The notes under the pieces were generated by a model. It made no database searches, was not told where the DNA came from, and was given only the letters and a program-made list of their open reading frames with translations. A stretch of 62,477 bases of DNA from Bacilli bacterium. Its GTDB lineage: Bacteria; Bacillota_I; Bacilli_A; RF39; UBA660. Positions 1 to 62,477 of this stretch are shown one piece after another. The stretch covers positions 1-62,477 of the forward strand of contig JAFRVB010000001.1 of NCBI GenBank assembly GCA_017441845.1, written 5' to 3'. A program made the position numbers and the translations under genes. Each line of letters begins with the position of its first letter. Positions within the stretch are counted from its first letter, which is position 1.

Positions 1-222
1 CCTTATTTGTAATAATCTTACACTCATTAAAGTTAACGCACTTTCTACGTCTATACCTACATATCGATATAGCAGTTCAGAAGCCATATTTTATAGTTTA
101 ATTATACTTATCTCTCACCTACATAAGCTCTCTTTAATAATTTTTTAACTATAAAACTCTTCATCAATACATTTAAACTTGTTAAACATGATAACATATT
201 TCCTTTTATTAATCAATAATCT

Positions 223-2235
223 TTATTTATAATAGACCATCCTAGCTGAAACATGCCCTGTCATTTGAGCTGACGTTGTTTTTCCTGATTTACAAAGTTG
301 AGAATCTTTTACCTGAGTACATTTAGTTTCCTTTCCAGCTGTCTTTCCGTGAAACCACATGTGACCTTCATCTTTGTCTACAACCCATTTGCCATCCCAA
401 TAGAACCCCTTATTATCTGCTGAATGGCCTTGGTTTGTTTTTTTATCGATACCATAAGTATACATTGTAGCTTCATCGTTTGATCTTATTATTACATTTT
501 TAGCACCTGGTTGGCACAAAAGATATAGCTTAGTTGTTCCAGGACTTCCAACATATTTACTTTTAGCAGTTACAGTTAGTTTTACTGTAGTTGGACCTGA
601 TATTGACATTGCGTTTCCAGCAACAACACTTCCCCATTTACAATCAAAATATGACGCAATTGGTCTCGCATATGTATTTGCTCCTTTACCAAAATTACAA
701 ACAGGAGTAGTTACATTACAACTAGTATTATTATTATATGCATTACAAGAAGCAGAACTATCTCTTGATCCTCCAGTTAAATTATTAATATTTCGATAAG
801 TACTTATATTAAAACTAAAATTAGCTTTTATAGTCTTATAAGTAATAGCATAATATGTAGTATCAGAAGAAACAGTCTTACTAGCACCAGCGTTCCAACC
901 AGAAGAAGTAGCGCTACTAGATGTATTCCATCCTACCGCAGTATATCCAGATCTACTTATTCCAGGAGAAGCAACAGAACAACCAGTTTGAGTATCAATA
1001 TAATAGTCACAACTTCTAGTAACAACACTTCCTGATGCACCATTTGGATTAAAACTAATTGTAACAGTCTTAACTGCTTTCTTCCAATTAGCATACAATG
1101 TAACATAACAATCTTGACTAGCTACATTAGGACAAAAATCAGTTGCTTTATATGCATCTTTTTGATTATAAGTTTTTCCAGTTCCATCAGCACTTGTATT
1201 CCACTCATTATTAGCATCAATCTTATAATTTGTTCTTTTTAAATTAACAGCACTTGTATTGTTATAATTTATTAATCCATCTGAAGTTAATGATTCATCT
1301 TCTAATATTGTATGAATAATATCTTTATTTTCAGTTTTACTTGTATCAACCAAAAGATTAGATTGAACACTATATTTTGAATCATATGGACTAGTTAAAT
1401 TTCCACCATTAACATTAAACTTAATAAATACTTTTCCAACATAATATTTAATTTCATAAGAAACATTTACATCTCTAGAATTATTATTAATATCCATAAC
1501 AGTTCCAGTTATCTCAACTTTAAATGTATCAGAATTTCTAATGTCATTCATTTCACTTGGTAGTGGTATTTTTCTTATAATTTCACTATCATAATTCTCA
1601 TTATCAAAATCAATAGTATTTTGGCCACCTATCCTAGTATTGTTTTGATACCATTGATAATCAACTTTTTGATCTTTTTTCAAACCAACACCTGTATCAG
1701 AAAGTTTAACTCTTAAATCTCTTTTTTCAGTTCTTTTTAAAATTGTTTTATCTTTATAATCACTTACATCATAAACTTCAATTTCAGGAGGAGAACCTGC
1801 ATTGTCTTCCAAATCACAAACTGCAATATCATTAGGTTTTTTACCATTACCATAAACTATTTTATTATTTTGTCTACATGTAACATAACTATCATAGTGA
1901 TAATTACCTCTGTTATTCTTCTTAACAAAAACAAAAGTATCTTCTAATCCACAGCTATTGTTTCTTATTTGAATATCATCAATTAAATCTTTTTCATGCA
2001 AATTAGCATAAGTTATGACAGCACAACCCGTATTATCAATACCAAATAAATCTTCGTTATAAGCATCATTATATACTTTACCAGCACTCTTAATTGCTTT
2101 ATCATAAGCCAAATATTTTGCTTCTCTATTATTTTCTTGAATATATCTAACTGACGGTATTGCGATTACCATTAATACTCCAAGTATTGCTACCGCAACT
2201 ACCAATTCTATTAAAGTAAATCCTTTGCGATTCAT
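223..2235 (-). CDS. Giant type IV pilin-like protein (class III signal peptide) with InlB-B/Listeria-Bacteroides repeats
   Basis: N-terminus MNRKG|FTLIELVVAVAILGVLMVIAIP is a prepilin cleavage motif. Two repeats F-N-x-NG...GY/NY...W-N-T...Y-A-x-W/I follow, then a Cys/Ser/Thr-rich C-terminus. Confidence 0.85.
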   Translation of the reverse strand: MNRKGFTLIELVVAVAILGVLMVIAIPSVRYIQENNREAKYLAYDKAIKSAGKVYNDAYNEDLFGIDNTGCAVITYANLHEKDLIDDIQIRNNSCGLEDTFVFVKKNNRGNYHYDSYVTCRQNNKIVYGNGKKPNDIAVCDLEDNAGSPPEIEVYDVSDYKDKTILKRTEKRDLRVKLSDTGVGLKKDQKVDYQWYQNNTRIGGQNTIDFDNENYDSEIIRKIPLPSEMNDIRNSDTFKVEITGTVMDINNNSRDVNVSYEIKYYVGKVFIKFNVNGGNLTSPYDSKYSVQSNLLVDTSKTENKDIIHTILEDESLTSDGLINYNNTSAVNLKRTNYKIDANNEWNTSADGTGKTYNQKDAYKATDFCPNVASQDCYVTLYANWKKAVKTVTISFNPNGASGSVVTRSCDYYIDTQTGCSVASPGISRSGYTAVGWNTSSSATSSGWNAGASKTVSSDTTYYAITYKTIKANFSFNISTYRNINNLTGGSRDSSASCNAYNNNTSCNVTTPVCNFGKGANTYARPIASYFDCKWGSVVAGNAMSISGPTTVKLTVTAKSKYVGSPGTTKLYLLCQPGAKNVIIRSNDEATMYTYGIDKKTNQGHSADNKGFYWDGKWVVDKDEGHMWFHGKTAGKETKCTQVKDSQLCKSGKTTSAQMTGHVSARMVYYK

Positions 2236-2269
2236 ATTATCACCCTAACTTAATTATAACTTTTTTATT

Positions 2270-5200
2270 CTATTTATCAATATTTTTCTTATACATTTTA
2301 TAAATTTTATCTAATAAATTTACTAAATAATATATTGGATGTTTTTCTATTCTAATTGTATTTAAACTTATTACTACATCTCTACCTCTAGCTTGAAACT
2401 TAAATCTATTAGTAATCTTATAAGCTAATACAAAGACATCTTCTATATCTAATTTAGAAATAGTCTCTTTAGGAAATATCATTTCAATAAAATTACGAGT
2501 ATTATTAACATTAATTATATTTAATAAATCTGCCAGTTTATCAAACCACTTAGTATACATATAGATAATAATACTTTCGTCTAATTTACCAAATCTATCT
2601 TCTAATTCTTCTTTTACTAAATTAAATTGTTCTTTAGAATCAATAGTATCAATTAATTTATGAATTTCTATCTTTAATTCGTCTTCAAATACTAATTCAT
2701 CACTAATATGAGTAGAAACATCTAGGTAAGCAGTAGTTTTTTCTTCTTTTTCTTCTTTTTCTACTCCTTCTCTTCTATATTCTACTTCATCGTTAAGCAT
2801 TTTTAAGTATAGATCAATTCCTACACTATCAATGAAACCTGCTTGTTCTGAACCTAGTATATCTCCTGCTCCTCTAATTGAAAGATCACGAGATGCTATA
2901 TTAAATCCAGATCCTAATTCAGTAAATTCTTTGATTACTTTAAGTCTCTTAACAGCACCTTCAGTTAATTTCTTATATGGTTTATACATCAAATAAGCAT
3001 AAGCAAATCTATCACTTCGACCAACTCTACCTCTAATTTGATAAAGTTGAGATAAACCAAATCTATCTGCATCAATAACAATCAATGTATTGACATTAGG
3101 TATATCTATACCAGTCTCAATAATTGTACTACATAAAAGTACATCATATTTATTTTCAATAAAATCTTCAACAGTAGATTCTAACTCATTCTTACTTAAT
3201 TGACCATGCCCTATCGCAATAGAGATATCAGGCATTAATTTTTGTAATTTTTCTTTTTCATAATCAATTGAATCAACTCGGTTATATAAAATAAAACTTT
3301 GTCCACCACGAGCTTTTTCTTTTAAAATAGCATCTTTAATTAATTGATCATTTTCTTCAATAACATAAGTTTGAATAGGATATCTATTTATAGGTGCAGT
3401 CTCAATTAAAGATAGATTTCTTAATCCTACTAAACTCATTTGTAATGTTCTAGGTATAGGTGTCGCAGATAAAGTAAGTACATCAACATTAGTCTTATAT
3501 TCCTTAATTTTCTCTTTATGTTTAACACCAAATCTTTGTTCTTCATCTATTATTAACAATCCTAAATTACTAGGTTTAATATCCTCACTAAGTAATCTAT
3601 GAGTACCAAAGACTAAATCAATACTACCATCTTTTAATCCTTCTATTATTCTTCGCGCTTCTCTAGGTGGAGTAAATCTATTTAATATACCAATATTAAC
3701 AGGATATCCTGCAAATCTCTCTTTTGCATTCTCGTAATGTTGATTAGAAAGAATCGTAGTAGGGCACAAGAATAATACTTGTTTAGAATCAAGAATAGCT
3801 TTAAAAGCCGCTACAAAAGCAACTTCTGTCTTACCAAAACCAACATCTCCACAAAGAAGTCTATCCATTGGAGAATCTTTTTCCATATCTTCTTTAATCT
3901 CAGATATTGCTTTAACTTGATCTTTAGTTAATTCAAAACCAACATCTTTTTCAAAACTATTCATCAAATAATTATCTTTAGAAAAAGAGTATCCTTTTCT
4001 TAAACTTCTTTCTGCGTAAAGTTTAAGTAATTGATCTGCCATATCATTAATCTTACCAAGAACTCTATTTTTTGTTTTTATCCAATCAGATCCAGATAAA
4101 CTATTTATCTTAGGTACCATTCCTTCTTTACCAGAATATTTATATAAAGAAGATATTCTCTCTACAGGTATATATATCTTATCTTTACCAGCATAAAGTA
4201 TCTCTACATAATCTTTATCAATACCATTAGTAGTAATAGTCTTAATACCATTATATATACCAATACCATGTAAGATATGTACTACATAATCTCCTAATTC
4301 TAGTTTATCTACATCTATTACTTTTTTACTATATTTAAATTTGTTCTTATATTTATTCTTAACTATTCTTTCTCTGAATAATTCATTAGAAGTTAGAATA
4401 ACTGTATTATCATAAATAAATCCTTCTGGGAAATATCCTTCTATAAAATTAATTTTACCTTTCTTAATATTATTAATATCTTTATTAACATGACTAATAA
4501 ACCTAGAACTAATATTATTAATTTGATATTTCTTTAAAAACATCACAATCGTATAATCTAAATCTAAATATTTATTAACAAAGTTACTAATCAAATCAAA
4601 ATTATCATTAAATTTATTAATAGTACTAACATTATAATCAATTAAATCACTAACATACTCACTCTTAATATTATTAATAGATAAATAATACATCTTATTC
4701 TTAGGATCAATATCAGTAATATTAAACATATATTTACCTTTAAATTCTTTATCTTTTTCTTCTCTATATTCTTTTATTTGATCTAAGATATCATTATTAG
4801 ATAAAAGTAATTGTTCATAATCTTTATAAATAACAATACCATCATTAAGATAATCACTAATACTATTTACTTTCTCATAATTAGTTAAATATTTTTGTTT
4901 ATTAAATTCTTCTTCTTTAACATCATCAAAAGTCATAAACTCAATACATGGCTTAATACTTATTTCTTTTATTTCTTCTAAACTTCTCTGTGTTTCAGAA
5001 TCAAAATATCTAATAGACTCTATTTCATCTCCAAAGAATTCAATACGAACAGGTTTTTCTTCTTCTAAAGGATAAACATCTATCACAAAACCTCTAATCG
5101 CAACTTCACCAGTCTTATTAACGATACTATCTCTAACGTATCCCATCTTATAAAGTCTATTTTTTAATTCTTCATTATCTATTTCTTCTCCTACTTTTAG

Positions 5201-5581
5201 ATTTAAACTAAATTTCTTAAATATATCAACGTTAGGTAAAAATCTTAAATAACCTGTTAAATTAGTAATAATTATCTTATTACCCTCTAACATTAATTCA
5301 TTTAAAGTATCTAATCTATTTAATACTAAGTCAGGAGAAACAGCTAAAGCTTCACTAGTTAAGAAATCATCCATAGGGAATAAATAAACATCATCAGTCA
5401 AATTATTAACATAAGAATATAAAGTATTAGCTTCAGTTAAACTATTAACCACAACAAGTATATTTTTATTTTCTCTATTCAATAAATTATATAAATAGAC
5501 ACTAAAAAAAGCATCAGTTATTCCAGTAATACCAATGTCTTTTTTATATTCTAAAGATATAAAGTTATTGAAAAAATCCAT
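2270..5581 (-). CDS. mfd: Transcription-repair coupling factor
   Basis: UvrB-like N-terminus, CarD/TRCF domain (GDYVVHILHGIG), GDVGFGKT, DEEQRFG, QIRGRVGR, RGAGDILG. Confidence 0.98.
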   Translation of the reverse strand: MDFFNNFISLEYKKDIGITGITDAFFSVYLYNLLNRENKNILVVVNSLTEANTLYSYVNNLTDDVYLFPMDDFLTSEALAVSPDLVLNRLDTLNELMLEGNKIIITNLTGYLRFLPNVDIFKKFSLNLKVGEEIDNEELKNRLYKMGYVRDSIVNKTGEVAIRGFVIDVYPLEEEKPVRIEFFGDEIESIRYFDSETQRSLEEIKEISIKPCIEFMTFDDVKEEEFNKQKYLTNYEKVNSISDYLNDGIVIYKDYEQLLLSNNDILDQIKEYREEKDKEFKGKYMFNITDIDPKNKMYYLSINNIKSEYVSDLIDYNVSTINKFNDNFDLISNFVNKYLDLDYTIVMFLKKYQINNISSRFISHVNKDINNIKKGKINFIEGYFPEGFIYDNTVILTSNELFRERIVKNKYKNKFKYSKKVIDVDKLELGDYVVHILHGIGIYNGIKTITTNGIDKDYVEILYAGKDKIYIPVERISSLYKYSGKEGMVPKINSLSGSDWIKTKNRVLGKINDMADQLLKLYAERSLRKGYSFSKDNYLMNSFEKDVGFELTKDQVKAISEIKEDMEKDSPMDRLLCGDVGFGKTEVAFVAAFKAILDSKQVLFLCPTTILSNQHYENAKERFAGYPVNIGILNRFTPPREARRIIEGLKDGSIDLVFGTHRLLSEDIKPSNLGLLIIDEEQRFGVKHKEKIKEYKTNVDVLTLSATPIPRTLQMSLVGLRNLSLIETAPINRYPIQTYVIEENDQLIKDAILKEKARGGQSFILYNRVDSIDYEKEKLQKLMPDISIAIGHGQLSKNELESTVEDFIENKYDVLLCSTIIETGIDIPNVNTLIVIDADRFGLSQLYQIRGRVGRSDRFAYAYLMYKPYKKLTEGAVKRLKVIKEFTELGSGFNIASRDLSIRGAGDILGSEQAGFIDSVGIDLYLKMLNDEVEYRREGVEKEEKEEKTTAYLDVSTHISDELVFEDELKIEIHKLIDTIDSKEQFNLVKEELEDRFGKLDESIIIYMYTKWFDKLADLLNIINVNNTRNFIEMIFPKETISKLDIEDVFVLAYKITNRFKFQARGRDVVISLNTIRIEKHPIYYLVNLLDKIYKMYKKNIDK

Positions 5582-5589
5582 AACATCAC

Positions 5590-6156
5590 CTATTTATTTT
5601 TCTTATTATATAAAGCCATTAATTTATCAAAATCTAATATAAAATAATCATCAAGTACTTTATTTAATTCTTTAAATAAGTTATCTAAAGTTTCTTTATC
5701 TTTCTTACTAAAAGTAGATAAAACATAATCTTTAGTATCTATATCACTATTACCAATCCCTATTTTTAATCTTTTATACTCAGTAGTTCCGATAGCTTTC
5801 TCAATATCACGAAGACCATTATGTCCACCACAAGAACCTCTATATTTTAATTTATAATTACCAACAGATAAATCTAAATCATCACTAATAATAAGTAAAT
5901 CCACTATATCTATTTCAAAATAATCAATGTACTTTTTAACTACTCCTCCACTTAAATTCATATAAGATTGGGGTTTTAAAAATATTACTTTTTCTCCATC
6001 AATATTAGTTTGAATAAATAATCCATTAAATTTTTTCTTCCACTCTAAAGAGATTCCTTTAAAATCAAGGAAACTATCTAACATCATAAAACCAGTATTA
6101 TGTCTAGTTTTATCATAATCTTTTCCAGGATTACCTAATCCTACAACTAATTTCAT
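5590..6156 (-). CDS. pth: Peptidyl-tRNA hydrolase
   Basis: LVVGLGNPG..Y..TRHNTG, KPQSYMNLSG, GGHNGL. Confidence 0.98.
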   Translation of the reverse strand: MKLVVGLGNPGKDYDKTRHNTGFMMLDSFLDFKGISLEWKKKFNGLFIQTNIDGEKVIFLKPQSYMNLSGGVVKKYIDYFEIDIVDLLIISDDLDLSVGNYKLKYRGSCGGHNGLRDIEKAIGTTEYKRLKIGIGNSDIDTKDYVLSTFSKKDKETLDNLFKELNKVLDDYFILDFDKLMALYNKKNK

Positions 6157-6164
6157 ATAATCAC

Positions 6165-7010
6165 CTACTTATTATCATGATAATATTTATATATTTCTGA
6201 TTTAGATACACCTCTCTCTTTAGAGACAATCTTTATCGCATCCATTTCAGAATTATCATCTAAATACATTTTAACATGTTCAACAATATCTAAATCATTA
6301 TAATTAACTTCTTCTTTATTTCCTTCTACGACAATGACAAATTCACCTTTTTTATCTTTATATTCATCTTTCGCAGACTCTAAATCACCATAATATATTT
6401 CTTCATGTACTTTAGATAACTCTCTACTAATAGAAATCTTTCTATTACCAAAGACTTCATGCATTAACTCTAATGTTTTTTCTATTCTATGAACAGATTC
6501 ATAAAATATTAAAGTATATTTTAAACTCTTTAGTCCTTTTAATTCTTCTTTCATTTTAGATTGTTTACTGTTTAAGAAACCATAAAACAAGAAAGGACTA
6601 GGTTCAACGCCACTAGATGATAAAGCTGGTACAAAAGCAGTAGCTCCTGGTAAAGAGATAACTGAAATATTATTTTTAATTACTTCTCTAGTTAATATAT
6701 AACCAGGATCACTGATAATTGGACTTCCTTGATCAGTAATTAAACCAATATTTTTACCAGATTTCAAGTCATTTATAACATTATTCTTTATACTATCTTC
6801 ATTATATTCATGACAAGCTACTAATTTTTTATAAATATCGAAGTGTTTTAATAGCTTTAAACTCTCTCTAGTATCTTCGCATAAGATATAATCAACATCT
6901 TTTAAAACATTAACAGCTCTAAAAGTCATATCATCTAAATTACCTATTGGAGTTGGTACTAAATATAGTTTCCCTTGAGATTCCTTTTCGTAACTCTTTT
7001 TAAAACTCAT
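6165..7010 (-). CDS. rsmI: 16S rRNA C1402 2'-O-methyltransferase
   Basis: LYLVPTPIGNL.D.TFRA, CEDTR, P.ISDPG, RELSKVHEE. Confidence 0.96.
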   Translation of the reverse strand: MSFKKSYEKESQGKLYLVPTPIGNLDDMTFRAVNVLKDVDYILCEDTRESLKLLKHFDIYKKLVACHEYNEDSIKNNVINDLKSGKNIGLITDQGSPIISDPGYILTREVIKNNISVISLPGATAFVPALSSSGVEPSPFLFYGFLNSKQSKMKEELKGLKSLKYTLIFYESVHRIEKTLELMHEVFGNRKISISRELSKVHEEIYYGDLESAKDEYKDKKGEFVIVVEGNKEEVNYNDLDIVEHVKMYLDDNSEMDAIKIVSKERGVSKSEIYKYYHDNK

Positions 7011-7735
7011 TTTAATACCTCCTCTGTAATATGTTTATATTCATCAGTATAAGAACCATCTAAGTTATATACAATGAATGGTTTTTCTACTTTTAATCCA
7101 ACGTTTCCGTTCTTTCTACTCTCTAAAAAGACCATTTCTGCATTACTATCACAATTTTTATATATGAATTTTAGTCTTTTTACTTCTAAATTATTTTTAT
7201 TTAATAAATCAATAATCTCAGCTATTCTTTCACTTCTATGTACCAAAGAGAATGTTCCATTATTATCAAGTAACTTACTAACACACTCAATTAATTCATC
7301 TAATTTCAATTTAATTTCATGCCTAGCAATAGTTTTTTCCATAGTTAGATTATTATTTATATCATTATCTTTAAAATATGGAGGATTACAAGTAATTAAA
7401 TCATATTTACCTAATCTATCTTTAGTAACAAAATCTTTAATATCTTCATGATAAAAAGTAATTTGATCTTCTAAATTATTTAATTTATTAGATTTAATAG
7501 CTAATTCATATAATTTATCTTGTATCTCTACTCCTTCAATCTTTTTATCACATCTTAAAGATAGAATAAAAGGTATTATTCCATTACCAGTACAAATATC
7601 TAAGATTCTTTTATCATTTTTCCTGATAGTAGAAAAATTCCCTAGAATTAAACTATCCAAAGAAAAAGAAAAACAATCAGTATCTTGATATATTCTTCTA
7701 TTTTTGTATCCTACAATATCATTTATTCTTTCCAT
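7007..7735 (-). CDS. tRNA1(Val) A37 N6-methyltransferase (YabB/TrmN6 family)
   Basis: FSFSLDS, LDICTGNG, CNPPYF, ARHE. Conserved position between ricT and rsmI. ATG at 7735 preferred over the GTG at 7744. Confidence 0.88.
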   Translation of the reverse strand: MERINDIVGYKNRRIYQDTDCFSFSLDSLILGNFSTIRKNDKRILDICTGNGIIPFILSLRCDKKIEGVEIQDKLYELAIKSNKLNNLEDQITFYHEDIKDFVTKDRLGKYDLITCNPPYFKDNDINNNLTMEKTIARHEIKLKLDELIECVSKLLDNNGTFSLVHRSERIAEIIDLLNKNNLEVKRLKFIYKNCDSNAEMVFLESRKNGNVGLKVEKPFIVYNLDGSYTDEYKHITEEVLK

Positions 7736-8519
7736 TTTTATCACAAAAAACCTGTACGATTTCTCTTTCTCCTAAATCAACTTTATAACTTCTATTTAAT
7801 ACATCAACAGAAATTACTTTTCCTTTACCAGAATCAGTTTTAACTTCGGATCCAACTGCAGGTAAATCTTTCTTTAATTCAGAATATAAATCATTTTCAT
7901 ATCCTAAACAACAATAAAGTCTTCCACACAAACCATTGATTTTACTAGGATTTAAAGCTAAATTTTGATTCTTAGCCATATTGATTGAAACAGAATTTAA
8001 ATCTGTTAAAAATCTATTACAACATAAGAATAAACCACATGGTCCAACTCCACCAACTTTTCTAGCTTTATCTCTAATACCAATTTGTCTTAACTCTATT
8101 CTAGTTTTATATTTAGCCGCTAATTTCTTAGCTAAAGTTCTAAAATCTATTCTGTTATCTGAAAGAAAAGAAAAGATTAATTGACTCTTATTTAAATTAA
8201 AATAACAATCTACAAAATTCATCTCAAGATCTAAGTTCTTAGCTTCTTTTTTCGCATCCACTAATGCTTTTTTAGCCAATTCTTCATTTTTTTCAATCGT
8301 TTTTAAATCCTCTTTGTTTACTTTTCTAACTATATTTGGTAGAGGTAAAAACAGATTCTTTTTCTTCTCAGGATACTTATTTTTAATAACAGTACCAACT
8401 AAATAATCTTCTCCATCTTCAAATATAACTTGATCATTACGTGATACATCTACATCATTAGGAGAGACATAGTAAACACCATTATTAAGCTTACAACTAA
8501 CAACTACTACATCAATCAT
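7719..8519 (-). CDS. ricT: RicT/YaaT (PSP1 domain) regulatory Fe-S complex subunit
   Basis: RIDFR.L...LA...KTRIELRQIG.RD, GPCG..LCC, SINMAKNQNL.LNPSKINGLCGRL.CCL.YE. ATG at 8519 follows GGAGG. Confidence 0.93.
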   Translation of the reverse strand: MIDVVVVSCKLNNGVYYVSPNDVDVSRNDQVIFEDGEDYLVGTVIKNKYPEKKKNLFLPLPNIVRKVNKEDLKTIEKNEELAKKALVDAKKEAKNLDLEMNFVDCYFNLNKSQLIFSFLSDNRIDFRTLAKKLAAKYKTRIELRQIGIRDKARKVGGVGPCGLFLCCNRFLTDLNSVSINMAKNQNLALNPSKINGLCGRLYCCLGYENDLYSELKKDLPAVGSEVKTDSGKGKVISVDVLNRSYKVDLGEREIVQVFCDKNGKNK

Positions 8520-9369
8520 AATTACCTCCAATCAATCTACAAAACAAGTTATCAAACCATAATTTATAATTTAAATTAAATTCTAAATCAGAAAGACAAC
8601 TCTCAATTATAGATATATATTCAATAATTTTATCTTTATTAATCATAGATAAACATTTATCTTCAACATTACCATTATAATAATCTAACATATATAAATT
8701 TAGATTATTAAAGAAACCCATAATTTTCTTCTTATTAAACGATCTTCTACTACTTTCTTCATTTTCCTCTTTCTCTTTTTCATAGAAATATTCAGTAATA
8801 GAATCATAATTTACAAATAAATTATCTGGATTAACTAAATAAGAAAGAAAATCTTCATAATAATTATCTTCAAATACATATTTCTGATCTTCTCTAATAT
8901 TAAAATATAAGCATCTAGAAATAATAGTAGGTAATAACTTATATTTGTTCTTAGTAACTAATATTCCATATACATTATCTCTAGGTTCTTCAACAAACTT
9001 TAATATTGCGTTAGAAGAATATTTATTCATCTTTTCTGCCTCTAAAATAATATAAACCTTATTTTTAGAAAGAATAGATGTATTTGAAAACTCTAATTCT
9101 AAATTAATTAATTGTTCTTTTTTTATTTCATTACCATCAGGTCTTACTATATATAAATCAGGATATACTCCTTCATCTATTAAATTACATATATTACACT
9201 TATCACAGTTTACTTGAGAAAAACTCTTATCTTCACAAAATAGTACTTTCACAAAATCTAATATAAAAGAATAATCTTCTTCATAGTTATCTACTTCAAA
9301 GATATAAGCATGAGAAAACCTTTTATTATCAACATAATCAATAAAATTTTGTTTTCTTATGCCATACAT
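8512..9369 (-). CDS. holB: DNA polymerase III delta-prime subunit
   Basis: SHAYIF, Zn-finger C..C..C, YPDL, AEKMN..SSNAILKFVEEP, LLPTIISRC. Walker A degenerate as expected. Position upstream of ricT. Confidence 0.88.
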   Translation of the reverse strand: MYGIRKQNFIDYVDNKRFSHAYIFEVDNYEEDYSFILDFVKVLFCEDKSFSQVNCDKCNICNLIDEGVYPDLYIVRPDGNEIKKEQLINLELEFSNTSILSKNKVYIILEAEKMNKYSSNAILKFVEEPRDNVYGILVTKNKYKLLPTIISRCLYFNIREDQKYVFEDNYYEDFLSYLVNPDNLFVNYDSITEYFYEKEKEENEESSRRSFNKKKIMGFFNNLNLYMLDYYNGNVEDKCLSMINKDKIIEYISIIESCLSDLEFNLNYKLWFDNLFCRLIGGNYD

Positions 9370-9370
9370 A

Positions 9371-9964
9371 TTAGACTTCCTTTCTATCACTCAAAGCTCT
9401 TTCTAAAGTTAAACTATCGATATATTCCATATCTGCACCTATAGGTACACCACTAGCTAAACGAGTAATTGTAACATTCATACCATCAAGTATCTTTTTT
9501 ATGTATAAAGATGTTGTTTCCCCTTCAATACTAGGTTTTAAAGCAAAAATCACTTCTTTAAACTTTTCTTTTTCCACTCTTTTTATTAATAAATCAATAC
9601 CAATATCTTCAGGATTAATACCTTCTAAAGGATTAATAAGTCCATTTAAAACATGATATTTCCCATGAAACATATTAAGTTTTTCAAATAAAAATACATT
9701 TTTAGGATCATCTACTACAAACAAAGCATTATTATCCCTAGTTTTATCTTCACAGATAGAACATATGTTTTTATCTGTTAAAGAGTTACATATACTACAT
9801 CTTTTGATATTATTCTTAATATTTTCAATGCTTTCAGCAAATTGAGAAACCATATCTTCATCAAGATCTAAAACTGCATAGGCAAATCTTTCAGCAGATT
9901 TTTCACCTACTCCAGGTAACATCTTAAAACTTTCAATTAGGTTATTTAAACTATCAGGTATCAT
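9371..9964 (-). CDS. recR: Recombination mediator RecR
   Basis: LPGVGEKSAER, CxxC..CxxC, Toprim domain EGETT, RLASGVPIG. Confidence 0.97.
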   Translation of the reverse strand: MIPDSLNNLIESFKMLPGVGEKSAERFAYAVLDLDEDMVSQFAESIENIKNNIKRCSICNSLTDKNICSICEDKTRDNNALFVVDDPKNVFLFEKLNMFHGKYHVLNGLINPLEGINPEDIGIDLLIKRVEKEKFKEVIFALKPSIEGETTSLYIKKILDGMNVTITRLASGVPIGADMEYIDSLTLERALSDRKEV

Positions 9965-9966
9965 AA

Positions 9967-10260
9967 TTAAAACAACCCTGGAATATTGTTATATTTAGCC
10001 ATTTTCTTTTCAGTAGTTTCATCAACTTTATTATTAGCATCATTAACAGCTACCATAATCATATCTTGTAGCATTTCAATATCATCTTTTTCTAAAGATT
10101 CAGCATCAATTTTAACATCAACTACTTTTTTTGTACCTAATACTGTAACTTTTACTAATGAACTTTCACCAGTAAATTCAGTATTATCAATTTCTCCTTT
10201 GATTTTCATCATGTCTTTTTGCATATTTTGTGCTTGTTTTAACATAGCTTGCATATTCAT
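9967..10260 (-). CDS. ebfC: YbaB/EbfC nucleoid-associated protein
   Basis: MNMQAMLKQAQ.MQ, DDIEMLQDMI.VAVNDA. Lies between dnaX and recR. Confidence 0.95.
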   Translation of the reverse strand: MNMQAMLKQAQNMQKDMMKIKGEIDNTEFTGESSLVKVTVLGTKKVVDVKIDAESLEKDDIEMLQDMIMVAVNDANNKVDETTEKKMAKYNNIPGLF

Positions 10261-10272
10261 AATATCAACTCC

Positions 10273-11994
10273 TTATACATTTTCTACTATTTCACCAAAT
10301 AACTCATTGGCACTACTCATCATTATATCATCATTTTTTACTTCTTCATAGATAGGTTCTGGCTCATCCTGATAAGTAAAAAACTCTTCCACATTCTTAT
10401 TTTTAACACATTCTACATACTTAGAAGAAACCTCTTTCCATTTACTAGAACTAATCAAACATAGTTTCTTCTTAGATTTAGTATATTTATTATAAATCTT
10501 ACTAACATTATCTAAATCAGATAAATTACGATACATAATAGATTCTAAATCATAGGATAATACAACAATTTCAGGACTAACACACATAATATTACCATCC
10601 AATAAATTATTAATAATTGGTCCATCAGAACTAAAACTATTATTTCTTAATTCATTTAACAGATTAATTTCTTCATTCTTTAGAGTTCTATTTCCATTAA
10701 CTAAAGCATTATTTAGTCTAACACTCATAATTTCATCTATATTAACTATTTCTTTTTCCACAACTTGTTTTTTAGTTTTTACTTTTTTCTCTGTCTTTTC
10801 TTCTTTCTCTTCTTCTTTGTTTAATTTATTTGTAGAGAAAGGATCAATAACTTTAGCTGTACTTTCTTCAACTTCGATAACCTCTTCTTTTTTCTCAACA
10901 GGTTTTTCCTCTTTCTTTTTAACTTCTTTCTTAACTTCTACTTTTTCAGTATTAGCATATATATTATCATTAACAAACTTAATAAATAATGTCTCTATAT
11001 ACATAAAAGGATTCTCACTCTTTTTAACATCTAATATATTTTTATTAAAGAATAAATTAAAGTTTAAATATAAATTAACATCATATTTTAATTGTTTGTT
11101 TTTAGTATAATATTCAATAATATTCTCACGATATAACTTTAATAATTGATTTATAAAATTAATTAAATTAATACCCATACCATTTAATTCAGTTAATTTA
11201 GAAATCAATTCATTAATATTTCCCAAAAATAATAAATCAGTAAATTCTTCTAAATCTTTCTTAGTAACAAATCCATTTAAAGCAATATATTTATCATAAG
11301 TAATATCATCATTACAATAAGATCTTAATTGATCTAAAAGACTTAGTGAATCACGTAATCCTCCATCAGAAACATAAGCTATATCTTCTAAAGTATCTTT
11401 ATCTATCTTTATTTTTTCTTTCTTACATATATTTTTCAATCTATCCACTATTTCAGACATTTCAATACGTTTAAAGTTAAAATTTTGGCATCTCGAACTA
11501 ATTGTAGGTGGTACTTTTTGAGGATCTGTTGTTGCGAGAATAAAGACTATATGCTCTGGAGGTTCTTCCAAAGTTTTTAATAAAGCATTAAAAGCACCAG
11601 TAGATAACATATGAACTTCATCGATAATATATACTTTATATTTCAAACTAGCAGGTACTAAATTAGAGTTATCTATGATCTTTCTAATCTCATCTACACC
11701 GTTATTACTAGCAGCATCAATCTCAATAATATCAACACATTCATCACCAAAAGAATTAAGACAATTAGCACATTTACCACATGCTTCTCCATCTTTATTT
11801 TCAAGACAATTTATATTTCTTGCGAATATTTTAGAGACGCTTGTTTTACCTGTTCCACGTGGACCAAAAAACAAATACGCATGTCCAAAAGAACCATTAA
11901 TAATTGAATTTTTTAAAGTCTCAACTATCGAATCTTGTCCTACAACATCATCAAAACTAATTGGTCGATATTTTCTATATAATGATTGATACAT
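10273..11994 (-). CDS. dnaX: DNA polymerase III gamma/tau subunit
   Basis: YQSLYRKYRP, GPRGTGKTS, EIDAASNNGVD, IDEVHMLS..AFNALLKTLEEPP. ATG at 11994 follows GAGGTG. Confidence 0.97.
   Translation of the reverse strand: MYQSLYRKYRPISFDDVVGQDSIVETLKNSIINGSFGHAYLFFGPRGTGKTSVSKIFARNINCLENKDGEACGKCANCLNSFGDECVDIIEIDAASNNGVDEIRKIIDNSNLVPASLKYKVYIIDEVHMLSTGAFNALLKTLEEPPEHIVFILATTDPQKVPPTISSRCQNFNFKRIEMSEIVDRLKNICKKEKIKIDKDTLEDIAYVSDGGLRDSLSLLDQLRSYCNDDITYDKYIALNGFVTKKDLEEFTDLLFLGNINELISKLTELNGMGINLINFINQLLKLYRENIIEYYTKNKQLKYDVNLYLNFNLFFNKNILDVKKSENPFMYIETLFIKFVNDNIYANTEKVEVKKEVKKKEEKPVEKKEEVIEVEESTAKVIDPFSTNKLNKEEEKEEKTEKKVKTKKQVVEKEIVNIDEIMSVRLNNALVNGNRTLKNEEINLLNELRNNSFSSDGPIINNLLDGNIMCVSPEIVVLSYDLESIMYRNLSDLDNVSKIYNKYTKSKKKLCLISSSKWKEVSSKYVECVKNKNVEEFFTYQDEPEPIYEEVKNDDIMMSSANELFGEIVENV
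11851..11866. promoter_or_regulatory. Possible intragenic parS site in dnaX
   Basis: TGTTCCACGTGGACCA matches the parS site at 12626 at 15/16 positions. It overlaps the codons for GPRGT. Confidence 0.35.
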
Positions 11995-12017
11995 AAACAC
12001 ACCTCTAATCACTATAT

Positions 12018-12026
12018 ATTATAACA
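12018..12026 (-). promoter_or_regulatory. Extended -10 sigmaA promoter of dnaX operon
   Basis: TGTTATAAT on the minus strand, ~25 nt upstream of the ATG and after the tadA terminator. Confidence 0.65.
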
Positions 12027-12041
12027 TAAATAAAGAGAAGA

Positions 12042-12488
12042 TTAATCAAATCTTCTCAATTTAAAAAACTTTTTTAATAAATTTCCACAACGTGTTTTAT
12101 CAATATTAAAATCTATATTAACTTCACTATTATTATCAGTAGTAGAAAGTATATTTTTAATTAATTTATCATCATAAGTATCATTACTTATACCACAATA
12201 AATATTATGAATTCTAGCTTGTTTTATCGCACTAGCACACATAGGACAAGGAGATAAAGTAATATAAATATCACATTCATCTAAGCGCCAATTATTAAGT
12301 TTAGATGACGCTTCTTTGATAGCTAAAACTTCTGCATGGTCTATAGCACAATTATTATTTTCTTTTAAATTATGTGTTTTAGCTAATATTTCATCTTTTT
12401 TAACTATTACACAACCCACAGGTATTTCACCTATTTCATATGCTTTTAATGCTTCTTCGTACGCAATATCCATATATTTCATATTCAT
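12042..12488 (-). CDS. tadA: tRNA adenosine(34) deaminase
   Basis: GEIPVGCVIV, HAE, PCPMC. True start MNMKY at 12488 follows GGAGTG. The longer ORF-track start runs into the SRP RNA. Confidence 0.92.
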   Translation of the reverse strand: MNMKYMDIAYEEALKAYEIGEIPVGCVIVKKDEILAKTHNLKENNNCAIDHAEVLAIKEASSKLNNWRLDECDIYITLSPCPMCASAIKQARIHNIYCGISNDTYDDKLIKNILSTTDNNSEVNIDFNIDKTRCGNLLKKFFKLRRFD

Positions 12489-12508
12489 AGTATCACTCCA
12501 AAATAAAA

Positions 12509-12580
12509 GTGCACATGAAGGTAAATCCTTAAGGCTGCTGGCTTCCACCCCTGACCTGGTTCAAACTCCTTCATTGCACG
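12509..12580 (-). ncRNA. ffs: Signal recognition particle RNA, small 4.5S type
   Basis: Minus strand GTGCAATGAAGGAGTTTGAACCAGGTCAGGGGTGGAAGCCAGCAGCCTTAAGGATTTACCTTCATGTGCAC forms one long hairpin. It has the domain IV motif CAGG-GGT-GGAA-GCC-AGCAG and is followed by a T-run. Confidence 0.92.
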
Positions 12581-12585
12581 TCATT

Positions 12586-12613
12586 ATTATAATATATATT
12601 TATTATATTTCAA
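12586..12613 (-). promoter_or_regulatory. SigmaA promoter of ffs-tadA
   Basis: TTGAAA (12608-12613), 16-nt spacer, TATAAT (12586-12591) on the minus strand. Confidence 0.65.
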
Positions 12614-12625
12614 ACTTTTTATTAA

Positions 12626-12641
12626 TGTTCCACGTGGAACA
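12626..12641. promoter_or_regulatory. parS centromere site 1
   Basis: Perfect palindrome TGTTCCACGTGGAACA matching TGTTNCACGTGNAACA. Confidence 0.93.
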
Positions 12642-12676
12642 TATATCATTTTTATTTCCCAAAAACACTTAAATTT

Positions 12677-12692
12677 TATTTCCTGGGAAATA
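12677..12692. promoter_or_regulatory. Noc-binding sequence (NBS)
   Basis: TATTTCCTGGGAAATA, one mismatch to TATTTCCCGGGAAATA. A Noc-type protein is encoded at 40116. Confidence 0.75.
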
Positions 12693-12743
12693 ATTTATAT
12701 ATGAAATCATTGAAATATATAGATTTTAATATTTATAATCTAA

Positions 12744-12759
12744 TGTTTCACGTGGAACA
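12744..12759. promoter_or_regulatory. parS centromere site 2
   Basis: TGTTTCACGTGGAACA. Confidence 0.93.
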
Positions 12760-12802
12760 TATAATTTTTATTTCCCAAAAATAACATAGTTCGTTTTATC
12801 AG

Positions 12803-12818
12803 TGTTTCACGTGAAACA
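12803..12818. promoter_or_regulatory. parS centromere site 3
   Basis: Perfect palindrome TGTTTCACGTGAAACA. Confidence 0.93.
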
Positions 12819-12819
12819 T

Positions 12820-12848
12820 AAAAAAAAGAAGATTAATTATCTTCTTTT
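12820..12848 (-). terminator. Intrinsic terminator after gyrA
   Basis: aaaaaaaagaagattaattatcttcttttt is a hairpin with a T-tract on the minus strand. Confidence 0.7.
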
Positions 12849-15271
12849 TCTTCTTCCATAACTTCGTCACTTACAATAGCAACTGTACTAACTTTTTGTT
12901 CATCTTTAAGATTGATTAATCTAGTCCCTTGAGTATTTCTCTTTAATACAGATATTTGATCTAAAGGCATCTTGATAATAATTCCACTATCAGTCACAAC
13001 AACCAAGCTGGAATTATCTGATTCATCAACCTTTCTAATTTTAACTAAATTACCATTCTTTTCAGTTACATTAAGAGCTTTAACACCTTTACTACCTCTG
13101 TGAGTTAATCTATATTCACTGATAGGTGTCATCTTACCATAACCTTTTTCAGTAACAATTAAGATTTTATCATCAGAATTCAAGATATCTGAACTAACAA
13201 CTTCAGCTCCACCTAAATCGATACCTTTAACTCCAGAAGAATTTCTACCCATAGATCTAACTTCGTTTTCATCAAATCTAACCATTCTTCCGTTAGAAGC
13301 ACCAATTAAGATTTCATTCTTTCCACAAGATGCTTTTACAGAAATAAGTTCATCATCATCTTTAAGAGCAATAGCAATCTTACCACTCTTTCTAATGTTT
13401 TCAAATTGTGATAAGTCAGTACGTTTAATTAAACCATTCTTAGTAACAAATACTAGGTGAGTTGCCTCAGTATCTTTATTACCACTTAATATAGAACGTA
13501 TGTTTTCATCTTTCTCTAATGGTAATAAATTAACTATTGGTAAACCTTTAGATTGTCTACTATATTCAGGAACTTCATACCCTTTAATTCTATAGACTTT
13601 ACCTTTATTACTAAAGAATAATAAGTAATCATGTGAATCAAGATTTAGCATATGTTCTACAAAATCTTCTTCGTTTGTAGCCATACCTTTAACTCCAACT
13701 CCACCTCTGTTTTGAGTACGATATGTATCATTATTTAATCTCTTAATATAACCTTTATTAGTTAATGTAACGATAATATCATCATTTGGAATTAATGATT
13801 CATCATCAATAAATTCAATAGCTGTCATATCGATATGTGTTCTTCTTTCGTCACCATATCTTTCTTTAATTTCAAGTAATTCTTCTTTAATTACTCCTAA
13901 AACTTTCTCATCACTAGATAAGATATCTTTTAGATAAGCAATAGTTTCTTCTAATTCTTTTAGTTCATTTTCAATCTTTTCTCTTTCTAAACCTGTTAAT
14001 CTACGTAATTTCATCTCTAAAATTGCATTAGATTGAATCTCAGTAAGAGAAAATTTCTTCATTAGTCCATCTCTAGCTTCTTCATCAGATTTAGCAGCTC
14101 TAATTAATTTAACTACCTCATCGATATTATCTAAAGCTATTTTTAAACCTTCTAATATATGAACTCTCTTTTCAGCAACATCTAAATCATATTTAGTTCT
14201 TCTGATAATTACTTCTTTTTGGAAATCTATATATTTAGCAATTATATCTTTTAAACCCAATGTTTTAGGTACTCCTTGATCTAACATTAAGAATATAATT
14301 CCATAAGATGTTTGGAAAGAAGTATGTTTATATAACTTATTTAATACAACTTGGGCATTAGCGTCTTTCTTTAAAGTAATAGTAATCTTAATACCATTCT
14401 TCAAATCAGTATGATAATCACTAATACCTTCAATTGTCTTATTATTAACAAGTTCTGCTACTTTATTTTTTAAATCCATTGAATTAACACCATATGGTAT
14501 CTCATCAATAATAATTACTTGATGTCCTTTTTCTTCTTCAATAGTAGCTTTACTTCTAATAGTAATAGATCCACGTCCTGTTTCATACGCTCTTTTTATT
14601 CCACTATTTCCTAGGATAATACCTCCTGTAGGAAAATCTGGTCCTTTAATATGTTGCATCAAATCCATTAATTCAATATCTTGATTATCAATATAAGCAA
14701 CACAACCATCAATAACTTCAGACAAGTTATGAGGTGGAATATTAGTAGCCATACCAACAGCTATACCAGTAGTTCCATTAACTAAAATATTAGGAAATCT
14801 TGAAGGTAATACAATTGGTTCCCTTTCACTTTCATCAAAGTTAGGAGCAAAATCAACGGTATTTTTATTTATATTTCTAAGTAATTCCAATGATATTTTA
14901 GATAATCTTGACTCAGTATAACGCATAGCTGCAGCACCGTAACCTTCAATATTACCAAAGTTACCATGTCCATCAACAAGCATATATCTATATGAGAAAT
15001 CTTGTGCCATTCTAACCATAGCTTCATAGATTGATGAATCTCCATGTGGGTGATATTTACCCATAACGTCTCCGACAATTCTTGCACTCTTCTTATGAGG
15101 CTTGTCAGGAGTGTATCCAGACTCATACATTGAATATAAAATTCTTCTATGAACAGGTTTTAAACCATCTCTTAAATCAGGTAAAGCACGAGAAACAATA
15201 ACACTCATTGAATACTCTAAAAATGAATCTTTTACCTCTTTAACTATATTATTTGATTCTAATCTATCCAT
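12833..15271 (-). CDS. gyrA: DNA gyrase subunit A
   Basis: RALPD.RDGLKPV.RR, YHPHGDS, AAMRYTE, GyrA-box QNRGGVG. Confidence 0.98.
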
Positions 15272-15282
15272 ATTATCAACTC

Positions 15283-17211
15283 CTAGTAATCTAAATTAGT
15301 TGCAAATGTAGCATTCTCTTCAATAAATTCTCTTCTAGGACCAACCTCATCCCCCATTAGTTTAGAAAAGATTTCATCAGCTTCCATAGCATCTTCTAAT
15401 GTTATTTGTCTTAAAACTCTTTTATTAATATCCATAGTTGTTTCATTTAATTCTTCAGCATCCATTTCTCCTAAACCTTTCATACGCATAACATCATATT
15501 TAGTATTAGGATTTAAAGTAGCTAAATATTCATCTCTTTCTGCCTCATTTAAAACATATTTAATGGTTTTACCATGTTTAATAACAAATAATGGTGGTTG
15601 AGCAGCATATACATGTCCTGCTTCAACTATAGGTCTAAAGAATCTATAGAATAATGTTAGTAATAGTACTCTGATATGAGAACCATCAACATCAGCATCT
15701 GTCATTATAATAATTTTGTTATATCTTAATTTATTAATATCAAAATCATCATCTATTCCAGTACCAAAAGCAGTAATAATAGATCTAATTTCTTCATTAG
15801 ATAAAGCTCTATCTTTTCTAGCTTTTTCTACATTTAATATTTTTCCTCTTAATGGAAGAATAGCTTGAGTCATAGAATCCCTACCTTTTATAGCAGATCC
15901 TCCAGCTGAATCTCCCTCGACGATAAATATCTCTGAAATAGAAGCATCTTTACTTTTACAATCAGATAATTTACCAAAGAATTTAGTTACATCTAAATCT
16001 CCTTGTCTACGAGTTAATTCACGAGCTTTTTTAGCAGCTAATCTAGCTCTACCAGCAGTAATTGCTTTTTCCACAACAACTCTTGCTTCATTAGGATGTT
16101 CAAGTAAAAATCTCTCAAAACCATCACTAAATATCTTACTAGCTACAGCTCTAACTTCACTATTACCTAATTTTGTTTTAGTCTGACCTTCAAATTGAGG
16201 ATTAGGATGTTTACAAGAAATAATCATAGTAATACCTTCTTGTACATCTTCTCCTGATAATGATTGATCTTTATCTTTTAATAAATTATTATTTAATGCA
16301 TATTTATTAATTACTTGAGTTAAAGCTCTCTTAACTCCTTCTTCATGAGTTCCTCCTTCTGGAGTAATAATATTATTAACAAAAGAATAAACTCTAGGAT
16401 TAAAAGACTCATTATATTGTAGAGATACTTCAATAGAAATATCCTTTTCTTTTCCAGCTATATCAACTATTGTTTCATGAATAGGTTTCTCAGTTTTATT
16501 AAGCATTTCAACATATTCAGTTAATCCACCTTCATAACAATAACTAACTTTTTTATCAGCTACTCTATCATCATACAACGTTATTCTTAATCCTTTGTTT
16601 AAGAAAGCTAATTGTCTTAATCTCTTACTTAAAGTATCAAAATCAAAGACAATAGACTCAGTAAATATACCATCATCTGGTAAGAAAGTTACTGTAGTAC
16701 CTGTTCTATCTTTATCACAAGTATCTATTACTTTTAATTCATCCTCAGCATGTCCACCATTAGAATATCTTTGATAATAAACCTTACCATCACGATAAAC
16801 TTTAACCTCTAACCAATCAGATAAAGCATTAACTACTGAAGCTCCAACTCCGTGAAGTCCACCAGATACTTTGTATCCACCTCCACCGAATTTACCTCCA
16901 GCATGTAATACTGTATATACTGTTTCAACAGTGCTTTTACCTGTTTTTGGATGTATTTCAGTAGGTATACCTCTTCCATCATCTTTAACAGTAACACTGT
17001 TATCTTTATTAATAGTTACTTCTATATGAGAACAATATCCAGCTAATGCTTCATCTATCGCATTATCAACTATTTCCCATACTAAATGATGAAGTCCTGC
17101 AGCACTAGTAGTACCTATATACATACCAGGTCTTTTTCTAACAGCTTCTAAACCTTCTAATACTTGGATTGATGATGAATCATAATTATTAAGTACTTTT
17201 TCTTCATTCAT
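15283..17211 (-). CDS. gyrB: DNA gyrase subunit B
   Basis: [49 protein letters not shown]. Confidence 0.98.
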
Positions 17212-17216
17212 AAATA

Positions 17217-18329
17217 TTACTTCCTTTCAACCGTTCCATTATTTACTTCAAATACAAAAGAATTATCTAAATATTTCTTATTAATATTCTTTAAATCAGT
17301 AGTAGTAATAATAGATTGTATATTTAAATTATTAATATATTTCAATATTTTATTTCTTTTCTTTAAATCAAACTCTGATAATATATCATCTAATAATAAT
17401 ATTGGATTGTAATTAGTATATTTCTTAAAAATACTAATCTCACTTAATTTAAATGCTAAAATAGCTAACTTTTGTTGTCCTTGTGATCCAAAATATTTTA
17501 AATCAATATCATCTAATATAATATTAAAATCATCTCTATGTGGACCAAACAAAGTCATACCATACTTTAATTCTTTATAATAATTATCATCAAAATTTTT
17601 CCTTAAATTATTAATTAAATACTCATCTTCATAAGATTCAAAACTAATATTAGGATTATATTTAATAGTAATATTACCTATACCACCTAATTCTTTAAAA
17701 TTATCATTAATAACTTCATTAATCTCATTAATAAAAGTATTTCTTAATTGATAAATAAGTATAGATTTTTCTATTAATTTATCAGTTAAAATATCTAAAT
17801 AATTTTTATCAGCTAATCCGTTATTAAATAATATTTTTAAATATTCATTTCTAGTTTTTAATATCTTATTAAATTCATTATAAGTATTTACATATTTATT
17901 AAATATCTGACATAATTCTATATTTAATAAATTTCTTCTAAAAACAGGTGATCCTTTTATTATTTCTAAATCATCAGGTATAAATACTATGACATTTAAA
18001 TTAGATAAATAATCAGAATTTCTATTAATTTTCTTATTATTAATAAATAATTCTTTTTTATCATCTTTTTGTCTATATTCTAATTTAGAAATTAATTTAT
18101 TTTTCTTAATAGTACCTTTAATACTACATCTAGATTTATTAAATTTAATAATATTAGGATTAACACCAACTCTATGAGATTTAGTAAGCGCTAAAATGAC
18201 TATAGATTCAAGTATATTAGTCTTACCTTGAGCGTTTTCTCCTACAAAAATATTCATATTTTCATTAAATTTAATATCCGTCTTATCATAATTTCTAAAA
18301 TTTAATAGACTTATTTTAGTAATTTTCAA
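17217..18329 (-). CDS. recF: DNA replication and repair protein RecF
   Basis: [38 protein letters not shown] start. Confidence 0.96.
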
Positions 18330-18420
18330 AAATTACCACCAAAAACGTCCATATAATCACCTATTCCCCATCTATAGTATTCCTATACATGCAATACCAT
18401 TATATCATATTTTGACGCAT

Positions 18421-18456
18421 AAAAAAACAAAAAGCAGTCAATTTGACTACTTTTTT
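18421..18456 (-). terminator. Intrinsic terminator after comK
   Basis: Minus strand aaaagtagtcaaattgactgctttttgtttttt. Confidence 0.7.
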
Positions 18457-18901
18457 ACCCATTTAATCTTTTTCTGATAATAACATCTAATCTAGATGCT
18501 CTAGATAGTTGATTTTCAATACTTCTATAAGATGTAGGTACTATTATTTCTCTACCATTATCAAAGATTATTCTAGTATTATAAGTATCTATTTTTTCAA
18601 TACTTTTTACTCTTTTTAAGCTTATCCAAGCACAATCATCAGCAGTAGGGGATGTAGTAGGGAAGACTATAACATTATTATAATCTTCAATAATGATTGG
18701 AACTTTATATTCAGCACCTAATATCTTTTTAGCACTATCTTTTCTTCCTTTATAAGTACTACCAAAGTATTTACAAGATTCTTCCATTATTTTAAATGGA
18801 GTCTCTTCCACAATAAACCTTTCTTCATCTTCATATACTAAGCTATTTTGATCTTCATTAGGAATAATAGCTAAAGTACCTTGACTAATCTCATAATTCA
18901 T
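18455..18901 (-). CDS. comK: ComK-family competence transcription factor
   Basis: YEI...TLAIIP, SCKYFGSTYKGRK, K.PIII, FPT.SP....C.WIS, F.NG....V..SY.SIENQ..R. This pattern aligns by eye with B. subtilis ComK. Confidence 0.85.
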   Translation of the reverse strand: MNYEISQGTLAIIPNEDQNSLVYEDEERFIVEETPFKIMEESCKYFGSTYKGRKDSAKKILGAEYKVPIIIEDYNNVIVFPTTSPTADDCAWISLKRVKSIEKIDTYNTRIIFDNGREIIVPTSYRSIENQLSRASRLDVIIRKRLNG

Positions 18902-18952
18902 AATTTTACCTCCTCGAAAACCTCCGTTTTCAAGAGCTAGATTAAATTATCC

Positions 18953-18982
18953 AAAGGTCGAAAAAAGTCGAAAAAGGTCGAA
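18953..18982. repeat. Three tandem 10-bp repeats upstream of comK (0A-box-like)
   Basis: AAAGGTCGAA AAAAGTCGAA AAAGGTCGAA. Confidence 0.85.
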
Positions 18983-18996
18983 TTATTAAAAAAAGT

Positions 18997-19024
18997 AAAA
19001 AAAAGAACATAATTAATATGTTCT
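18997..19024 (-). terminator. Intrinsic terminator after dnaN
   Basis: aaaaaaagaacataattaatatgttct is a hairpin with a T-tract on the minus strand. Confidence 0.65.
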
Positions 19025-20137
19025 AATTGGAAGTACTAATTGTGTTAAATCCTCTTTATCTTTAGATTTAATAATAATAGGTTTTATTTCTCCAATAAAA
19101 TGAATTTCCACATCTTCTGTTGAAAAACTTTTTAAAGCTTCCATCATATATTTAGCACTAAATGATATTTTAATATCTTTTTTGTTATTTTTAGTAATAT
19201 TCATCTTTTCTTCAACTTTACCAATTTCAGCAGAAGAACTCTTTAATGTTAAAACATCACCATTAGTCTCTAAATTAACTATATTTTTATCTTTATCACT
19301 AGTTAAAATACTAACTCTATCAATAACACTATAGAAATCTAATAAATTCATAGTAATATTCATAAAATCTTCTTTAGGTAATAAATTAGAAGTATTAGGA
19401 TAAGTACCATTAATTAATCTAGATTGGAATAATAAATTATCTAATTTAAATAATATTTTATTACTAAATATATTTAATTCTATTTGTTCATCTTCAGATG
19501 ATAATATCTTAGATAATTCAACAATATTATGACGAGGAACTACAATATTATAATTCTCTGAACTTTCTTTATCTAAAGTAATTACTTTTCTAGCTAAACG
19601 ATAAGAATCTGTAGCATTACATTCCATCATATTACCAGCTATATTGAAATTAATTCCAGTTAATACAGGTTTATTTTCTTCATTAGAAGCTGCAAAAGCT
19701 GTTTCATAAACTATATCTTTTAATAGATTACTACTTAAATAAACTTTATTTTTACTTTCTTCTAAATTAATAGTAGGATATTCTCTTTCACTAATACCAT
19801 TTAAATTAAATTCAGAATTTTCAGTACTAATAATTACTTTCAAATCATCAATAACTTCAAAATTAATAAATTCATCAGTTAACTTTCTAGCTATATCTAG
19901 TACATATCTACCTTGTATAATAATAGATCCTTCATCTTCAATAATAAATTCATCTTTTTTAGCATTAATTTTATTTTGAATAGTAATATCATTATCACTA
20001 GCAGTTAAAGTTAAAGATTTACCTTTTAAATCAAACTTTATTCCAGCAAGTACTGGTATTAAGTTCTTAGTAGATATAGCTTTACTAACTTTATTTAATC
20101 CCTCTAATAGTATTTCTCTTTTAATTTTAAATTTCAT
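19013..20137 (-). CDS. dnaN: DNA polymerase III beta sliding clamp
   Basis: P.LAGIK, ATDSYRLA, SRLI.G.YPN, LVLPIRTY. Follows dnaA. Confidence 0.97.
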   Translation of the reverse strand: MKFKIKREILLEGLNKVSKAISTKNLIPVLAGIKFDLKGKSLTLTASDNDITIQNKINAKKDEFIIEDEGSIIIQGRYVLDIARKLTDEFINFEVIDDLKVIISTENSEFNLNGISEREYPTINLEESKNKVYLSSNLLKDIVYETAFAASNEENKPVLTGINFNIAGNMMECNATDSYRLARKVITLDKESSENYNIVVPRHNIVELSKILSSEDEQIELNIFSNKILFKLDNLLFQSRLINGTYPNTSNLLPKEDFMNITMNLLDFYSVIDRVSILTSDKDKNIVNLETNGDVLTLKSSSAEIGKVEEKMNITKNNKKDIKISFSAKYMMEALKSFSTEDVEIHFIGEIKPIIIKSKDKEDLTQLVLPIRTY

Positions 20138-20154
20138 ATATATACCTTCTTTCT

Positions 20155-20239
20155 TATAAATATTATTAATATTATTAGTGTGGAAAATGTTAAAAATATC
20201 ATTTTCTATTATTATTCATATACTTTTTAATGTGGATAT
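20155..20239 (-). other. oriC unwinding region (dnaA-dnaN spacer) with DnaA boxes and DnaA-trio tract
   Basis: Minus strand: ATATCCACA (20231-20239), tandem TTTTTAACA/TTTTCCACA (20179-20196), then C-TAA-TAA-TAT-TAA-TAA-TAT-TTA. Confidence 0.75.
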
Positions 20240-20260
20240 TTATTTAATAACTTTTTAGTT

Positions 20261-21649
20261 TTAAACAGATCCAATATCTTCTTTTAATTTATCTATAGTT
20301 TTAGCAAGTTCTGGATTAACTTTTATCTCTTTTTCTATCTTTTCTACTGAATGCATTACTGTAGTATGATCTTTACCTCCAAATTCTAATCCAATTTTAG
20401 GAAAAGATTCTTCAGTACAAGTTCTACATAAAAACATAGCAACTTGTCTTGGAAAAGATATATTAGAACTTCTCTTTTTACTTTTAATATCATCAACAGA
20501 TATTTGGAAATATTCTGATACTATTCTTTGAATTCTATGAATCTTATCATTATCCCCAACACCATTATTAACATATTCTGGTAAAGCTTCTATAGCGATA
20601 TCTAAAGTAATCTTCTTATCTTTAGTATTATTTAAGAACATAAATGCATAATAGATAAGTCTATTGATTGCACCTTCAAGTTCTCTAACACTAGGACCTA
20701 TATTAGAAGCCATATAATCGATAACTTCTTCAGGTATAGCATCAATAACACCTTCACCTTTAAGTTTTTTTATTAATATCTGCTTTCTAAGTTCAAAATC
20801 AGGTGGATAAATATTAGCAGTTAATCCCCAACAAAATCTAGTTCGCAATCGATCTTCTAATTTTTTAAAATCATCAGGAGATCTATCAGATGAGATTATT
20901 ATTTGTTTAGAATCATTATGTAGACTATTAAATGTATTAAAGAATTCATTTTGTGTTTTCGCAGCTGTCTCTAAATTTTGTATATCATCTATTATAAGAA
21001 CATCTATATTACGATATTTATTTTTAAAGAAATCTAAATAACTTAAATTAGTACCATCAGATCCTTTTCTCATAATACTCTTATAATCATCTATAAATTG
21101 ATCACAAGTAATATATAAAACTTTTTTATCAGAGTTTTCCACAATATAATTACCAATCGCATGCATTAAATGAGTTTTTCCTAAACCACTATCTCCATAT
21201 AAGAATAGAGGATTGTACATTGTTTTACCAGGATTCTCTGCGATAGATAAAGATGATGCATAAGCTAATTTATTACTATTACCGACAACAAAATTCTCAA
21301 AAGTATATCTGCTATTTAAATTAGAATGAATATACTCTTCACTACTAGTTTCTTTTTCTATCTTTTTCTCTTTTTCTTCCTCTTTTATCTTCTCTTCTTC
21401 AATTTCTTCTTGTAATAAGAATTCCACTTCATAATCATTTCCGGTTATTAAATTTAAATTTTTAGTGATTATGTCCATATATTGGTCTTGTAAGTGTTTT
21501 TTATGAATTGGCATAGGGACTATTACTACAGCTTCTCCATTATCTAATTTATATAGTTTAGTCTCTTCAAACCAGGTATCATAAGAAAGAGAAGATAGTT
21601 CTTCTTTAAGATTAGATAATAATTTGTTCCATACTACATCTACGTTCAA
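20261..21649 (-). CDS. dnaA: Chromosomal replication initiator DnaA
   Basis: YTFENFVVG.SN, YNPLFLYGDSGLGKTHL, LIIDDIQ, RELEGA, GGKDHTTVMH. TTG start. Confidence 0.98.
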   Translation of the reverse strand: MNVDVVWNKLLSNLKEELSSLSYDTWFEETKLYKLDNGEAVVIVPMPIHKKHLQDQYMDIITKNLNLITGNDYEVEFLLQEEIEEEKIKEEEKEKKIEKETSSEEYIHSNLNSRYTFENFVVGNSNKLAYASSLSIAENPGKTMYNPLFLYGDSGLGKTHLMHAIGNYIVENSDKKVLYITCDQFIDDYKSIMRKGSDGTNLSYLDFFKNKYRNIDVLIIDDIQNLETAAKTQNEFFNTFNSLHNDSKQIIISSDRSPDDFKKLEDRLRTRFCWGLTANIYPPDFELRKQILIKKLKGEGVIDAIPEEVIDYMASNIGPSVRELEGAINRLIYYAFMFLNNTKDKKITLDIAIEALPEYVNNGVGDNDKIHRIQRIVSEYFQISVDDIKSKKRSSNISFPRQVAMFLCRTCTEESFPKIGLEFGGKDHTTVMHSVEKIEKEIKVNPELAKTIDKLKEDIGSV

Positions 21650-21737
21650 AGTACCATCTCCCCCGCATAAAGATTTAAAACTTAAAAATACTATAACATA
21701 AAAGTTAAAAAAAAAAACAAAAAATCACAAAAAATTT

Positions 21738-21870
21738 TTATTCACAAAATATCCACAAAATTATCAACAATTCAAAAGTTTGAAAAAAGTAAACAAATTG
21801 AGTTTTCCACAATTTCCACAAATTTTTACTTAACATTGTGAAAAAAGTTATCAACAACCCCTGTGGAAAC
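21738..21870. promoter_or_regulatory. oriC DnaA-box cluster upstream of dnaA
   Basis: TTATTCACA 21738, ATATCCACA 21749, TTATCAACA 21761, TTTTCCACA 21803, ATTTCCACA 21812, TGTGAAAAA 21837, TTATCAACA 21848, TGTGGAAAC 21862. Gene orientation flips here. Confidence 0.88.
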
Positions 21871-21889
21871 TGTTAAAAACAAGAATTCA

Positions 21890-21919
21890 TTGACAAAATA
21901 AAGATTTTAAGATTATAAT
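21890..21919 (+). promoter_or_regulatory. SigmaA promoter of rpmH
   Basis: TTGACA, 18-nt spacer, TATAAT. Confidence 0.8.
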
Positions 21920-21949
21920 AATGTAGATTTGTAACTGGAGGTGGAGTAG

Positions 21950-22072
21950 ATGAAAAGAACATATCAACCAAATAATCGTAAAAAATCAAAAAAGATGGGA
22001 TTTTTTGCACGTAAAAAAACAAATATATTAAACCGTCGTAGACGTAAGGGTCGTAAGAGACTTTGCAAATAA
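21950..22072 (+). CDS. rpmH: 50S ribosomal protein L34 (40 aa, not in ORF track)
   Basis: MKRTYQPNNRKKSKKMGFFARKKTNILNRRRRKGRKRLCK. GGAGGTG RBS, divergent from dnaA. Confidence 0.96.
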   Translation: MKRTYQPNNRKKSKKMGFFARKKTNILNRRRRKGRKRLCK

Positions 22073-22073
22073 T

Positions 22074-22100
22074 ACTACTGCTATAAACAGTGGTTTTTTT
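22074..22100 (+). terminator. Terminator/attenuator between rpmH and rnpA
   Basis: actactg-ctataaa-cagtggt followed by a T-run. Confidence 0.6.
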
Positions 22101-22120
22101 ACTAAAAAGGAGGGGATGAA

Positions 22121-22450
22121 ATGAGGAAATTATATATAGTTAAACATCAATATGATTTTGATAGAATAATCAAATTAAATAATTGTATTAAATCTGATTA
22201 CTTTGTTATCTATCAAGAAAATAATGATTTAAAATATGATTGTTTTGGAATCTCTGTAGGTAAAAAACTAGGTAATGCTGTTTATAGAAACAAAATGAAA
22301 AGAAAAATAAGATCTATAATAGATATTTATAGAAAAGACTATAATAATAAAAAAAATTATATTATAATATTAAGGAAGAAAGGAAAAGATATCTCTTTTG
22401 AAGAATTAAAAGAAGATTTAATTAATCTTTTCTTACAAATAAATAAATAG
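22121..22450 (+). CDS. rnpA: Ribonuclease P protein component
   Basis: FGISVGKKLGNAVYRNKMKRKIR (RNR motif). Confidence 0.93.
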   Translation: MRKLYIVKHQYDFDRIIKLNNCIKSDYFVIYQENNDLKYDCFGISVGKKLGNAVYRNKMKRKIRSIIDIYRKDYNNKKNYIIILRKKGKDISFEELKEDLINLFLQINK

Positions 22451-22463
22451 AAAGGCAAACAGT

Positions 22464-23402
22464 ATGAGTAAAAAGAAACATATAGGATTAAAATTAGTAT
22501 TAGTTTTATCAATTTTTCTCTTATTAACAGGATGTACTACTCAATTAAAAAATGATAAAGGAAAAGTTGTTAAAGATCCAACTACTGGTCAAACTCTAAC
22601 AAAGAATATATTATGTCAGCCAACAGAAAAAACTTCTGTTGATTTATATAATAAGAATAAAGTAAAAGTTGATAAATTACCTAAATGTGAAGATATGAAG
22701 ATTAATTCAGGTCATTATGAAGGTTTATGGAATTCATTCTTCGTTAAACCATTAGCATTTGCTTTAATAAAAATAGGAACAGTAGTTAAGAATTATGCTA
22801 TATCATTAATTATTATTACATTGATAATAAGAATGATTGTTTTCCCATTAACATTAAATATGGCAAGACAGGCAAAAGTAATGAAAGATGCTCAACCAGA
22901 ATTAACAAAACTACAAAAGAAATATGCTGGTAAAGAACAAACACAAGAAAATATGATGAAACAAAATCAAGAAATGATGGCAATTTATAAGAAATATAAT
23001 ATTAATCCAGCTCTAGGATGTATATTTGCTTTTATTCAATTACCATTATTCATAGCCTTTTTTGAAGCTATTCAAAGAACACCAGCAATCTATGAAGACT
23101 CTTTCTTAGGAATGCATCTAGGTACAACAGCATCTGTAGGTTTAAGTAGTGCAACATTCTATTCTTATTTAATATTAGTTATATTAATAGGAGTAACAAC
23201 ATATCTATCATTCAAGATGAATCAAACAGACATGAGCACTAACCCTACAATGAAATATATGCCAATTATGATGACAGTTATGATCATCTTTATGGGATTT
23301 GTAATGCCAGCAGGTTTAGGAATCTATTGGGTTACTTCAAATATATTTACTATAGTTCAAAATGCTATAGTTGGAAGGAGCAAGAAAGATGAACGAGCAT
23401 AA
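22464..23402 (+). CDS. yidC: Membrane protein insertase YidC/SpoIIIJ
   Basis: Lipobox LTGC, IRMIVFPL, QPEL..LQKKY, GC...FIQLP, GLGIYWVTSN.F..VQ. Confidence 0.95.
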   Translation: MSKKKHIGLKLVLVLSIFLLLTGCTTQLKNDKGKVVKDPTTGQTLTKNILCQPTEKTSVDLYNKNKVKVDKLPKCEDMKINSGHYEGLWNSFFVKPLAFALIKIGTVVKNYAISLIIITLIIRMIVFPLTLNMARQAKVMKDAQPELTKLQKKYAGKEQTQENMMKQNQEMMAIYKKYNINPALGCIFAFIQLPLFIAFFEAIQRTPAIYEDSFLGMHLGTTASVGLSSATFYSYLILVILIGVTTYLSFKMNQTDMSTNPTMKYMPIMMTVMIIFMGFVMPAGLGIYWVTSNIFTIVQNAIVGRSKKDERA

Positions 23403-24027
23403 ATATACAGGCAAAACTAAAGAAGAAGCAGTTCAAGCTGCTATAGAAGATCTACAAGAATTAGAAGAAAATCTAATCATAAGAGAATCTTCAGAACAAA
23501 AAGGTGGTTTATTTAAACAAAAGAAAGTAGAAATAACCGTAATAGAAAAAAGAGATGTTAATAAATATATAAAAGATTTTATTATTTCTACAATCAAAGA
23601 GCTAGGATTTACTGCTAACGTTGAAGTAAAAGTAAAAGAAAACGTACCTAATTATACAATCTTTTCTGATAATGATTCATTACTTATTGGTAAGACTGGT
23701 AAAAACTTATCAGCACTTACATTAGTAGTAAGAGAACATATTTCAAAGGTACTAGGAAAACCATATAGATTTGTAATTGATGTTTCTGATTACAAAGAAA
23801 AGAATGATTTAAGATTAGAAAGATTAGCTAGAAAGATTGCTAGAGATGTTAAATTCTCAAAAGTAGAAGCTAAATTAGATCCAATGAATTCTTATGAGAG
23901 AAGAGTAATTCATAATGCTCTAGGTAAGAACAAATATGTTACTACAGAATCTGAAGGAGAAGAACCAAATAGATATGTAGTAATCAAACCAAAAGAGATT
24001 AAAGAAGAAAAAGAAAAAGAAGATTAA
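23389..24027 (+). CDS. jag: Jag/KhpB/EloR RNA-binding protein
   Basis: GKTKEEA (Jag_N), KH domain LIGKTGKNL.AL, R3H domain PMNSYERRVIH. ATG at 23389 follows AAGGAG. Confidence 0.94.
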   Translation: MNEHKYTGKTKEEAVQAAIEDLQELEENLIIRESSEQKGGLFKQKKVEITVIEKRDVNKYIKDFIISTIKELGFTANVEVKVKENVPNYTIFSDNDSLLIGKTGKNLSALTLVVREHISKVLGKPYRFVIDVSDYKEKNDLRLERLARKIARDVKFSKVEAKLDPMNSYERRVIHNALGKNKYVTTESEGEEPNRYVVIKPKEIKEEKEKED

Positions 24028-24045
24028 TTAACAATCTTCTTTTTT
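24017..24045 (+). terminator. Intrinsic terminator after jag
   Basis: aagaagatt-aattaac-aatcttctttttt. Confidence 0.7.
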
Positions 24046-24330
24046 ATTTATAGAAAAAAAGTACTTTAAAAAACATAAGTAAATTAAGGACAAAAACAAG
24101 GTTCTAAAAAAAGTCAAACATTTATTATAAATAAAGTGTAAAATTATGATTAAAAATTGTAAATCGAACAAAAAATATTTTCTCAAGGAAAATGTTTTTT
24201 TATAACACTTTTAGAAAAAGTAGAAAAAATTTTATAAAAAAAAATAAAAAAAGTGCTGTAAAAAACATTTAAAAAAATATCGTTTTGTAGTACGATAAAG
24301 TTGTAAGAGATACAAGAAGGAGAATAGGTT

Positions 24331-26607
24331 ATGGATAAAGATTTTTTTAATGAAATCGTAGTAGTTAAGCGTAGTGGTCAGCGAGTTAATTTCAATGACA
24401 CTAAGATAGCTATAGCGATCAAGAAAGGGTTCGATAGTGTATACGAAGACTATGACGAAAACAAAGTTAATGCCGTAAAAGAAAAAGTTGTTGAAGACAT
24501 AGAAAAAGAATATCAAGATCGTAAGACAATTGGAGTTGAAGATATTCAAGATATAATCGAAAAGAATTTAAAAAAATTACATTATGATGAAGTATACGAA
24601 TCATATAAAGGATATCGTGAGAGAAGATCAGCTTCTCGTGAAGCTTTCGTAGAAAAGCAACAACATAAATTTGTTAAAGCAATTGAATCACTTGGTTTAA
24701 AATCCGCTGCCGAAGAGAATGCCAAGAGAGAAAATGCTAACGTTGATGGAGATGGACCAATGGGTACAATGTTACACTTTGGATCAACTATCTCAAAAGA
24801 ATTTGCTAAAGCTTATTTAATGGATAATAAGTATGCTAGAGCTCATGATGAAGGAGTAATTCATATTCATGACTTAGATTTCTGGGCTATGGGTACAACA
24901 ACATGTACTCAAATAGATATCGATAAATTATTTGAACATGGTTTTTCAACAGGACATGGATATCTAAGAACACCAAATTCAATTGGTTCATATTCAGCAC
25001 TTGCTGCTATCGCAATTCAAGCTAATCAAAATGAACAACACGGTGGACAAAGTATTCCAGCCTTTGATTATTATATGGCTCCAGGAGTATTAAAAACATT
25101 CAGAAAAGAATTTAAACAAGAATTATCAGAATTATTAGATTTTGAGGGAATAAAGAATTTAGTTAATTTTGATAAGATACTTGATATTATTAATAATCTA
25201 AAAAGTATAGAATTTGATTTTAAAATCTTTAAAGATGAAATTAAAGAAAGTAAAAAAGTAGAAGAAATATTCAAAACAGCTTATGAAAATGCCATAACAA
25301 AAACAGATAGAGCAACATTCCAAGCAATGGAAGCTTTTATCCACAATCTAAATACAATGCATTCAAGAGCAGGAGCTCAAGTACCATTTTCATCAGTAAA
25401 CTTTGGTACTGATACATCTCCTGAAGGAAGAATGGTTATTAAAAATTATTTATTAGCTACTGATGAAGGATTAGGACATGGAGAAACTCCAATATTCCCA
25501 ATCTCAATCTTCAAAGTAAAAGAAGGAGTTAATTATAATAAGAAAGATCCTAGTTATGATTTATTCAGACTAGCATGTAAGGTAAGTGCTAAAAGATTAT
25601 TCCCTAATTTCTCATTCTTAGATTCAAGCTTTAATAAAGCTTTCTATGAAAAAGGAAATTTCCAAACAGAAGTAGGGTATATGGGATGTCGTACAAGAGT
25701 GCTTGCTAATGTTTGTGGACCATCAGTAACTCCAGGAAGAGGAAACTTGAGTTTTACTTCAATAAACTTACCAAGAATTGGATTAAAACATGGTATTGCT
25801 CTAGGAGAGAGAAAGAAAGCAGACATGAAAGGTTTCTATGAAGAATTAGATGAAGTTATGGAATTAGTAAAAGGACAATTACTACAAAGATTTGATTGTC
25901 AATGTTCTAAATCAATAGCTAACTTCAAATTCTTATTAGGAGCACATGTTTGGTTAAATAGTGAAAACCTGACACCAACTAGTAGAATTAGAACAGTTCT
26001 AAAACACGGAACTTTATCAATAGGATTCATAGGTTTAGCTGAAACACTAAAATCATTAATAGGTGAACACCATGGAGAAAGTGATGAAGCTCAAAAGTTA
26101 GGTTTAGAAATAGTTAAACATATGAGAGCTAAATGTGATGAATTTACTAAAGAATATAATTTAAACTTCACATGTTTAGCTACACCAGCTGAAGGTTTAT
26201 CTGGAAGATTCGTAGGTATGGATAGATCAATCTATGGAAAGATCAAAGGTATTACTGATAAAGAATACTATACAAATTCATTCCACGTACCTGTTTATTA
26301 TAAGACTTCAGTAAAACACAAATTAGAAATTGAAGGACCATATCATAGTCTAACTAACGCAGGACACATTTCATACGTTGAGTTAGATGGAGATACTGTT
26401 AATAACGTAGATGCTTTCGAGAAAGTAGTAAGAATCATGCATGATAATGATATCGGATATGGCGCAATCAACCATCCAGTAGATAGAGATCCTGTCTGTG
26501 GATTCGTTGGAGTAATTAAAGATGTATGCCCTAAATGTGGAAGAAAAAATGGAGAGGGTATATCAATGGAGAAAATAAACAGTGATGATTATTGCTGTTA
26601 TAAATAA
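24331..26607 (+). CDS. nrdD: Class III (anaerobic) ribonucleotide reductase, large catalytic chain lacking the glycyl-radical loop
   Basis: ATP cone (VVKRSG...FN..KI..AI), HIHDLD, Q.EQHGGQ, GYMGCRT, RGNLSFTSINLPR, ATPAEGL, YYTNSFH. Ends after CPKCG with no R-x-x-G-Y motif. Confidence 0.95.
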   Translation: MDKDFFNEIVVVKRSGQRVNFNDTKIAIAIKKGFDSVYEDYDENKVNAVKEKVVEDIEKEYQDRKTIGVEDIQDIIEKNLKKLHYDEVYESYKGYRERRSASREAFVEKQQHKFVKAIESLGLKSAAEENAKRENANVDGDGPMGTMLHFGSTISKEFAKAYLMDNKYARAHDEGVIHIHDLDFWAMGTTTCTQIDIDKLFEHGFSTGHGYLRTPNSIGSYSALAAIAIQANQNEQHGGQSIPAFDYYMAPGVLKTFRKEFKQELSELLDFEGIKNLVNFDKILDIINNLKSIEFDFKIFKDEIKESKKVEEIFKTAYENAITKTDRATFQAMEAFIHNLNTMHSRAGAQVPFSSVNFGTDTSPEGRMVIKNYLLATDEGLGHGETPIFPISIFKVKEGVNYNKKDPSYDLFRLACKVSAKRLFPNFSFLDSSFNKAFYEKGNFQTEVGYMGCRTRVLANVCGPSVTPGRGNLSFTSINLPRIGLKHGIALGERKKADMKGFYEELDEVMELVKGQLLQRFDCQCSKSIANFKFLLGAHVWLNSENLTPTSRIRTVLKHGTLSIGFIGLAETLKSLIGEHHGESDEAQKLGLEIVKHMRAKCDEFTKEYNLNFTCLATPAEGLSGRFVGMDRSIYGKIKGITDKEYYTNSFHVPVYYKTSVKHKLEIEGPYHSLTNAGHISYVELDGDTVNNVDAFEKVVRIMHDNDIGYGAINHPVDRDPVCGFVGVIKDVCPKCGRKNGEGISMEKINSDDYCCYK

Positions 26608-26636
26608 AAAAGATTTAAGGAAGAGAGGTAAATAAA

Positions 26637-26792
26637 ATGGAAAGAGAAAATAAGAGAACTAAAGTTGTAGGAGAAGGAGTAGAATTCGAAAGAATCAGAA
26701 GAATTACAGGATATTTAGTAGGAACTTTAGATAGATTCAATAATGCTAAGAAAGCAGAAGTTAACGATAGAGTAAAACATGCCACAAAGTAA
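26637..26792 (+). CDS. Stand-alone NrdD glycyl-radical domain peptide (51 aa, not in ORF track)
   Basis: MERENKRTKVVGEGVEFERIRRITGYLVGTLDRFNNAKKAEVNDRVKHATK has its own GAGAGGT RBS. It contains the NrdD C-terminal signature RITGYL...FN.AK.AEV.DRVKH. Confidence 0.92.
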   Translation: MERENKRTKVVGEGVEFERIRRITGYLVGTLDRFNNAKKAEVNDRVKHATK

Positions 26793-27348
26793 GCATACTA
26801 TCAGATTGGCTGCCGACTTGCAATCAGATAGTATCGTAGATGGACCTGGTTTAAGAACAGTAATTTGGACTCAGGGTTGCTCTCATCACTGCCGAGGATG
26901 CCAAAATCCCCAAACTTGGGATTTTGAAGGAGGGGGAGAAGTACCCATTGATATGGTACTTGAAGCCATCGATGAATTAGAATATCAAGATGGTATAACC
27001 TTCAGTGGAGGAGATCCAATGTTTCAACCAGAAGCCTGTACTGAAATAGCTAAATATTGTAAAGAAAAAGGTTATAATATTTGGGTATATACAGGATATA
27101 CTTATGAAGAGTTAATTAAAATGTCTAAAGAAAAACCAATATATAAGAAATTTTTATCTTATATAGATGTATTAGTAGATGGAAAATTTGTCTTAAAGAA
27201 AAAAGATTTAAATACCTTATTTAGAGGATCTACTAATCAGAGACTTATAGACATGCCAAAGACGTTATCTTCAGATGAAATAGTATTATTTGATGAATCT
27301 GAGTACTTGCAAGAAGATAAATTTAAAAGAGAAAAAACATACGTATAA
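26779..27348 (+). CDS. nrdG: Anaerobic RNR activating radical-SAM enzyme
   Basis: DSIVDGPGLR..IWTQGCSHHCRGCQNP.TW (CxxxCxxC), GITFSGGDP, DVLVDG.F, FRGS.NQR. Confidence 0.96.
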   Translation: MPQSKHTIRLAADLQSDSIVDGPGLRTVIWTQGCSHHCRGCQNPQTWDFEGGGEVPIDMVLEAIDELEYQDGITFSGGDPMFQPEACTEIAKYCKEKGYNIWVYTGYTYEELIKMSKEKPIYKKFLSYIDVLVDGKFVLKKKDLNTLFRGSTNQRLIDMPKTLSSDEIVLFDESEYLQEDKFKREKTYV

Positions 27349-27370
27349 GGGTATCGCATGATACTCTTTT
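27347..27370 (+). terminator. Weak terminator between nrdG and FNT gene
   Basis: aagggtatc-gcat-gatactctttt. Confidence 0.5.
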
Positions 27371-27388
27371 AAAGTTAAGAGGTGTATT

Positions 27389-28000
27389 ATGACAAGATAT
27401 ATAGAATTAATAAATAAGAGTGTAGGGGCTGCAATTCTAATAGGTTTAGGAGATTATGCACTATTAAAATTAGGCAATCCACTAGGACCAGTATTATTTA
27501 CTCTAGGATTATTAGGAGTATGTTACATGGGACAAAATCTATTCACAGGTAAATGTGGATTCTTAATAGAAGACAAGATTAAAGGATTAGATCTATTTCT
27601 AATTTTAATAGTTAATCTAATCGCAGGTTATATTTTAGGATTATTATTTTCAATCACAGATAAAGAAGTCTTAACAAACGCAGTAGCAAGAGTAGCTACT
27701 TGGGATTTCACTTTTGCTTACTTCATTAAAGCCGTTATGTGTGGAGTAATCATGTATATAGCGGTACTTATGTATAGAAAAGGAACACCACTAGGTATTA
27801 TCTTTGGTATTCCATTATTCATTTTCTGTGGATTTCAACATAGCATTGCTAACATCATCACATTAGGTGCCGGACAAACTATTCATATAGCTATTATTCT
27901 TGCTATAATTGGTAATTTTGTAGGTTCATTACTAATGTGGTATTTCTCAAAAGATATTCCTGAAAAAAAGATAAGAAAAAGAAGAAAAAAGATGTTATAA
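27389..28000 (+). CDS. Formate/nitrite transporter (FNT) family channel
   Basis: Hydrophobic throughout, with LFTG, KAVMCG, FIFCGFQHSIAN and GNFVG signatures. Confidence 0.85.
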   Translation: MTRYIELINKSVGAAILIGLGDYALLKLGNPLGPVLFTLGLLGVCYMGQNLFTGKCGFLIEDKIKGLDLFLILIVNLIAGYILGLLFSITDKEVLTNAVARVATWDFTFAYFIKAVMCGVIMYIAVLMYRKGTPLGIIFGIPLFIFCGFQHSIANIITLGAGQTIHIAIILAIIGNFVGSLLMWYFSKDIPEKKIRKRRKKML

Positions 28001-28018
28001 TAAACTTAAGGTGATGAT

Positions 28019-28492
28019 ATGAAAAGAAAAATATTTATTGGATTTCTAGTTGTACTAGCAATCGCACTTATAGTTTTTATAATATTTTTATTAACAAGAC
28101 CAGAAGAAATGAAAGATATCAAATATTATGAAAAACAAACACATCAATACTATGATAATAAAGGTTTTGCTGATAATACTTTCTTAATTGATTCAGAAAA
28201 AGAATACAACATCTTTAAAAAACAGTATGATACCCCAATAGATGAAAAAGTTAATTTTGAAAAAGACCTATTATTTATTCAAGTTAAACCAGCTTCATCA
28301 GGAAGTATCATGATGAAATTAAAGAAAGTAGTAATCAAAAAAGATCAAATTGTATTCCAAATTAAAGAAAAAACACCTAAGAAAGTAACAGATGATATAG
28401 CTTTCTGGTACTTTGTTGCTGTTATCCCAAGAGATAAGGCAGCACAATATGATTTATCTAATTGGCATAAAATTTCAAAAGTAAAAAAATAA
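28019..28492 (+). CDS. Membrane-anchored protein, PrcB C-terminal-like domain
   Basis: N-terminal TM helix. The segment P.SSGSI..KL..V...P...TD.IA.WYFV..IP resembles PrcB_C. Confidence 0.45.
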   Translation: MKRKIFIGFLVVLAIALIVFIIFLLTRPEEMKDIKYYEKQTHQYYDNKGFADNTFLIDSEKEYNIFKKQYDTPIDEKVNFEKDLLFIQVKPASSGSIMMKLKKVVIKKDQIVFQIKEKTPKKVTDDIAFWYFVAVIPRDKAAQYDLSNWHKISKVKK

Positions 28493-28516
28493 GAAATCTT
28501 TAAAGATTTCTTTTTT
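28491..28516 (+). terminator. Intrinsic terminator
   Basis: aagaaatct-ttaa-agatttctttttt. Confidence 0.7.
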
Positions 28517-28563
28517 ATTTAAAAAAAGATAGTATAATAAGATTATAGGTAAGGAGGATAATT

Positions 28564-30513
28564 ATGAAGAAAATAAGCATAATACTTAGTCTGATTGTTA
28601 TTATAGCTTTAATAATTGTAGGAATATGTATCTATGATAATCAAGAAGTAAAAACAATTAAAAGTGAAAAAGAATTAACTAGAATTCTAAATAATAATGA
28701 AAAAGACCAAATACCATTAGGAATAAGACTATTAACAATGCCTTTCAGTATAATGTTAGGAAATTATCAACCTGTATATAATGAATGGCAAACAATAGAT
28801 TCTTATACTACAACTAAATCAAATGACGCAACAAACGAAGGAAGCACAAGAGATTATTCAAAAACAAATATCCAAGTAGAAGGAGTAGATGAAGCAGACA
28901 TCATCAAAACAGATGGAGACTATATTTATTCAATATCTGGTAATAATGTCATAATCACAAACGCTAAAGATCCAAAAGACACAAAAATAGAAACAAAGAT
29001 CAACGGTGAAAAGAATGTCCCAACAGACTTATTGCTATATAAAGATAAATTAGTAGTAATTTCTACAGAAGTAACAAACACAAGAAGCGGAGACAGATAT
29101 TCTTGGTATAGACCACAAGATAGAAATACAGTTGTTACTATTTATGATGTTAAAGATAAACAAAAACCTAAAGTAGAGAAGAAATTTAAATTAAAAGAAG
29201 AATATAATACTACAAGATGTATAGATGGAAACTTATATATATTTGCTTCAGGATACTTAAGAAAGAAAGATAATAAAGTAGATAGAACTTATAGAGAAGA
29301 TAATAAAACAAAAGAAATAGAACTAAGTAATATTAAATATTTAAAAAATAAAAAACAAAACACTCAAACATTAATAGCTGAAGTAGATTTAAATAATATT
29401 AAAGATATTAAATTAAGTTCTTATCTAATTGATATAACTAATTCATATGTATCTAAAGATAATATCTATTTATTAGATGAAAAATATTCTTCAGAAAAAC
29501 CATCATTAAAAGATTTATTTGGTTTTGCTGGAGTATTTGGATATTTCAAAAACGTATATAATGATAATAGTGAAAAAACAACTATCTATAAATTTAATAT
29601 AGATAAAAAGAAAGGTGTTAAATACCAAACATCTAATAGAGTAGAAGGAACTATTATTAATCAATATTCCTTAGATGAAAAAGATAATAATTTAAGAATA
29701 GCTTTAGAAACAGATGATGGCTCAAATGTAACAGTATTAGATAAAAACTTAAAAGTAAGAGGAAAAACAGAAAATGTTGCTGAAGGAGAAAACATGTATG
29801 CTTCTAGATTTATGGGAGATAAAGCTTATTTAGTAACATATCAAAATACAGATCCATTATTTGTAATAGATTTACAAGATCCAGACAACCCAGAAGTTCT
29901 AGGAGAATTAAAAATACCAGGTTATAGTACTTATCTACATCCATATGATGAAAATCATTTAATTGGCATTGGTATGGATACAAGAGAAAGAGTATATAGA
30001 GATATAAATGGTAGAGTAACATCTACTTGGACTGAAACAGTTGGAATGAAGATGTCTCTATTCGATGTAACTGATGTAGAGAATCCAGTAGAGATAGATC
30101 ATACAACTATTGGAGACAGAAGAACAGTATCCGCAATATTAACTAATCCAAAAGCATTATTATTCTCAAAAGAAAAAGAATTAATTGCGATACCAGTAAA
30201 TAATTATAATAAAGATTTCTCAGTAAGAGATGCTGATGAATATGATGAAGAAATAGATAATTTTACTGATAAAAAAGATTATGTATCAGAAGGATACTTA
30301 GTATATAAAGTTAACTTAGATGGGTTCAAACTAAAAGGATCAATAACTCATGAAAAGAAAACAAGTAATTATTTCTATTATTACAACACTAAGTTATTAA
30401 GAGGTCTTTATATAGATGATAATCTATATACAGTTTCAGAAAGTAAGATTAAAGTAAATGATTTAAAAACTTTAAAAGAAATAAAATCTATAGATGTGGA
30501 AGGAGAAAAATAA
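28564..30513 (+). CDS. Secreted beta-propeller domain protein
   Basis: Signal/TM segment, DYS.TNIQVEGVDEADIIKTDG.YIY, RFMGDKAYLVTY.NTDPLFVIDL, GELKIPGYSTYLHP. Confidence 0.88.
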   Translation: MKKISIILSLIVIIALIIVGICIYDNQEVKTIKSEKELTRILNNNEKDQIPLGIRLLTMPFSIMLGNYQPVYNEWQTIDSYTTTKSNDATNEGSTRDYSKTNIQVEGVDEADIIKTDGDYIYSISGNNVIITNAKDPKDTKIETKINGEKNVPTDLLLYKDKLVVISTEVTNTRSGDRYSWYRPQDRNTVVTIYDVKDKQKPKVEKKFKLKEEYNTTRCIDGNLYIFASGYLRKKDNKVDRTYREDNKTKEIELSNIKYLKNKKQNTQTLIAEVDLNNIKDIKLSSYLIDITNSYVSKDNIYLLDEKYSSEKPSLKDLFGFAGVFGYFKNVYNDNSEKTTIYKFNIDKKKGVKYQTSNRVEGTIINQYSLDEKDNNLRIALETDDGSNVTVLDKNLKVRGKTENVAEGENMYASRFMGDKAYLVTYQNTDPLFVIDLQDPDNPEVLGELKIPGYSTYLHPYDENHLIGIGMDTRERVYRDINGRVTSTWTETVGMKMSLFDVTDVENPVEIDHTTIGDRRTVSAILTNPKALLFSKEKELIAIPVNNYNKDFSVRDADEYDEEIDNFTDKKDYVSEGYLVYKVNLDGFKLKGSITHEKKTSNYFYYYNTKLLRGLYIDDNLYTVSESKIKVNDLKTLKEIKSIDVEGEK

Positions 30514-30514
30514 T

Positions 30515-30772
30515 ATGGAAAAGAAAGAAAAAAGAACAGTATCTCATATAGTATCATTAGTGTTGGGAATAATATCAATACTATCAAACTTCTTTTGGTA
30601 TATATCATTACCTACAGGTATAGCTGCTATTGTTTTAGGAACAACATCTTATAAGAAAGAGAATAAAAAGATGGGAGTAGCTGGACTAGTAACAGGTATC
30701 ATTGGTGTAGCTCTATGTTTATTCATCTATATCACATTAATAGTTATCGCAATTCTAGCTAATTATTATTAA
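30515..30772 (+). CDS. Small two-TM protein (DUF4190-like)
   Basis: SLVLGIIS...GIAAIVLG...M.VAGLVTGIIG. ATG at 30515 follows AAGGAG. Confidence 0.65.
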   Translation: MEKKEKRTVSHIVSLVLGIISILSNFFWYISLPTGIAAIVLGTTSYKKENKKMGVAGLVTGIIGVALCLFIYITLIVIAILANYY

Positions 30773-30773
30773 T

Positions 30774-31415
30774 ATGAAAGAAGCTATAGAAGAATTAAAA
30801 AAAGAGATTGGTAATGATGTCACATTAGTCGCAGTATCTAAAACTAAACCTAATGAAGATATATTAAAAGCCTATGATTTAGGTTTAAGAGATTTTGGAG
30901 AAAACTATGTCCAAGAACTAACTAGTAAGATGGATTCTCTTCCAGAAGATATTAATTGGCATATGATAGGGCATCTACAAACTAATAAAGTTAGAGATAT
31001 AGTAAAAAGAAATATTTATCTAATCGAATCAGTAGATTCATTCAAGTTAGCTAAAGAAATAAATAAAGAAGCAATCAAACAAGATAAAAAAGTTAATATC
31101 TTAATAGAAGTAAATATAGCTAATGATCCTAATAAAACAGGAATTCATACTACTGAATTAGATAACTTAATCAATGAAGTAAAGGAACTACCTAATATTA
31201 ATCTAAAAGGTCTTATGGCAATCGCTCCTCATACAGAAGATACTAATCAAATAAGAATTTCATTCAAAGAAATGAAAAAATTAAAAGATAAATATAATTT
31301 TGAATTACTATCAATGGGTATGAGTAGTGATTATAAAATTGCTATTGAAGAAGGAACAGATATAATACGTATAGGTACCAAAATCTTTGGAGAAAGAGAT
31401 TATTCAAAAAGATAA
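30774..31415 (+). CDS. yggS: PLP homeostasis protein YggS
   Basis: LVAVSKT, FGENYVQE, WHMIGHLQTNK, LSMGMS.DY..AI.EG...IRIGT.IFG.R. Confidence 0.96.
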   Translation: MKEAIEELKKEIGNDVTLVAVSKTKPNEDILKAYDLGLRDFGENYVQELTSKMDSLPEDINWHMIGHLQTNKVRDIVKRNIYLIESVDSFKLAKEINKEAIKQDKKVNILIEVNIANDPNKTGIHTTELDNLINEVKELPNINLKGLMAIAPHTEDTNQIRISFKEMKKLKDKYNFELLSMGMSSDYKIAIEEGTDIIRIGTKIFGERDYSKR

Positions 31416-31435
31416 ACAATCGTTTATCTTTTTTT
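31406..31435 (+). terminator. Intrinsic terminator after yggS
   Basis: aaaaagataaac-aatc-gtttatcttttttt. Confidence 0.75.
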
Positions 31436-31496
31436 AAATAAAAAATATGATATACTATAAACAACGAAAAATATTAGTAAAGATCAGAGGGTTATT

Positions 31497-32843
31497 ATGA
31501 ATATTTTAATTGTAAGTTTTTTTGATGATAATTATGGAGATATGTTAATACGTATATGCTTTAAAAATCTATTAAAAGCAGCATTACATAATAAAAAGAT
31601 AACAGACTATAGTATAGATGAAATGGCATTAAAAAGTATTGATGAAGAAAAGATTAAGAAAGCAGATGTAATCTTCTTTGCTGGAGGAGGTTTATTTGGA
31701 CTTAGTTATCTTTCTTTTGCTCCATTTTTAGATAAAATAACAGAAATAGCTGAAAAAGAAAAAACACCAGTAGTGTTCTCATCTATAGGTATTAATAATA
31801 TGGATTCTGTAGATGGAAATAACTCTCTATTTGAAAAAATATTAAATAGAAAAAATATAAAACATATCGCTGTAAGAGAAAACAAAGAATTCTTTGATAA
31901 ATATTCAAATAAAAAAGAAATAAGAGAAGTATGTGACCCAGGATTATGGACAAGATATATTTATGGTATAGAAAAGAATAAAGGAAATAAATGTATCGGA
32001 ATAAATGTAGTAAGAGGTGGATTATTCAAAGACAATGATAAAGAATGGACATTACAAGATGAAATGGATTATCTATCTAAAATAAAGAACTATTTAGATA
32101 AAAAAGGATTGGATTATAGATTCTATACTAATGGTAGTTTATTAGATAATAATGCTTTAAGATATTTTGCTAAAGAATATAATGTTCCAGAAGAGAAAAC
32201 AATATATCCACAAACAACAAAAGAATTTGTAGAATGTTTTAAATATTTTGATGCAACATTCTCAATCAGAATGCATTCAGCTATAGTATCATACTCATTA
32301 GATATACCAGCTTTCAATATAGTATGGAATGATAAATTAAGATATTTCTATAAAGCTGTAAATCATCCAGATAGAGCTATTGAAATAAAAGAGTGGAGCA
32401 TTAATAAAGTAGCTACTAAATTTAATAAAGCTCTAGAGGAAGAAGAAAATTTAGATAAGAATTATTTAATGTCTCTATATGATTATCTATTTGATGTTAT
32501 AGAAGATTTATTTCCAAAAACTAAAAAGACACAAAAATATAACTTCCAAGAAGTTACTAAATATTTAAAAGAAATAGAAGTATCTAAAGAAGAAGATTAT
32601 ATAGATATGTATTATAAATTAAGTTTAGGAGAAAATAGATATCTATCATTATTTGATAAAGATAGAAAGAAAGGTATAAAAATTACTGAATTAAAAGAAG
32701 AAATAAAAGATAAAAAAGAAGAGATAAAAAAATTAAAAGATAAAGTAAACAAAAAAGAAGAACAGTTACAAAGAATATATAATAAATTCCCAATCAGGGT
32801 ATATAGAAAAATTAAAAGAACATTTAAAAGAAAAAAGACTTAA
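31497..32843 (+). CDS. Polysaccharide pyruvyl transferase family protein with C-terminal coiled coil
   Basis: N.GD, FFAGGGLF, I.VRE, CDPG, RMH.AI..Y...IP. Confidence 0.8.
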   Translation: MNILIVSFFDDNYGDMLIRICFKNLLKAALHNKKITDYSIDEMALKSIDEEKIKKADVIFFAGGGLFGLSYLSFAPFLDKITEIAEKEKTPVVFSSIGINNMDSVDGNNSLFEKILNRKNIKHIAVRENKEFFDKYSNKKEIREVCDPGLWTRYIYGIEKNKGNKCIGINVVRGGLFKDNDKEWTLQDEMDYLSKIKNYLDKKGLDYRFYTNGSLLDNNALRYFAKEYNVPEEKTIYPQTTKEFVECFKYFDATFSIRMHSAIVSYSLDIPAFNIVWNDKLRYFYKAVNHPDRAIEIKEWSINKVATKFNKALEEEENLDKNYLMSLYDYLFDVIEDLFPKTKKTQKYNFQEVTKYLKEIEVSKEEDYIDMYYKLSLGENRYLSLFDKDRKKGIKITELKEEIKDKKEEIKKLKDKVNKKEEQLQRIYNKFPIRVYRKIKRTFKRKKT

Positions 32844-32860
32844 TTAAAAGTCTTTTTCTT
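32831..32860. terminator. Bidirectional terminator (pyruvyl transferase / ndk)
   Basis: aaaaagact-taattaaa-agtctttttctt between convergent genes. Confidence 0.6.
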
Positions 32861-33284
32861 CTCCATGATTTACTTTTATATTAAAGAATCTTTCTATTTC
32901 AATTAAAGCAGTTTCCCTAGAATCAGAACCATGTATAACATTCTGATTAACAATCTCTTTATTACCAAAATCTCCTCTAATAGTACCAGCAGGAGCCTCA
33001 CTACTTCTAGTAGGTCCCATCAAATCTCTCATACCTTGAATAGCATTTTCTCCATAAACTATCATGGGTACCACATAATCAGAAAGCATAAACTCTTTCA
33101 TTTCTGGATAGAAATCTCTATCTTTAACATGAGCATAATGTTCATCTAGAATATCTCCGTCTAGTTTTCTAACATCAAATAATTTGATTTCATATCCTTT
33201 ATTTTGTATTCTTCTAACAATCTCTTCAGTTAAACCTGCTTTAACTCCATCAGGTTTAATCATAATATATGTATATTCTTTCAT
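32844..33284 (-). CDS. ndk: Nucleoside diphosphate kinase
   Basis: MIKPDGV, HYAHV, GTIRGDFG, N.IHGSDS. Confidence 0.97.
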   Translation of the reverse strand: MKEYTYIMIKPDGVKAGLTEEIVRRIQNKGYEIKLFDVRKLDGDILDEHYAHVKDRDFYPEMKEFMLSDYVVPMIVYGENAIQGMRDLMGPTRSSEAPAGTIRGDFGNKEIVNQNVIHGSDSRETALIEIERFFNIKVNHGEEKDF

Positions 33285-33338
33285 AGAATCACTCCTTCAT
33301 AAAAAGTTTATAAATTTTAAATAATCTTGTCAAGAAAT

Positions 33339-33848
33339 TTAAAATACCTGACTAGCTTCAACATACTCTTTCTCAGAAAAAGCACAAAGTATTACTTCAA
33401 CAGAATAATCACTATCATTTATAAAATCATTATAAGCTTTTAAACATTGAGTAGCTGAATTTCTCGCAGGATTACTCAAATTACCTCCAAAAATACCAGA
33501 ACTTATCAAAGGAAAAGATATTGAATGCAGATGATTCTCTTTTAATAGAAGTAAAGAGTTATAATAAGCATTATATAAATCACCAACATTAGTAGAAACA
33601 CTAAAGTCTGGACCAACCGCATGAAATATATACTTACAATTAGTCATATTAAAACTAGGCGTCATTACTACATCTCCATCACTTAGAGGTGTATTTATCT
33701 TCTTACAAGCCTCATCTAATTCAAAATAACCAGCCTGTGAAAATATTTGTCCACAAACACCACCACCAGGTTTTAAATATTTATTTGCAGCATTCACAAC
33801 AACCTCAACTTCTTGATCTGCCGCAGAACCATGTATTAATTTAATCAT
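33339..33848 (-). CDS. Macro domain protein (MacroD/YmdB-type ADP-ribose hydrolase)
   Basis: VVNAAN..L..GGGV.G.I, HAVGP, SISFPLISSGIFG. Confidence 0.9.
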   Translation of the reverse strand: MIKLIHGSAADQEVEVVVNAANKYLKPGGGVCGQIFSQAGYFELDEACKKINTPLSDGDVVMTPSFNMTNCKYIFHAVGPDFSVSTNVGDLYNAYYNSLLLLKENHLHSISFPLISSGIFGGNLSNPARNSATQCLKAYNDFINDSDYSVEVILCAFSEKEYVEASQVF

Positions 33849-34741
33849 ATTACCTCCAAATCATGTTCCAATAATTTAATAAAATTATTCACAATAGTAT
33901 TATTCATTCTATTAGAATCAATTAAATATACTAAATCTTTCTCTTTTAAATTAAAAGATGTTTTTAATTCAAATAAATTCTTATTATCTAAATTATTCTT
34001 AACATATTCTCTAACTACTAAACCAACACCCAATCCATTTAAAGCACAATCTTCGATGATTAAATCATTACCAATCTCCATTAAAGGATTAATAACTATA
34101 TTATTGGTAGAACAAAAATGATTAAAATTCTTTCTATTACTCGCATCAAAAGGTAAAAGTACTAGAGGTAATTCTTTTAAATCATTTTTACTAATAGTTT
34201 TATCTTTATATTTACTATCTTTATTAACTACTAAGATATCATGTAGTTTTTTTAACTTAATTATTTTAAAATTACTTGGTACATCATTAGGTAAATGAGT
34301 AAAAACAATATCTACTAAACCTACTTGAGCACGTTTTATTAACTCAGGAGTAACCACAGTATGAACAATAACATTAATGTTTGGATATAATTCATGAAAC
34401 TCCCTAATATAAGGCATTAAGTATCTCTGCATAATAGTATTACCAGCTCCAATGTTTATAGTTCCTTGTTCCATATTATTAAGACTAGTTATATCTTCTT
34501 CAGCAGATATAATTAAATCCATAGATTTCTTGATCTTATTATAAAGTAATTCACCCGCATTAGTTAAAGTAACACCAGTTTTATTTCTGTTGAATAGAGT
34601 TGTGTTAAGATCTCTTTCTAAAACTTTAATAGATTTAGTAACCGCAGGTTGACTAACCATCAACTCATTAGAAGCACCCGTAATACTTCTATTCTTTACT
34701 ACGTAATAAAAAACTTTATATAATTCTAAATTAGTTTTCAT
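33845..34741 (-). CDS. LysR-family transcriptional regulator
   Basis: LELYKVFY.V....SIT.AS..L.VSQPAVT.SIK.LE..L...LFNR...GV.LT.AG. ATG at 34741 follows GAGGTG. ATGA overlap with the macro gene. Confidence 0.95.
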   Translation of the reverse strand: MKTNLELYKVFYYVVKNRSITGASNELMVSQPAVTKSIKVLERDLNTTLFNRNKTGVTLTNAGELLYNKIKKSMDLIISAEEDITSLNNMEQGTINIGAGNTIMQRYLMPYIREFHELYPNINVIVHTVVTPELIKRAQVGLVDIVFTHLPNDVPSNFKIIKLKKLHDILVVNKDSKYKDKTISKNDLKELPLVLLPFDASNRKNFNHFCSTNNIVINPLMEIGNDLIIEDCALNGLGVGLVVREYVKNNLDNKNLFELKTSFNLKEKDLVYLIDSNRMNNTIVNNFIKLLEHDLEVI

Positions 34742-34751
34742 AAAACACCTC

Positions 34752-34766
34752 ATAACCACAGGTTAT
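34752..34766. promoter_or_regulatory. LysR-type T-N11-A binding site
   Basis: Palindrome ATAACC-ACA-GGTTAT next to two divergent -10 boxes (minus 34793-34798, plus 34812-34817). Confidence 0.7.
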
Positions 34767-34870
34767 ATATAACATAAAAAATATGTATTTTAATTATATC
34801 AAAACAAGTATTATAATACAAATTTAGTTTGAGGAGGCCTCATCAAACAAATCTAAAAGGAGGGAAAAGG

Positions 34871-35491
34871 TTGGAAAATTCATTCATAAAAGAGTTAAGA
34901 AACGCAAAAGAAAATCATAATGAAAAAATAGTAGAGTTCTTTAATGATGGAAAAGTAAGAAGAGACAAAATAGACGATCTTGAAAGATTGGAATCAGCTA
35001 AACTAACTAATAAATTTTACATGATAACAGATGTAATGTCTAAGGCTACTGAATTATATGGTTATACCTGTGACTTTGACACTATAACTATGAAGCTATA
35101 TCTTGGAATCATATATGATATTGATGATATAGATGAAAATGATCAAATTAAAGAAAACGCTAGCCCTATGAAAGGAATGTTACGTTTCTATACTGGTGAA
35201 GTAGATTGTTATTTAGATGGTGAAAAGACTAATGAAAGAACAAGTGAGCGTGGCAGCCAAAGTTATATTAAATTTAGTCAATTAATGTCTTCAGTAAAAA
35301 AATGTGGATTAGACTACAATGGACCAGAAACATTTGAAGAGTTAAAGACAAGAATTCTTAATAACGAAGTTTTTGATATTACTTTAACAGCAAGTTTAAA
35401 ACAAAAAGAAGAAAAATTAGATCAAGAAACAGTTAAAGAAGAAAAGCCAGTAGAACAAAAACCAAAAACAAAAAGATTCTTCAAGAGATAA
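34871..35491 (+). CDS. Hypothetical acidic protein with basic C-terminal tail
   Basis: Long ORF with host-like codon use. TTG at 34871 follows AGGAGG. It has its own promoter and terminator, and no family is recognised. Confidence 0.75.
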   Translation: MENSFIKELRNAKENHNEKIVEFFNDGKVRRDKIDDLERLESAKLTNKFYMITDVMSKATELYGYTCDFDTITMKLYLGIIYDIDDIDENDQIKENASPMKGMLRFYTGEVDCYLDGEKTNERTSERGSQSYIKFSQLMSSVKKCGLDYNGPETFEELKTRILNNEVFDITLTASLKQKEEKLDQETVKEEKPVEQKPKTKRFFKR

Positions 35492-35497
35492 CCTAAT

Positions 35498-35529
35498 AAA
35501 GAAGTAGAAACATTCTACTTCTTTTTTTT
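35498..35529 (+). terminator. Intrinsic terminator
   Basis: aaagaagtagaa-aca-ttctacttcttttttt. Confidence 0.75.
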
Positions 35530-35571
35530 ATAAAAAAGTGTTATAATATCATCGGTTTAGGAGGTGTCTAT

Positions 35572-36924
35572 ATGGAAGATACTATTGTAGCTATTTCAAC
35601 AGCTCTAGGAGTAGGAGCTATTTCAATAGTTAGATTATCTGGTAAAGATGCCATAGAGATAGTTAATAACTGTTTTGAAGGAAAAGATTTAACTAAAGTT
35701 AACTCTCATACTATTAACTATGGGTATATTAAAAATGATGAAGAAATAATAGATGAAGTATTAGTTTCTGTTATGAAAGAACCTAGAACTTATACTAAAG
35801 AAAACATAGTTGAAATCAATTGTCATGGTGGTATTATCGCGACTAATAAGATATTGGAAACTATGTTAGAAAATGGTGCAAGATTAGCTGAACCTGGAGA
35901 ATTTACTAAAAGAGCTTTCTTAAATGGAAGAATAGATTTAGTAGAATCAGAATCAGTAATGGATTTAATCGAATCTAAATCAGATGAAGCAAGATCTCTT
36001 GCTATTTCTTCTTTAAAAGGTAATATATCTAACTTAATAGAAGAATTTAGAGATAATTTAAAACAATTATTATCACAAATAGAAGTAAATATAGATTATC
36101 CAGAATACTATGATATCGAAGTGGTCACAAAACAAAACATCAGAGATAACTTAGATGGTATGAAAAATAATCTTAATAGATTAATCAAAGAATCTAAGAA
36201 TACATTACCAGTAAAAGAAGGAATAAAAACAGTAATATTAGGTAGACCTAATGTAGGTAAATCTTCTCTTCTTAATGCTTTATTAAATGAAGATAAAGCT
36301 ATCGTTACAGAAGTTGCTGGTACTACAAGAGATATAGTAGAAGGAGAAATCCTTTTAGATGGAATTCTACTTAAAATGATAGATACTGCTGGTATCAGAA
36401 AAACAGCTAATGTTGTTGAATCTATCGGAGTAGAAAAATCATTATCACTTATTAAAGATGCTGATTTAGTAATAGTTGTTTTAAATAATAATGAAAAATT
36501 AACTAAAGAAGATCAAGAAATATTAGAAAAAACTAAACATAAACCTAGAATAGTAGTAGTAAATAAAGTAGATTTAAAAACTAAATTAAAATTAAAAGAA
36601 GAAATAGATAATATTATTACTACTTCAACAATCAAAAACTTAGGTATTGAAGAATTAAAAGATAAAATAAAAGAATTATTTAATATAGAACAAATTAAAA
36701 CTAAAGATTATACGTATTTATCAAATTCAAGACAAATATCTTTAGCTAGAAGAGCTTATAAAGAATTAAAACAAGCTGAAGAAGCTCTTGATAATAATGT
36801 TCCTATCGACATGGTAGAGATTGATTTAAAAGATGCGTTTGATACTTTAGGAGAAATAATAGGAGAAACTTATTCAGAGGAGATAATAGATAATTTATTT
36901 AAGAATTTCTGTGTAGGAAAGTAG
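35572..36924 (+). CDS. mnmE: tRNA modification GTPase MnmE
   Basis: DTIVAIST, EINCHGG, GRPNVGKSSL, GTTRD, DTAGIR, NKVD, terminal FCVGK. Confidence 0.98.
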   Translation: MEDTIVAISTALGVGAISIVRLSGKDAIEIVNNCFEGKDLTKVNSHTINYGYIKNDEEIIDEVLVSVMKEPRTYTKENIVEINCHGGIIATNKILETMLENGARLAEPGEFTKRAFLNGRIDLVESESVMDLIESKSDEARSLAISSLKGNISNLIEEFRDNLKQLLSQIEVNIDYPEYYDIEVVTKQNIRDNLDGMKNNLNRLIKESKNTLPVKEGIKTVILGRPNVGKSSLLNALLNEDKAIVTEVAGTTRDIVEGEILLDGILLKMIDTAGIRKTANVVESIGVEKSLSLIKDADLVIVVLNNNEKLTKEDQEILEKTKHKPRIVVVNKVDLKTKLKLKEEIDNIITTSTIKNLGIEELKDKIKELFNIEQIKTKDYTYLSNSRQISLARRAYKELKQAEEALDNNVPIDMVEIDLKDAFDTLGEIIGETYSEEIIDNLFKNFCVGK

Positions 36925-36933
36925 ATGATAAGA

Positions 36934-38814
36934 ATGGAATACGACATAATTGTAGTTGGTGGAGGACATGCTGGATGTGAAGCAGCTCTATCATCAGCTA
37001 GATTAGGGGATAAAACTTTATTAGTAACAGGTAATATTAAAAATATTGCTGATATGCCTTGTAATCCATCAGTAGGTGGACCAGCTAAAGGTATTGTTGT
37101 AAGAGAAATAGATGCTTTAGGTGGAGAAATGGGTAAAAATGCTGATAAAGCATGTATTCAAATGAAAATGTTGAATACTAAAAAAGGACCTGCAGTACAA
37201 GCACTAAGAGCTCAAGCAGATAAACATATTTATCCACTAGAAATGTTAAAAACATTAAATAGTGAAGAAAACCTAACTATTAAAGAAGCTATGGTAGAAG
37301 ATTTAATAGTAGAAGATAACAAAATAAAAGGAATAATTTTAGATAATAATGAAAAAATAACATCTAAAGCAGTAATTCTAACTACAGGTACGTATCTAAA
37401 AGCAGATATTCTAAATGGAAAAGATAGAACTCCATCAGGACCTCATGGTGAAAAGAGATCTAATCATCTATCAGATAAATTAAAAGAATTAGGTTTTACT
37501 ATTCTAAGATTAAAAACAGGTACACCACCTAGAGTAGATAAAAATATAATTGATTATGATAAAACTTCTCTAGAACCAGGAGATAATGTATTAAGAACAT
37601 TCTCTTTTGATAACAAAGCTTACTATAAAGTAGAAGAACAAGTACCATGTCATTTAATATATACAAATGAAGAAACTCATAAAATAATAAATAAACATCT
37701 ACAAGAATCATCTATGTATGGAGGATATGTAGAAGGTATAGGTCCAAGATATTGTCCATCTATAGAAGATAAAGTTGTAAGATTCTCAGATAAAGAAAGA
37801 CATCAATTGTTTTTAGAACCAGAAAGTAATATAGAAGAAGATAAAGATTATGGTAACACTATTTATATTCAAGGATTCTCTACAAGTATGCCATACTATG
37901 TACAAGATAAATTAGTACATTCATTAAAAGGCTTAGAGAATGCTAAAATATTAAAATATGCTTATGCGATAGAGTATGATGCAATAGACTCTAAACAATT
38001 AAAACCATCACTTGAAACTAAGTTAGTAGAAAACTTATTCACAGCTGGTCAAATAAATGGAACATCAGGTTATGAAGAAGCAGCTGGTCAAGGTCTAATC
38101 GCAGGTATTAATGCACATCAAAAACTACATAATAAAGAACCATTAATCTTAAAAAGAAATGAAGCATACATAGGAGTATTAATAGATGATCTAGTAACTA
38201 AAGGAATAAAAGATCCATATAGATTACTAACATCACGAGCAGAATATAGATTATTATTAAGAAATGATAATGCTGATATTAGATTAACTGAATATGGTAA
38301 AGAAGTAGGTTTAATAACAGATAAAAGATATAAACTATTCAAAGATAAAATAAATAGTATTAATGAATTAACTGATCTATTAAAAGAAACAAGAATAACT
38401 CCTAAAAAAGATACTATTAAATTATTAGAAAAACTAAATACTTCTAGTCTAAATGAAGGAATCTCATTATATGAATTCTTAAAAAGACCAGAAATAACTA
38501 TTAATGATTTATCTAACTTTATAGAGTTAAACTATTCAGATGATGTTAAAGAAGAGGTAGAAATAATAGTTAAATATGAAGGTTATATTAAAAAAGCTAA
38601 TAAAGAAGCAGAGAAGATGTTATCTTTAGAATCTAAAGGTATACCAGAAGATATAGATTATAACGATGTAGATAATCTAGCTTCAGAAGCAAGAGAAAAA
38701 TTAATAGAGATAAGACCTCTATCTATAGGTCAAGCATCTCGTATTAGTGGAGTTAATCCAGCTGATATATCTATTCTAATGGTATATTTAAGGAGAAAAT
38801 ATAATGACAGATAA
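36934..38814 (+). CDS. mnmG: tRNA uridine 5-carboxymethylaminomethyl modification enzyme
   Basis: VVGGGHAGCEAA, CNPSVGG.AKG, GPRYCPSIEDK, AGQINGTSGYEEAA, TSRAEYRL. Confidence 0.98.
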   Translation: MEYDIIVVGGGHAGCEAALSSARLGDKTLLVTGNIKNIADMPCNPSVGGPAKGIVVREIDALGGEMGKNADKACIQMKMLNTKKGPAVQALRAQADKHIYPLEMLKTLNSEENLTIKEAMVEDLIVEDNKIKGIILDNNEKITSKAVILTTGTYLKADILNGKDRTPSGPHGEKRSNHLSDKLKELGFTILRLKTGTPPRVDKNIIDYDKTSLEPGDNVLRTFSFDNKAYYKVEEQVPCHLIYTNEETHKIINKHLQESSMYGGYVEGIGPRYCPSIEDKVVRFSDKERHQLFLEPESNIEEDKDYGNTIYIQGFSTSMPYYVQDKLVHSLKGLENAKILKYAYAIEYDAIDSKQLKPSLETKLVENLFTAGQINGTSGYEEAAGQGLIAGINAHQKLHNKEPLILKRNEAYIGVLIDDLVTKGIKDPYRLLTSRAEYRLLLRNDNADIRLTEYGKEVGLITDKRYKLFKDKINSINELTDLLKETRITPKKDTIKLLEKLNTSSLNEGISLYEFLKRPEITINDLSNFIELNYSDDVKEEVEIIVKYEGYIKKANKEAEKMLSLESKGIPEDIDYNDVDNLASEAREKLIEIRPLSIGQASRISGVNPADISILMVYLRRKYNDR

Positions 38815-39439
38815 AGAATTTATAGAAGAAATAAAACTTCTAGGAATAAATCCAACTCAAGAACAATTATCTCAATTAGAAGAATATTACAATCTATTAA
38901 TAGAGTGGAATAATAAAATGAATTTAACTCGTATAACAGAAAAAAAAGAAGTATATCTAAAACACTTCTATGATTCTCTAACTATAAACAAGATAATTAA
39001 TCTAAATGACTATAATACTTTATGTGATATAGGTACTGGAGCAGGATTCCCAGGTATAGTTTTAAAGATATTTTATCCTCATCTAGAAATAACCTTAGTA
39101 GATGCTAGAGAAAAGAAGTTAAAATTTCTAGATGAAGTAATAAAAAAATTAAACTTAAAGAATATTTCTACTAAACATATAAGAGCAGAAGAATATTCAG
39201 AAAAATTCGACATAGTAACAGCTAGAGCAGTAGCTAATATTCAAAAACTTCTAGATTATACAATGCATCTAGTTAAAAAGAATGGATATCTTATTGCTCT
39301 AAAAGGAGATATTGATTCTGAATTAGTAGAAGAAGTACAAACACAAATAAATAAACAATACACAATTAAAAATATTATTAAATTCAATCTACCAGTAGAA
39401 GGTAGTAAAAGAAGTTTAATATTAATAAAGAATAAATAA
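38804..39439 (+). CDS. rsmG: 16S rRNA m7G527 methyltransferase
   Basis: WN.KMNLT, KHFYDSL, DIGTGAGFPG, ARAVA. Confidence 0.96.
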   Translation: MTDKEFIEEIKLLGINPTQEQLSQLEEYYNLLIEWNNKMNLTRITEKKEVYLKHFYDSLTINKIINLNDYNTLCDIGTGAGFPGIVLKIFYPHLEITLVDAREKKLKFLDEVIKKLNLKNISTKHIRAEEYSEKFDIVTARAVANIQKLLDYTMHLVKKNGYLIALKGDIDSELVEEVQTQINKQYTIKNIIKFNLPVEGSKRSLILIKNK

Positions 39440-39496
39440 ATGTTTATTTATTCTTTTTTTGTGCTATAATTGAAAAAATTAATTAAGGAGAAATTT

Positions 39497-40033
39497 ATGT
39501 TTATAAGTGAAATAACTAAGGAAATACCTGAGAAATTTGAAAATGATGTAGAGGAGAGGATCTTTAATAAATTAAAAGAATTAAATATATCTTTTGATAG
39601 AATCGATAATGATGAAGCTAATACTATGGAGTCTTGTATAGAACTAGATAAGAAACTAGGTTCTGAAATTAGAAAAACAGTTTTTGTATGTAATAGACAA
39701 AAAACTCAATATTATTTAGTAGTATTGCCTGCAAACAAGCCTTTTGTGACTAAAGATTTTTCTAGAGAGATGGAGTGTTCACGAGTATCATTTGCATCAA
39801 TAGATGATTTAAAGGAAATACTTGGAGTTACTCCAGGGAGTGCTTCTGTTTTATGTTCTATAAAAGATGAAAATAAATTAGTGCAAGTAGTAATAGATAA
39901 ACCTATTACTGAAGAAGAGTATTTTTCATGTAATACTGGTACTAGTCTAAGACATATTAAGATTAAAACTAAAGATTTACTTGAAGTGATACTTCCAAAT
40001 ATAGATCATGAAGCTAAAATAGTAGAATTATAA
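39497..40033 (+). CDS. YbaK/ProX (PrdX)-family aminoacyl-tRNA editing protein
   Basis: K.VFVCNRQKT.YYL...P..KPF.TK, SR.SFA, LGVTPGSAS. ATG at 39497 follows AAGGAG. Confidence 0.8.
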   Translation: MFISEITKEIPEKFENDVEERIFNKLKELNISFDRIDNDEANTMESCIELDKKLGSEIRKTVFVCNRQKTQYYLVVLPANKPFVTKDFSREMECSRVSFASIDDLKEILGVTPGSASVLCSIKDENKLVQVVIDKPITEEEYFSCNTGTSLRHIKIKTKDLLEVILPNIDHEAKIVEL

Positions 40034-40115
40034 AAACTCTTAATTAAGAGTTTTTTAATTGAAATAATTTAAATAATAATATATAATGTATTATAGGAAA
40101 GAATAGAGGGATACT

Positions 40116-41426
40116 ATGGCTAAAGAAGCTAAAAAAGAAGTAGTCACAATTAACTTAAATGACATCATACCTAATAAATTTCAACCTAGAGAAGTATTCG
40201 ATGATCAATCTCTAAAAGAACTAGCTGTATCTATTAAAGAACACGGTGTAATTCAACCTATTATAGTTAGAGAAGTTAATGGTAAATATGAGATTATTGC
40301 GGGTGAAAGAAGATATAAAGCCTCAGCATTAGCTGGTAAGACCACTATCCCTGCTATAGTTGAAAATTTAGATGATAAAGAATCATCTAAAGTAGCACTA
40401 CTTGAAAATTTACAAAGAAAAAATCTTAATCCTATAGAAGAAGCTAAAACATATCAAAAGATTCTTGAATTAGATGAAATGACACAAGAAGAATTAGCTA
40501 AAACTATGGGTAAATCTCAGTCTGCTGTTGCTAATAAACTTAGATTATTGCAACTAAACGATGATGTTAAAAAAGCTCTTCTTAGTGAAGAGATATCTGA
40601 ACGTCATGCTAGAACTCTATTAAGAATAGAAGATCCAGTTGCTCAAACTGAGATGTTAAAAAGAGTAATAACTGAAAAGATAAATGTTCGTGATTTAGAA
40701 AAAGAAATAGATAAGATAGCACCTAAGAAAGAAATTGAAGAAGTTGTTCCTGCTGCACCTGCTACTCCACAACCAGAAACTCAAGCCCCAGTTGAACCTC
40801 AAAATGTATTAAATAACTTCATCAATGACGCTCCATTAGCTCCAACAACACAAATTAAAAATCCTAACGAAGAGATTGGAAAAGTTAAAATCATTGATGA
40901 TGATAATCCTGATGGAGAAGAAAAATTCTTAGACTACAGTAAAATTGATGATGATGCTGATGAAGAGGATAACAGTTCTCATACATTCTTAACTGGAACT
41001 ACACCTGATGTTCAAGATATTAAAGATAATGCAGTAGATATTAATCAAGTTCCAGCGACTGGAGGATCATCACTAGATAGTTTACTAAATCTTCCTACAC
41101 CTACAGTTAAGGAAGAACCAAAAGAAGAAAACTTCTTATCTCCAGCAGAAGCTATTGTTAAAACAGCTGAAACAGAGGAAGAAGAAAAACCAGGAGTTGA
41201 AGATTATTTCAAAACACCTGATCTTGCCGCAATCAATCTACCTAGTGAGATAGATACTGGAGAAAAAGCAGAAACTAAGGAAGAAGTAGTTACTATAGAT
41301 GTAGCTAAAGAAAATATCAAAGAATTAGTTAATGATTTAAAAGCAAATGGTATTAATATAACTATGGATGAAATGGATTTTCCTCAGAAATACCAAGTTA
41401 TTATCAAAATTAATAAAAATGAGTAG
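40116..41426 (+). CDS. noc: Noc-type ParB paralog with long acidic linker and no N-terminal amphipathic helix
   Basis: PN.FQPR..F, IIAGERR, ENLQR. HTH GKSQSAVANKLRLL and ERHAR carry Noc-type residues. Noc-like CTD, located between rsmG and soj. Confidence 0.8.
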   Translation: MAKEAKKEVVTINLNDIIPNKFQPREVFDDQSLKELAVSIKEHGVIQPIIVREVNGKYEIIAGERRYKASALAGKTTIPAIVENLDDKESSKVALLENLQRKNLNPIEEAKTYQKILELDEMTQEELAKTMGKSQSAVANKLRLLQLNDDVKKALLSEEISERHARTLLRIEDPVAQTEMLKRVITEKINVRDLEKEIDKIAPKKEIEEVVPAAPATPQPETQAPVEPQNVLNNFINDAPLAPTTQIKNPNEEIGKVKIIDDDNPDGEEKFLDYSKIDDDADEEDNSSHTFLTGTTPDVQDIKDNAVDINQVPATGGSSLDSLLNLPTPTVKEEPKEENFLSPAEAIVKTAETEEEEKPGVEDYFKTPDLAAINLPSEIDTGEKAETKEEVVTIDVAKENIKELVNDLKANGINITMDEMDFPQKYQVIIKINKNE

Positions 41427-41514
41427 AAAGAAATTTCTACTTTTTTTCTAAAAATATTTAAAAAAAACCCAATCTTTGATACAATAAATTAGTAGTTAAG
41501 AAATGGGTGATAAG

Positions 41515-42300
41515 ATGGGAAAGACAATATCATTAGTAAATCAAAAAGGTGGCGTAGGAAAGACTACAACTAGTATTAATCTTTCTGCATCTTTAGCAGC
41601 TCTTGGTAAAAGAGTATTATTAATAGACTTAGATCCTCAAGGTAATACAACTACTGGAGTAGGTATTAATAAAGGGGATATTGATAAGAGTATATATGAT
41701 GTTTTAATAGGAGAATGTAATATAAATGACGCTATTATTAGAACTAAATATGTTAATTTATCAGTAATACCAGCTTCTATTAATTTAGCAGGTATCAATA
41801 TAGAATTAATTGAGAAGAGTAGAACAGAAGCAAACTTCTCTAAAGGAGAACAACTAAAAAGAAACTTAGAACCAATAAGAAATAATTATGATTATATTAT
41901 TATTGATTGTCCTCCATCATTAGAAGTTTTAACAACAAATGCGCTAGCAGCATCTAACTCAGTAATTATTCCAGTACAATGCGAATTCTTCGCCTTAGAA
42001 GGAATTACTCAATTATTAAGAACAATTATGTTGGCTCAAAAGAATTTAAATCCAACATTAAGTATAGAAGGGGTTCTATTAACTATGTTAGACTCTAGAA
42101 CTAATTTAGGATTTGAAGTAGTAGAAGAAATAAGAAAATTCTTCAAAGAGAATGTTTATAATACTATTATTCCAAGATTAGTTAGATTAACAGAAGCTCC
42201 ATCTCATGGAGAACCAATAATCGCTTATGATCCAAAGAGTAGAGGATCTGAAGCATACTTAAATTTGGCTAAGGAAGTGATTGCTAGAAATGGAAACTGA
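41515..42300 (+). CDS. parA: Chromosome partitioning ATPase Soj/ParA
   Basis: NQKGGVGKTT, DLDPQGN, IDCPPSL, PVQCEFFALEG, EAPSHG.P. Confidence 0.97.
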   Translation: MGKTISLVNQKGGVGKTTTSINLSASLAALGKRVLLIDLDPQGNTTTGVGINKGDIDKSIYDVLIGECNINDAIIRTKYVNLSVIPASINLAGINIELIEKSRTEANFSKGEQLKRNLEPIRNNYDYIIIDCPPSLEVLTTNALAASNSVIIPVQCEFFALEGITQLLRTIMLAQKNLNPTLSIEGVLLTMLDSRTNLGFEVVEEIRKFFKENVYNTIIPRLVRLTEAPSHGEPIIAYDPKSRGSEAYLNLAKEVIARNGN

Positions 42301-43180
42301 TAATAAAAGAAAAGCTCTAGGTAGAGGACTTGAAGAATTATTCAATAATGAACCATTAGTTTATGACAAAGTTGAAGAAAAGATTCTACAAGAAACACCT
42401 AAAGATGCTATAGAAAATATTAGATTAGGAGAATTACATGCCAATCCATATCAACCTAGAAAAGTATTTGATGAAGAAGCATTAAATGAATTAGCTGATT
42501 CTATTAGAGAACATGGTGTAATTCAACCAATTATCGTTAAAAAAGGTATCAAAGGATATGAGATAATAGCTGGAGAAAGAAGAGTAAAAGCTTCTCAAAT
42601 AGCTGGATTAGAAGAAATACCTGCTATTATTAGAGATTTCAATGATCAAGAGATGATGGAAATAGCTCTATTAGAGAACTTACAAAGAGAAAATCTTAAT
42701 GCTGTTGAAGAAGCTAATGCTTATAAGAAATTACAAGAGAATTTAAATATTACTCAAGAAGAATTAGCTAAGAGATTAGGTAAATCAAGATCTCATATTA
42801 CTAATATGTTAGGTATTTTAACATTACCTACATCTATTCAAGATATGATTGAAGCTAAAGAATTAACTATGGCTCATGCAAGAGTTCTTTCTAAATTAGA
42901 AGATAAAGAACAACAAGAGTCTCTAGCAAACAGAATAGTTAAAGAAGGAATAAGTGTTCATGAGTTAGAGAATTTAACTTCATCACCTAAAGAATTTGTA
43001 AGAAAACATAAAGTTACTAAAAAAGCACCTAGTGAATATAAGTACTTAGAAGAAGGTCTAAGTGAAAAATTAGGTACTAAAGTAAAAGTAAAATCTAATA
43101 AGATTGAAATATCTTTTGTAAATGTTAATGATTTAAATAGAATATTAGAAATCATGGATTTGAATGAGAGTGGTAACTAA
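42290..43180 (+). CDS. parB: Chromosome partitioning protein ParB/Spo0J
   Basis: ALGRGL, NPYQPR, IIAGERR, ENLQRE.LN, GKSRSHITN. Confidence 0.96.
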   Translation: METDNKRKALGRGLEELFNNEPLVYDKVEEKILQETPKDAIENIRLGELHANPYQPRKVFDEEALNELADSIREHGVIQPIIVKKGIKGYEIIAGERRVKASQIAGLEEIPAIIRDFNDQEMMEIALLENLQRENLNAVEEANAYKKLQENLNITQEELAKRLGKSRSHITNMLGILTLPTSIQDMIEAKELTMAHARVLSKLEDKEQQESLANRIVKEGISVHELENLTSSPKEFVRKHKVTKKAPSEYKYLEEGLSEKLGTKVKVKSNKIEISFVNVNDLNRILEIMDLNESGN

Positions 43181-43983
43181 TGTTAGGAAATATTGATATA
43201 AAATTAATAATTCAACCTATTATATATATAATTATAGGTATTATAGCTTATAAGATTATTAAGGGTATTATCTTAAAAGCATCACATCATGCTAATAAGA
43301 GAATATCTGAACAAAGAAAACAACGTATTCAAACTATTAATACTCTAATTATTAATATAGTTAAATATATAATAGTAATCTTTGTAATATTAGCTATTCT
43401 ATCTACATTAGGTATTAATGTTACATCTATATTAGCTGGACTTGGTATTACCACTGCTATTATTGGTTTAGCTTTCCAAGATATGGCTAAAGATTTAATA
43501 GCTGGGTTTTCTATTTTAAGTGAAGGTAACTTTGAAATAGGAGATACTATTGAAGTAGATGGATTCTTAGGAGAAGTAGTATTCATGGGATTAAAAACTA
43601 CTAGAATTCAACATTTTAATGGATCTACTTATATAGTAGCTAATAGATATATGGATAAAGTTAAGAATTATTCATTAACAAATACACTTGCTATAGTAGA
43701 TATAGCGGTAGCTTATGAAGAAGATAATGAAAGAGTTACCAAAGTATTTAATAAGATAATAGAAGAATTAAAAGGAAAAATTCCTAATGCTACTGGAGAT
43801 TTAAGATTATTAGGAGTAAATGAACTAGCAGATTCATCTGTAGTATATAGACTAGTAGTTGAAACAGAACCTGCTAAACATTATGAAACTCAAAGATTCT
43901 TAAGAGAAGAACTAAAGAAAAGACTTGATAAAGAAAATGTTAAGATTCCTTATAATCAGATTGAGGTGCATAATGGAAAATAA
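43180..43983 (+). CDS. Small-conductance mechanosensitive channel (MscS/YkuT-like)
   Basis: ILAGLGI...IGLAFQD..KD.IAG, F.IGD.I. Confidence 0.92.
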   Translation: MLGNIDIKLIIQPIIYIIIGIIAYKIIKGIILKASHHANKRISEQRKQRIQTINTLIINIVKYIIVIFVILAILSTLGINVTSILAGLGITTAIIGLAFQDMAKDLIAGFSILSEGNFEIGDTIEVDGFLGEVVFMGLKTTRIQHFNGSTYIVANRYMDKVKNYSLTNTLAIVDIAVAYEEDNERVTKVFNKIIEELKGKIPNATGDLRLLGVNELADSSVVYRLVVETEPAKHYETQRFLREELKKRLDKENVKIPYNQIEVHNGK

Positions 43984-44179
43984 AGTATTAAATTATGGGG
44001 TTGGCACTAAAGTTATTATGAAAAAACCTCATCCATGTGGAACTAATTTATGGGAAATTACTAGAACAGGTGCCGATATAAAGATAAAATGTATCAATTG
44101 TGGAAGAACTGTTTTAATTCCTAGAATTGAGTTTAATAAGAAATTAAAAAAGATAGTGGAAGAGGAGGAAAATAAGTGA
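43973..44179 (+). CDS. DUF951 (YyzM-like) protein
   Basis: MKKPHPCG.N.WEI.RTGADIKIKC..CGR. Confidence 0.9.
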   Translation: MENKVLNYGVGTKVIMKKPHPCGTNLWEITRTGADIKIKCINCGRTVLIPRIEFNKKLKKIVEEEENK

Positions 44180-45771
44180 AAGATAAGAAAAAATTAAAAT
44201 TAAAAAAGTTTTATTTTCATCCAATTACAGTATTTATAGTTTTAACAATAATATTAATAATACTTAGTGGTATACTAGCAAGTTTTGATATATCTACATC
44301 ATATAATCAAATAGATAAGAATACCATTACATTAGAGCCTAAATTATTAGCGATAGAGTCAATATTCTCGTTCGCCGCAATTAAAACATTAATGTCTAAT
44401 GCGATGAGTAATTTCTTAAGTTTCGCACCACTAGGTACATTATTAATATCATTAATAGGTTTAGCTATTGCTGAAGGTACTGGTTTAATTGAAACTTTCT
44501 CAAGAAAATATTTAAAGAGAATGCCTGAATGGTTATTAACATTATTAGTAATATTTATCGCAACAGTTTCATCTTTAATTAATGAAGTTGGTTATGCGAT
44601 TCTTATTCCAATGTTTGCTTTAATTTATTTCATTAATGGAAGAAACCCAATACTAGGTATTATTACATCGTTCTGTGGAGTTTCATTTGGTTATGGAGTA
44701 TCTCTATTCGTAGGATCTATGGATATAGCTTTGAAAGACTATACTGAATTAGCTTCACACTTAGTAGATGAAAATTATCATGTACCATTATCATCAAACT
44801 TAATATTCTTAGTAATTGCGACGATTATTATAACGATAGTGGGTACGATTATAATAGAAAAACTGATTGCTCCTAAAGTAGGACACTATAAGAGAGAAGA
44901 AGAATTTGCTAAAACTGAACAATATAGAGTAATTAACTATGAGGAAGAAGAACAAAAGAAAATAGAAAGAGAAAGAAATGAAAAGAGAGGTCTAAGATTT
45001 GCTCTTATCGTAGGTATAGTTTTAATACTAATGTATATTTATGCCTTAGTACCAGGACTACCATACTCTGGATTATTACTAGATAATTCTACTAATATCT
45101 ATGTAGATCAATTATTTGGTAGTAAAGCATACTTCCAAGATAGTTTTACTTATTGTATAGCTTTATTCTTTATAATTACTGGTATTGCTTATGGTATAGG
45201 AGCTAAAACAGTTAAGAATGATAAAGAAATAATAGAATTCTCTGCTACTAAATTTAAAGATTTAGGTAGTCTATTCTTATTAATATTTGTAGTTAGTCAA
45301 TTTATAACTATTTATAAATCTACAAATATTGGTATGATAATCGCTACACTATTTAGTAATTTATTAGCTAGTATGAGTTTAAGTGGAATACCACTAATCA
45401 TCGTAACACTTTTATTTATTTCAATATCTAATATATTCTTAACTAGTCCTACTCAAAAATGGATGATATTCTCACCAGTAGTAGTTCCAATGTTCATGCA
45501 ATCAAATATTACACCAGAATTTGCTCAAATAGTAATGAGAACATCTCTATCTATGACTAATGGTATTACTCCATTACTTGCTTCATTTGTTATTTATATA
45601 GGTTATTTAAATATTTATAACTTAGATAAATCTAAACCATATACTATAAGAAAATCATTAAGTGTCATAACACCATATTTCTTAATTATAGCTCTAACAT
45701 GGGTATTAATAATTATAGGATGGTATATCATAGGAGCACCAATAGGTGGAGGAGTAAATCCAACATTATAG
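44176..45771 (+). CDS. abgT: AbgT-family transporter (p-aminobenzoyl-glutamate)
   Basis: HP...F, NF..FAPLG, AEGTGL, GRNP..G, KW.I.SP..VPM, TN.ITP, W...G.PIG. Confidence 0.85.
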   Translation: MKDKKKLKLKKFYFHPITVFIVLTIILIILSGILASFDISTSYNQIDKNTITLEPKLLAIESIFSFAAIKTLMSNAMSNFLSFAPLGTLLISLIGLAIAEGTGLIETFSRKYLKRMPEWLLTLLVIFIATVSSLINEVGYAILIPMFALIYFINGRNPILGIITSFCGVSFGYGVSLFVGSMDIALKDYTELASHLVDENYHVPLSSNLIFLVIATIIITIVGTIIIEKLIAPKVGHYKREEEFAKTEQYRVINYEEEEQKKIERERNEKRGLRFALIVGIVLILMYIYALVPGLPYSGLLLDNSTNIYVDQLFGSKAYFQDSFTYCIALFFIITGIAYGIGAKTVKNDKEIIEFSATKFKDLGSLFLLIFVVSQFITIYKSTNIGMIIATLFSNLLASMSLSGIPLIIVTLLFISISNIFLTSPTQKWMIFSPVVVPMFMQSNITPEFAQIVMRTSLSMTNGITPLLASFVIYIGYLNIYNLDKSKPYTIRKSLSVITPYFLIIALTWVLIIIGWYIIGAPIGGGVNPTL

Positions 45772-45776
45772 TAAAT

Positions 45777-45806
45777 AAAAAGAAAGGTTTAACCTTTCTT
45801 TTTTTT
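45777..45806. terminator. Bidirectional terminator (abgT / CofE-like gene)
   Basis: aaaaagaaagg-ttta-acctttcttttttt. Confidence 0.8.
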
Positions 45807-47007
45807 AGTCATTACTCAAATTATCAAAGTATCCTTGAATAAATACTACAGGAGTACCCTTATCACCACTACCACTAGTTAAGTCACATAAAGATCCAAT
45901 TAAATCAGTTAATCTTCTAGGAGTAGTACCTTGAGTAATCATCTGTCCTTTTAAATCGGCATCTTTCTTTCTAATTTCATCTTTAATAGCTTCCTTTAAT
46001 TCATCACCTTTTAAATCAGGGAACTTATTATCAGAAACAAATTTTAATTTAATTTCATTAGGAGTACCTTCAAGACCGCTTGTATAAAAAGGTGATACTA
46101 CTGGGTCAGCTAATTCCCAAATCTTACCAACAGGATCTTTAAAAGCTCCATCTCCATAAATCATAACTTCAATATTTTTGCCAGAAAGCTCTTTTAATTT
46201 AGCTTGAATTCCATCTACTAAACCTTGACCATCTTTTGGGAATAATTTTAATCTTTCTTCAGTAGATTTATTAGATCCAAGTAAACCAAATTTATCATTG
46301 AAACCAGATTCATTAACAGAATGATTCATAATTTCAAATAAACCAATACATTTAGCTCCTCTTTCTTCTAGATTAGCTTTAGTTTTATATCTAGTATGAA
46401 TATCACAGTTAATAATATTATTGGTATATTTAAGTATCTCAGTCGCATCATTAGCTAAGATAAACATAGGTTCACAGTCTTCAGCTTGAATTAATTCTCT
46501 ATAAAAATCAATCATATTAATTCCAGTAAAAGGATGTAACCAATCTCCAAAATTATCTTTATACTCATCTTCAGTAATAACACTACCTAAATCAAAATCG
46601 CTATCATCGAATTTATCTTCATCTAAGATACCATTACCAACTTCATCACTAGGGAATGATAGTTGTACATAAAGTTTCTTAGTACTTCTCGCAATACCTT
46701 TAAGTATTAATGAAAATCTATTACGACTAAGTATTGGGAATACTATACCTAATTCCTCTGGATTATCAAATTTTTCTTTAATATCAGTTGCGATATCATC
46801 AACAGAACAATAATTACCTTGACTGATACCTACAACAGCTTCAGTAATCGCAACAACATCACGATCTCTAAACTCAAATCCTTCACTTTCTTTAGCTTCC
46901 ATCAAAGATTTCACAACAATCTCTTCTAAATTATCATTTTCTTTAATGATTGGTGTACGAATTCCACGTACTACAGTACCAACATTTCTCAAAATATCAC
47001 CTTCCAT
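45805..47007 (-). CDS. Coenzyme F420-0:L-glutamate ligase (CofE)-like family protein
   Basis: RGIRTPIIKE.D.L...V, D.DVV.ITE.VV, ADPVVSP, DL.GSL.DLTSGSGDKGTPVV. The start may instead be TTG at 46992. Confidence 0.75.
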   Translation of the reverse strand: MEGDILRNVGTVVRGIRTPIIKENDNLEEIVVKSLMEAKESEGFEFRDRDVVAITEAVVGISQGNYCSVDDIATDIKEKFDNPEELGIVFPILSRNRFSLILKGIARSTKKLYVQLSFPSDEVGNGILDEDKFDDSDFDLGSVITEDEYKDNFGDWLHPFTGINMIDFYRELIQAEDCEPMFILANDATEILKYTNNIINCDIHTRYKTKANLEERGAKCIGLFEIMNHSVNESGFNDKFGLLGSNKSTEERLKLFPKDGQGLVDGIQAKLKELSGKNIEVMIYGDGAFKDPVGKIWELADPVVSPFYTSGLEGTPNEIKLKFVSDNKFPDLKGDELKEAIKDEIRKKDADLKGQMITQGTTPRRLTDLIGSLCDLTSGSGDKGTPVVFIQGYFDNLSND

Positions 47008-47098
47008 CTTAATTTTATCATAAAATCTATAAAAATGAGTTAACTTCTTTAAATCAAGACTATAATTTGATATAATACAAGCGAAAGAAGTGATAAAA

Positions 47099-48199
47099 AT
47101 GAGTTTAACAGCTGGTATAGTTGGTCTACCTAATGTAGGGAAATCAACTTTATTTAATGCGATTACTAATCAAAAAATCTTAGCTGAGAATTATCCGTTC
47201 GCTACAATTGAACCAAATGTAGGAGTAGTAACAGTAAAAGATGAAAGAATGGATAAATTAAGAGATATGTATAATCCTAAGAAATTTATCCCTACAGCTT
47301 ATGAATTTACTGATATAGCTGGTCTAGTTAAAGGGGCATCTAAAGGAGAAGGTTTAGGTAATAAATTCTTATCTCATATTAGAGAAACAGATGCGATAGT
47401 AGAAGTAGTAAGATGCTTTGATAATGGTAAAATTATCCATGTTGAAGGAGATATTGATCCAATCAGAGATATCGAAACTATTAATTTAGAATTAGCTATA
47501 GCTGACTTAGATATAGTAAATAATAGATTAGAAAAAGTAGGTAAGAAAGCAAGAACTACTAAAGATAAAAATGATTTAATCGAAGTAGAAGCTTTAGAAA
47601 AAGCAAAAGTTGCTTTAGAGACTGGTAAATCTCTAAGACAAGTAGACTTTGATAAAGAAGAATTATTAACTTTAAAAGCATTCTCTTTCTTAACATTAAA
47701 ACCTATTATTTATCTAGCTAATATTTCAGAAGATGAAATAGGTAAAGATGATAATGAGTATGTTAAAAAAGTTAAAGAGTATGCTGATAATGAAGGATCA
47801 CAAGTAGTAGTGTTATGTGCTAAAGTAGAAGAAGATTTATCTGAGTTAAGTGATGAAGAAAAAGCTGAAATGTTAGAGATGCTAGGACTAGATTCGTCAG
47901 GATTAGATAAATTAGTTCAAGCAACCTATAAAATATTAGGTTTAAGAACATTCTTCACAGTAGGTCCAGATGAAGTTAGAGCTTGGACTTTCAAAGAAGG
48001 AATGAATGCTAAGAAATGTGCTGGAGTAATTCACACAGACTTTGAAAAAGGATTTATTAAAGCTGAAGTAATCTCATATGAAGACTTAATTGAATATGGA
48101 GATGAATTAAAAGTAAGAGAAGCAGGTAAATTAAGATTAGAAGGAAAAGATTATATAGTACAAGATGGAGACATCTGTCATTTTAGATTTAATGTATAG
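47099..48199 (+). CDS. ychF: Ribosome-binding ATPase YchF
   Basis: GIVGLPNVGKSTLFN, NYPFATIEPN, DIAGLV.GAS.GEGLGN.FL, terminal HFRFNV. Confidence 0.98.
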   Translation: MSLTAGIVGLPNVGKSTLFNAITNQKILAENYPFATIEPNVGVVTVKDERMDKLRDMYNPKKFIPTAYEFTDIAGLVKGASKGEGLGNKFLSHIRETDAIVEVVRCFDNGKIIHVEGDIDPIRDIETINLELAIADLDIVNNRLEKVGKKARTTKDKNDLIEVEALEKAKVALETGKSLRQVDFDKEELLTLKAFSFLTLKPIIYLANISEDEIGKDDNEYVKKVKEYADNEGSQVVVLCAKVEEDLSELSDEEKAEMLEMLGLDSSGLDKLVQATYKILGLRTFFTVGPDEVRAWTFKEGMNAKKCAGVIHTDFEKGFIKAEVISYEDLIEYGDELKVREAGKLRLEGKDYIVQDGDICHFRFNV

Positions 48200-48207
48200 G
48201 AGTTTTT

Positions 48208-48987
48208 ATGGAATCACAAATAGTTATATTTGAAGCAAACAATAATGAAGGATATTTCAGTAAGAACGAAAAGTTTTATCCAATTAAAACAAAAAAGTAT
48301 ATAGAAAATAAATTTCTAGAAACAAGAAAAAATATGGGTAAACATTTCGGTTTTAACTATCTAAAAATGTTTGAAGTAAGACAAAAAATGCAAGATAACG
48401 ATGATTATCCTGATAATAAATATGTAGTATTAGATGATACCCATATGCAAAAAGAAGACTTTTTAGATGAAGAAGTACATGCGGATATATTAATTATTTC
48501 GAATAAATATCCAGGTATAGCAGTAGGTCATAGACAAGCAGATTGCCCAGTACTTATCTTAGAAGATAGAAAGAAAGGTATAACTGCAATATGTCATACT
48601 AATACTATTCATATTAATAGAGAATTACCTAAATATTTAGTTAAAACTATGATTGATGATTTTAACTCTAAAGCAAGTAATCTATATTTATATATAGGAT
48701 CATGTGTTAAAAAAGAAAACTATATTTATGATAGATATCCAATCTGGGCAACAAATGAAAAAGTATGGCATGACGCTATTGTTAAAGAAGAAGATGGATA
48801 TCATATAGATATGGAAAAAGCTATATTAAAACAAGTTAAAATATTTGACTTAAAAGAAATAAAAGTAAGTCCTATCGATACAGCAGGAGATAACCAATAT
48901 GCATCACATACCATGTTAGTAAAAGGACATAAAGATAAAGCAGGACAAAACTTTGTAGGATTTTACTACAAAAAAAATGAAGATTAA
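48208..48987 (+). CDS. Laccase-domain/YfiH (PgeF)-family protein, divergent
   Basis: ADCPVL, A.CH, YIGSC, DT...YASH. Some catalytic-region residues are atypical. Confidence 0.7.
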   Translation: MESQIVIFEANNNEGYFSKNEKFYPIKTKKYIENKFLETRKNMGKHFGFNYLKMFEVRQKMQDNDDYPDNKYVVLDDTHMQKEDFLDEEVHADILIISNKYPGIAVGHRQADCPVLILEDRKKGITAICHTNTIHINRELPKYLVKTMIDDFNSKASNLYLYIGSCVKKENYIYDRYPIWATNEKVWHDAIVKEEDGYHIDMEKAILKQVKIFDLKEIKVSPIDTAGDNQYASHTMLVKGHKDKAGQNFVGFYYKKNED

Positions 48988-48999
48988 CTTCATTTTTTT
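48970..48999. terminator. Bidirectional terminator
   Basis: aaaaaaaatgaag-atta-acttcatttttt. Confidence 0.7.
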
Positions 49000-49762
49000 A
49001 TTTTATTGTTATTTTATAACCATTCTTTTTTAAATGGTCAATTTTATTTTTATAAAAATCATTATAATTAGCATATCCTCCTCTAATATAAGTACTCTTG
49101 TCTTTATTTAAGAAGTACTTTGGAGCATCTACTTTCATACTTTCAAATTCTTCTTCATCCATATTTTTAATATTTTCATATCTAATAGGTATAATAGCCA
49201 TTGTTCTTTCTTTTTGATTAAAGAAATTTATATATATTACTTTATCTACAATATAAACATAATTAGTATCATCTTTATAAGCAACAATATATTTATAAAC
49301 TTCTTCATCATCTTTTTGGAAAGAACATTTAGAATCGTTTCTTCCCATAACTCTATATACTTCAGAGGCTATACTCTTTAATCTAGCAAGATCAGTTTTC
49401 TTCATTTGATTAACATCAGAAATCATCTTATTTTCAGGAACAGGTTCAACTGTTTTGATAGGATGACTATTACTGTTGAAATCATTTTTAGAGGTACTAA
49501 GCAAAATAACAACAAATCCAACCATTGCGATTATAAATATTACTATAGGAATTAAGAAAGATGCCGCAACAACAGTTATACCAACTTTAGCAACTTTTTC
49601 CATACTCTTTGGATCAATCAAATTATAGGTATCATCTTCTTCTCTTTCAATTTCAAATTCTCTATGACAATACTCACATTTGCAACTCTTATCAGTATCT
49701 CCAAAAGATAAACCAGCCCCACAATTAGGACATTTCTTTTCAATTATTTTCATACTTTTCAC
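48998..49762 (-). CDS. Zinc-ribbon single-pass membrane protein of unknown function
   Basis: CPNCGA...CEYC, then a hydrophobic TM segment and a soluble domain. Confidence 0.7.
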   Translation of the reverse strand: MKSMKIIEKKCPNCGAGLSFGDTDKSCKCEYCHREFEIEREEDDTYNLIDPKSMEKVAKVGITVVAASFLIPIVIFIIAMVGFVVILLSTSKNDFNSNSHPIKTVEPVPENKMISDVNQMKKTDLARLKSIASEVYRVMGRNDSKCSFQKDDEEVYKYIVAYKDDTNYVYIVDKVIYINFFNQKERTMAIIPIRYENIKNMDEEEFESMKVDAPKYFLNKDKSTYIRGGYANYNDFYKNKIDHLKKNGYKITIK

Positions 49763-49798
49763 CCTAACAAAATTTTATCATATAAAAGTTAATAAAAC

Positions 49799-49827
49799 TA
49801 GACATTTGTTTATTACTTTGTTATAAT
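49799..49827 (+). promoter_or_regulatory. SigmaA promoter of rpsF-ssb-rpsR
   Basis: TAGACA, 17-nt spacer, TGnTATAAT. Confidence 0.75.
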
Positions 49828-49843
49828 ACATTCGAGTATTTAT

Positions 49844-49886
49844 ATACTCCTTGCTACATTTGTAGCCATTAGTCCAGAAGGAGGTG
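49844..49886 (+). ncRNA. S6:S18 ribosomal protein leader (cis-regulatory RNA)
   Basis: In ATACTCCTTGCTACATTTGTAGCCATTAGTCCAGAAGGAGGTG, CTCCTT pairs with the SD AAGGAG, and an inner hairpin GCTACA/TGTAGC is followed by CC. Confidence 0.75.
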
Positions 49887-49891
49887 TAGTC

Positions 49892-50203
49892 ATGACTAAT
49901 TACGAAATAACATTTATTGTTAGACCTGATATGGAAGAAGCAGAAATTACTAAAACAGCTGATGAATTAAAGAAAGTATTAACTTCTAAGAAAGCAAAAG
50001 TCGTATCAGAAAAAGCATTAGGTCAAAAAGAATTAGCTTATGAAATCAAAAAGTTTAAAACAGGATATTACTTCTTATTTGAAGTAACAGCTAATAAGGA
50101 AGCAATTGATGAATTTGACCACGTAGTAAGAATTAATGAAAACTTATTACGTCATTTAATAGTAAGAGTAAAAGAAATTGAAAAAGAAAAAGAAAGTAAA
50201 TAA
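49892..50203 (+). CDS. rpsF: 30S ribosomal protein S6
   Basis: YEI.FIVRP, G.K.LAYEI.K...GYY, LRHLIV. Confidence 0.97.
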   Translation: MTNYEITFIVRPDMEEAEITKTADELKKVLTSKKAKVVSEKALGQKELAYEIKKFKTGYYFLFEVTANKEAIDEFDHVVRINENLLRHLIVRVKEIEKEKESK

Positions 50204-50217
50204 TAAAGAGGTATTGT

Positions 50218-50697
50218 ATGAATAGAGTATTTTTAATAGGTAGATTAACTAAAGATCCAGAATTAAGATATACAACTGGTAATAATGCAGCTGTATGTAA
50301 TTTTACTATTGCTGTAGATAGAACATTCCAAGGACAAAACGGAGAAAGAGAAGCAGATTTTATTCCTGTAGTAGTATGGAATAAACAAGCTGAAAATGTT
50401 AAGAATTACTTAACTAAAGGTTCTCAAGTTGCTGTTGAAGGAAGAATGCAAGTAAGAAATTATGAAGATCAAAATGGTCAAAAGAGATATGTTACAGAAG
50501 TAATCGCAAATTCTGTAGAATTTTTAGGAAGTAAGAACTCTAACAATGCAAATCAATCAAGTAGTTCATCATCAGAAGAACCAACACCATATGATTTTGC
50601 AGATGAACCAAGTGAAAAAGGAACTAGTGTAGATAAGAATCCTTTCGCAGACTTTGGTCAAAATATTGAAATAAGCGATGATGAATTACCATTTTAG
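50218..50697 (+). CDS. ssb: Single-stranded DNA-binding protein
   Basis: MNRV.LIGRLTKDPELRYT, EADFI, terminal DDELPF. Confidence 0.98.
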   Translation: MNRVFLIGRLTKDPELRYTTGNNAAVCNFTIAVDRTFQGQNGEREADFIPVVVWNKQAENVKNYLTKGSQVAVEGRMQVRNYEDQNGQKRYVTEVIANSVEFLGSKNSNNANQSSSSSSEEPTPYDFADEPSEKGTSVDKNPFADFGQNIEISDDELPF

Positions 50698-50709
50698 AAG
50701 GAGGAAATC

Positions 50710-50928
50710 ATGGCAGAGTTTAACAATAGAAGAAGAAAAAAAGTATGTCAATTATGTGCTGGAAAAACAGTAGATTATAAAGATCCAGAAACTTTAAAAA
50801 GATATATAAATGAAAGAGGAAGAATCGTTCCTAGAAGAATAACTGGTACTTGTGCCCTTCATCAAAGAGTAATTGCTAAAGAAATTAAAAGAGCACGTGC
50901 TATTGCTGTTTTACCATATACAAAGTAG
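50710..50928 (+). CDS. rpsR: 30S ribosomal protein S18 (Zn-binding form)
   Basis: [33 protein letters not shown]. Confidence 0.97.
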
Positions 50929-50947
50929 TATTTTTACTACTTTTTTT
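50922..50947 (+). terminator. Intrinsic terminator after rpsR
   Basis: aaagtagta-tttt-tactactttttttt. Confidence 0.7.
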
Positions 50948-51008
50948 ATTTGTAATAAACTTCTAAATATAGTAAAATATATATTGAAGAAATGTCTAAC
51001 TATGGAGG

Positions 51009-52001
51009 ATGAAGATGGGAATTGGTGAAAATAAAAAACAAGTAATGAGAACAATAAGAAAAGCAAAAAACATCTTTCTTATGGCTCACAAAAATTTAGA
51101 CTTAGATGCATTAGGTAGTACTATCGGTTTATACGAAATATTATCTAACAAGAAGAAAAAATGCTACATAATCATTGAAGAAAAAACACATGAATTAGGA
51201 GTAGAAAAAGTATTAAAAGAATTAACTGGATGTATCGACATTATTAGAGAAGAAGATATTTCTAGTAAATTACATAAAAATAAGAAGAAAAATTTACTTA
51301 TAATTTGTGATACTAATAAAAAAGAATTAGTTCAATCAGAAGAAGCATTAAAACATTTCTCGAACAAGATGATTTTAGATCATCATAATAAAGGAAATAC
51401 TACTATTAGATCTCAATTAGAAGTAATAGATACAGAAGTATCAAGTACTTGTGAAATGATAGTAGAGTTAGTTGAAGCATATGATATAGAACTAGATCCA
51501 TACTACGCTACAGTATTATTAGCTGGTATAGTTCTAGATACTAATAACTTCACATTAAAAACATCAAAAGAAACATATTATTGTGCTTATTATTTATCTT
51601 GTTTAGGAGCAAGTGCTCAAAAAGTACAATATTTGCTTAAACAAGATATTAATGAATATATTGAAAGAAATAAAATGTTAACAAACATTGAAACTATAGA
51701 TGAGAGAATTGCTATAACTAAAGCAACTCCATATACTATTTATCGTAGAGAAGATATTGCTAAAATAGCTGATACTTTATTATATTTCAATAACATTGAA
51801 GCATCTTTTGTAATATCTAAAATAGCTAAAGATAAAATAGGTATAAGTGCTCGTAGTTTAGGTAATTTTGATATTAATAAAATATTAAGTAATTTTGATG
51901 GAGGAGGAGATTCTTATCATGGAGCTGCTGTTGTTGATGAAGATAAGATAAGTGTAGTTCATGATAAGTTAAAAGAAATAATTGAAGAGGAGGTAAAATA
52001 A
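51009..52001 (+). CDS. Stand-alone DHH/DHHA1 phosphoesterase at the gdpP locus
   Basis: H.N.D.DALGS, CDT, LDHH, AGIVLDTNNF, SARS. Lies between rpsR and rplI and lacks TM, PAS and GGDEF domains. Confidence 0.85.
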   Translation: MKMGIGENKKQVMRTIRKAKNIFLMAHKNLDLDALGSTIGLYEILSNKKKKCYIIIEEKTHELGVEKVLKELTGCIDIIREEDISSKLHKNKKKNLLIICDTNKKELVQSEEALKHFSNKMILDHHNKGNTTIRSQLEVIDTEVSSTCEMIVELVEAYDIELDPYYATVLLAGIVLDTNNFTLKTSKETYYCAYYLSCLGASAQKVQYLLKQDINEYIERNKMLTNIETIDERIAITKATPYTIYRREDIAKIADTLLYFNNIEASFVISKIAKDKIGISARSLGNFDINKILSNFDGGGDSYHGAAVVDEDKISVVHDKLKEIIEEEVK

Positions 52002-52441
52002 TGGAAGTAATTTTCATTAAGGATTTAAGAGGTCAAGGTAAAAAGGGAGACATTAAAGATGTTAAAACTGGATACGCTGAAAACTTCCTTATAAAGAAAG
52101 GATACGCCGTATTAAAAACAACTGAATCTTTAAAACAATTAGAAAAAGAAAAAAAAGAAAAAATGGAGTCTGATCAAAAAGCTAAAGATGATGCTACTAA
52201 ATTAAAAGGAAAACTTGATCAAATGACATTAGAATTCAAAGTTAAAACAGGACAAGGAGATAAAGTCTTCGGAAGTGTTAGTCCTAAGCAAATAAAAGAA
52301 GAACTTGGTAAACAAGGTATTAAGATTGAAAAGAATATGATTAAATTAGATAGTTCTCTATCTACTCTAGGATTTCATAAAGTAGATATAGAATTATATC
52401 CTAAAGTAATCGCTGAAATAAAAGTACATTTAGTAAAGTAG
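52001..52441 (+). CDS. rplI: 50S ribosomal protein L9
   Basis: M.VIF.KD..GQGKKG....VK.GYA.NFL, K.FGSV. Confidence 0.97.
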   Translation: MEVIFIKDLRGQGKKGDIKDVKTGYAENFLIKKGYAVLKTTESLKQLEKEKKEKMESDQKAKDDATKLKGKLDQMTLEFKVKTGQGDKVFGSVSPKQIKEELGKQGIKIEKNMIKLDSSLSTLGFHKVDIELYPKVIAEIKVHLVK

Positions 52442-52451
52442 AGGTGATAAT

Positions 52452-53816
52452 ATGCCATTAAAGACACTACCAAATAATTTAGAAGCTGAAGAATCAGTAT
52501 TAGGAGCTTGTTTCTTATCAAAATATGCTCTACAAAAAGCAAGTGAGAATTTAACACCTGAATCTTTTTATAGTGAAAAGAACAGTAAGATATTTTCAAC
52601 AATGGTAGAGTTAATGGAAGAACAAGTACCTCTAGATATTACTACTGTTACTTCTAGATTAAAAAAGAAAAAAATCTTAACTGAAGTAGGCGGAGTAGAA
52701 TACTTAACTGAAATAGTAGACTATGTACCTACTGCTTCTAATATAGATTTCTATATTAAAACAGTTGAAGATGCATCAATATTAAGAAATTTAATTCAAA
52801 CAGCAGAAGAAATTGCTACAGATGGTTATAATTCAGAAGAACCTATTAATGATGTATTAGATAATTCTGAAAAGAAGATTTTAGATATAGTTAAAAATAG
52901 AAAATCTAATGAATTTAAAACAATAAAAGAAGTATTAAATAAAACTGAATCTAATTTAGAATTCTTAGCTGAAAATAAGAATGCTATAACAGGTTTAGCT
53001 ACAGGTTTATATGAGTTAGATAGAATAACTACAGGACTACATGGTAGTGAATTATTTATCGTTGCCGCTCGTCCTGCTATGGGTAAAACTGCTTTTGCTC
53101 TTAACATCGCAACTCACGTAGCTCAAACTCAAGACAAGGCAGTTGCTGTATTTAATATGGAGATGCCTGCTGAACAATTAGCGACAAGAATCATCTCATC
53201 TTTAGGTCAAATAGATGCTTATAAATTAAGAACAGGTAATCTATTAAATGAAGATTGGAAGAGAGTCAGTGAAGCTATTGCTCAATTAAATCAAACTAAT
53301 TTAGTATTAGATGATACATCAGGAATAACTATTGGAGATATTAGAGCTAAATGTAGAAGATTAGCTTCTTCAGAAGAAGGATTAGCTCTAGTAGTAATCG
53401 ACTATCTTCAATTGATTTCTGGTGGAAAGAATTATGGTATCAATAGACAACAAGAAGTATCAGATATTTCAAGAAGTTTAAAAACTCTAGCACTAGAGTT
53501 AAATGTACCAATAATAGCTTTATCACAATTATCTCGTTCAGTAGAATCAAGAGAAGATAAACATCCACTTATGAGTGACTTAAGAGAATCAGGATCAATT
53601 GAACAAGATGCAGATATTGTAGGATTCTTATATAGAGATGATTATTATAATAAAGAAGCTAGAACAGAAGATAATAATAGTTTAAGTGAATTCATTATAG
53701 GTAAACATCGTAATGGACCTACTGCGACTATAGAATTATTATTTAAAAAGAATACATCTACATTCTTAAACTTAAGAAAAGAACAAAAAAAGGCGGATGA
53801 AAAAAATGAAAAATAA
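52452..53816 (+). CDS. dnaB: Replicative DNA helicase (DnaB family, DnaC in B. subtilis naming)
   Basis: P.NLEAE.SVLG, AARPAMGKT, IDYLQL, LSQLSR, SDLRESGSIEQDAD, KHRNGP. Confidence 0.98.
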   Translation: MPLKTLPNNLEAEESVLGACFLSKYALQKASENLTPESFYSEKNSKIFSTMVELMEEQVPLDITTVTSRLKKKKILTEVGGVEYLTEIVDYVPTASNIDFYIKTVEDASILRNLIQTAEEIATDGYNSEEPINDVLDNSEKKILDIVKNRKSNEFKTIKEVLNKTESNLEFLAENKNAITGLATGLYELDRITTGLHGSELFIVAARPAMGKTAFALNIATHVAQTQDKAVAVFNMEMPAEQLATRIISSLGQIDAYKLRTGNLLNEDWKRVSEAIAQLNQTNLVLDDTSGITIGDIRAKCRRLASSEEGLALVVIDYLQLISGGKNYGINRQQEVSDISRSLKTLALELNVPIIALSQLSRSVESREDKHPLMSDLRESGSIEQDADIVGFLYRDDYYNKEARTEDNNSLSEFIIGKHRNGPTATIELLFKKNTSTFLNLRKEQKKADEKNEK

Positions 53817-55320
53817 AATAAAAATATTATTAGTCTTAATCATATTTTTATTACCAATATCTACTCTAGGATTTAAAACAAATTATTTAACTAAACCACA
53901 TAAAGTATATAGAGTATATTTAAAAGGAGAATCTCTAGGTTTAATTAAATCTAAAGATGAATTAAATAAATATATAGATGAAAGACAAAACGAAGTAAAA
54001 GAAAAATATAAAGTTAAAAAAGTATATGCTCCAAGTCAATTAAAAATAACAGAAGAGGTAACTTATAGTAATAATATTCTATCTACTGAACAAATATATA
54101 ATAGAATAGCTAATATCTCTCCATTTACTATTAATGGTTATGTTATTAAGATAGGTGGAGTAACTAAGAATAACAATAATAATAAGAAAGAAAAAACTAA
54201 ACCACAAACTTTATATGTATTAAAGAAAAATGTATTTACTGATTCTGCTGAAAATACAGCTAAATCTTTTGTTACTGAAGAAAACTTCAAAATATATAAA
54301 GAAGATAAACAACAAGAGATAAGAGAAGTAGGTAAGATTATTGAAAATATCTATATTAGAAATAAAGTAACTATTAAAAAGATAAAAGTACCAGTAGATG
54401 AAAAAATATATACTGATTCAGAAGAATTAACAAAATATTTAGTCTTTGGTACCACTGAAGAATCTAAAGCTTATAAAGTTAGAAAAGGAGACACTTTAGA
54501 AGATGTAGCTTTTAAGAATAAAATGTCTACTGAAGAAATTATGGTCGCTAATCCTGATATAACTGATAAAAATACATTGTTATATCCAGGACAAGTATTA
54601 AAAGTTGGTACTATTAAACCTCAGTTAGATATAGTAGAGGAAGATCACGTTGTAAAAAGAGAACAACAACACTACACTACTGAAACTAAATATAATAAGA
54701 AGAAATATACAGATTATAATGAAACAAAACAAAAAGGAGTTAACGGAGAAAATATCGTTACTCAAAAAGTACAAATGATTAATGGTGAAATTTCTAATAC
54801 TGTTACAGTAAATAAAGAAGTAGTAAAAGAACCAATTAAAGAAATAATTATTAGAGGAACTAAAAAACGTGCCGGTGGCGGCGGTTGGGGTACATACTCA
54901 GGACCTGGTTATGGAGATGTCGTTAAGACTAGAGGTACTTGGGGATGGCCCGCAACATGTTCAACAATTTCATCACCATTCGGTTATCGTTGGGGAACAC
55001 TACACGATGGTACTGATATCGCCAGTTGTGGATATGGATCAAACATCTTCGCAGCTCAAGCCGGAACAGTAGTTCAATCATCATCTAAATATGATAATGG
55101 TATCTTTGTAACAATAGATCACCATAATGGTTATTACACGCTATATGCGCATTTATCTAGAAAGATAGTTAAAGTAGGAGATAATGTATCAAAAGGACAA
55201 GTAATCGGAGCTATGGGTCAAACAGGATTCGCAACAGGAGTACACTTACACTTCTCATTATGGAGAGGTTATCCATACCATCCAGGTTCTAGAGCCTTAA
55301 ATGCTATGAGCGTATATTAA
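53797..55320 (+). CDS. LysM-G5-M23 peptidoglycan endopeptidase
   Basis: Signal peptide, LysM YKVRKGDTL, G5 domain ending EIIIRGTK, M23 motifs HDGTD, YAHL and HLHF. Confidence 0.92.
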   Translation: MKKMKNKIKILLVLIIFLLPISTLGFKTNYLTKPHKVYRVYLKGESLGLIKSKDELNKYIDERQNEVKEKYKVKKVYAPSQLKITEEVTYSNNILSTEQIYNRIANISPFTINGYVIKIGGVTKNNNNNKKEKTKPQTLYVLKKNVFTDSAENTAKSFVTEENFKIYKEDKQQEIREVGKIIENIYIRNKVTIKKIKVPVDEKIYTDSEELTKYLVFGTTEESKAYKVRKGDTLEDVAFKNKMSTEEIMVANPDITDKNTLLYPGQVLKVGTIKPQLDIVEEDHVVKREQQHYTTETKYNKKKYTDYNETKQKGVNGENIVTQKVQMINGEISNTVTVNKEVVKEPIKEIIIRGTKKRAGGGGWGTYSGPGYGDVVKTRGTWGWPATCSTISSPFGYRWGTLHDGTDIASCGYGSNIFAAQAGTVVQSSSKYDNGIFVTIDHHNGYYTLYAHLSRKIVKVGDNVSKGQVIGAMGQTGFATGVHLHFSLWRGYPYHPGSRALNAMSVY

Positions 55321-56078
55321 TGAAAATTAAAGTTATTGAAAGTGGATCAAAGGGTAATTGTACAATTATCCTTCTTGATTATATAAATATAATTATTGAT
55401 ATAGGAATCTCTTATAAAAAACTAACTAATGAATTAGATAAATTAAATATTAATATAGATGATATAACAGGATTATTAATTACTCATAATCATAAAGATC
55501 ATATTGCTGGATTAAGTACTTTTCTAAAGAAAACTAACATAAAAGTATTTATTCCTAAGAAAATGTATAAATCTATTAAATCTGAAGTAGAAGAATTAAC
55601 AGAAGAAAATTGTGTCTTCATAGATGATGAAGATAAGATTTTAGATGTAGATTTAAAGTTAATTCATACTTCACACGATGTAGAATACTCAGTAGGATAT
55701 GATATTAAGTATAAAGATAAAGAACTAGTATATATAACAGATACAGGTTATCTAAATAGAAAAATACTATCTACTATTACAAATAAAGATATCTATATTA
55801 TCGAATCAAATCATGATGAAAGAATGTTAATGGATGGACCGTATCCAAGATTCTTAAAAGATAGAGTAATATCAGATTATGGTCATTTATCAAATGAAAT
55901 GACTGGTAAATACTTAAAAAAGATTATTGGAGATAAAACTAAATATATTGTTTTAGCTCATCTAAGTGAAATAAATAATACTCCTGATATAGCTCTATCC
56001 ACAATAGAGAAATATATATCTGATAAAGAAATAATAGTAGCTAGTCAAACTAAAGGAACAAGAGTATTAGAGGTATAA
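55320..56078 (+). CDS. walJ: Metallo-beta-lactamase-fold exonuclease WalJ/YycJ
   Basis: SGSKGN, THNHKDH, SHD, TDTG, ESNHD..ML..GPYP..LK.R...GHLSN, LAHLSE.NN. Confidence 0.88.
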   Translation: MKIKVIESGSKGNCTIILLDYINIIIDIGISYKKLTNELDKLNINIDDITGLLITHNHKDHIAGLSTFLKKTNIKVFIPKKMYKSIKSEVEELTEENCVFIDDEDKILDVDLKLIHTSHDVEYSVGYDIKYKDKELVYITDTGYLNRKILSTITNKDIYIIESNHDERMLMDGPYPRFLKDRVISDYGHLSNEMTGKYLKKIIGDKTKYIVLAHLSEINNTPDIALSTIEKYISDKEIIVASQTKGTRVLEV

Positions 56079-56080
56079 GT

Positions 56081-56536
56081 ATGATTAAATTAATATGTAT
56101 AGGTAATTTAAAAGAAATATATCTAAAAGAAGCAGTAAAAGAATATGAAAAACGTCTTTCTAAATATACTAAGTTAGAAATAATCGAATTAAAAGATTTA
56201 TCATATGATGATGAATCTAAAGTATTATATGAAGAAGGACAAAGTATTCTAAAACATATTGATTCAAAAGATTATGTTATTACTATGGAAATAGAAGGAG
56301 AAAATTTATCTTCAGAAGAATTTGCTTCTAAATTAGATTCTATTCAAATAAATAATTCTAATATTGTATTTGTTATTGGAGGTAGTCTAGGTCTAAGTAA
56401 TGAAGTAAAAGAAAGATCTAATTATAAATTATCTTTTTCTAAGATGACTTTTCCTCATCAATTATTTAGAATCATACTTTTAGAACAAATCTATAGAGCA
56501 TTTAAAATAAATAATAATGAATCATACCATAAGTAG
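56081..56536 (+). CDS. rlmH: 23S rRNA m3Psi1915 methyltransferase
   Basis: FVIGGSLGL, SFSKMTFPHQL.R..LLEQIYRA, terminal YHK. Confidence 0.97.
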   Translation: MIKLICIGNLKEIYLKEAVKEYEKRLSKYTKLEIIELKDLSYDDESKVLYEEGQSILKHIDSKDYVITMEIEGENLSSEEFASKLDSIQINNSNIVFVIGGSLGLSNEVKERSNYKLSFSKMTFPHQLFRIILLEQIYRAFKINNNESYHK

Positions 56537-56544
56537 GTGATTAG

Positions 56545-57207
56545 ATGATTGGTAATTCATGGGATCAAGTATTATCAAATGAGTTTAATGAAGAGTATTT
56601 CAAAGACTTAATTAACTTTATTAAAGAAGAATATCAAACTAAAGTGATATATCCTCCTCAAAATAAAGTATTTAATGCGCTTAGATATACTGATTTTGAT
56701 AATGTAAAAGTAGTTATACTAGGACAAGATCCATATCATGGACCCAATCAAGCAGAAGGGTTATCTTTCTCAGTAAGTAATGAAGTATTAAAACCTCCTT
56801 CATTACAAAATATCTTTAAGGAGTTAGAAGCTGATCTAGGAATACCTTTTCCTAAGAAAAATTCATTAATTCCTTGGTCTAAACAAGGAGTGTTACTTCT
56901 AAATGCTGTATTAACTGTTGAAGAACATAAACCTACATCTCATAAAGATAGAGGTTGGGAAAGGTTTACTGATGATATTATCAAAATATTGAATGAAAGA
57001 AGTACTCCAACAGTATTCATATTATGGGGAGCCTACGCCAGAAGTAAAAAGAATTTAATCACAAATCAGAATCATCTTGTTATAGAATCTGCTCATCCAT
57101 CACCATTTTCCGCACGAAACGGGTTCTTCGGAAGTAAACCTTTTTCAAAGACTAATGAGTTTTTAAAGAAGAAAGGTATTGAAGAAATAAATTGGAATAT
57201 AGAATAA
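56545..57207 (+). CDS. ung: Uracil-DNA glycosylase
   Basis: KVVILGQDPYHG, PPSL.NI, GVLLLN, HPSP.S. Confidence 0.98.
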   Translation: MIGNSWDQVLSNEFNEEYFKDLINFIKEEYQTKVIYPPQNKVFNALRYTDFDNVKVVILGQDPYHGPNQAEGLSFSVSNEVLKPPSLQNIFKELEADLGIPFPKKNSLIPWSKQGVLLLNAVLTVEEHKPTSHKDRGWERFTDDIIKILNERSTPTVFILWGAYARSKKNLITNQNHLVIESAHPSPFSARNGFFGSKPFSKTNEFLKKKGIEEINWNIE

Positions 57208-57242
57208 TTATATGATATACTTTTTATGATAGAGGTGATCAA

Positions 57243-57650
57243 ATGGATAAAGAATTTGATTTTAAAGAAGTATTAGATGATCTTCATAAAGATATAGATG
57301 AAGAGAGAGAAACTAATCCTGAAATGGCTAAAAAACTAGATGATAGAATTAAAGAATACAATGCACAATGGTTAGTAGAAAACGAAAATTCTGGAATCAA
57401 AGTAGAAACAGAAGACGACTTAAAAGGATTAGAATATGAGATTATTAAACAAGATCCTGGATATGCTGAATACTTAGAAGATGAATTAGTTGCTTGCTAT
57501 GAAGAAGGTTTAATAGAAGATGAAGAAATTGAACCAGAAGAAAGAGTGGTAGAAGAAGAACCTGAAAGAGTAATAACTAATTTAGAAGAATGGGTTTCAG
57601 AATTAAGTAATTTTTATGTAGATAAAGATCAAAAATTAACAAAAAAATAA
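57243..57650 (+). CDS. Hypothetical acidic protein (paralog A)
   Basis: GAGGTG RBS, TGnTATACT promoter and own terminator. Homologous to the next ORF. Confidence 0.75.
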   Translation: MDKEFDFKEVLDDLHKDIDEERETNPEMAKKLDDRIKEYNAQWLVENENSGIKVETEDDLKGLEYEIIKQDPGYAEYLEDELVACYEEGLIEDEEIEPEERVVEEEPERVITNLEEWVSELSNFYVDKDQKLTKK

Positions 57651-57672
57651 GAGACCAAAATGGTCTTTTTTT
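57649..57672 (+). terminator. Intrinsic terminator between the paralogs
   Basis: agacc-aaaat-ggtct followed by a T-run. Confidence 0.65.
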
Positions 57673-57737
57673 ATTCTATTCTTTACAAAATAAGGAAAAT
57701 GTGATATAATAGGCGCATATTTATGGGAGGGGTTTAG

Positions 57738-58373
57738 ATGAATATCGAAACTAAGAAAGCCAAACAAACATTAAAGAGTATTAATGAAGCATTAGAAGAA
57801 GAAAGACAAATTGACCCAAAAATGGCTCAAAGAATTGAAAAATATATTGAATATGAAAACAAAAAGTGGATTTTAAAACACAGAGATGATGTTGTAGAAA
57901 TAAGAGACACTGGTATAGTTACAGCTAAAGAAAAATTAGTTGCTCATAAATTAACAGAACTTGTTAGTTATGTTGATATTGATAATGAAGATGTATTTAA
58001 TACTCTATATAAAAATATTTTAGGTTTCTATGAAAGTATTAGTGAAAGTAACTTAGAAAGCTTCAATAACTCAATACTTTATAAAAAAGAAGGAACAATT
58101 AATTGTTGTAATAACTTAGAAAACTACATTGTTGAAATGGATCCACTATATGCAGAACATTTAGATGAAAAAGTAGATTGGTTCTATGAAAATTATCTTG
58201 AACATGTTAAAAGAAAAGAAGCAAGACTTGCTGAAGAAGTGTTAGAAGATGAATTCGAAGAAGAAAAATTTGAAGAAGTAGAAGAACCAAGAAGAATTAC
58301 TAATTTAACTGACTGGGTTTCAGAATTAAGTAATTATTATGTTGATAAAAAGAAAAATTTAGTTAGAAAATAA
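57738..58373 (+). CDS. Hypothetical acidic protein (paralog B)
   Basis: GGAGG RBS and TGnTATAAT promoter. Shares three blocks with the 57243 ORF. Confidence 0.75.
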   Translation: MNIETKKAKQTLKSINEALEEERQIDPKMAQRIEKYIEYENKKWILKHRDDVVEIRDTGIVTAKEKLVAHKLTELVSYVDIDNEDVFNTLYKNILGFYESISESNLESFNNSILYKKEGTINCCNNLENYIVEMDPLYAEHLDEKVDWFYENYLEHVKRKEARLAEEVLEDEFEEEKFEEVEEPRRITNLTDWVSELSNYYVDKKKNLVRK

Positions 58374-58400
58374 AAAACAAGTATTAACTTGTTTTTTTTT
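58372..58400. terminator. Bidirectional terminator (paralog B / pta)
   Basis: aaaaaacaag-tatta-acttgtttttttt. Confidence 0.75.
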
Positions 58401-59385
58401 ATTCTGCTTGAACAGCTGTTATAGCAACAACTCCAACTATATCATCAGACGTACACCCTCTAGATAAATCATTTATAGGAGCAGCTATACCCTGAGTAAT
58501 AGGTCCATATGCTTCAGCTTTAGCTAATCTTTGTACTAACTTATATCCACTATTACCAGAATCTAAGTTAGGAAAGATTAAAACATTAGCTTTACCAGCA
58601 ACTTTAGATTCAGGTGCTTTACTCTTAGCAACCTCTTTATCTACAGCAGCGTCTACTTGTAATTCTCCATCTACCCTTAATTTAGGATATTTCTTTTTAG
58701 CTATCTTAGTAGCTTTAATAACTTTATCAACTAATACATGTTTAGCACTACCCATAGTAGAATGAGATATCATTGCAACATAAGCATCTTTTTCTACTAA
58801 CTTTTCAAATGAATCAGCACTATCTTTTGCAATTGCTGCTAACTTAGTCGCATCAGGATCTTGTACTAACCCAGAATCCGCAAAGATAAATGTACCATCA
58901 GCACCATACTTACAATCAGGTACTATCATCAAGAAGAATGCTGATACTAAAGTAGAATCTTTTCTAGTCTTAATTATCTGTAATGCAGGTCTTAAAGTAT
59001 TAGCTGAAGAGTGACATGCTCCAGATACAACACCATCAGCCATACCAATCTTAACTAACATACAAGCATAATACATATAATCATTCATTATTAAATCTTT
59101 TGCTTCTTCGATAGTTAAACCTTTATCTTTTCTTAATTCAAATAACTTATTAATAATATCATCAGTTAATTCTTTATCTTTTTCTGGATCAATTATCTTA
59201 GCTTTACTTAAATTAAGACCTTTACTATCAAAAGAATCCTTATTACCAATAAGAATAATATTAGCTATATCTTCTTTTAAAATCTTATCAGCAGCTTCTA
59301 AAACTCTTCTATCCATAGTTTCAGGTAATACTATGGTTTTTTTATTCTTTTTAGCTCTTTCTATAATATTATTTATAAAACTCAT
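58399..59385 (-). CDS. pta: Phosphate acetyltransferase
   Basis: IVLPE, ADGVVSGA, LRPALQII, DGELQ.DAA, ANVLIFPNL.SGN.GYK, P.NDLSRG. Confidence 0.96.
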   Translation of the reverse strand: MSFINNIIERAKKNKKTIVLPETMDRRVLEAADKILKEDIANIILIGNKDSFDSKGLNLSKAKIIDPEKDKELTDDIINKLFELRKDKGLTIEEAKDLIMNDYMYYACMLVKIGMADGVVSGACHSSANTLRPALQIIKTRKDSTLVSAFFLMIVPDCKYGADGTFIFADSGLVQDPDATKLAAIAKDSADSFEKLVEKDAYVAMISHSTMGSAKHVLVDKVIKATKIAKKKYPKLRVDGELQVDAAVDKEVAKSKAPESKVAGKANVLIFPNLDSGNSGYKLVQRLAKAEAYGPITQGIAAPINDLSRGCTSDDIVGVVAITAVQAE

Positions 59386-59936
59386 TAATCTCCAACCTCT
59401 TCATCCTTATTAATTATCTCTTCTATTTCTTTATCCTCATCACTGTAAAAATCTTTCTTTCTATAACCACATAATAAACCAATTATATTACTAGGAAATG
59501 ATCTAATTAATTTATTATATTTAGTTACTGAATCATTATAGAATTTAATAGTACCAATTCTATCTTCTTCATTATCTTGTAATTCTAATAATATTTTATT
59601 AATAGTATCACTCTTTAATAATTTTTCATTATCATCTATAGTAGCCATTAATTCATTATAACAATGACTTAATATCTTATTTAGTTGAAATAAATTCATT
59701 TTCTCTTTATCATACCCATCTAATTCAGATAAATATTCATCATATTTTAATTCTTTCTTAATAACAGGGATACTTCTTTCAATTAAATCTTTTTCTTTAT
59801 CTAAGAAAATACTTAAGTTATCCTCAGCTTCTTGTATCTTAATAATTGAAAAATTATATCTATTTTTAAATATTACAAATATTAACGCAAGAAAACATAA
59901 TATTGTAAGTATAGTTAATATTACTTCGTAATTCAT
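59385..59936 (-). CDS. LemA family protein
   Basis: N-terminal TM, L.D.E.....FYND.V..YN..I.SFPSNIIG. Confidence 0.8.
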   Translation of the reverse strand: MNYEVILTILTILCFLALIFVIFKNRYNFSIIKIQEAEDNLSIFLDKEKDLIERSIPVIKKELKYDEYLSELDGYDKEKMNLFQLNKILSHCYNELMATIDDNEKLLKSDTINKILLELQDNEEDRIGTIKFYNDSVTKYNKLIRSFPSNIIGLLCGYRKKDFYSDEDKEIEEIINKDEEVGD

Positions 59937-60028
59937 AATAATCACCTCTACTATAAAAATTATATCACAAATTTATAATTTATAAATACTATTAATTGTG
60001 TTATAATACACTTAATTGAGGTGGTACT

Positions 60029-60367
60029 ATGTCAAGAATGAAAATAAGTTATAGTATTAAAAATGAATATGATGACATAAATAGTGTGACTAAAGCGAAT
60101 TTAAAGGATAATATATTATCTTATAAAGAAGAAGATAAAACTAAAGTTACATATGATTATGATAATCGGAGACTTGAGAGAACTAACGATACTATGTCAA
60201 TGGTATACGATTTTAAGAATGGAGACGCTATCGTTGATGTTAAACATGTTGGTTCGACAATAAAATTAAAATTAGAATCATTAGAATATTCTAATGATAA
60301 TTATAATTTAATAGAAAAATATAAGTTAGAAGATGAAATAATAGAATATAGAATAGAGGTTTTATAA
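60029..60367 (+). CDS. Hypothetical protein, probable DUF1934/YwiB-like
   Basis: Beta-rich small ORF overlapping the argS start. This position matches ywiB-argS synteny, but sequence support is weak. Confidence 0.45.
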   Translation: MSRMKISYSIKNEYDDINSVTKANLKDNILSYKEEDKTKVTYDYDNRRLERTNDTMSMVYDFKNGDAIVDVKHVGSTIKLKLESLEYSNDNYNLIEKYKLEDEIIEYRIEVL

Positions 60368-62109
60368 TGAACATAATAAAAGATATAAATAAGGAGTTAT
60401 TAGATATCTTTGAGAAAGCAGGATACCCAGTAGAATCAATTGAATTAAAACCTTCTCAAAGAAAAGATTTAGGTGATTTTCAAATAAATGATTGTATGAA
60501 ACTTGCTTCAGTATATCATAAAGCTCCTGTACAAATAGCTAATGATATCAAGGAATTACTTGATAAAGATGATAAATTTACTAATGTTAATATAGCTGGA
60601 CCTGGTTTTATTAATATTACATTAAGTGATAATTATATAATTGATTCAGTTAATAAGATAGTGCCAAATCCAGAAGATTTAATAGAAAAATTAAGTGATG
60701 AAACTGTGGTAATCGACTATGGTGGAGCTAATGTTGCGAAAGCTCTTCATGTTGGACATTTAAGAAGTGCGAATATCGGAGAAGCTTTAAAGAGATTAGC
60801 CCAAAAAGTAGGTTATAAGGTAGTTGGAGATGCTCACTTAGGAGACTATGGTAGACCACTTGGTTTTGTTGAAACTGAAATAAAAAGAAGATATCCTGAT
60901 CTTCCATTCTTTGATGAAAATTTTGAAGGTAATTATGATGATGTAGAATTACCAATCTCAAATGAAGATTTAGAAGAGATTTATCCAATCGCTTCAGCTA
61001 AAGCTAAAGAAGATGAAGAATATTTAGAAGAAGGAAGAATCATTACTAATAAGATTCAACATCATGAAAAAGGATATTATGATTTATGGAAAAGAATCGT
61101 TGATATCTCTAAAGCAGATATTAAAACTTGTTATGATGAATTAAATGTTGATTTCGAATTATGGAATGGTGAAAGTGATGCTGTAGAGTATTTCGATGAT
61201 TTAGATAAATTAGTAAAAGAGAAAAATTTAGTTAGAGAAAGTGAAGGAGCTCAAGTAATTGATGTTGCTGAAGAGACTGATAAGATTGATATTCCACCAC
61301 TTTTATATATTAAGAGTAATGGATCTATCTCTTATGCTACAACAGATCTTTGTACTTTAGTTCAAAGAAAGAAAGAGAATGATCCAGATGAAATATGGTA
61401 TGTTGTTGATCATAGACAATCTCTTCACTTTACTCAAGTATTTAGAGCGATAGAGAAGTTAGGTGTATTTAAACAAGATCAATTGACTCATGTTGGTTAT
61501 GGAACAATGAATGGATCAGATGGTAAACCATATAAGACTAGAGATGGCGGAATAATGACTTTAAAAGCTCTTTTAGAAGAAGTTTATGAGTCAACACTAA
61601 ATAGAATTAATAATGATAAAGTAACTAAAGAAGAAGCACCAGAGATAGCTAAAAAAGTATCAATTGCGGCACTTAAGTATGCTGACTTAACACCATCAGT
61701 AGATACAGATTATATCTTTGATATAGAGAAATTTACTGATATTGAAGGCAAAACAGGACCATATGTACTTTATTCAACTATCAGAATGAAATCATTATTA
61801 AATAACGCTAAAGACATGGATAATAATAAAATATCTTATATCGATAATGATTTAAAAGAAATGTATTTATCTATCTTAGATTTACCTAATGTATTAGAAA
61901 AAGCAATTAATGCTAAATCATTAAATGATATAACTGATTATTTATATATAATCACTTCTCAATTTAATACTTTCTATGCTAAAAACAAAGTATTAACAGA
62001 AGAAGATCTAGATAAGAGAACAACTTGGTTAACATTAACTAAAGTATTATTTGAAATATCTAATACACTATTAGATATCTTAGCTATAGAAGTACCAGAA
62101 AAGATGTAA
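60367..62109 (+). CDS. argS: Arginine--tRNA ligase
   Basis: GDFQ.N, AGPGFIN, DYGGANVAKALHVGHLRS, KPYKTRDG, terminal PEKM. Confidence 0.97.
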   Translation: MNIIKDINKELLDIFEKAGYPVESIELKPSQRKDLGDFQINDCMKLASVYHKAPVQIANDIKELLDKDDKFTNVNIAGPGFINITLSDNYIIDSVNKIVPNPEDLIEKLSDETVVIDYGGANVAKALHVGHLRSANIGEALKRLAQKVGYKVVGDAHLGDYGRPLGFVETEIKRRYPDLPFFDENFEGNYDDVELPISNEDLEEIYPIASAKAKEDEEYLEEGRIITNKIQHHEKGYYDLWKRIVDISKADIKTCYDELNVDFELWNGESDAVEYFDDLDKLVKEKNLVRESEGAQVIDVAEETDKIDIPPLLYIKSNGSISYATTDLCTLVQRKKENDPDEIWYVVDHRQSLHFTQVFRAIEKLGVFKQDQLTHVGYGTMNGSDGKPYKTRDGGIMTLKALLEEVYESTLNRINNDKVTKEEAPEIAKKVSIAALKYADLTPSVDTDYIFDIEKFTDIEGKTGPYVLYSTIRMKSLLNNAKDMDNNKISYIDNDLKEMYLSILDLPNVLEKAINAKSLNDITDYLYIITSQFNTFYAKNKVLTEEDLDKRTTWLTLTKVLFEISNTLLDILAIEVPEKM

Positions 62110-62128
62110 TAAAATTACATCTTTTTTT
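62099..62128 (+). terminator. Intrinsic terminator after argS
   Basis: aaaagatgtaat-aaa-attacatcttttttt. Confidence 0.75.
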
Positions 62129-62207
62129 AAAAAAGTGTTGTATTTATATTATTTATATAATATAATCGTATCGTTGATTTCAAATTATGTGTTCAGGAGG
62201 AATATAT

Positions 62208-62477
62208 ATGAAGTTAGATAAGATGAAAAAAGAAGATATAGAAGTATTATCAAACAAGGAGTTAACAACATTAATATTAAAAGAAGAAAAGAAACCTCAA
62301 ACTACAGCAGATTTATTCAAAAGAATTATTGGTTTATTAGAATTACCAGATTCTACTTTTGAAAATAAAATAGCTGAGTTTTATACACAATTAGCGACAG
62401 ATAAAGAATTTACTTTTTTAGATAATGGTAAATGGGATCTAAGTATTAATCATAAACAAGGTAACGCAACAGAAGAA
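62208..62477 (+). CDS. rpoE: RNA polymerase delta subunit (partial, runs off window)
   Basis: AGGAGG RBS. MKLDKMKKEDIEVLS..EL...IAEFYTQLATDKEFTFLDNGKWDL matches the FYT.L..D..F..L..G.W.L motif. argS-rpoE synteny. Confidence 0.85.
   Translation, partial: MKLDKMKKEDIEVLSNKELTTLILKEEKKPQTTADLFKRIIGLLELPDSTFENKIAEFYTQLATDKEFTFLDNGKWDLSINHKQGNATEE

Follow-up and report, generated by a model that had tools for sequence, protein, structure and literature searches.

The window, the whole stretch of 62,477 nucleotides (nt) analysed here, is contig JAFRVB010000001.1 of the Bacilli bacterium assembly GCA_017441845.1, from a gut anaerobe. It contains an operon for a class III ribonucleotide reductase (RNR), an oxygen-sensitive enzyme of DNA precursor synthesis, in which a small open reading frame (ORF) is placed between the gene of the catalytic subunit, nrdD, and that of its activase, nrdG. 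The features of the locus are the following.

24331-26607, + strand: nrdD large chain, 758 amino acids (aa), the class III RNR catalytic subunit lacking the glycyl-radical loop (PF13597, NF005497)
24355-24630, + strand: ATP cone, residues 9-100 (PF03477, 50.6 bits, E 3e-13)
25687-25689, + strand: codon of Cys453, presumably the thiyl-radical cysteine, in the finger loop YMGCR
26473-26541, + strand: zinc-ribbon region, residues 715-737, with C723, C733 and C736
26542-26607, + strand: C-terminal tail of the large chain, residues 738-758 and the stop codon, with a retained linker copy, GEGISMEKI, followed by a terminal Cys-Cys
26608-26636, + strand: 29-nt spacer with the Shine-Dalgarno-like GAGAGGT at 26623-26629 and a TAA at 26616-26618 in the frame of the small ORF
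26637-26792, + strand: small ORF for the putative 51-aa glycyl-radical peptide, the Gly25 codon at 26709-26711 within RRITGY
26779-27348, + strand: nrdG activase, 189 aa, radical SAM (TIGR02491, 154.6 bits, cut-off 126.1; PF13353, 140 bits)
27389-28000, + strand: formate/nitrite transporter family gene directly downstream of nrdG (PF01226, 57.7 bits, E 1.5e-15)

The large chain ends at a TAA codon at 26605-26607. The small ORF lies in a different frame, its ATG follows the GAGAGGT site by 7 nt, and it overlaps nrdG by 14 nt. These coordinates, given in a preliminary description of the DNA, are all correct in the ORF list and the sequence, and the same is true of its statement that no single indel can fuse the two ORFs, as they are in different frames and the spacer holds an extra TAA. 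No terminator-like sites were found on the + strand within the nrdD-peptide-nrdG operon, and an Rfam scan of positions 23000-29000 at E up to 0.1 gave no RNA family at the junction or upstream of it. A promoter scan gave 20 sites compared with 29 expected. The transporter gene downstream of nrdG may be tied to formate as the reductant of the RNR.

The two ORFs share between them what is normally one protein. The large chain matches profile positions 1-531 of 562 of PF13597 (608.5 bits, cut-off 26.2) and 4-715 of 746 of NF005497 (1004.3 bits, cut-off 764), and the peptide matches positions 532-562 of the former (33.2 bits, same cut-off) and 710-745 of the latter. NF005497 is thus split between two adjacent ORFs that together make up the whole catalytic subunit. 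The large chain aligns to residues 8-705 of 743 of the closest solved NrdD, PDB 8p23 (E 1e-175), so the last 38 residues of 8p23 are missing from it. Profiles and sequence bear out the earlier reading that the large chain keeps the ATP cone and YMGCR and has no R-x-x-G-Y motif, and this motif is absent from the large chain in all 40 examined loci of the same Bacilli family. Residues M451, G452, C453 and R454 do not vary among the 21 large chains aligned; the thiyl-radical role of Cys453 is assumed from established knowledge of class III RNRs. The zinc ribbon has three cysteines (C723, C733 and C736) instead of the usual four, in columns that are invariant in the aligned large chains, and Asp720 faces the first cysteine of the C-x-x-C of 8p23 in the alignment. 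The three-cysteine pattern is also found in fused members of the family.

In the peptide, Gly25 and the surrounding RIRRITGYL are invariant in all 21 sequences compared, and the N-terminal stretch varies between sequences and has many Lys and Glu residues. There is no match to PF01228, the Gly_radical profile of the pyruvate formate-lyase (PFL) C-terminus, at E up to 0.1. Purifying selection acts on the 38-codon core of the peptide: over 40 sequences, pN/pS is 0.19, the median dN/dS is 0.097 (dS being finite in 687 of 780 pairs), and the variability at codon positions 1, 2 and 3 is 0.09, 0.07 and 0.32. Homologues of 51 aa stand in public databases under the names 'anaerobic ribonucleoside-triphosphate reductase' or 'hypothetical protein'.

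The junction was checked on assembled contigs from three independent studies, which cross it without indels. One contig (X8) spans 26448-26695 with no differences, another (X5) spans 26557-26726 with one difference, and a third (X16), from an RNA library, spans 26440-27031 with 52 substitutions and no gaps. The latter comes from a 91%-identical relative and may derive from DNA despite the library type; its eight listed differences within the small ORF are all at third codon positions. The run X10 has zero depth over 26572-26664 and was excluded as evidence on the junction. Nor is the split unique to this assembly, as it is present in all 40 examined family loci. A pseudogene or an assembly error is almost certainly not the cause of the split: one named relative (L087) does have an additional break inside the large ORF, but the independent contigs agree on the junction, both parts are under purifying selection, and no RNR but the split gene was found in three relatives that are 94-98% complete (G013, G014 and G024), an argument which presumes that these small-genome organisms synthesise their own dNTPs.

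Translational recoding, by which a frameshift, a hop or readthrough would join both ORFs into one fused NrdD, is very improbable. The short gap of 29 nt in the window and the frame shared by both ORFs in 12 of the 40 family loci would agree with it. However, all three relative frames are similarly common (0 in 12, +1 in 13 and +2 in 15 loci), the distance from stop to ATG varies from 1 to 39 nt, and every small ORF starts from an ATG of its own, with a Shine-Dalgarno-like site. Furthermore, the window has the extra in-frame TAA between the ORFs, and no RNA family was matched in the region. Recoding into a single protein was therefore rejected on the frame counts and the separate start signals.

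The split arrangement is widespread in anaerobes. Among proteins of 28-90 aa, 7991 of the 8000 scored resemble the peptide; the 120 matches listed are all 49-66 aa long, with about 95 at exactly 51 aa. The peptide was matched in 203 of 401 genomes of the family sample; among the 150 family matches listed, 125 lie in frames of 49-81 aa and 23 in frames of 783-818 aa, while two are at contig ends. Of the best 80 named matches 62 are split, including those of Succinivibrio dextrinosolvens and Bilophila wadsworthia, and the split occurs in records labelled with seven phyla. The suggestion that similar small ORFs may exist in other gut Firmicutes is thus confirmed, and they reach far beyond that group.

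The profile PF02867 of class I and II RNRs was found in none of five split-bearing genomes and none of five other family genomes, and the control was found in 12 of 14. The assembly of the window (67.5% complete) encodes a second, complete fused NrdD on another contig; it is of the PRK09263 type, a different subtype, and its loop sequence differs from that of the peptide. The preliminary description had proposed an obligately bipartite RNR. This holds for the enzyme encoded here: a radical glycine is missing from the large chain in all 40 family loci, so the enzyme has to consist of two parts. It does not extend to the organism, in which the split enzyme need not be essential since the fused NrdD is present as well.

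A structural model of the large chain with the peptide gave a complex score of 0.71, compared with 0.01 for the best control; 58 of 80 solved complexes attain the mark used for this score, as do two of 110 mismatched pairs. The runs share at least 93% of contacts, and the partner pLDDT is at least 73. In the model, the peptide contacts residues 452-454 of the large chain, in the thiyl cysteine loop, and residues 738-749 of its tail, where residues 740-743 pair with peptide residues 13-17; peptide residues 1-8 lie outside the confident contacts. Fused NrdD structures have already been solved, and this score may come from likeness to them or from the memory of the model.

By combining these observations, it is possible to describe the enzyme in some detail. 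The operon of the nrdD large chain, the 51-aa peptide and nrdG very probably encodes a functional class III RNR of two separately translated chains. We infer radical formation on the peptide, its docking, the activity and the stoichiometry from the observations above. The large chain would supply the ATP cone, the catalytic barrel with Cys453 and the zinc ribbon, and the peptide would supply Gly25. NrdG with S-adenosylmethionine would take a hydrogen from Gly25, the peptide being either free or docked. The conserved core of the peptide (residues 9-51) would enter the barrel, placing Gly25 beside Cys453 as in a fused NrdD. It may be held there in part through its GEGVEF segment, which would pair as a strand with the copy of this segment that the tail of the large chain has kept. 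From this point nucleotide reduction would proceed as in an ordinary NrdD.

The tail of the large chain points to the origin of the split. Its GEGISMEKI aligns to GEGVEFERI of the peptide, with a mean identity of 0.41 and a similarity of 0.65 in 67 loci; all other registers give at most 0.17 and 0.31, respectively. A short tandem duplication spanning the linker is the probable source of this architecture. Such a duplication may also be all that happened: it would have made a stop and a restart in nrdD, and as the loop docks regardless, the split would persist or revert without advantage. This neutral gene fission is a real possibility, though short of probable. It agrees with the duplicated register, with the repeated switches between split and fused states on the NrdD tree, and with 13 fused family members that have no tail and are otherwise alike. 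It does not account as easily for the conservation of the tail itself, which is longer and also conserved outside the Bacilli family, or for the split in records labelled with seven phyla. Pairs of cysteines also speak against it: they are found on the tail of the large chain or of the peptide in 29 of 40 loci, on both in one of 40, and in none of the 13 fused members.

Split and fused states interconvert repeatedly, with nine changes on the NrdD tree. The split as one clade is rejected in the set of 122 rows (p-AU 5e-6), a test in which the group was chosen with earlier trees already in view, LG+G4 served as the model with no mixture, and 16 of the 83 candidate named loci were omitted as having no 400-aa core. 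In the set of 55 rows, which covers only the family, a single origin is not rejected (p-AU 0.178). The long-branch rows L080, L017, L016, L014 and L015 were dropped from both sets. Interconversion of this kind fits near-equivalence of the two states as well as an adaptive advantage.

Glycyl radical enzymes have been described as bearing the radical glycine in cis. The canonical fused NrdD proteins (Prevotella copri 8p23 and phage T4 1h78) have the ATP cone, the barrel, the finger-loop cysteine, the zinc ribbon and the NrdG partner in common with the split enzyme; they differ in that the last ~38 residues with the glycine loop are here on a second polypeptide, that the large chain has an extra tail of ~20 residues, and that the zinc ribbon has three cysteines. 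Divided subunits are known from other RNR classes. In Aeromonas phage Aeh1 the large subunit of the class I enzyme, NrdA, was split into two ORFs by the insertion of a homing endonuclease gene, and the two products are functional together; the radical source is not separated there. In Pseudomonas aeruginosa, the class II catalytic subunit is encoded by two adjacent genes, nrdJa and nrdJb, whose products must assemble, according to the available part of the account (PMC9669993). This enzyme, of a different class, depends on cobalamin; its small part has no protein radical, and the C-terminal piece is a folded zinc-finger/IscU-like domain for turnover.

The closest parallels to the peptide are the spare parts of PFL, GrcA/YfiD of E. 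coli and Y06I of phage T4, which are likewise small, separately encoded and equipped with a radical glycine motif. GrcA is 127 aa long, compared with 51 aa for the peptide. The peptide is homologous to NrdD (PF13597) and is encoded inside the nrdD-nrdG operon, whereas GrcA/YfiD is homologous to PFL (PF01228). GrcA/YfiD replaces the loop of its parent after cleavage by O2; the large chain adjacent to the peptide never had a glycine loop of its own, which makes the peptide obligatory and not a repair part. In the parts available of two accounts (PMC13450708, PMC8683613), spare parts of the GrcA/YfiD type are activated by the activase of the parent and complete its active site, and YfiD has a disordered N-terminus and a strand that overlaps one retained in cleaved PFL. 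The overlapping strand resembles the segment duplicated between tail and peptide at nrdD, and the disordered N-terminus resembles the variable, Lys/Glu-rich one of the peptide.

These parallels with YfiD, the overlapping strand and the variable N-terminal stretch (PMC13450708, as far as its available text goes), would also suit an adaptive split. The peptide would then be a consumable module: cleavage by O2 at Gly25 would cost only 51 residues, the damaged peptide would dissociate, and a fresh copy would re-arm the large chain, itself left intact. This proposal, the rationale given in the preliminary description and one which we hold tentatively, extends the two-chain explanation and does not contradict it. 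It is consistent with the presence of unlinked NrdD-type glycyl-radical proteins in genomes that also hold an NrdD, and with the frequency of extra peptide genes in split carriers; Bilophila wadsworthia has one operon copy and five unlinked ones, and Succinivibrio dextrinosolvens has one of each. Furthermore, unlinked forms of ~90 aa lie directly downstream of a desulfoferrodoxin gene in six loci, the neighbour being identified by a scan in one of them (L173; PF01880, E 7.8e-23) and by sequence likeness in the other five, and a short form (L137) lies between the genes of a Crp/Fnr-type regulator and a rubrerythrin. On the other side, the six superoxide-reductase-linked loci all belong to one family and are close kin, not independent cases; the genome of the window has no extra copy of the peptide (one match in G000); and the interconversion of split and fused states (nine changes, the p-AU of 5e-6) fits near-neutrality too.

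It is possible, though doubtful at present, that class III RNRs have an exchangeable glycyl-radical module system of their own that has so far been overlooked. The module would come in three forms: an obligate chain encoded in the operon, an unlinked protein of ~90 aa, and a short copy of 50-80 aa. After damage to the radical by O2 or otherwise, the spent peptide would leave, and a fresh one activated by NrdG would re-arm the large chain. NrdD-type mini-proteins of the short form are also found in prophages and mobile elements, and phages may carry copies to sustain the dNTP synthesis of the host. The N-terminal domain of the free-standing mini-protein has no Pfam or NCBIfam match, and its likeness to NrdD is not significant (E 0.14). 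The model of this mini-protein has a mean pLDDT of 79, with the N-domain near 90, and a fold search of the PDB with it gave no match at E up to 0.001. Five unannotated 'Bacteriophage sp.' contigs matched in a phage collection were set aside; the one examined (H3) carries an ordinary fused NrdD on bacterial-looking DNA.

The preliminary description knew of no biochemical characterisation, and the literature searched yielded none either, nor any paper on a split NrdD; subscription journals were thinly covered in this search, and supplementary RNR tables might list it. Length filters lose the peptide, and the large chain then resembles a normal NrdD, which matters for annotation and phylogenomics. 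A large RNR phylogeny excluded sequences of less than 400 residues, according to the part of it available (PMC9531940).

If confirmed, the enzyme would be the first obligate two-chain glycyl radical enzyme of such a sort, with its radical on a separate 51-residue peptide. As the split is present in the cultured strains Succinivibrio dextrinosolvens DSM 3072 and Bilophila wadsworthia ATCC 49260, it is directly testable. The split NrdD offers a natural system in which to study the action of an activase on a free glycine-loop substrate and the docking of the loop, and it allows a test of the re-arming of an O2-damaged RNR. In the available parts of a 2021 study (PMC8683613) and a 2026 review (PMC13450708), spare-part proteins are known only for PFL. 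The exchangeable modules, if they exist as proposed, would answer whether there are such proteins beyond that enzyme.

The large chain of NrdD and a short ORF directly downstream of its gene very probably encode, together, a functional class III RNR made of two chains, and this is the best-supported reading of the locus. The relevant features, taken from the ORF list and the sequence, are the following.

24331-26607, forward strand: nrdD large chain, 758 aa, stop codon TAA at 26605-26607
26616-26618, forward strand: TAA in the frame of the small ORF
ending 7 nt ahead of the small-ORF ATG, forward strand: GAGAGGT
26637-26792, forward strand: small ORF (peptide), 51 aa, in a frame different from that of nrdD
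26779-27348, forward strand: nrdG, overlapping the small ORF by 14 nt

Every coordinate of the preliminary description agrees with these data. Curated profile searches divide NrdD cleanly between the two ORFs: the large chain matches positions 4-715 of NF005497 (746 positions) and 1-531 of PF13597, and the peptide matches positions 710-745 and 532-562, respectively. The alignment of the large chain with the closest solved NrdD, the fused enzyme of Prevotella copri (8p23, 743 aa, E 1e-175), stops at residue 705 of the latter. The large chain retains its ATP cone as well as the YMGCR finger, and the RRITGY motif with Gly25 is present in the peptide.

In the NrdD subgroup of the window, the zinc ribbon (26473-26541) has three cysteines; split and fused family members alike have Asp where the usual C-x-x-C begins with Cys. 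Of 40 split loci, 24 have a terminal pair of cysteines (CC, CxC or CxxC; window 26590-26604) on the large chain and 6 have one on the peptide; only 1 has it on both, and the 13 fused family members seen lack it (survey of loci L001-L056). A formate/nitrite transporter family gene (27389-28000, forward strand; PF01226, E 1.5e-15) lies directly 3' of nrdG. Because class III RNR generally uses formate as its reductant, this gene may be a member of the nrdD operon.

That the split is an assembly artefact is effectively excluded, as contigs from other studies contradict it. Confirmation of the junction in raw reads had been proposed earlier; it is here provided by contigs rather than reads, which cross the junction free of indels. 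A goat gut contig is identical to the window over 26448-26695, and one from a fermentation metagenome has a single difference over 26557-26726. A contig from an RNA library, which may contain DNA, covers the end of nrdD, the small ORF and the start of nrdG (26440-27031) with 52 substitutions and no gaps; all 8 differences listed within the small ORF are at third codon positions.

Recoding is likewise effectively excluded. In 40 split loci of the window's family inspected in detail, the small ORF has an ATG and a Shine-Dalgarno-like site in every case, between 1 and 39 nt separate the stop of the large chain from this ATG, and the relative frame of the two ORFs is 0 in 12, +1 in 13 and +2 in 15. 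The occurrence of all three frames together with the variable gap therefore rules out a conserved frameshift or hop and points to independent initiation of the small ORF, which is probably coupled to translation of the large chain.

The earlier guess that similar small ORFs may exist in other gut Firmicutes is borne out well beyond that group. Of 8000 small proteins scored in a search limited to 28-90 aa, 7991 are similar to the peptide; all 120 listed are 49-66 aa long, and some come from contigs longer than 100 kb. The peptide is matched in 203 of 401 sampled genomes of the window's own family (uncultured Bacilli, genomes of roughly 0.4-1.7 Mb). Among the 150 family matches listed, beyond which there are 56 more, 125 lie in ORFs of 49-81 aa, 23 are fused (frames of 783-818 aa) and 2 are at contig ends. 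Public pipelines call these small ORFs, under NrdD-derived or hypothetical names.

The best 80 of 598 confirmed named GTDB loci, a sample skewed to peptide-like sequences, comprise 62 split, 3 fused and 14 free-standing loci and 1 at a contig edge. The phylum labels of the split loci, some of which may be wrong for MAGs, are Bacillota (45), Pseudomonadota (5), Fibrobacterota (4), Bacteroidota (3), Thermodesulfobacteriota (2), Mycoplasmatota (1) and Spirochaetota (1), with 1 unlabelled. Among the carriers are the cultured strains Succinivibrio dextrinosolvens DSM 3072 and Bilophila wadsworthia ATCC 49260. Beyond the window's family, the tail of the large chain is longer, and it too is conserved. 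At L082 (G002 contig 3) and L083 (G011 contig 1), an open frame of about 799 aa covers the full NRDD profile and has an extra C-terminal stretch with C-P-N-C that resembles a glutaredoxin or NrdH-type domain.

The peptide is under purifying constraint by several measures. Its 38-codon core has a pN/pS of 0.19 (40 sequences) and a median dN/dS of 0.097, calculated over the 687 pairs (of 780) in which dS is finite; 93 pairs are saturated. Third codon positions are 3-4 times more variable than first and second. Gly25 and its flanks do not vary among 21 peptides, nor does the finger cysteine among 21 large chains. No class I or II RNR (PF02867) was detected in five split-bearing and five other family genomes by a search whose control was positive in 12 of 14 known genomes. 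As the split nrdD is the only nrdD in three related genomes that are 94-98% complete (G013, G014, G024), it should be the working enzyme there. In G024, a 260-aa frame just upstream of it (contig 1, 99892-100407) matches the NRDD profile partially (positions 31-191). The window's assembly (completeness 67.5%) has a second NrdD on contig 4 (71895-73724, reverse strand; locus L080, 884 bits), complete, fused and of the PRK09263 (E. coli-like) type, with a glycine-loop sequence that differs from that of the peptide; the split enzyme is thus not the sole RNR of this organism.

A model of the large chain with the peptide (ESMFold2, alignments A1 and A2) scores 0.71 versus 0.01 for the best control, the mark for such models being attained by 58 of 80 solved complexes against 2 of 110 mismatched pairs. 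Contacts agree by at least 93% between runs, with a partner pLDDT of at least 73. Peptide residues 9-51 are placed on the barrel, in contact with finger-loop residues 452-454 among others, and residues 13-17 pair with tail residues 740-743 of the large chain; residues 1-8 are outside the confident contacts. The good score may be owed to likeness with solved fused NrdD structures, and not to new information.

In all 13 fused family members examined, the zinc ribbon is followed by a short linker and then directly by FERIRRITGY. In split forms the linker is present twice, first in the tail of the large chain and again where the conserved core of the peptide begins. Since a single tail-peptide register stands out (mean identity 0.41 and similarity 0.65, with 67 of 99 pairs placed by pattern, versus at most 0.17 and 0.31 in all others), the doubled linker appears to be the trace of a short tandem duplication, with a stop and a restart arising afterwards. 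Split and fused rows are interleaved on NrdD trees, so either the state has switched repeatedly or the 3' end recombines. The family-level tree (60 rows) has 7 changes, at least 2 of them forced by well-supported branches, and a single split clade was not rejected on 55 of these rows (p-AU 0.178); a 122-row tree (104 split, 18 fused) has 9-11 changes, and a single split clade is rejected (p-AU 5e-6).

No paper describing a split class III RNR emerged from our literature search; a split class II RNR is already known (PMC9669993). One large RNR phylogeny (PMC9531940) dropped sequences shorter than 400 residues, a cut-off that would hide the peptide. According to PMC8683613 and PMC13450708, the only validated spare parts are YfiD and Y06I, both for PFL, and such parts for other glycyl radical enzymes are an open question. 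The rationale of the preliminary description, a replaceable peptide, is plausible, if somewhat doubtful. Neutral fission is a live alternative explanation of why the split exists.

Glycine-loop genes unlinked to nrdD all come from genomes other than that of the window. In four other families, a class-level search found unlinked peptide matches, in frames of 92-114 aa, in 14 genomes, and 13 of these genomes also have a fused NrdD match by that search. The encoded proteins of about 90 aa form a large family (L167-L180, other Bacilli families) and consist of an N-domain, confidently folded in the predicted model and of no known family, and a glycine loop of the NrdD type that shares 78% identity with the window peptide. 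In a 50%-identity library the protein matches 318 clusters with E no higher than 1e-10, and the top 150 are all 56-247 aa long. Short copies also occur in prophage or mobile-element settings (L124, L148, L181-L185 (Bilophila), L136, L146, L163), next to a phage terminase, integrases, a C-5 methylase and a TraG-like gene, and B. wadsworthia ATCC 49260 has a split operon plus five unlinked peptide genes. A desulfoferrodoxin gene is directly upstream of the free-standing gene in six loci of one family (identified by scan in L173, PF01880, E 7.8e-23, and by sequence likeness in the other five). One short free copy is flanked by genes for a Crp/Fnr-type regulator and a rubrerythrin. Glycine loops of the NrdD type thus circulate as genes in their own right, some of them in an oxidative-stress context.
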